IMG/VR virus record: IMGVR_UViG_2660238548_000023 | From: a virus | Lineage: Duplodnaviria; Heunggongvirae; Uroviricota; Caudoviricetes | Reading direction: 5' to 3' (one strand) | DNA length: 10,865 nucleotides | Shown here: positions 1 through 10,865 of the stretch, piece by piece | How the letters are laid out: each line of letters starts with the position of its first letter | Position numbering within the stretch: position 1 is the stretch's first letter | Made by a program: the position numbers and the translations under genes | Notes under the pieces: generated by a model | The model's database searches: none | What the model was told of the DNA's origin: nothing | What the model saw: only the letters and a program-made list of their open reading frames with translations

Positions 1-39
1 ATGCGTATAGGACAAAATCGTTTTTTGGGGGCTATACAC

Positions 40-1254
40 ATGTTGCTTTCAGACCTTGCTATCCGTCGCGCGAAGCCAAAAGAGAAAGCCTATACACTCA
101 ATGACGGCAACGGGCTTTCGTTACTCATTGAGCCGAACGGTTCGAAGGGCTGGCGATTGCGATACAGGTTTGCAGGCAAGCCCAAAATGTTGTCGCTGGG
201 TGTTTATCCTGAGGTGTCCCTTTCTGATGCCAGGACGGCAAGGGATGAAGCCAAAAGGCTTATCGCTGGTGGAGTTAATCCGAGTGAGGTCAGAAAGGCC
301 CAAAAGCGAGAACAGGCGAACAAATGCGGTAACACCTTTGAGGCGATCGCCCGTGAGTGGTATGAAAAACGCCTGGACAGATGGTCACAATCATATGCCG
401 CAGAGATGATTGATACGTTTGAGAAGGACGTATTCCCGTATATCGGCAGCAAACCGATAGCAGAAATAAAACCGATGGAATTGCTCGCGGTTCTCTCTCG
501 TCTTAATGACCGTGGCGCAACTGAAAAATTGCGTAAGGTTCGACAGCGATGTGGCGAAGTGTTCCGGTACGCAATAATTACCGGACGCGCTGAATATAAC
601 CCCGCTCCTGATCTGGCAAGCGCATTTGCACCACACAAGAAAGAGCATTACGCGTATCTGAAAGTTGATGAGCTACCGGAGTTTTTCCGCGTTTTTAATA
701 CGTACACCGGAAGCCAGATCGTCAAGCTGGGTATGCGATTGTTGATTCTTACAGGACTCCGCCCAGGTGAATTACGGCAGGCAGAGTGGCAGGAGATTGA
801 TTTTGATAATCGTCTGTGGGAAGTGCCGAAAGAACGAATGAAAATGCGCCGTCCTCATTGCGTGCCACTTTCAGAACAGGCGATCGCTATTCTGGAACAG
901 TTAAAACACATGACGGGGCAGTATCCGTTTATTTTCCCTGGTCGAATACAGCACAGTAAGCCGATGAGTGAAATGGCTATGAACGTGCTTATTCGTCGTA
1001 TTGGCTATGCAGGGCGCGTTACTGGTCATGGGTTCCGGCATACCATGAGTACGATTTTGCATGAGCAGGGTTATAACTCCGCGTGGATAGAAACGCAGCT
1101 GGCGCACGTCGATAAAAACTCGATCCGTGGCACATACAATCACGCGCAATACCTGGACGGACGGCAGGAGATGCTCCAGTGGTACGCCGACTATATGGAC
1201 TCACTGGAACAGGGCGGGAATGTGGTACATGGCAAGTTTGGAAAATGTGGATGA
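40..1254 (+). CDS. int: P4/CP4-type tyrosine integrase (site-specific recombinase)
   Basis: ORF open from 1 to 1254. From the internal Met at 40 the N-terminus (MLLSDLAIRRAKPKEKAYTLNDGNGLSLLIEPNGSKGWRLRYRF) matches the P4-like integrase N-terminal pattern, and the C-terminal half has the catalytic-region pattern HGFRHT...LAHVD...Y. A G-run at 26-30 could serve as RBS. The start could instead be the ATG at 1. Confidence 0.88.
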   Translation: MLLSDLAIRRAKPKEKAYTLNDGNGLSLLIEPNGSKGWRLRYRFAGKPKMLSLGVYPEVSLSDARTARDEAKRLIAGGVNPSEVRKAQKREQANKCGNTFEAIAREWYEKRLDRWSQSYAAEMIDTFEKDVFPYIGSKPIAEIKPMELLAVLSRLNDRGATEKLRKVRQRCGEVFRYAIITGRAEYNPAPDLASAFAPHKKEHYAYLKVDELPEFFRVFNTYTGSQIVKLGMRLLILTGLRPGELRQAEWQEIDFDNRLWEVPKERMKMRRPHCVPLSEQAIAILEQLKHMTGQYPFIFPGRIQHSKPMSEMAMNVLIRRIGYAGRVTGHGFRHTMSTILHEQGYNSAWIETQLAHVDKNSIRGTYNHAQYLDGRQEMLQWYADYMDSLEQGGNVVHGKFGKCG

Positions 1255-1352
1255 CTGGTTGAGTATACAGTAGTAGACTTTGAGCGACTAAAAAGGCTGA
1301 TGCAAACCGAACTGGATCGGCCTTAACATTAGACCGCTTGAAGGGGGAGAAT

Positions 1353-2057
1353 ATGCCAATTGTGGAAAACATTCCTGACTTATCCCACTGGCGAACAGTA
1401 CAGGAGTTTTCTATCACCCAAGCCGCTTTATTGTTGGCCGGAATTGATCCTTATGATTACCCTACTCTTGAACATGCCAGAGATTATAAACATGAACGTT
1501 GGAAAATGGCATGGGGGTTGGCTAATGGAATGGTTACTGCAATTCGTCGTGGTGTATTAACTCCTGTGTGGATTGAATATTATCCTTTGTGGGAAGTACA
1601 AAGAGCATCCGGCACCCCCCGTACAGAGATACCAGATCGTTTGAAGAAAATATCCATGGACGAAACAATTATTACCCGTCATTCTTTACTTGAATGGGTA
1701 AGAAATGAGAGGGTCGATTATGTAAGACCTCCTCGCTCTATATCGGATAAGGAGATTAAGCCATCTAACCAATCAGTAATAATTGATGCTGAATCGCGCG
1801 TGATTAATTCTGAAGAAACAGTATTGCTGACTTATGGTCATAAGAGCGAAGGTCTTGAATATGTAGAAGACGCAATAAGAGAACTTTGGGCAACATATGA
1901 TCCAGATAATCAACAAACAGCCCCTACAAGAAATGATGTTGTTGAATACCTGAAAGGCAGGGGAGCGGGGCAGAACATGGCCGAGGCTGTAAACCTGATA
2001 CTACGCCCCACTGGCTTGCAGCAAGTTGGAAGAAGGAAAAGAAAAACAAATAGTTAA
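1353..2057 (+). CDS. hypothetical protein; AT-rich orphan cargo gene between int and alpA
   Basis: Long ORF (track 1338-2057, TTG start). Preferred start is ATG 1353, preceded by RBS aagggggag at 1341-1349. The region is visibly more AT-rich than the flanking genes. No recognisable domain; basic C-terminal tail GRRKRKTNS. Confidence 0.6.
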   Translation: MPIVENIPDLSHWRTVQEFSITQAALLLAGIDPYDYPTLEHARDYKHERWKMAWGLANGMVTAIRRGVLTPVWIEYYPLWEVQRASGTPRTEIPDRLKKISMDETIITRHSLLEWVRNERVDYVRPPRSISDKEIKPSNQSVIIDAESRVINSEETVLLTYGHKSEGLEYVEDAIRELWATYDPDNQQTAPTRNDVVEYLKGRGAGQNMAEAVNLILRPTGLQQVGRRKRKTNS

Positions 2058-2249
2058 ATAGTGCCCACCCTTCGTAAAAAAGGTGGCACTATTTGCTCAA
2101 AACTCTTTTGTTTATGGCGAGAAATCATAGTTAAGCGTGCGTTTTCTTTGCTTATTGATACTGGAATGGTGGCAGCATTATTAAAATAATAGTGGGCACT
2201 ATTCCATTGAAATAGTACCCACCATTAAAAATAGTACCCACCTATAAAT
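2057..2249. promoter_or_regulatory. operator-like repeat array and putative alpA promoter
   Basis: About six copies of a 13-bp motif AATAGT(G/A)CCCACC in both orientations: 2057-2069, 2082-2094 (inverted), 2168-2182 (degenerate), 2211-2223 and 2230-2243, plus a 16-bp palindrome aatagtgggcactatt at 2188-2203. The -10-like tataaat at 2243-2249 overlaps the last copy, upstream of alpA. Confidence 0.4.
2060..2098 (+). terminator. putative intrinsic terminator after the orphan gene
   Basis: Inverted repeat agtgcccacc (2060-2069) / ggtggcact (2082-2090) gives a roughly 9-bp stem with one bulged C and an 11-nt loop, followed by the T-rich atttgctc. The two arms are inverted copies of the AATAGTRCCCACC motif. 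Confidence 0.35.
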
Positions 2250-2304
2250 ATGTTTTCCTTTTATGCATCATTGTAGACGGTTATAGACGTTACGAGGATT
2301 GAAT

Positions 2305-2502
2305 ATGTCAAATAACTTACTTCGTCTTTCTGATGTTATGCGCCGTACTGGTTACGGTCGCGCTTGGATTTATCGCCTGATCAGCCTGGGGCGCTTCCCT
2401 AAACCTGTAAAAATTGGTTCCCGCTCCGTGGCTTTTATTGAAAGTGAAGTCGACGAATGGATTAACCAGCGTATTGATGCTTCTCGCAACAACGCCGCGT
2501 AA
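2305..2502 (+). CDS. alpA: AlpA-family transcriptional regulator / excisionase-like protein
   Basis: Small ORF with the AlpA-like pattern LLRLSDVMRRTGYGRAWIYRLISLGRFPKPVKIGSRSVAFIESEVDEWI. ATG at 2305 has RBS gagga at 2294-2298; the ORF track starts at TTG 2299. Confidence 0.85.
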   Translation: MSNNLLRLSDVMRRTGYGRAWIYRLISLGRFPKPVKIGSRSVAFIESEVDEWINQRIDASRNNAA

Positions 2503-2568
2503 TAATCTTTTGGGAGGGGGGGGTATTCTCCCCCAGCACTAAACCTGATCCGACAGCAGGAGTTTTCA

Positions 2569-3288
2569 ATGAAACGTCCGAATATGCCCGTACAGGGGCA
2601 GGGCTTCATTCAGCCTGAAATCAGCCAGAACGATATATTGATTCGCCACAAAGCAGAGTCGCGTATTGATTCCCGCGTTATTTCTGAGCGAGCAGGAATA
2701 CAACACGAAAGTATCATTGCGACGATTAAATCTCATCAATCCAGATTGCGCGAGCTTGGCTCACTGCCTCGCCAGTCAGTCAAGGAATTAACCTATTTGA
2801 AATCGGGAAAATCTGGCCGCAAGCGCGGTCGTCCTGAAATTAGTTATTTGCTGAATGAGCTACAGCTTGACTATCTGTTACGCGTTATCCGTGGGCGTGA
2901 CGCAGAACGTATCAACCAGTTCAAGCTGGATGTTACGAAGGCATTCGCGAAGCATCGCGCCGCTGAACCAGTCCGTCGCGAATATCTGCCAGGCTATCAC
3001 GAAAGCCGTGACGGGCTTAAAGCACTGGGCGCAGAACGTCACCATTACATCAACCTTGCCCGCACTGAAAATCGCTTCGCTGGGCTGGCTGTAGGCGAGC
3101 GTCAGAGCGCGGGAGAGCAACAGTTAGGCTTACTGATAGTCATGCAGAAAATCGAGCAGGCAGCATTTAACGAGGCGATACAGAACGGCATGACACCGAC
3201 CGAAGCGGTGCGGGAAGTTGCTCGCCGCATGGAGACGTTCGCCAGCCTGATGACGTCAGCGCCGTCTCTGGGGGTGAATCATGCGTAA
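2569..3288 (+). CDS. Rha-family phage regulatory protein (putative)
   Basis: 239-aa ORF; RBS aggag at 2558-2562, 6 nt before ATG 2569. The N-terminal region (ILIRHKAESRIDSRVISERAGIQHESIIATIKSH) resembles the Rha domain. Its stop overlaps the next start (ATG 3281, TAA 3286-3288). Confidence 0.6.
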   Translation: MKRPNMPVQGQGFIQPEISQNDILIRHKAESRIDSRVISERAGIQHESIIATIKSHQSRLRELGSLPRQSVKELTYLKSGKSGRKRGRPEISYLLNELQLDYLLRVIRGRDAERINQFKLDVTKAFAKHRAAEPVRREYLPGYHESRDGLKALGAERHHYINLARTENRFAGLAVGERQSAGEQQLGLLIVMQKIEQAAFNEAIQNGMTPTEAVREVARRMETFASLMTSAPSLGVNHA

Positions 3289-4804
3289 TTATGATTTCGC
3301 CGCAATTATTCCGGTATCACCTGGCATTATTGGCAGATATGAAACGGGCGTTGTCAGCGCACGCGCACTGCATAAAGCGCTCGGTGTAGGCCGTGATTTC
3401 ACCACCTGGATTAAAGGGCGTATTGAGGAATACGGATTTAAAAAAGGTGTGGATTTTGAGGCTGTAGAAAATTTGTACTTTGATTCCCAGAAACGGGGGA
3501 GCCAAAGTGTAAATATTGAACAGTTTGATTCTGGCTGGCACGTCGCCTGGGAGAACGTGAACATGCCTGACATCCGCAACGCTGCCGCCCTGTACATCGA
3601 TACTGCGGATAAGTTCGCACAGGTGAGCATCAACCATGCTGATTACATGCGCCATATCGTGAGCCATTTCGCCGCTGAGCGCATGAAACACGTTAAGCAT
3701 TATCAGAAGGAGGCTTTATCAAATTATCGCGCTGGTGGCCCTGTACGGCGTGAATATCCGCATGATGCAGGAATGGCAGGCAAAACAAAGGCGACCACGA
3801 AAGGGTCGCCAGTGGAGATAAAGGAAATCAAGCGCATCACCAACTATGCCATGAGTGTAGCTGGTGGACAAGGCTATCAGCCAGGCGGTCGGTTTTTAGT
3901 GGCTTTTAACCGCCGTGGGTATTTCTCGACAAAAGCCTCAAGGGCAAATCGTGTTGGCCTGGTGAGTGGCAGTGGATTAAGTAACAACCTCCTTTGCCGT
4001 TGTGCTTTTTCGCGCTGTCGCTCAAGTATGGATAATGCGATTTCCTGTAGTTCTTCATTTGTCATTGTCTGTACCCGTAAAGCGGTGCGCTGTAGTACCT
4101 CATATCACAGCGCAGGTATTTTTTATGGTTGTAATTTGCGTGATGATTCAGGTTGCTTTGCGACACACTGCATAAACATAAATAACGTGATGTTATTATG
4201 TGCTTTCAAAGAAAACGCAGGTATTTTTCGCACAAACTTTTCTCGCAACACATCCGACCACTTAAGCAAAAAAGCGGCATATACTGAAGCTATCCCTTAT
4301 AAAACGGGGATCGGGCGTAGGAACCCGTTTAACTGTAAGGCGATAAATGACGCCAGAAGCGTCTTTTTTTCTGCCAGCGCTTTACGCCATATCAATGGCG
4401 TTGTGTATTGTGCGTACTCGTGCACCATCCAGTCATTTCACGAGTTGCATTTTGCACAGCGCCACCAGCAAACAATGGTGATGCTGGCGGGGCTACCGAA
4501 AGGTAGGCCGGAGTCCTTACAGTCCGGTATTCCTACCCCCGCCAGTGTCACCGCCCATTGTGAGCGTAGGAACTCCTGCGGTGACGTTATTCATCACTGT
4601 AAGGAGGCTGCCAACATGGCTACTACCCCTACCCTCGTACATTCTCAGACTGCCTTTATCTGGCGCTTTATCATCTTTGGCGCGTCAGAATCCCAAATCA
4701 TCCACGTAACCGCCTGGACGGAACGCGAAGCGCGTAACCGTTGCCCGTCAGGTTGCGTTGCTGTATTCGCCGCCCGTATCCGTCAGGAGGCATCACATGG
4801 ATAA
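3281..4804 (+). CDS. AntA-domain antirepressor-like protein; 3' extent uncertain
   Basis: N-terminus (VVSARALHKALGVGRDFTTWIKGRIEEYGFKKGVDF) matches the AntA antirepressor N-domain pattern. The frame has no stop until 4804, but after about codon 230 (near 3960) the translation is Cys/Ser-rich and non-protein-like, and it runs through a hairpin plus T7 terminator (4349-4370), the structured leader and the in-frame Icd-like ORF. The true C-terminus is probably well upstream of 4804. Confidence 0.4.
   Translation: MRNYDFAAIIPVSPGIIGRYETGVVSARALHKALGVGRDFTTWIKGRIEEYGFKKGVDFEAVENLYFDSQKRGSQSVNIEQFDSGWHVAWENVNMPDIRNAAALYIDTADKFAQVSINHADYMRHIVSHFAAERMKHVKHYQKEALSNYRAGGPVRREYPHDAGMAGKTKATTKGSPVEIKEIKRITNYAMSVAGGQGYQPGGRFLVAFNRRGYFSTKASRANRVGLVSGSGLSNNLLCRCAFSRCRSSMDNAISCSSSFVIVCTRKAVRCSTSYHSAGIFYGCNLRDDSGCFATHCININNVMLLCAFKENAGIFRTNFSRNTSDHLSKKAAYTEAIPYKTGIGRRNPFNCKAINDARSVFFSASALRHINGVVYCAYSCTIQSFHELHFAQRHQQTMVMLAGLPKGRPESLQSGIPTPASVTAHCERRNSCGDVIHHCKEAANMATTPTLVHSQTAFIWRFIIFGASESQIIHVTAWTEREARNRCPSGCVAVFAARIRQEASHG
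4349..4370 (+). terminator. intrinsic terminator-like hairpin plus T7
   Basis: gacgc (4349-4353), loop cagaa, gcgtc (4359-4363), then ttttttt (4364-4370). It lies about 10 nt after the upstream copy of actgtaagg (4332-4340). Confidence 0.4.
4501..4592 (+). ncRNA. candidate c4/CI-type antisense immunity RNA (structured leader upstream of icd-like ORF)
   Basis: Hairpin 1: ggtagg (4502-4507) pairs with cctacc (4532-4537), inner stem ccgg/ccgg (4508-4511 / 4524-4527), 12-nt loop agtccttacagt. Loop bases 4514-4523 (tccttacagt) are exactly complementary to 4596-4605 (actgtaagga), which overlaps the SD of the Icd-like ORF; 9 of them also match 4332-4340. Hairpin 2: gtcaccgc (4547-4554) pairs with gcggtgac (4578-4585). 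Confidence 0.35.
4616..4804 (+). CDS. host cell division inhibitor Icd-like small protein (putative)
   Basis: 62-aa ORF (MATTPTLVHSQTAFIWRFIIFGASESQIIHVTAWTEREARNRCPSGCVAVFAARIRQEASHG). Strong SD aaggagg at 4601-4607, 8 nt before ATG 4616. Position directly after a c4-like structured leader matches the P1 c4-icd arrangement. It is in frame with the upstream long ORF. Confidence 0.4.
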   Translation: MATTPTLVHSQTAFIWRFIIFGASESQIIHVTAWTEREARNRCPSGCVAVFAARIRQEASHG

Positions 4805-5225
4805 AAACATGTTGATCGCCTCTTCTTTCGGGCTGTATGATGCCGAAGTCGCCCACATGGCGACCGGGTTTAGCAGCCTGAATCAGATAGCGGACAGCCG
4901 CTTACATTCCGATATGCGGTTTTTTTGTGTCCGTAAGCCTACCCATACCCGCATTATGGCGGGGCGTAACGGGGGAGCCTTTGCGCTCGCTGGTTCCTAT
5001 CTGGCCAGTCTGCTAACCCCGTTACGTCTCGCCACCATGTTTAGCAGCGTAGTAGCGAGACTCCTTAATCAACAGATAGGAGCCTTTCACATGGCTGTAT
5101 CCGCACGCACATCTGATTTTTGTCGCCCGTATCCGTCAGGAGGTGACTCATGCTTAAAACCTTCCGCGTCTTTTCCCGTGCTGTTAACAAGCGCGGCCAT
5201 ACCATCGGCATCACACAGAACGTGA
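4797..5225 (+). CDS. hypothetical ORF overlapping the second structured-leader copy
   Basis: ATG 4797 lies 6 nt after the first 20-bp RBS module cgcccgtatccgtcaggagg (4771-4790) and overlaps the icd-like stop (TAA 4802-4804). The translation is Ala/Ser/Leu-rich and low-complexity, and its 3' half covers a second divergent copy of the leader, so it may not encode a real protein. Confidence 0.3.
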   Translation: MDKNMLIASSFGLYDAEVAHMATGFSSLNQIADSRLHSDMRFFCVRKPTHTRIMAGRNGGAFALAGSYLASLLTPLRLATMFSSVVARLLNQQIGAFHMAVSARTSDFCRPYPSGGDSCLKPSASFPVLLTSAAIPSASHRT

Positions 5226-5335
5226 AGGCCGAAAACGTCCAGGCTGCAATCAGCACAGTAATTAACAAATCAGCTAAAGCCGGTTTATCCGGCGTAATTA
5301 TCCACGCAGTTACATGTATTCAGGATGAGGAGTAA
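5150..5335 (+). CDS. hypothetical small basic protein
   Basis: 61-aa ORF. ATG 5150 lies 6 nt after the second exact copy of the 20-bp RBS module (5124-5143). The sequence (MLKTFRVFSRAVNKRGHTIGITQNVKAENVQAAISTVINKSAKAGLSGVIIHAVTCIQDEE) is protein-like. Confidence 0.45.
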   Translation: MLKTFRVFSRAVNKRGHTIGITQNVKAENVQAAISTVINKSAKAGLSGVIIHAVTCIQDEE

Positions 5336-5338
5336 TTC

Positions 5339-5548
5339 ATGTGTGATTTTTCCGATATGACTGTTGATGAAGCAGCAAAAAGCGCAATGCAGGCAGAACT
5401 TATTTGTTCTCTGATGATGGGTAACACAGGTGGAATGACTGAGGGTGAGATTGAGTCATTGCTCGCCCTGATTAAGCAGCTTACAGGTAAGGCAGGTAGC
5501 TGGCTGATTGCTGCATCGGGTGATGATGCAATATGCGTCAATGACTGA
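5339..5548 (+). CDS. hypothetical small acidic protein
   Basis: 69-aa ORF. RBS gaggag at 5327-5332 before ATG 5339; begins 3 nt after the previous stop. Confidence 0.5.
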   Translation: MCDFSDMTVDEAAKSAMQAELICSLMMGNTGGMTEGEIESLLALIKQLTGKAGSWLIAASGDDAICVND

Positions 5549-5592
5549 ATCCTTTGTTGTTCTGAATATCATGAAATTAAGGGGGTGCAGTA

Positions 5593-5784
5593 ATGCAGCA
5601 AATAACACTGGCAGAAGCCTCACTGCAAGCGCAACAGGTCGAAGTAATCAGCCGCATGATTGAACGCAACCACGAAGAAATAGACGACCATGACCTTTCT
5701 GTTATTGCAGGACTTATCAAACAACTTTCCAGCAATGTGGCGGTGTGGTTAATGACGGAGGAAGAAAAACGCGGCGAACAATAA
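5593..5784 (+). CDS. hypothetical small acidic protein (possible paralog of 5339-5548)
   Basis: 63-aa ORF. RBS aagggggtg upstream of ATG 5593. Shares an LIKQL...WL segment with the preceding small protein. Confidence 0.5.
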   Translation: MQQITLAEASLQAQQVEVISRMIERNHEEIDDHDLSVIAGLIKQLSSNVAVWLMTEEEKRGEQ

Positions 5785-5841
5785 CGGCTAAAAATAAACG
5801 GGAAATAAGGATTAAGACGACTCCTTCAGGAGATTAATTCA

Positions 5842-5964
5842 ATGGCATCAAAAAATACTGGCTTAACTGCCAGTAGCAAAACTCACCCCGAATTTATGTG
5901 CGGGGATATTTACCGCAATGAATACGGTAGCCACATGACGATGATCAGCAGAGGTAAGAAATGA
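5842..5964 (+). CDS. putative 40-aa micro-ORF translationally coupled to the primase
   Basis: Manually found ATG 5842 with RBS caggag at 5826-5831; the TGA stop (5962-5964) overlaps the primase ATG (5961) as ATGA. Below the ORF-track length cutoff. Confidence 0.25.
   Translation: MASKNTGLTASSKTHPEFMCGDIYRNEYGSHMTMISRGKK

Positions 5965-10865: not shown

Follow-up and report, generated by a model that had tools for sequence, protein, structure and literature searches.

A Long Open Reading Frame across the Immunity RNAs of a P4-like Satellite Prophage Is Probably Kept Open as a Counterpart of P4 eta

Introduction

An open reading frame (ORF) that begins as an AntA-like gene and then continues without a stop codon through a transcription terminator, a structured RNA leader and a small icd-like ORF poses the question of what keeps it open. 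The frame occupies positions 3281-4804 on the plus strand of a 10,865-nucleotide stretch of Caudoviricetes DNA (IMG/VR record IMGVR_UViG_2660238548_000023), which is referred to here, in its whole length, as the window. The element is a P4-like satellite prophage (PICI) that carries an integrase, AlpA, a zone of Bro-type genes with immunity RNAs, a D5-type primase and an SSB. A sequence-only reading of the window had drawn attention to the frame and offered as explanations constraint from RNA structure and from the in-frame icd-like ORF, a sequencing or assembly frameshift, or a real fusion protein.

The precedent for such a frame comes from satellite P4, for which we rely on the P4 sequence and on the summary of Forti et al. 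1999 given by Mageeney et al. 2023 (PMC10111431). According to that summary, eta is coupled to the alpA homologue, contains CI and seqA and has kil nested at its end, and its translation prevents Rho-dependent termination, so that transcription from upstream escapes. Mageeney et al. also used the C4 and isrK Rfam profiles to find RNAs inside Bro-network genes, and they describe Phage_ASH as a domain of Bro-network proteins (PMC10111431). By analogy with P4, stop codons are probably kept out of the frame in the window to let ribosomes escort transcription through an RNA-based immunity region.

Extent and Composition of the Open Frame

The long frame comprises 507 codons in the ORF listing with translation and lies in a stop-to-stop stretch of 3278-4804. 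The absence of stops noted by the sequence-only reading, through terminator, structured leader and icd-like ORF, is borne out, with 0 stops in this frame vs 20 and 41 in the other two plus-strand frames over the same span. Under a first-order Markov model 21.2 stops are expected and P(0) is 3.7e-10; the same model gives 2.5e-5 for the part that is not protein-like (3875-4615, 247 codons). The zero-stop probability of 3533-4615 is 2.3e-7, and that of the short, GC-rich c4 stretch alone is 0.31. RNA structure together with the in-frame icd ORF accounts for about 90 codons, but the anomalous codons number about 420 in total, and this constraint is thus a partial explanation.

In order, the frame contains an AntA fragment, a neutrally evolving Rha-like relic, the antisense of a 62-aa minus-strand gene, an isrK-like leader with its terminator, a C4/CI RNA with its target sites, and an Icd/Kil-like protein. 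Its domain make-up is accordingly an AntA' fragment (Pfam AntA, aa 25-68), an eta-like translated spacer (Pfam Phage_ASH, aa 334-455) and an Icd/Kil-like C-terminus (NCBIfam Icd-like, aa 459-502). The first 230 or so codons had been described as protein-like; gene-like codon usage does continue to about codon 198 (nt 3874), but AntA homology is confined to the first 86 codons.

The AntA Fragment and the Coupling Junctions

The AntA/AntB N-terminal fragment (3281-3538, plus strand, 86 codons) is cut inside the AntA domain and matches positions 1-39 of the 68 in the Pfam AntA profile. It is 95% identical to aa 24-104 of the full AntA in the relative L006, the identity ending at aa 86, and the orthologous 258 nt are annotated by PGAP as a pseudogene ("incomplete; missing C-terminus"). 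The long ORF lacks both a complete AntA domain (PF08346) and the C-terminal part of an AntA/AntB antirepressor. The fragment ends at a deletion junction with an 8-bp microhomology, CTGGCTGG (3531-3538, plus strand), where 497 nt of L006 and L130 are absent; in local blastn, window 3294-3538 corresponds to L006 3501-3745 and window 3531-3949 to L006 4243-4661. The 497-nt deletion has thereby joined the 5' part of antA (its first 86 codons) in frame, 10 codons before the natural start of the long ORF. Local blastn reveals two further deletions in the element, of 366 and 104 nt.

The start of the long ORF overlaps the stop of the Rha gene (2569-3288) in ATGCGTAA (3281-3288, plus strand), a translational-coupling junction. 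The same ATGnnTRA overlap pattern is repeated at 3563-3570, 4797-4804 and 5150-5157 and is found at every junction of the gene chain. At 3563-3570 (plus strand) the motif ATGCCTGA marks the natural start of the long ORF in relatives, where it overlaps the stop of an upstream Bro-type gene (tail ...WLARRMGEHEHA, then the stop), as judged from the context in L005, L006 and L130; in the window this site is a relic. Counted from the natural start, the ORF is 413 codons long. A coupling junction with an upstream gene is present both here, through the Rha overlap, and in L005, L006 and L130, through the overlap of ATGCCTGA with the upstream stop.

The Middle of the Frame and the Minus-Strand Gene

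Segment A (3563-3874, plus strand) has gene-like codon usage (codon log-odds +0.22), and its recent substitutions are spread evenly over the codon positions (10/9/9 vs L006, 5/7/7 vs L005). The likeness between the Rha-like and AntA-like proteins noted earlier (AEPVRREY/GGPVRREY) is real and extends over 39 aa at 38% identity to the middle of Rha (BLASTP, E = 2e-5), but it lies downstream of the AntA fragment and hence outside AntA. Segment A is likely a relic of a Bro-network protein that is now a translated spacer; in the relative L133 the ORF begins inside it.

Opposite the next part of the frame lies a 62-aa ORF on the minus strand (3877-4065) that is a real gene. Its start and stop are kept at 77% nucleotide identity in L128 and L129, where 46 of its 62 amino acids are identical and 22 of 41 substitutions fall on its wobble positions. 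The C-terminal motif of the protein family is conserved down to 44% identity, and the gene is an annotated CDS in L130 (PGAP). The long plus frame is antisense to it with the wobble positions common to both, and because they are shared, six-frame pN/pS cannot separate the plus frame from the minus ORF; in its place, ORF integrity, BLOSUM scores and distant homologues were used for the minus ORF (77%-identity remnants). A terminator-like hairpin of this gene (GGCGACC...GGTCGCC, then TTTGTTTT; 3790-3810, minus strand), found by a sequence scan, also lies inside the plus-strand ORF.

Segment C (4066-4291) is presumed to be a divergent promoter region. It is stop-free in the long frame and shows no coding signature, with codon log-odds near 0, 8% Cys and no periodicity in the substitutions vs L128 (21/12/17). 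The putative promoter is read from sequence only, as a -10-like TATACT (4280-4285) 7 nt before the leader start, and a consensus scan detected no consensus sigma-70 promoter upstream of 4292. Pfam, NCBIfam and PHROGs gave no match for 3533-3880, 3881-4279 or the minus-strand 62-aa ORF, and when 3533-4279, on both strands, and icd1 were compared by tblastn with the 120 species loci, no match came from a species other than E. coli.

Immunity RNAs, Target Sites and the Icd/Kil-like Protein

The structured leader is an isrK-like RNA (4292-4370, plus strand), equivalent to the P4 seqA region. It matches Rfam isrK (RF01394) at 4292-4369 with E = 2.4e-9 and 50.0 bits, a score at the threshold of 50 in the E-value scan and absent from the gathering-threshold listing; the orthologous matches reach 52 bits in L003 and L006 and 60.8 bits in P4. 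The hairpin plus T7 terminator seen by the sequence-only reading is the terminator of this leader (hairpin 4349-4363, T7 4364-4370). By complementarity, the leader contains the upstream c4 target sites (4317-4323 and 4332-4340), and the c4-a1b1 family RF03163 matches weakly at 4279-4331.

The c4-like hairpins of the earlier reading are a C4/CI-type immunity RNA (4471-4558, plus strand; Rfam C4, RF01695) that lies wholly inside the ORF. This P4-CI-like RNA is number 1 of two in the window, which score 70.3 and 72.9 bits, above the gathering threshold of 45. It is 70% identical to the P4 cI region, and DNA identity to P4 is about 70% over 160 nt only. Complementary sites flank the C4 RNA on both sides (seqA/seqC; a1b1/a2b2), the downstream pair lying at 4566-4572 and 4596-4605 (within 4566-4607, plus strand), and the second of these overlaps the icd Shine-Dalgarno (SD) sequence TAAGGAGG (4600-4607). 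The icd-like ORF, likewise recognized from the sequence, encodes a 62-aa Icd/Kil-like protein (4616-4804, plus strand; NCBIfam NF033153, 53.9 bits; PHROG matches; pLDDT 64-80) that is nested in frame at the end of the long ORF, with TAAGGAGG as its own SD sequence and an ATG at 4616.

The Phage_ASH match (PF10554, 69.8 bits, aa 334-455) covers the stretch that encodes the leader and c4; this Pfam family was built on the P4 ash/eta ORF.

A second translationally coupled ORF (4797-5225, plus strand), joined to the first by the overlap ATGGATAA, spans a second module according to the ORF listing, Rfam, blastn and complementarity. This module consists of a promoter-like site (4812-4841), an isrK-like leader (4848-4926), c4 number 2 (P1/P7-like, 4952-5039) with its targets, and an icd2 remnant with its ATG at 5091. 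The remnant is frameshifted by the 104-nt deletion, which has also frameshifted the second ORF without apparent penalty.

Conservation of the Frame in Relatives

The long gene is real, and many E. coli satellite prophages have it; about 1,090 E. coli genomes carry the region. Several independently sequenced complete genomes (L001-L004) share the AntA fusion and the open frame exactly, which contradicts the sequencing or assembly frameshift considered earlier; complete genomes from Switzerland, Japan and China have this junction and frame at 97-99% identity. In this AntA' context (the window and L001-L004) the frame measures 436-508 codons.

Where the upstream gene is a different one (full AntA, GIY-YIG, or AlpA directly), every relative still has a frame of 357-558 codons that opens at the upstream stop and runs across the c4 RNA gene. 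It has 529 codons in L006 and 357 in L130 (both after full AntA), 558 in L005 (after GIY-YIG) and 445 in L133, directly after alpA, where an SD and ATG follow 10 nt past the alpA stop. Insertions and deletions between lineages keep or restore the frame: the 366 nt correspond to 122 codons, which are likewise open in L005, L006 and L133, and in L006 the indels of +3, -1 and -53 nt sum to -51 and those of -1 and -14 to -15. For 3563-4279, E. coli yields more than 100 distinct clusters of proteins 380-413 aa long. Where c4-icd is absent, in decayed copies of the EDL933 type (L128/L129), a 2-nt indel breaks the plus frame and the antisense gene is intact. Because of their shared ancestry, the E. 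coli relatives test the roughly 230-codon upstream extension with less than full independence. Cheaper causes also keep part of this extension open: some of it is relic coding sequence, and some is the antisense frame of a real gene with matching wobble positions. One apparent interrupted copy, P0224, was rejected, its locus being merely cut by a contig end.

In L003/L130 and, in the survey, L107, c4 is spanned by a frame other than that of icd, one that ends about 50 nt inside icd; strict nesting is therefore not required.

Cross-Species Survey and Selection Signature

Loci from other species were collected by a scan for a c4 DNA pattern, which replaced an ASH+Icd peptide search of the species genome collection; that search gave pattern matches, none of them confirmed by tblastn. 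A sense ORF of at least 150 codons runs through c4 in 79 of 121 c4 loci from different species, vs 6 on the antisense strand. In 58 of the 79 it begins at the stop of an AlpA-sized upstream ORF, with an exact 4-nt overlap as the commonest arrangement. Among 46 loci from other species, picked solely by a c4 and a Kil/Icd HMM match, 45 have a Kil/Icd frame without a stop through c4; an open run of at least 300 nt occurs in one of the other frames at 3 loci and in the remaining frame at 0.

The pattern of substitution separates the parts of the ORF. The ratio of diversity at the third codon position to that at the first two is 2.0-2.3 in the Kil/Icd part over 35 species and about 1.0 in the remaining ORF. 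Upstream of Icd no third-position excess was found anywhere, either in the 35 species, where the Phage_ASH-matched stretch (leader and c4) was covered, or within E. coli, where substitutions in 3539-3875 and 4066-4291 favour no codon position. AlphaFold2 gives a mean pLDDT of 35.7 with the Icd part alone folded; aa 200-455 have a pLDDT of 25-33, no secondary structure, 5-16% Cys and a codon score near 0. A conserved protein is encoded only by the last 60 or so codons, the Icd/Kil-like part, and a protein-type selection signature and a confident fold are likewise limited to it. The ASH part, as these data indicate, is probably not constrained as a protein.

Discussion

Our main reading, to which we give a probability of roughly two in three, is that the long frame is the counterpart of P4 eta, in which uninterrupted translation is selected and lets upstream transcription through the immunity region. 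It builds on the anatomy, open-frame conservation, coupling junctions, selection signatures and deletion history observed here, and it takes the suppression of termination by translation from the P4 precedent, with indirect support from a frame that stays open although its protein sequence is not constrained. The ORF starts at the upstream stop, passes over a putative constitutive promoter, the terminated leader and the C4/CI gene, and ends as Kil/Icd, which has a ribosome-binding site of its own. Initiation at the internal promoter would give short transcripts that yield the leader and the c4 RNA, and c4 would pair with its flanking sites, including the icd SD, turning off icd translation and downstream transcription, which constitutes immunity. 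Transcripts that arrive from upstream (alpA-rha-...) would be translated without a break through the whole region, and the trailing ribosomes would block the terminator hairpin and the c4/target pairing and deny access to Rho; induced transcription would therefore be insensitive to immunity. The selected trait would be uninterrupted translation (no stop, no frameshift, a coupled start) and not the amino-acid sequence, and a frame under such selection would for that reason be non-protein-like yet open.

The upstream gene and icd lie about 1.2 kb apart in this lineage, with the antisense gene in between, and the ORF bridges the whole distance. Both an intrinsic terminator (4349-4370) and the antisense gene with its own terminator hairpin lie within the ORF, and the P4-like reading assumes that ribosomes coupled in this way run through the terminator and that the element tolerates convergent expression. 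A fuller version, held at a little under even odds, sees in the 400-550 codons a possible "ribosome shield" cistron whose sequence is free to vary. Ribosomes would have to traverse a convergent antisense gene, an internal promoter, an intrinsic terminator and an sRNA gene, and induced read-through would thereby escape both c4 immunity and Rho.

The long frame might instead be a by-product without selection of its own, stitched together from the relic at 3563-3874, the antisense of 3877-4065, the RNA genes and icd, all in phase by chance. The gene-like codon usage of segment A fits this idea, as do the short, GC-rich c4 (P(0) = 0.31) and the wobble sharing with the minus gene, by which plus-strand stops require Tyr, His or Gln codons in particular contexts (derived from the coordinates). 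It is nevertheless unlikely: segment C (75 codons with no coding signal) and the phase matches still come to about 1e-3 or less, and the idea leaves unexplained the additional 122 open codons of L005, L006 and L133, the compensated indels, the start codons and SD sequences fitted to each upstream context, and the frame decay in copies without c4-icd. In the 45 of 46 cross-species loci, moreover, the Kil frame is open through sequence without codon periodicity. A simple chance run-on, in which a stop was lost after the deletion and the remainder was open by luck, is very improbable, even though the AntA' fusion is a deletion product in an element with two more deletions (366 and 104 nt). The zero-stop probabilities given above for 3875-4615 and 3533-4615 speak against it, the long frame predates the deletion in L005, L006, L130 and L133, and differing upstream genes and identities of 77-95% disfavour the view that the relatives are recent clonal copies; the relatives effectively refute it. 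An artefact of sequencing or assembly in the record, for which nothing speaks beyond the oddity of the ORF, is refuted by the independent complete genomes and has next to no probability.

It is quite improbable, too, that the ORF encodes a fusion protein of several domains (AntA - X - Ash - Icd) with a functional amino-acid sequence over its whole length. Parts of the fusion suggested earlier do stand: the AntA N-terminus is joined in frame by the 497-nt deletion, and the long ORFs of homologues end in a conserved Icd C-terminus. The conserved ORF is labelled "Icd-like protein" (380-550 aa) by PGAP in many genomes, Pfam lists Phage_ASH as a domain, and Phage_ASH has been placed in the Bro domain-swapping network (PMC10111431). 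However, AntA is truncated at 39 of 68 profile positions and flagged as a pseudogene, and the middle lacks codon periodicity and a predicted fold: the third-position excess is absent upstream of Icd across the 35 species and within E. coli, and aa 200-455 combine low pLDDT and missing secondary structure with a Cys-rich composition and a codon score near 0. The region also holds two RNAs, a terminator and an antisense gene, and L133 dispenses with the first 210 or so codons.

The P4-like reading bears on annotation. It explains an oddity in RefSeq, where "Icd-like" or "Ash family" proteins of 180-550 aa adjoin antA pseudogenes; only the terminal 62 or so codons should be annotated as a protein of conserved sequence, and the functional immunity determinants are the RNAs in the ORF (isrK-like leader, C4). 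If the "ribosome shield" proposal is true, Pfam Phage_ASH and the long RefSeq "Icd-like proteins" would represent a translated RNA leader and not a protein domain, and P4-type satellites would follow, as a general design principle, the rule that translation leaves no gap from the upstream gene to kil/icd, however large the distance. Among P4-type c4 modules the eta/kil design is near-universal, being present in 45 of 46 species loci, and the present locus offers a natural test bed for translation-coupled antitermination over about 1.2 kb, antisense gene included.

Comparison with Known Systems

The Gifsy-1 isrK - orf45 - anrP locus (Hershko-Shalev et al. 2016, PMC4825925) shares with the window a short leader sRNA whose intrinsic terminator is partly read through into the downstream message, and a small upstream ORF whose translation controls a downstream antirepressor-type gene. 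Unlike the window, IsrK activates orf45 translation in trans, and neither a c4 RNA nor a long ORF across the sRNA gene is described there (PMC4825925). In the immI loci of P1 and P7 (c4 - icd - ant1/2), as here, the C4 antisense RNA comes from the transcript of its targets, a target site covers the icd ribosome-binding site, and icd lies downstream; c4 number 2 of the window is about 80% identical to the P1/P7 c4 region. In P7, however, c4 is not crossed by any frame, the icd frame begins past c4 and has just 84 open codons, and a promoter with a C1 operator lies immediately upstream.

The overall plan agrees with the Bro zones of Gram-negative PICIs (Mageeney et al. 2023, PMC10111431), which have an AlpA integration zone, a Bro zone with immunity RNAs, and a replication zone with a primase and an SSB. 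Phage_ASH is treated there as a Bro-network protein domain, whereas the codon-position data point to a stretch that is probably not constrained as a protein.

The closest parallel is P4 eta/kil. In both systems an ORF begins at the upstream stop, contains a leader with seqA-type sites (isrK match), the C4/CI gene and seqC-type sites, is matched by Pfam Phage_ASH, and ends as a Kil/Icd protein of about 62-65 aa that starts with MATT... and has its own SD. In the P4 sequence we find a 214-codon ORF with isrK and C4 matches that ends in a 65-aa Kil, and a same-strand ORF holds the whole C4/CI RNA gene both there and at 3281-4804. The locus described here differs from P4 in its length (507 codons, or 413 from the natural start, vs 197-199 in P4), in the Rha and Bro-type genes between alpA and the ORF, in the antisense protein gene and relic Rha-like segment that lie in the path of the ORF, in the AntA N-terminal fragment gained by deletion, and in a second c4 module in tandem, heteroimmune and spanned by an ORF of its own. 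The nested layout of P4 eta/kil was already known, and the present long ORF adds another case.

The unbroken frame and its relatives

The plus-strand reading frame at 3281..4804 comprises 507 codons in the ORF listing, within a stop-to-stop open stretch of 3278-4804. Under a first-order Markov model, 21.2 stops are expected over this span and the probability of none is 3.7e-10, or 2.5e-5 for the non-protein-like part 3875-4615 taken alone. The remaining two plus frames contain 20 and 41 stops; the long frame is thus genuine, chance falling far short of explaining it, and both the coordinates and the improbability claimed in the sequence-only reading were recovered. Its product matches an AntA domain fragment (aa 25-68, Pfam, profile positions 1-39 of 68), Phage_ASH (aa 334-455, Pfam) and an Icd-like domain (aa 459-502, NCBIfam), the last being the in-frame icd-like ORF already proposed.

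The region is present in 884 of 5,426 complete E. coli genomes (megablast). In all eight fetched E. coli relatives, which are not fully independent of one another, a long open frame ends at or just past c4-icd, the immunity RNA and its Icd/Kil-like gene; it spans 508, 475, 436 and 475 codons in L001-L004, 558 in L005, 529 in L006, 357 in L130 and 445 in L133. L001-L004 share the AntA fragment fusion of the window, and with this recurrence the suggested sequencing or assembly frameshift is rejected. Upstream of the long ORF, L005 carries a complete GIY-YIG gene and L006 and L130 a complete 282-aa AntA, each with its own stop; in these three the long ORF begins at ATGCCTGA, where its ATG and the TGA of the upstream gene overlap. 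Only alpA lies upstream in L133, and 10 nt on, AGGGGAG-N5-ATG starts a 418-aa ORF; no Bro-type gene stands between them (L133 2281-3757, E. coli GCA_012495125.1).

Two copies of CTGGCTGG enclose 497 nt in L006 and L130 that are missing in the window (at 3531-3538), and their loss joined the first 86 antA codons to the long frame, at a point 10 codons ahead of 3563, where that frame naturally starts. The antA piece is correspondingly annotated as a pseudogene by PGAP. Also absent from the window are 366 nt (122 codons) bounded by 61-75-nt direct repeats in L005, L006 and L133.

Protein-level signal along the frame

A fusion protein had been suggested as well; the in-frame AntA fusion is real, but protein-like behaviour is limited to the Icd part, 4616-4804. 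Codon usage, proposed as a check, is gene-like through 3874, beyond the AntA fragment (3563-3874, +0.22 log-odds per codon; int, primase and Rha score +0.20 to +0.33), but the score is about 0 at 4066-4291, where substitutions (21/12/17 over codon positions) lack a coding signature. Substitutions in 3563-3874 against relatives are flat across codon positions (10/9/9, 5/7/7, 7/6/5), and the first ~70 codons of this segment are absent from L133; it is probably what remains of a Bro-network protein. Within it, aa 121-159 of the long ORF (3641-3757) match aa 101-139 of Rha (gene 2569-3288) over 39 aa (38% identity, E = 2e-5), covering the middle of Rha with its PVRREY motif, around which the nucleotide differences are of synonymous type. 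The similarity noticed earlier between Rha and the AntA-like protein is hence genuine, but the segment lies downstream of the AntA or GIY-YIG stop in relatives and is therefore not part of AntA. In an AlphaFold2 model built on a 51-sequence alignment, pLDDT reaches 64-80 at aa ~456-500; aa 200-455 show no secondary structure (pLDDT 25-33).

The frame is antisense to a real 62-aa minus-strand gene at 3877-4065, which keeps its start and stop at 77% nucleotide identity, has wobble-biased substitutions (22/41) and is a PGAP CDS in L130. The two frames have wobble positions in common, and a minus-strand terminator-like hairpin (3810-3790) lies inside the long ORF. The 62-aa protein has no Pfam or PHROG match and belongs to a small family with the conserved C-terminal motif (K/R)FALExF(V/L)(E/D)KYPRRLK..K.RPPG (13 matching representatives; aligned full-length homologues 44-90% identical). 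Relatives carry two minus-strand paralogues (L005 3847-4158 and 4222-4401), of which the window copy is a chimera through the 366-nt deletion. The gene is divergent from the presumed immunity promoter region. Decayed copies of 3873-4273 (77% identity) such as L128 (E. coli O157:H7 EDL933, NZ_CP008957.1 1110678-1111076) and L129 occur amid IS fragments, and without c4-icd, in many genomes of O157:H7 and others; there the minus ORF is intact, the long plus frame is lost, and PGAP calls short plus-strand "hypothetical proteins".

Immunity RNAs and gene context

The leader, c4 RNA and target sites occupy 4292-4615. Rfam places C4 antisense RNAs at 4471-4558 and 4952-5039 and, at a permissive threshold, an isrK-like leader at 4292-4369 (50.0 bits, E = 2.4e-9) with a weaker second copy at 4848-4926. 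The c4-like hairpins claimed earlier are thereby located, as is the hairpin plus T7 terminator, which at 4349-4370 is the terminator of the isrK-like leader. Perfect 7-10-nt complements flank each c4 RNA on both sides; those of the first lie upstream at 4317-4323 and 4332-4340 and downstream at 4566-4572 and 4596-4605, the last overlapping the icd Shine-Dalgarno. The first c4 RNA is 70% identical to P4 cI and the second ~80% to P1/P7 c4, each tandem module (P4-CI-like and P1/P7-c4-like) having its own leader, targets and spanning ORF. Their different target sites are consistent with heteroimmunity. The icd of the second module (ATG 5091) is destroyed by the loss of 104 nt, but the c4 RNA and target sites of that module are preserved.

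With neighbouring genes for integrase, AlpA, Rha, a D5-type primase, SSB, a ProQ/FinO-family protein and PerC paralogues, the gene order is that of a P4-like satellite, a Gram-negative PICI, in the layout of PMC10111431. The ATGnnTRA type of overlap present at the ORF start in L005, L006 and L130 recurs on the plus strand of the window between Rha and the long ORF (3281-3288), between the long ORF and its successor (4797-4804) and between the second icd and the following gene (5150-5157). The ProQ/FinO-family RNA-chaperone gene (PF04352, 86 bits; 8742-9209) lies directly downstream of SSB in an element with small-RNA-based immunity, and its product could conceivably have a part in the pairing of c4 or leader RNA. 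Three PerC-family activator paralogues (PF06069) occupy the right end (9169-9471, 10394-10696 and 10698-10865, the last cut off by the window end).

Survey across species

A degenerate c4 DNA pattern yielded 121 c4 loci from different bacterial species. A sense frame of at least 150 codons runs through c4 in 79 (median longest frame 183 codons), an antisense frame of that length in 6 (median 58). In 58/79 loci such an ORF takes over at the stop codon of a preceding ORF on the same strand, typically AlpA-sized, most commonly with an exact 4-nt overlap. Among 46 loci selected independently of ORFs, by c4 plus a downstream Kil/Icd HMM match, the Kil frame is open across the entire c4 gene in 45 and for at least 150 nt further in 44; of the remaining two frames, one reaches an open length of 300 nt or more in 3 loci and the other in 0. 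In the sole exception, L107, the spanning ORF is in another frame.

For 35 distinct P4-type ORFs aligned by codon, third-position diversity relative to first/second-position diversity is 2.0-2.3 in Kil/Icd codons and 0.8-1.36 everywhere upstream. The Phage_ASH stretch (PF10554, window 4280-4645; loci L008-L127) has no third-position excess across these 35 species, so what the family captures is probably a set of conserved RNA genes lying in an open frame, not a protein domain with a fold. Pfam "Phage_ASH", RefSeq "ash family" and long "Icd-like" proteins correspond to the isrK-like leader plus C4 RNA in translated form. The generalisation of greatest interest to emerge is that the ASH part would be translated yet not protein-constrained.

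Interpretation and comparison with known systems

The data fit conservation of an unbroken, coupled reading frame from upstream gene to icd and not of protein sequence. Support comes from frame-preserving or compensated indels (366 nt; in L006, +3, -1 and -53 nt as well as -1 and -14 nt), from context-specific start signals and from frame loss in decayed copies without c4-icd. In L003 and L130 the spanning frame differs from that of icd and ends ~50 nt into it, and the second ORF of the window tolerated its frameshifting deletion. Part of the upstream extension comes open cheaply, consisting of a coding relic and of the antisense frame to a gene with which it shares wobble positions. The earlier interpretation holds in that the AntA fusion is in frame, but the reading that suits the frame best is an eta-like translated spacer with nested Icd/Kil, whose translation we infer may provide antitermination.

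The arrangement is the eta/kil one of P4, a known kind of system; no frame spans c4 in P7 immI. The 214-codon ORF of P4 holds isrK and C4 matches and ends as the 65-aa Kil. In the account of Forti et al. 1999 given by PMC10111431, Kil is a truncated Eta; full-length eta is translated only from an upstream late promoter, coupled to the alpA homologue, and translation of eta prevents termination. The same logic would here be stretched over a much larger gap between upstream gene and icd, and the closest structural analogue of P4 vis-eta is the alpA/ORF arrangement of L133, with an ORF twice as long.

Follow-up and report, generated by a model that had tools for sequence, protein, structure and literature searches.

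The best described relatives of the locus analysed here are the RNA-based immunity systems of P4 and P1, the mechanisms of which have been summarised before (PMC10111431, PMC4825925, PMC3632133, PMC5320573). In two of these sources the immunity factor of P4 is given as the CI RNA (PMC4825925, PMC10111431), and in the latter kil is described as nested in eta (PMC10111431). In systems of the P4 type, RNase P and PNPase process the operon transcript to a stable RNA of about 70-80 nt, and its pairing leads to early, Rho-dependent termination ahead of the replication genes. What is said below on P4 rests on the P4 sequence and on the summaries in PMC10111431, PMC4825925 and PMC3632133. In P1, b2 occludes the ribosome-binding site of icd and the RNA is processed by RNase P from its own operon transcript (PMC5320573, summarising Citron & Schuster and Hartmann et al.). 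Furthermore, IsrK of Salmonella Gifsy-1 activates the translation of orf45/anrP in trans (PMC4825925), and an IsrK-like element is required in the P4-like prophages of S. Typhi (PMC3632133). Matches to C4 and isrK within the 'Bro zone' of Gram-negative PICIs and HE-PICIs have already been published (PMC10111431).

We analysed a stretch of 10,865 nucleotides (the window), and all features given below lie on its plus strand unless indicated otherwise. The host element is a phage satellite of E. coli in integrated form and belongs to the PICI/P4-related islands, with genes for an integrase, AlpA, Rha, a primase and SSB, of which those for the integrase, AlpA, the primase and SSB are intact. The genes follow the zone order of Gram-negative PICIs, namely integration (int, AlpA), Bro (Rha/AntA/Ash) and replication (primase, SSB), and the islands of relatives adjoin tRNA-Gly or yicC. 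None of sid, psu, delta and eps was found in the 10.9-kb window or in 14 kb of the related locus L001, and in that sense the element does not qualify as a P4-like satellite. A megablast search of positions 3800-5800 against the phage collection returned nothing, and only a distant search led to P4, D6, RCS47 and Stx phages. We consider it very probable that positions 4257-4804 form a satellite immunity module homologous to that of P4, and that a second, orthogonal module repeats the lock in series. In the carrier strain STEC2018-553, module 1 is 100% identical.

The core of the first module is formed by positions 4471-4558. The sequence-only reading had proposed a C4/CI-type RNA in this region, and a search with the Rfam covariance models bears this out: C4 (RF01695, gathering score 45) matched at 70.3 bits and over its full length (model positions 1-87 of 87), next to a match of 50.0 bits for an isrK leader. 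Our own covariance model gave 84.7 bits. The predicted minimum free energy is -49.3 kcal/mol (z = -6.0), for a modelled fold of two hairpins closed by a long stem (4477-4552), and the sequence shows a closing helix that resembles an acceptor stem and a 3' tail of the NCC(A) kind. Among 49 sequences, 98% of the cells were paired and 13 pairs showed double changes, a result equalled by 0 of 500 shuffles (helix 3 was preset by the search pattern and is thus uninformative in this test). These data support the presence of a structured C4/CI-type antisense RNA gene. The conserved specificity hairpin has a 5-bp stem (4507-4511/4524-4528) and a 12-nt loop, b' (AGUCCUUACAGU, 4512-4523). A larger hairpin at 4502-4537 had been suggested earlier; its placement of the loop was right, but in extent it takes in bases of the adjacent hairpin and of the junction and does not represent the structure that is conserved in the family.

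The complementarities noticed at the outset hold exactly. The loop contains tccttacagt (4514-4523), which pairs with the b2 target, the equivalent of P4 seqC (4596-4607), at ACTGTAAGGA (4596-4605); this site overlaps the Shine-Dalgarno sequence (SD; GGAGG, 4603-4607) of a 62-aa Icd/Kil-like ORF with its start ATG at 4616. Positions 4515-4523 pair with the b1 target (ACTGTAAGG, 4332-4340), which aligns to P4 seqA (TTCACAGG) and is followed, as had been claimed, by a terminator stem and seven T residues. Within the window ACTGTAAGG occurs only at 4332 and 4596, and its reverse complement in the hairpin loop (4515-4523); these three exact 9-mer matches compare with 0.03 expected over the whole window and both strands, and none of 200 shuffles reached three. 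Beyond the loop there is a second contact: the junction element a' (UUCCUAC, 4530-4536) is the exact 7-mer complement of the a1 target (GTAGGAA, 4317-4323) and of the a2 target (GTAGGAA, 4566-4572). In other words, each of the two single-stranded elements of the RNA is the exact complement of one site in the leader and one site downstream. The junction contact was absent from the sequence-only reading. A cis hairpin is predicted at 4573-4606 that holds the b2/SD site in its 3' arm, with a z of -1.3 that does not distinguish it from shuffled sequence.

Upstream of the RNA gene lies a leader (4292-4370) that is homologous to isrK and to the seqA RNA of P4. The isrK family (RF01394) matched at 4292-4369 with 50.0 bits, which is exactly the gathering score of 50, and the upstream target thus lies within an isrK-like, terminator-ended leader with a borderline score that is collinear with P4. 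The leader aligns to positions 8692-8615 of P4, where the P4 leader itself scores 60.8 bits against isrK. The predicted minimum-energy fold of the module 1 leader is unlike the two-hairpin consensus of Rfam. It ends in an intrinsic terminator (4349-4370; stem 4349-4363, T7 4364-4370), recovered in a terminator scan and present as the same element in P4. In front of the leader we place a putative PLE-like promoter (4257-4285), with a -35 element ACCACT (4257-4262), a 17-nt spacer and a -10 element TATACT (4280-4285). Its -35 element is poor and the total of 7/12 matches is low for the family; a generic scan missed it. The assignment is made by positional homology, as the best sigma-70 match lies at the same offsets from the a1 site in 186 distinct family members.

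The ORF that follows the RNA gene (4616-4804, 62 aa) had been called Icd-like, and rightly so: it matches NF033153 (phage_ICD_like) with 59.8 bits at a cut-off of 25, where Kil of P4 scores 76.1 bits. Over its first 80 nt it is rich in C and poor in G (C/G 2.08 versus 0.86 across the window), which makes this stretch a candidate Rho-loading site; C/G exceeds 1.5 in 81% of the ORF starts of the family. The ORF is in frame with, and forms the tail of, a long eta-like ORF of 507 aa (3281-4804), the frame of which continues across the RNA gene. The start of this long ORF overlaps the stop of Rha, and the ORF consists of an AntA N-terminal fragment (aa 25-68, Pfam), a middle part for which neither Pfam nor PHROG gave any family match, an 'Ash' part (Phage_ASH at aa 334-455, nt 4280-4645) and Icd. 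The RNA gene thus lies within a region that is open as part of a long protein, a situation that the sequence-only reading had taken as telling against a C4-type RNA. The RNA interpretation is nevertheless not refuted, because this is the conserved nested arrangement of eta and kil in P4 (PMC10111431). In the family, the read-through frame was open for at least 90 codons in frame 0 in 41 of 68 loci; for the two other frames the counts were 0 and 10. The frameshift in a second Icd-like ORF (see below), the AntA fragment and the familyless middle of the long ORF suggest that parts of the region may be decaying. We also considered whether a 62-aa ORF on the minus strand (3877-4065), with a terminator-like site at 3810-3790, could be a genuine divergent gene; neither Pfam nor PHROG gave a match for it.

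The complementarity was also compared across the family as a whole. We found that each of 54 distinct C4 loops from other elements matched its own flanks far better than other loops did, with mean exact matches of 7.46 versus 5.13 upstream and 7.72 versus 4.87 downstream (0 of 10000 permutations). When G:U pairs were also counted, within a window of fixed position, the values were 9.24 versus 5.80 (54 loops; again 0 of 10000 permutations). When a 310-nt upstream window was used, the G:U contrast was weak (8.43 versus 7.15, still 0 of 10000 permutations) and the own loop was best or tied best in only 9 of 54 loci; the exact-match and fixed-offset tests are the informative ones for co-variation. 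Family-wide, the downstream site lies at a fixed offset, on the SD and then the ATG. For the junction, an upstream complement of the 7-mer was present for all 24 distinct variants, and an exact downstream complement at +19 to +24 for 21 of the 24 (0 of 10000 permutations in both cases). The complementarity between loop and target is thus conserved in homologous elements, by co-variation across 54 independent loop variants.

Around 480 nt downstream, a complete second module (4812-5225) was recovered, of which the sequence-only reading made no mention. A promoter is predicted at 4812-4841 (TTGATC, 18-nt spacer, TATGAT; 9/12 matches), at the position conserved in the family, and this was the only promoter-like site that the generic scan returned in 3200-5400. 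The isrK-like leader (4848-4926) scores 35.4 bits, under the gathering score of 50, and contains a1 (TTAGCAG, 4870-4876), a b1 site that is merely 7 nt long (CAGATAG, 4884-4890) and a T7 tract (4920-4926). It is followed by a second C4/CI-type RNA gene (4952-5039; 72.9 bits, full model 1-87 of 87; minimum free energy -48.1 kcal/mol, z -6.1) with loop b' at 4994-5004 (UUCCUAUCUGG) and junction a' at 5010-5016 (CUGCUAA). The downstream targets (5041-5081) comprise a2 (TTAGCAG, 5041-5047) and b2 (CAGATAGGA, 5073-5081), the latter over the SD AGGAG of Icd-like ORF 2 (5091-5225), which is nested in an ORF (4797-5225) that reads through the second RNA gene. According to the alignment to L001, ORF 2 has been disrupted by a frameshifting deletion of 104 nt; the window copy has no NF033153 match, whereas the intact copy of L001 scores 51.2 bits. 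Exact complementarity has been kept at all eight target sites of the two modules. The predicted duplex energy of the first loop was -14.6 kcal/mol with its own downstream region versus -7.2 with that of module 2, and that of the second loop -14.9 with its own b2 region versus -7.8 with that of module 1. On these pairing predictions the two modules have orthogonal, non-cross-reacting specificities.

The joints between modules are conserved as well. The Icd C-terminus, SD and ATG of the next ORF (4766-4806, with a second copy at 5119-5159) form a 41-nt direct repeat that is 80% identical and has a 20-nt exact core (CGCCCGTATCCGTCAGGAGG), and in single-module relatives Icd is joined directly to a 61-aa ORF. 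The number of modules is two in this island and up to four in L088. Judged by these comparisons, the modules behave as exchangeable cassettes, which may be swapped between otherwise near-identical islands at conserved joints. The possibility that modules 1 and 2 are recent duplicates was rejected (their global alignment with MAFFT is uninformative, as the spacers differ and were misaligned). In the O145/O43 relatives, ~470 additional nt were considered as a third module, but L244 has two C4 copies only and the extra sequence represents a different upstream Bro gene (GIY-YIG). Likewise, the 'Icd-like x3' annotation of H13 does not correspond to three modules, as only two are present. Tentatively, and at a little under even likelihood, we propose that stacked orthogonal IsrK-C4-Icd cassettes in series constitute a multi-lock and a combinatorial RNA 'immunity barcode'. 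If functional, the array would be a multi-lock on the replication operon of the satellite, and the resident would at the same time be immune in trans to more than one immunity type of competing satellites or phages. Tandem orthogonal arrays were not found described in the searchable literature, which is weak negative evidence.

Downstream of icd we found ORF2 with module 2, three small ORFs and a D5/P4-alpha-like primase-helicase (5961-7784; Pfam D5_N, Pox_D5, DUF5906), which is presumably the replication gene under immunity control; homologues of the primase occurred close to C4 in 53 of 120 viral loci. A functional link between C4 and the ProQ/FinO-family gene of the island was also considered and dropped, as there is no general association: a tblastn search recovered no homologue near any of 240 other C4 loci.

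The following scheme can be drawn up, in which we infer every step beyond the base complementarity by homology from P4 and P1. Transcription would start near 4292 from the weak constitutive promoter (-10 at 4280-4285), and part of the transcripts would end at the terminator as a short isrK-like RNA. Transcripts that read through would yield, after processing with RNase P acting at the 5' end, a stable C4 RNA of ~80 nt, and this RNA would pair with the a and b sites of nascent transcripts and block the translation of Icd. The start of the ORF, C-rich and left untranslated, would then be exposed to Rho, and transcription would end before the primase operon. Module 2 may repeat this lock in series with its orthogonal specificity. 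Induction could proceed via transcription of the upstream alpA-rha operon and continuous translation through ORF 3281-4804, which would be start/stop-coupled to Rha and to ORF 4797-5225; because of such translation through the coupled ORF, the transcript would escape pairing and termination.

Other interpretations have to be weighed against this scheme. The leader RNA could be the main trans regulator, like IsrK of Gifsy-1, either by opening an inhibitory structure in the mRNA and so activating translation of the downstream ORF, or as a decoy that titrates C4, with C4 itself being secondary. The match of the leader to the isrK family, the position of the b2/SD site in the 3' arm of the predicted cis hairpin and the precedents in Salmonella (PMC4825925) and in the P4-like prophages of S. 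Typhi (PMC3632133) are in line with this, but the leader holds same-sense copies of a and b and can therefore pair with C4 and not with the downstream targets. Considering moreover that the cis hairpin does not stand out from shuffled sequence and that P4, with CI as its immunity factor (PMC4825925, PMC10111431), is the closer homologue, we regard such a role as unlikely; that of a decoy is compatible with the P4-type scheme and may well coexist with it. Quite improbable is a P1-type function, in which C4 would only block icd translation, and thereby a coupled downstream antirepressor, with anti-repression of a helper or host repressor as the output. P1 shares the two-contact a'/b' design (PMC5320573) and the operon here encodes the 'Bro-network' domains AntA and Rha, but these lie upstream of the RNA, and what follows downstream are small ORFs and the P4-alpha-like primase. 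The whole locus is collinear with P4, down to the terminator of the leader and the nesting of kil in eta, the latter of which is lacking from the P1-like loci of our survey. Matches to c4-a1b1 (RF03163) do occur at 4279-4331 and 4835-4884, but at 22-30 bits they remain far under the gathering score of 46.7.

The state of the region raises the question whether it regulates anything at all, as RNA-like sequences and repeats might have been left behind by an inactivated satellite. The frameshifted second icd, the truncated AntA, the pseudogene label that PGAP attaches to the 'ash' CDS in relatives and the weak -35 of module 1 fit such a relic. Nevertheless, we deem it very unlikely, given that both C4 copies are full-length family members with intact folds, that the complementarity is exact at all eight target sites, that the 507-codon frame is still open and that the genes for integrase, AlpA, primase and SSB are intact; that a toxic Icd/Kil is lost while the RNA is kept fits an RNA that is still in use. 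Finally, the region could be mainly protein-coding, with the complementarity being incidental to the coding sequence of an 'Ash family' protein or 'transcriptional repressor'. Phage_ASH of Pfam and several PHROG 'transcriptional repressor' families indeed match aa 327-506 of the long ORF, and PGAP annotates CDS in this region. These matches coincide exactly with the RNA locus plus Icd, however, and the families descend from the old annotation of P4, 'ash/cI gene product (AA 1-137)'; they are largely translations of this RNA locus. As the loop-target co-variation and the compensatory changes in the stem are RNA-level signals that coding constraint cannot yield, and as in P4 the frame is translated alongside a functional RNA, a mainly coding role is extremely improbable.

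With the P4-type module, a mechanism known from textbooks is confirmed for E. coli islands of a widespread class, which RefSeq annotates with 'Ash family' and 'Icd-like' CDS only and with no RNA. Considering that the Phage_ASH and PHROG 'repressor' families largely translate this locus, correct annotation of the RNA matters. The 54 loop and 24 junction variants with their matched targets also make up a natural catalogue of orthogonal two-contact RNA-RNA pairs, which could be used to predict hetero-immune satellites and phages or to supply the parts of synthetic regulators. Arrays of this tandem, cassette-like kind point to a diversification and build-up of immunity specificities in satellites, which bears on the competition between satellites and on the tightness of the replication lock.

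In comparison with known systems, P4 is the direct sequence homologue, with the collinear order PLE-seqA-CI-seqC-kil and the same order of parts; in P4 this region lies upstream of eps/alpha. Both P4 and module 1 have a leader target followed by a hairpin and T7 terminator, a C4-family loop that complements the upstream site and a downstream site over the SD, and a first Icd/Kil-like ORF of 62-65 aa that is the tail of a longer ORF through the RNA gene; in both elements a primase follows downstream. The specificity differs (ACUGUAAGG/GUAGGAA here, UUCACAGG/GUGAGAA in P4), and the bases that differ at seqA, loop and seqC are compensatory at all three sites. In addition, the -35 is weaker here, a second orthogonal module follows, and the read-through ORF is a fusion of 507 aa with an AntA fragment, versus about 200 aa in P4. 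The sequence-only reading had seen a likeness to both P1 c4 and P4 CI; the locus is of the P4 type rather than the P1 type, since a primase operon and not ant lies downstream. The immI region of P1/P7 (c4-icd-ant) belongs to the same Rfam family and its a' and b' elements, with their a1/b1 and a2/b2 targets, are all found here, but its output is the antirepressor Ant, via translational coupling with icd, whereas the downstream genes here are replication genes and no icd-coupled ant1/ant2 was found at this locus; the P1-like survey loci (L005, L024 and L053) lack a read-through ORF. Gifsy-1 IsrK/STnc1160 of Salmonella shares the isrK-family leader, with short terminated and read-through forms and a stable processed RNA downstream (PMC4825925), while trans activation of the orf45/anrP type, shown for Gifsy-1, is not evident at this locus. 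The PICIs of PMC10111431 have the same zone architecture, with CI and seqA homologues inside the Bro-network genes; in that paper the matches are given without dissection of targets or specificity, and its searchable text does not mention tandem modules that differ in specificity. The immunity switch itself is well known, and what is less ordinary is the presence of two in a row with different specificities. The Group 1 C4-like sRNAs of A. baumannii likewise comprise many C4-family RNAs per genome with differing specificity loops, but there the copies are dispersed (PMC5320573), whereas here they are adjacent and form complete modules with their own cis targets.

The sequence-only reading had interpreted the region at 4332-4607 as a c4/CI-type antisense-RNA immunity architecture, and this interpretation is supported by the Rfam assignment, the collinearity with P4, the co-variation of loop and target and the Icd/Kil homology. 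The Rfam search proposed along with it matched the C4 antisense RNA family full-length at 4471-4558 (C4-1; 70.3 bits, gathering score 45), and a second full-length match was found at 4952-5039 (C4-2; 72.9 bits). The loop sequence tccttacagt was indeed read at 4514-4523. Its exact reverse complement, actgtaagga, lies at 4596-4605 and overlaps the SD (GGAGG, 4603-4607), which a reading of 4000-5100 places 8 nt upstream of the ATG at 4616. The upstream target, actgtaagg at 4332-4340, is likewise present. Downstream of it come a GC stem (4349-4363) and a run of seven T (4364-4370), an element that was detected in the terminator scan. On both strands of the 10.9-kb window the exact 9-mer occurs three times, always at these sites (expected 0.03; none of 200 shuffles reached three). 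The hairpin had been placed correctly around the loop but not delimited correctly: instead of spanning 4502-4537, the family-conserved stem pairs 4507-4511 with 4524-4528 and closes a 12-nt loop.

The conserved hairpin is part of a two-hairpin structure with a closing stem of 16-17 bp (-49.3 kcal/mol, z = -6.0). GUAGGAA, the exact complement of the single-stranded C4 junction (UUCCUAC, 4530-4536), occurs both in the leader (4317-4323) and downstream (4566-4572). The RNA thus carries a pair of recognition elements, either of which is matched by one target upstream and one downstream; the junction contact was not among the earlier observations. A cis hairpin is also predicted at 4573-4606 (5' arm CUCCUGCGGUGA), with the downstream loop target and the SD in its 3' arm. 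A similar hairpin can be discerned by eye in P4 and other loci, and the copy at 4573-4606 is not significant against shuffles (z = -1.3).

A more permissive Rfam scan placed an isrK-like leader at 4292-4369, at exactly the threshold (50.0 bits), and another at 4848-4926, under the threshold (35.4 bits). The -35 of module 1 is poor (7/12 matches) and the MFE fold of its leader departs from the consensus; the promoter and terminator motifs occupy conserved positions.

Conservation was surveyed in 240 loci, 120 of them on viral contigs and 120 in species-representative genomes, with a search pattern in which the conserved C4 positions alone were fixed and the loop was left free. For 54 distinct loops, the longest exact complement of the own loop averaged 7.46 nt upstream and 7.72 nt downstream, as compared to 5.13 and 4.87 nt for the loops of other loci on the same flanks. 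With G:U allowed, the means in a fixed window (+35 to +80 nt downstream of the core) were 9.24 for own loops and 5.80 for others, and 0 of 10000 permutations attained the observed mean. In the family loci, the downstream loop target is found at a fixed offset, on the SD and followed by the ATG. Loop-target complementarity is therefore conserved by co-variation across the 54 loops, the reverse of the lack of conservation that had been named as evidence against the architecture. The junction 7-mer had an exact upstream complement in all 24 distinct variants and an exact downstream complement at +19 to +24 in 21 of them, which none of 10000 permutations matched. The C4 fold showed covariation as well, with 98% of cells paired and 13 pairs with double changes (0/500 shuffles; 34-51% paired in slid controls); the loop stem, preset by the search pattern, is uninformative in this test.

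Translation of the region as part of a genuine long protein had been named as a refuting outcome. The Icd-like ORF does lie in a frame that extends upstream, uninterrupted, to 3281 (507 codons), with a start that overlaps the Rha stop, and Pfam Phage_ASH matches aa 334-455 of ORF 3281-4804. These residues correspond to nt 4280-4645, that is to the leader, C4 and SD. RefSeq annotates a CDS and not an ncRNA at 4280-4645. The open frame does not refute the RNA reading, as the nesting in P4 is the same: there, eta ends in kil, and termination is prevented when eta is translated from an upstream promoter (PMC10111431). Among 68 distinct loci, 41 had the frame open for at least 90 codons upstream of the Icd/Kil ATG (0 and 10 for the other two frames); P1-like loci lack a read-through frame. 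Matches to the PHROG 'transcriptional repressor' families phrog_6928, phrog_1743 and phrog_6196 are confined to the part overlying the leader, the C4 gene and Icd, and these families and Phage_ASH descend from the early 'ash/cI protein' annotation of P4. The middle of the ORF (aa ~70-333; 3491-4279) matched no Pfam or PHROG family and looks un-protein-like in composition, and it is free of stop codons. In relatives, PGAP annotates this stretch as an intact CDS in some cases (381 aa, 550 aa) and as pseudogene fragments in others. Inside the long ORF, a 62-aa minus-strand ORF (3877-4065), which had no family match, is followed by a good terminator-like hairpin (3810-3790, minus strand). Possibly, the long frame is kept open for the transit of ribosomes and not for its product. 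The 62-aa ORF at 4616-4804 and P4 Kil both match NCBIfam phage_ICD_like (59.8 and 76.1 bits; cut-off 25).

For the antisense-RNA reading, the sequence shows RNA family membership, fold, co-varying two-contact complementarity, SD overlap, Icd/Kil homology, a nested frame and promoter and terminator motifs. By analogy with P4 and P1, transcription would be constitutive from about 4292 and terminate partially at 4370, and read-through transcripts would be processed into stable C4. Pairing of C4 with the a (junction) and b (loop) sites would block Icd translation, and Rho-dependent termination would follow in the C-rich, G-poor ORF start. The C/G ratio of this start is 2.08, and exceeds 1.5 in 81% of the family ORF starts versus 14% of the next 120 nt. 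The alpA-rha operon transcript would escape by being translated across the coupled ORFs.

Outside the coordinates of the sequence-only reading there is a second complete module (4812-5225). It has the sole consensus promoter-like site in the region (TTGATC-18-TATGAT, 4812-4841), an isrK-like leader (a1 4870-4876, b1 4884-4890, T7 tract), C4-2 with loop UUCCUAUCUGG and junction CUGCUAA, downstream targets a2 (5041-5047) and b2 (5073-5081, on an SD 8 nt before ATG 5091), and a nested frame (4797-5225). The predicted duplex energies are diagonal: -14.6 kcal/mol for the C4-1 loop on its own downstream region and -7.2 on that of module 2, and -14.9 and -7.8 for the C4-2 loop on its own and on that of module 1, which makes the two predicted specificities orthogonal. 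Neither module is a recent duplicate of the other. The two Icd ORFs each end in a copy of a 41-nt direct repeat that has a 20-nt exact core and brackets module 2. Relative to the island of E. coli STEC2018-553, the second Icd-like gene (ORF 5091-5225) has a 104-nt frameshifting deletion at ~5101/5102, bordered by the 8-bp direct repeat CCGCACGC. Of the two copies, only the intact one of STEC2018-553 matches phage_ICD_like. The deletion leaves C4-2 and its whole set of targets unaffected, and a toxic Kil/Icd may have been lost while the RNA was kept.

Among relatives, the same second module is preceded in STEC1585 by a different first one, and near-identical backbones (98.8-99.2%) hold a single module of yet other specificities, which shows that modules are exchanged between related islands. 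The module 1 sequence type occurs in 19 and the module 2 type in 140 of 5426 complete E. coli genomes. Islands L245 and L246 (Okinawa bovine strains), 98.8-99.2% identical to that of STEC2018-553, occupy different chromosomal sites: they adjoin tRNA-Gly, and the STEC2018-553 island adjoins yicC and has its integrase annotated under a different protein accession. Further arrays were sought with a covariance model built from 49 C4 sequences. In locus L088 (~2350-5330, minus strand, of an IMGVR_UViG_3300012997-type viral contig), four modules follow one another at ~850-nt spacing. Every one has its own promoter, leader, C4 and targets, together with an Icd-N-terminus/Rha-like ORF of ~177 aa, and no two of the four loops are alike. 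The flanks of these units are ~100% identical and the cassette between them only 40-60%, a pattern that indicates cassette exchange or flank homogenisation rather than drift. Three modules were recovered in L066 and L211 and two each in L116, L110, L151 and L224. Of the three C4-like copies in L066 (1322-1745) and in L211 (4205-4626), two score lower and directly abut, with starts 89 nt apart, upstream of a complete module; these may be degenerate or decoys. Specificities are diagonal in most arrays, for the loops in L088, L123 and L151; in L110, where the loops share one sequence, junctions alone distinguish the modules, and in L116 the downstream targets of the first module are lost. That orthogonal modules are stacked in series as exchangeable cassettes is the most novel of the possible readings. 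We found no description of serial stacking of orthogonal modules with cassette-like exchange in the searchable literature, a weak negative as the primary P4 papers lie outside that search.

The window represents an integrated E. coli island encoding a tyrosine integrase, AlpA, Rha, an AntA fragment, 'Ash', Icd-like proteins, a D5/P4-alpha-like primase, SSB, a ProQ/FinO-family protein and PerC-like regulators. The ProQ/FinO-family RNA-chaperone-like protein (8742-9209; NCBIfam ProQ and FinO, E ~3e-15, below curated cut-offs) is encoded a few kb from the antisense RNAs; tblastn recovered no homologue near any of the 240 other C4 loci, and a general association with C4 is thus absent. Two small ORFs (9169-9471 and 10394-10696) show weak similarity to ANR/PerC-like regulators and are annotated as PerC family in relatives. 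In pathogenic E. coli, regulators of the PerC type are associated with the control of virulence genes.

Phage P4 itself was recovered in a distant DNA search, the match lying on the old 'ash / cI gene product (AA 1-137)' ORF, and Rfam identifies C4 (8507-8420) and isrK (8692-8615) in it. In the same orientation, the PLE promoter of P4 comes first, then a leader in which seqA UUCACAGG precedes a hairpin and T7, then CI with loop UCCUGUGAA, seqC UUCACAGGAGG on the kil SD, and finally kil (65 aa, the end of a 214-codon open frame). Window positions 4240-4640 align collinearly with this immunity region, and the differences at the three sites are compensatory (ACTGTAAGG / CCTTACAGT in the window, TTCACAGG / CCTGTGAA in P4). 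The junction contact occupies the same places, with UUCUCAC / GUGAGAA in P4 and UUCCUAC / GUAGGAA in the window. The window RNA, with both a' and b' elements and their upstream and downstream targets, follows the scheme described for P1 c4 (a'/b', a1/b1, a2/b2; PMC5320573). The module fits the P4 type and not P1 immI, because the ant gene is missing downstream. At the level of the element, the DNA examined lacks the P4 capsid-remodelling genes, and the island has the zone order of Gram-negative PICIs (integration, Bro, replication; PMC10111431). IsrK(seqA)-C4(CI) immunity is established for P4, P1, P7, N15 and lambdoid prophages (PMC3632133, PMC4825925), and an earlier study described C4 and isrK matches inside the Bro genes that Gram-negative PICIs carry (PMC10111431). 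The system in the window was therefore correctly recognized, and is a further case of an already established kind.

Follow-up and report, generated by a model that had tools for sequence, protein, structure and literature searches.

The window analysed here, 10,865 nucleotides of virus DNA (IMG/VR record IMGVR_UViG_2660238548_000023), contains two exact copies of a 20-nucleotide sequence, CGCCCGTATCCGTCAGGAGG, at 4771-4790 and 5124-5143, each followed 6 nt downstream by an ATG (4797 and 5150). A preliminary description of this DNA took the 20-mer to be a duplicated ribosome-binding module, and also a repeated antisense target through which one regulator might act on several genes. The question is what this sequence does, and why it is present twice.

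The answer proposed here, in which we have high confidence, is that the 20-mer is the 3′ end of an icd gene used for two purposes, namely to encode the last residues of the protein (ARIRQE) and to provide the Shine-Dalgarno (SD) sequence of the next cistron. The duplication follows from the presence, one after the other, of two cassettes for antisense-RNA immunity in the leader of the island's early (replication) operon. The feature is ordinary in kind, being a conserved gene 3′ end that doubles as the ribosome-binding site (RBS) of a coupled cistron, and the region belongs to a known kind of system, arranged here as a heterotypic tandem.

Extent and coding content of the repeat

A sequence search confirmed the duplication and the position of both ATG codons, and found the 20-mer at no other site in the window even when up to three mismatches were allowed. 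Chance was ruled out as the origin of the pair by a shuffle test, in which two matches occurred in 0 of 200 shuffles. The repeat extends around the 20-mer to 41 nt at 80% identity, with the copies 353 nt apart. The proposed ribosome-binding site is also borne out, AGGAGG being an SD sequence. A partial third copy, GCCCGTCAGG, is indeed present at 4743-4752 but is not a conserved copy, because the match depends on a TCA serine codon that is in the minority (11 of the 44 relatives with serine at this position, most of which use TCC). On this codon usage it was rejected as a functional element.

The 20-mer encodes ARIRQE as the last six codons of icd. We found 210 Icd-like homologues, and in nearly all of the 120 examined the tail carries ARIRQE or ARIRQG. 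At the nucleotide level, GCC CGT ATY CGY CAG GRG is almost invariant across 77 unique junctions; an ATG is found at the junction offset in 74 of them, with the stop 3 nt after. The preliminary description had considered that the codons of a conserved protein, encoded by ORF 4797-5225, might explain the conservation. Codons of a conserved protein do explain it, but the protein is Icd, encoded at 4616-4804. Synonymous-site entropy is lower in the ARIRQ codons (mean 0.34 bits) than at other invariant residues (0.80 bits), a modest reduction in means averaged from per-column values of phylogenetically related sequences, and this fits an added RBS constraint on these codons.

Related loci were gathered by a metagenome scan in place of a one-per-species genome collection, in which a scan with the Icd alignment returned one locus, the patterns being too narrow; an exact 19-mer scan of viral contigs also returned one locus. 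Among 15 loci that have icd genes in tandem, five have identical 20-mers, and the differences range over 0-3 nt. The exact identity of both copies is allele-specific, whereas conservation lies in the consensus CGCCCGTATYCGYCAGGRGN followed by 6-7 nt and ATG.

Two antisense-RNA cassettes in series

The features of the region are listed in Table 1. The structured leader noted in the preliminary description is present twice, 4940-5120 being the second copy of a structured RNA, and the suggestion that this is an immunity region of the antisense-RNA type holds well: there are two C4 RNAs above the gathering score of Rfam RF01695, both matching over the full length of the model (positions 1-87). Among 32 distinct copies of C4 the outer stem is 99.4% paired, with compensatory changes in 11 of 17 pairs, and this level of covariation was reached in 0 of 500 shuffles. 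The third helix is visible in the Rfam alignment, but its column assignment here is off register and uninformative for covariation.

Table 1. Features of the tandem cassettes and their surroundings, in window coordinates
Feature	Position	Strand	Basis and details
Target/decoy RNA 1 (isrK / P4 seqA-like)	4292-4369	+	Rfam isrK; a1 GCGTAGGAAC 4315-4324 in hairpin loop; b1 ACTGTAAGG 4332-4340; intrinsic terminator, stem 4349-4363 plus T-run
C4/CI-type antisense RNA 1 (P4-like)	4471-4558	+	Rfam RF01695, 70.3 bits (gathering score 45); b′ AGTCCTTACAGT 4512-4523; a′ ATTCCTAC 4529-4536
Downstream targets of C4 RNA 1	4564-4607	+	a2 GCGTAGGAAC 4564-4573; segment 4571-4586; b2 ACTGTAAGGAGG 4596-4607 = SD of icd-1
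icd-1, predicted 62-aa Icd-like cell-division inhibitor	4616-4804	+	NCBIfam NF033153
Probable coupling junction 1	4771-4804	+	20-mer 4771-4790; SD AGGAGG 4785-4790; ATG 4797; icd-1 stop TAA 4802-4804 (ATGGATAA)
Bridge reading frame	4797-5225	+	ATG predicted to be coupled; stop-free across cassette 2
Promoter-like site TTGATC-18-TATGAT	4812-4841	+	directly upstream of target RNA 2
Target/decoy RNA 2 (P1/P7 a1b1-like)	4848-4926	+	alignment with P7 immI; a1 core TTTAGCAG 4869-4876; b1 CAGATAG 4884-4890; T-run 4920-4926
C4 antisense RNA 2 (P1/P7-like)	4952-5039	+	Rfam RF01695, 72.9 bits (gathering score 45); b′ TTCCTATCTGG 4994-5004; a′ CTGCTAA 5010-5016
Downstream targets of C4 RNA 2	5040-5093	+	a2 TTTAGCAG 5040-5047; GCGAGAC 5055-5061; b2 CAGATAGGAG 5073-5082 = SD; ATG 5091
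icd-2 remnant, 44-codon ORF	5091-5225	+	alignment with L001 (intact 56-aa icd-2)
Probable coupling junction 2	5124-5157	+	20-mer 5124-5143; ATG 5150; former icd-2 stop TAA 5155-5157 (ATGCTTAA)
61-aa ORF, cistron served by junction 2	5150-5335	+	phrog_3672, E = 2.9e-24

Both cassettes have the same layout, which is read as a decoy/target RNA (a1, b1) with a terminator, a C4/CI RNA (a′, b′), the a2 and b2 targets, icd, and a probable coupling junction. In cassette 1, the decoy RNA scores 50.0 bits against isrK, exactly the gathering score of 50, and there is a weak c4-a1b1 match at 4279-4331. It is complementary to C4 RNA 1 in an inverted-repeat search, and in sister islands its a1 and b1 loops change in step with their own C4. 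The a2 target is identical to a1, 4514-4523 in b′ is a perfect 10-nt complement of 4596-4605 in b2, and a predicted local hairpin at 4573-4607 would sequester the icd-1 SD. The icd-1 product belongs to the Icd-like family NF033153, with 59.8 bits (cut-off 25); for comparison P7 Icd scores 52.7 bits and the intact icd-2 product of L001 51.2 bits.

In cassette 2, the decoy RNA is below the gathering score for both models (isrK, 35.4 against 50 bits; c4-a1b1, 29.7 against 46.7), and was assigned by its alignment with the a1b1 region of P7 immI, in which a1 is identical, and by its complementarity to C4 RNA 2 in the inverted-repeat search. The same search pairs 4992-5003 with 5073-5084 (b′ and b2), and the fold predicted for 5020-5100 has z = -3.0. 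The promoter-like site is the sole consensus match in 3900-5700, and is weak evidence when taken alone because 2.3 matches are expected there by chance.

A 104-bp deletion, flanked by 8-bp direct repeats (CCGCACGC; kept copy at 5101-5108), has destroyed the second icd. The core of Icd is gone and the frame is shifted, and a scan of ORFs 4797-5225 and 5091-5225 with NF033153 gave no match. With icd-2 lost, the second 20-mer copy now acts only as an RBS. The relationship to P1, P7 and P4 was found by a DNA search in distant mode; tblastn of the Icd-2 protein, a very short query, against phages found nothing at E ≤ 1e-3.

The direct repeats flanking a 353-bp unit could also be taken to indicate that one cassette was recently duplicated in tandem, or that the assembly is at fault, with the 20-mers as end-points. 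This is highly improbable. The two C4 RNAs are strongly diverged (25 of 88 columns invariant in a three-sequence alignment), and the closest phage relatives differ, being P4 for one cassette and P1/P7 for the other. Moreover, at least 63 E. coli genomes that were completed independently have the tandem arrangement, as do many metagenome contigs. The phage relationships and these genomes together refute both duplication and artefact.

Specificity of the predicted loop-target pairing

Both RNAs have the defining arrangement of C4, in which a′ and b′ are complementary to a1 and b1 upstream and to a2 and b2 downstream, with b2 lying over the RBS of the next ORF. Duplex energies were computed on the loops alone, since including stem nucleotides was too noisy. 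They are -14.6 kcal/mol for b′ with b2 in cassette 1 and -17.1 kcal/mol in cassette 2, compared to -4.0 and -5.1 kcal/mol for the cross-cassette pairs. Across 34 related modules cognate b′-b2 pairs average -15.6 and non-cognate pairs -8.4. The sequences therefore indicate that the two C4 loops are each matched to the targets of their own cassette, namely the icd RBS and the upstream decoy, and that these pairs covary over the 34 modules.

The preliminary description had proposed that the 20-mer is itself the antisense target, with one regulator, either a C4 RNA or the segment aactcctgcgg, controlling several genes. The segment lies at 4571-4581 (not 4572-4582) and is close to complementary to the 20-mer, as proposed: the two can form 9 bp with one bulge (-15.5 kcal/mol; -20.2 for a longer segment), and the anti-SD UCCU of the C4 loops can touch any SD. 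However, either C4 loop pairs with either 20-mer at just -5.1 to -7.0 kcal/mol, which is essentially the anti-SD contact and far from the energies on their own b2 sites. Nor is there cognate preference in the 27 modules with a junction, where b′ pairs with its own junction at -7.0 and with others at -6.9, and the post-a2 segments at -13.6 and -13.8 kcal/mol, respectively. In the window, 77 other 11-mers pair with the 20-mer as well as the segment does, and the equivalent segment of cassette 2 reaches only -9.0 and -8.7 kcal/mol.

The segment also has better-supported partners nearby, since it folds locally with the icd-1 SD and with the 3′ strand of C4. The latter pairing covaries across four sequence classes and is also seen in P4; an energy test of this helix discriminates weakly (cognate -16.0 against -12.0 ± 3.7 kcal/mol), and in a MAFFT alignment of the C4 3′ end and downstream sequence the candidate helix does not fall in common columns. 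We conclude that there are two regulators and no specificity for the 20-mer. The single-regulator model is largely refuted by the comparative data, and we regard it as very unlikely.

What the sequences show is the anatomy of the region, the families to which its parts belong, the covariation and the conserved junction; the function proposed for the cassettes is based on analogy with P1 immI and P4 immunity. Each C4 RNA, presumably processed by RNase P to about 77 nt, would pair with its own b2 and a2 and so block translation of icd. An untranslated icd would then allow premature Rho-dependent termination, so that neither the small ORFs further along nor the primase-helicase would be expressed. 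If icd is translated, the terminating ribosome would open the junction hairpin and re-initiate at the overlapping ATG, passing to the frame across cassette 2 after icd-1, and to the 61-aa ORF after icd-2.

The probable coupling junctions

The next cistron's ATG overlaps the icd stop (ATGNNTAA), in what would be a translational-coupling junction, and the features expected of one are all present: an SD inside the upstream ORF, overlapping start and stop, and conservation in relatives. At junction 1 the overlap is 8 nt, and a predicted hairpin at 4785-4824 takes in the SD and ATG 4797, which agrees with a coupled start, although it is only suggestive. At junction 2 the predicted hairpin is weak (z = -0.2), so that use of the start at 5150 may not depend on coupling. 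The remnant ORF, being frameshifted in this window, reads through ATG 5150, and the ancestral coupling geometry thus no longer applies there. The arrangement is bracketed by those of relatives. L001 has two intact cassettes, and L002 has a different first icd with the same junction. L003, L086 and L087 have one cassette, whose single icd passes through the same junction straight into the 61-aa ORF; every relative has the product of this ORF annotated as a conserved hypothetical protein.

A further explanation for the identity of the two copies is that it comes mainly from a recombination joint, in which the icd 3′ end serves as the right homology arm for swapping or stacking cassettes, and the copies match exactly as a product of recent exchange or gene conversion, not of function. 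Several observations point this way. Sister islands with flanks about 99% identical carry a different cassette, with homology lost at 4370 and regained at 5101, within the 3′ end of icd; mosaicism is visible in the Icd proteins; and the icd of cassette 2 has an island-type 3′ end, not a P7-type one. Both window copies also carry a minority allele (ATC, CGT, GAG), found in 10 of the 77 unique junctions. Recombination leaves unexplained the invariant ARIRQ, the conserved ATG/stop overlap and the corresponding geometry in P4 and P7, and since tandem copies elsewhere differ by 1-3 nt, homogenization is not general. As the main source of the identity it is possible but doubtful, and it is compatible with the dual-use gene end, not an alternative to it.

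A reading frame across the second cassette

The bridge frame that starts at junction 1 contains no stop for 294 nt, over which it passes through decoy RNA 2, the terminator of that RNA and the precursor of C4 RNA 2. ATG 5091 is in the same frame, so that in intact relatives the bridge frame enters icd-2; in the window it ends at 5225 owing to the frameshift caused by the deletion. Of 19 unique modules of the cassette 2 type, an ATG at -294 is present in 17, and in 17 the frame contains no stop. The homologous region of P1, P7, D6 and Ro157 has 1-8 stops in every frame. This phage contrast is the cleaner test, since a count of stop triplets within the C4 loops is to some extent circular, the absence of stops being what defines the open frame. 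The alignment of the frame has no excess of third-position changes, so the peptide sequence is not conserved, and ORF 4797-5225 had no match in Pfam or NCBIfam.

A tentative interpretation, which we consider possible but hardly the likeliest outcome, is that junction 1 is the entry to a relay in which translation links two stacked RNA locks, making the P4-type and P1/P7-type immunities hierarchical. Ribosomes leaving icd-1 would translate through cassette 2, suppressing its terminator and Rho entry, and would enter icd-2 with no need for the b2 RBS blocked by C4 RNA 2. The sequences suggest that translation through an antisense-RNA precursor may belong to the regulation. If true, the same logic would explain the P4 'cI/ash ORF' and Pfam Phage_ASH as open frames over an RNA gene. 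Kept in islands and absent from phage homologues, the stop-free frame over the second RNA is a testable lead.

Comparison with known systems

Cassette 1 resembles the immunity region of P4 (seqA - CI RNA/seqB - seqC - kil/eta - epsilon - alpha primase), with about 70% identity to the cI region over 4473-4634. The two share the RBS context GGAGGCTGCCAnCATGGCTAC, the logic of loops and targets, and the post-a2 segment GAACTCCnGCG. The kil/eta ('cI ORF')-epsilon junction of P4 has the same geometry as junction 1 (GGAGG, 6 nt, GTG, 8-nt overlap), and in both a primase-helicase follows downstream. The island therefore resembles the P4 satellite in that an RNA for CI-type immunity precedes a primase-helicase of the alpha-like kind. 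They differ in that the P4 ORF ends in AARLPVVEVSRA, whereas the small ORF here is clearly an Icd-family protein ending in ARIRQE; in that P4 has epsilon after the junction, where the island has the 61-aa ORF or the bridge frame and no annotated epsilon; and in that a second cassette of another type follows here. Among the window ORFs scanned, no sid, delta, psu or epsilon was noticed.

Cassette 2 resembles P1/P7 immI (a1 b1 - c4 - a2 b2 - icd - ant1/ant2), with about 80% identity over a1b1 and c4. The a1, a′ and a2 sequences are identical to those of P7, while b1, b′ and b2 are unlike them, and the specificity of cassette 2 therefore differs. In both systems b2 overlaps the icd RBS, and overlapping stop and start codons join icd to the next gene; in P7 icd overlaps ant1 by ATGA behind CAGGGGGG, a related 4-nt overlap. 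Unlike P1/P7, cassette 2 has no annotated C1 operator and no ant gene after icd, where small ORFs and a D5-type primase are found instead. P7 Icd has a C-terminal extension of about 25 aa that is missing from the island Icd. The P1-type phage cassettes stand first in their operon, whereas cassette 2 stands downstream of another icd and is crossed by one stop-free frame.

The Gifsy-1 isrK - orf45 - anrP region of Salmonella likewise has an isrK-type RNA with a leaky terminator, and there a processed C4-like RNA (STnc1160) lies inside a small ORF for which both translation and coupling to the following gene were shown by experiment (PMC4825925). On the side of the island, the likeness includes a predicted local structure that sequesters the RBS, probable coupling by overlapping stop and start codons, and a conserved nucleotide sequence without a conserved peptide. 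Gifsy-1 differs in having a single cassette, in being followed downstream by a gene for an antirepressor-like regulator, and in its short IsrK RNA, for which activation of translation in trans was demonstrated (PMC4825925). The mechanism of C4 is summarized in PMC5320573, and Rfam matches to C4 and isrK in Gram-negative PICIs and P4-like satellites have been reported in passing (PMC10111431). Neither the tandem heterotypic arrangement nor the junction, nor how diverse the specificities are, was described in the literature that could be searched, and searches for the Icd-like or ash family protein gave unrelated papers only.

The island and wider implications

Satellite islands of E. coli commonly stack P4-type and P1/P7-type RNA immunity cassettes, each with its own specificity. 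This bears on cross-immunity among satellites, P4-like elements and P1-like plasmid prophages, and the many co-varying combinations of loop and target in related modules form a natural library of orthogonal antisense switches. There are also consequences for annotation, as Pfam 'Ash', the PGAP 'ash family protein' and the over-long 'Icd-like protein' are largely the isrK/C4 RNA region translated. Historically these annotations go back to the P4 'cI gene product' ORF.

The island carries integrase, Rha/AntA ('Bro zone') genes, primase, SSB and PerC-type regulators, and adjoins a tRNA-Gly gene in a sister strain. The product of 5961-7784 has D5_N, DUF5906 and Pox_D5 domains, and a fragment with an AntA domain lies upstream of the cassettes, at 3281 to about 3540.

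Two copies of one junction

The 20-mer CGCCCGTATCCGTCAGGAGG occurs at 4771-4790 and again at 5124-5143, and an ATG lies 6 nt past each copy (4797 and 5150), exactly as the preliminary description had it. No other site in the window matches it with three or fewer mismatches, and two matches were obtained in none of 200 shuffles of the window. A repeat search of the window places the copies 353 nt apart and gives a repeat length, with flanks, of 41 nt at 80% identity. The third partial copy proposed at 4743-4752 is present, but it requires a TCA serine codon, and of the 44 relatives having serine there only 11 use it. It is concluded that the feature is a conserved icd end with a coupled-RBS junction, and that the stacking of two heterotypic C4/CI immunity cassettes accounts for its being present twice.

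Anatomy of the two cassettes

A second, divergent copy of the structured leader had been suspected, and Rfam indeed gives two full-length C4 antisense RNAs. The anatomy of the cassettes, set out in the table below, comes from a comparison of the Rfam structure with the repeats, inverted and direct, found in the window. The leader region contains two complete cassettes, the first P4-like and the second P1/P7-like. Such stacking of heterotypic cassettes is a variation on a well-known type of system.

Features of the two immunity cassettes and of the surrounding island (window coordinates, except for P4)
Feature	Position	Sequence	Remark
isrK / c4-a1b1-type element before C4#1	4292-4369		Rfam 50.0 bits, exactly at threshold
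a1, cassette 1	4315-4324	GCGTAGGAAC	hairpin loop
b1, cassette 1	4332-4340	ACTGTAAGG	
Terminator, cassette 1	4349-4363		stem, plus T-run
C4 antisense RNA #1	4471-4558		Rfam 70.3 bits, gathering score 45
b' loop, C4#1	4512-4523	AGTCCTTACAGT	
a', C4#1	4529-4536	ATTCCTAC	
a2, cassette 1	4564-4573	GCGTAGGAAC	same as a1
b2 (SD), cassette 1	4596-4607	ACTGTAAGGAGG	
icd#1	4616-4804		62 aa; NF033153 59.8 bits, cut-off 25
isrK / c4-a1b1-type element before C4#2	4848-4926		Rfam 35.4 bits, under threshold
a1, cassette 2	4869-4876	TTTAGCAG	
b1, cassette 2	4884-4890	CAGATAG	
Terminator, cassette 2	4920-4926		T-run
C4 antisense RNA #2	4952-5039		Rfam 72.9 bits, gathering score 45
b' loop, C4#2	4994-5004	TTCCTATCTGG	
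a', C4#2	5010-5016	CTGCTAA	
a2, cassette 2	5040-5047	TTTAGCAG	same as a1
b2 (SD), cassette 2	5073-5082	CAGATAGGAG	
icd remnant ORF, cassette 2	ATG 5091		
C4#1 outer-stem 3' strand / post-a2 segment	4544-4552 / 4577-4585		
C4#2 outer-stem 3' strand / post-a2 segment	5027-5033 / 5055-5061		
The same pair in P4 (L089)	~1268-1275 / ~1302-1309		
P4-type integrase	1-1254		
HTH regulator, Rha protein, AntA fragment			island genes
Small ORFs			between cassettes and primase-helicase
D5-type primase-helicase	5961-7784		
SSB, ProQ/FinO, PerC-family proteins			island genes

The sole sigma-70-like match in 3900-5700, TTGATC-18-TATGAT at 4812-4841, stops 7 nt short of the start of the second target RNA, inside the hairpin covering ATG 4797. 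Because of this placing, cassette 2 may be transcribed from a promoter of its own, as is isrK in Gifsy-1.

The icd 3' end

In the icd#1 frame, copy 1 reads c GCC CGT ATC CGT CAG GAG g (A-R-I-R-Q-E), followed by A-S-H-G and the stop. ATG 4797 lies within the final icd#1 codons (cAT GGA TAA), an overlap of 8 nt. The SD and ATG of this junction are in a predicted hairpin (4785-4824, z = -1.9), which is what a coupled start should show. The structure predicted at junction 2 is weak.

Copy 2 is the equivalent junction of a second icd. This gene is intact in a related locus, L001 (2392-2562; 56 aa, MAVSARPYF...LIFVARIRQEVTHA and stop), by comparison with which 104 bp are missing from the window and from a second locus, L002. 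The missing stretch lies between two direct repeats of 8 bp, CCGCACGC, and the joint is at 5101-5108. The deletion removes the Icd core and shifts the frame to leave a 44-codon ORF (5091-5225), so that icd#2 is inactivated in both, while the C4#2 RNA, its targets and the downstream RBS survive. In three loci with one cassette (L003, L086 and L087), icd passes via the junction straight into a 61-aa ORF, whose start in the window is 5150. Two icd-type junctions were found in 15 loci, among them the window and the related E. coli loci fetched for comparison. Their spacing is 353 nt in loci with the icd#2 deletion and 456-458 nt in the others. Within a locus the two 20-mers differ by 0-3 nt, and exact identity is not general.

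Out of 210 Icd-like homologues, the tails of 120 were examined, and nearly all end in ARIRQ[E/G] plus 3-5 residues, usually xxH[A/G/D/E]. The H-x pair is the trace of the embedded ATG. GCC CGT ATY CGY CAG GRG is nearly invariant over 77 unique junctions, drawn from 80 metagenome loci and from genomic loci, with the ATG at +25 in 74 of them and the stop at +30. In a codon-aware alignment of 71 unique icd genes, the synonymous-site entropy, averaged over per-column values, is 0.34 bits at the five ARIRQ codons, compared with 0.80 bits at eight other invariant residues. The added constraint on the 20-mer codons is modest. It is greatest at GCC-CGT and at CAG, the codon in which the SD starts.

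The Icd-like proteins of the sampled loci (L006-L085) are put together as mosaics from a small set of segment types at the N terminus, in the centre and at the C terminus (VHSQTAF / SHNLNKF / VSARPYF and CPSGCVAVFAARIRQ / LPHAHLIFVARIRQ are examples), which indicates recombination within the ~170-bp icd gene. Many of these icd genes have no upstream C4.

Specificity of loops and targets

The 20-mer had been proposed as a repeated antisense target that places several downstream genes under one regulator. There are in fact two regulators, and their loops are cassette-specific. Within a cassette, the b'/b2 duplex has an energy of -14.6 (cassette 1) or -17.1 kcal/mol (cassette 2), against -4.0 and -5.1 kcal/mol for the cross-cassette duplexes; a'/a1 gives -15.4 and -14.4 kcal/mol respectively. 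Loops covary strongly with targets over 34 unique modules. For b'-b2, the cognate mean is -15.6 and the non-cognate -8.4 ± 2.4 kcal/mol, the cognate target being best or tied best in 29 of the 34; for a'-a2 the values are -9.2 and -4.9, with the cognate best or tied best in 30. Over the 27 junction-bearing modules, by contrast, neither b' (cognate -7.0, non-cognate -6.9) nor the segment following a2 (-13.6 and -13.8) has any specificity for its own junction, and the 20-mer does not behave as a repeated antisense target. The segment aactcctgcgg, which had been noted as near-complementary to the 20-mer, is present, though at 4571-4581. It can form a duplex with the 20-mer (-15.5 kcal/mol), but so can 77 other 11-mers in the window, and there is no cognate preference. 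The class of system was correctly recognized, but the 20-mer was given the wrong role.

The minimum-energy fold has 4573-4584 paired to 4593-4607, which sequesters the icd#1 SD. In addition, the outer stem of C4#1 has in its 3' strand a sequence complementary to GCGGTGAC (4578-4585). This complementarity recurs with other sequences in other module classes (CCACCGCC/GGCGGTGG, CCGCCAC/GTGGCGG, GTCTCGC/GCGAGAC) and in P4 (CTATCGCC/GGCGATAG), making four module classes and P4, as judged from comparison of the sequences. The pairing would make a hairpin with a2 in its loop, and could not coexist with the lowest part of the C4 stem. For 5020-5100, folding gives z = -3.0.

In two loci (L007 1206-1345 and L008 1816-1955) the C4 b' loop of the second cassette is mismatched to its own b2 (in L007, loop TTTCTTTGGTT and b2 AAACATAGGAG); these modules may have arisen by recombination, or may be de-repressed or under cross-regulation. 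GUUCCUA in the b' loop of C4#2 (4992-4998) is complementary over 7 nt to UAGGAAC in a1 and a2 of cassette 1 (4317-4324 and 4566-4573; -10.6 and -11.2 kcal/mol), which could be inter-cassette cross-talk or coincidence.

Proposed mechanism and relation to P1/P7 and P4

Anatomy, homology and covariation were observed here directly. We infer processing, repression, Rho polarity and coupling from the P1/P7 and P4 systems, whose immunity mechanisms are established (summarized in PMC5320573; also PMC4825925). By analogy, the C4 RNA of each cassette would be cut out of the operon transcript, and its a' and b' would pair with a2 and b2, and also with the upstream decoy a1 and b1. Pairing would block translation of icd, upon which the untranslated transcript would end prematurely and the replication genes would be off. 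When icd is translated, the ribosome at its stop would re-initiate at the overlapping ATG via the SD in the 20-mer.

In a DNA search in distant mode, 4860-5049 matches the c4 regions of P1, P7, D6 and their relatives at ~80% identity, and 4473-4634 matches the P4 cI region at ~70%. P7 has the same a1, a' and a2 as cassette 2, but different b1, b' and b2; P4 has its RBS context and post-a2 segment in common with cassette 1. The icd/ant1 overlap of P7 is ATGA, preceded by CAGGGGGG. The P4 'cI ORF', now recognized as holding the kil/eta frames as well as the CI RNA, ends ...GTGGAGGTGTCCCGTGCGTAA. The epsilon start is an embedded GTG, which GGAGG precedes by 6 nt; the overlap is 8 nt, and the geometry is that of the window. 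Since both phages have overlapping stop/start junctions, P4 with this geometry, the junction is an old feature common to this family of immunity regions.

Island context and cassette exchange

The layout of the island is that of Gram-negative PICI and P4-like satellites, in which C4 and isrK matches have been mentioned in passing (PMC10111431). In a sister strain it adjoins a tRNA-Gly gene. Sister islands with both flanks ~99% identical hold another, single cassette (window 4371-5100 against L086 4368-4646, and L087). Homology is lost where the first terminator ends (4370) and returns at 5101 inside the icd 3' end; the a1/b1 loops within the otherwise conserved isrK are also swapped, matching the resident C4. 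Because homology resumes there, the icd 3' end is also the right-hand limit of cassette exchange. Of 5,426 complete E. coli genomes, 63 match over its full length the stretch from the icd 3' end through the second target RNA to C4#2, and the P1/P7-type cassette of these islands is always downstream of another icd. Among strains with the island, PS2Canimalfeces12 is identical to the window over 4760-5060, and STEC2018-553 has two intact icd genes.

Downstream of the immunity region, the small ORFs 5339-5548 (69 aa) and 5593-5784 (63 aa) both match phrog_1478, and their products are therefore tandem paralogues. Weak sub-threshold Rfam matches to plant and animal miRNA precursor models in the primase-ssb gap (7850-7980 and 8032-8103, both minus strand) point to a long hairpin or repeat-rich stretch, possibly the island replication origin.

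Open frames across the RNAs

The frame opened by ATG 4797 is stop-free across the second target RNA and C4#2, and in frame with ATG 5091. It stays open for 381 nt, against 21 and 9 nt in the other two frames. In 40 of 44 distinct modules the icd frame is open across the entire C4; the remaining four are shifted by 1 nt, and in them a different frame is open for 480 nt. Among 19 unique P1/P7-type modules, 17 have an ATG at -294 and 17 have no in-frame stop, whereas the homologous 300 nt of P1, P7, D6 and Ro157 contain 1-8 stops in every frame. The variable sites of the bridging frame have no third-position excess, and so its peptide is not conserved, as was also reported for Gifsy-1 orf45 (PMC4825925). 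This suggests, rather than shows, that translation across the second RNA may matter.

Pfam Phage_ASH (PF10554) has a match in the translated RNA region (4280-4646). The match arises because frames are open over such RNAs and because the P4 'put. ash gene' / 'cI gene product' ORF, from which the family is derived, spans the CI RNA. A stop-free frame of 507 codons (3281-4804, plus strand) links an N-terminal AntA fragment to icd#1 across the RNA region of isrK#1/C4#1, and PGAP calls over the isrK/C4 region in relatives include 'ash family protein' pseudogenes and a 380-aa 'Icd-like protein'.
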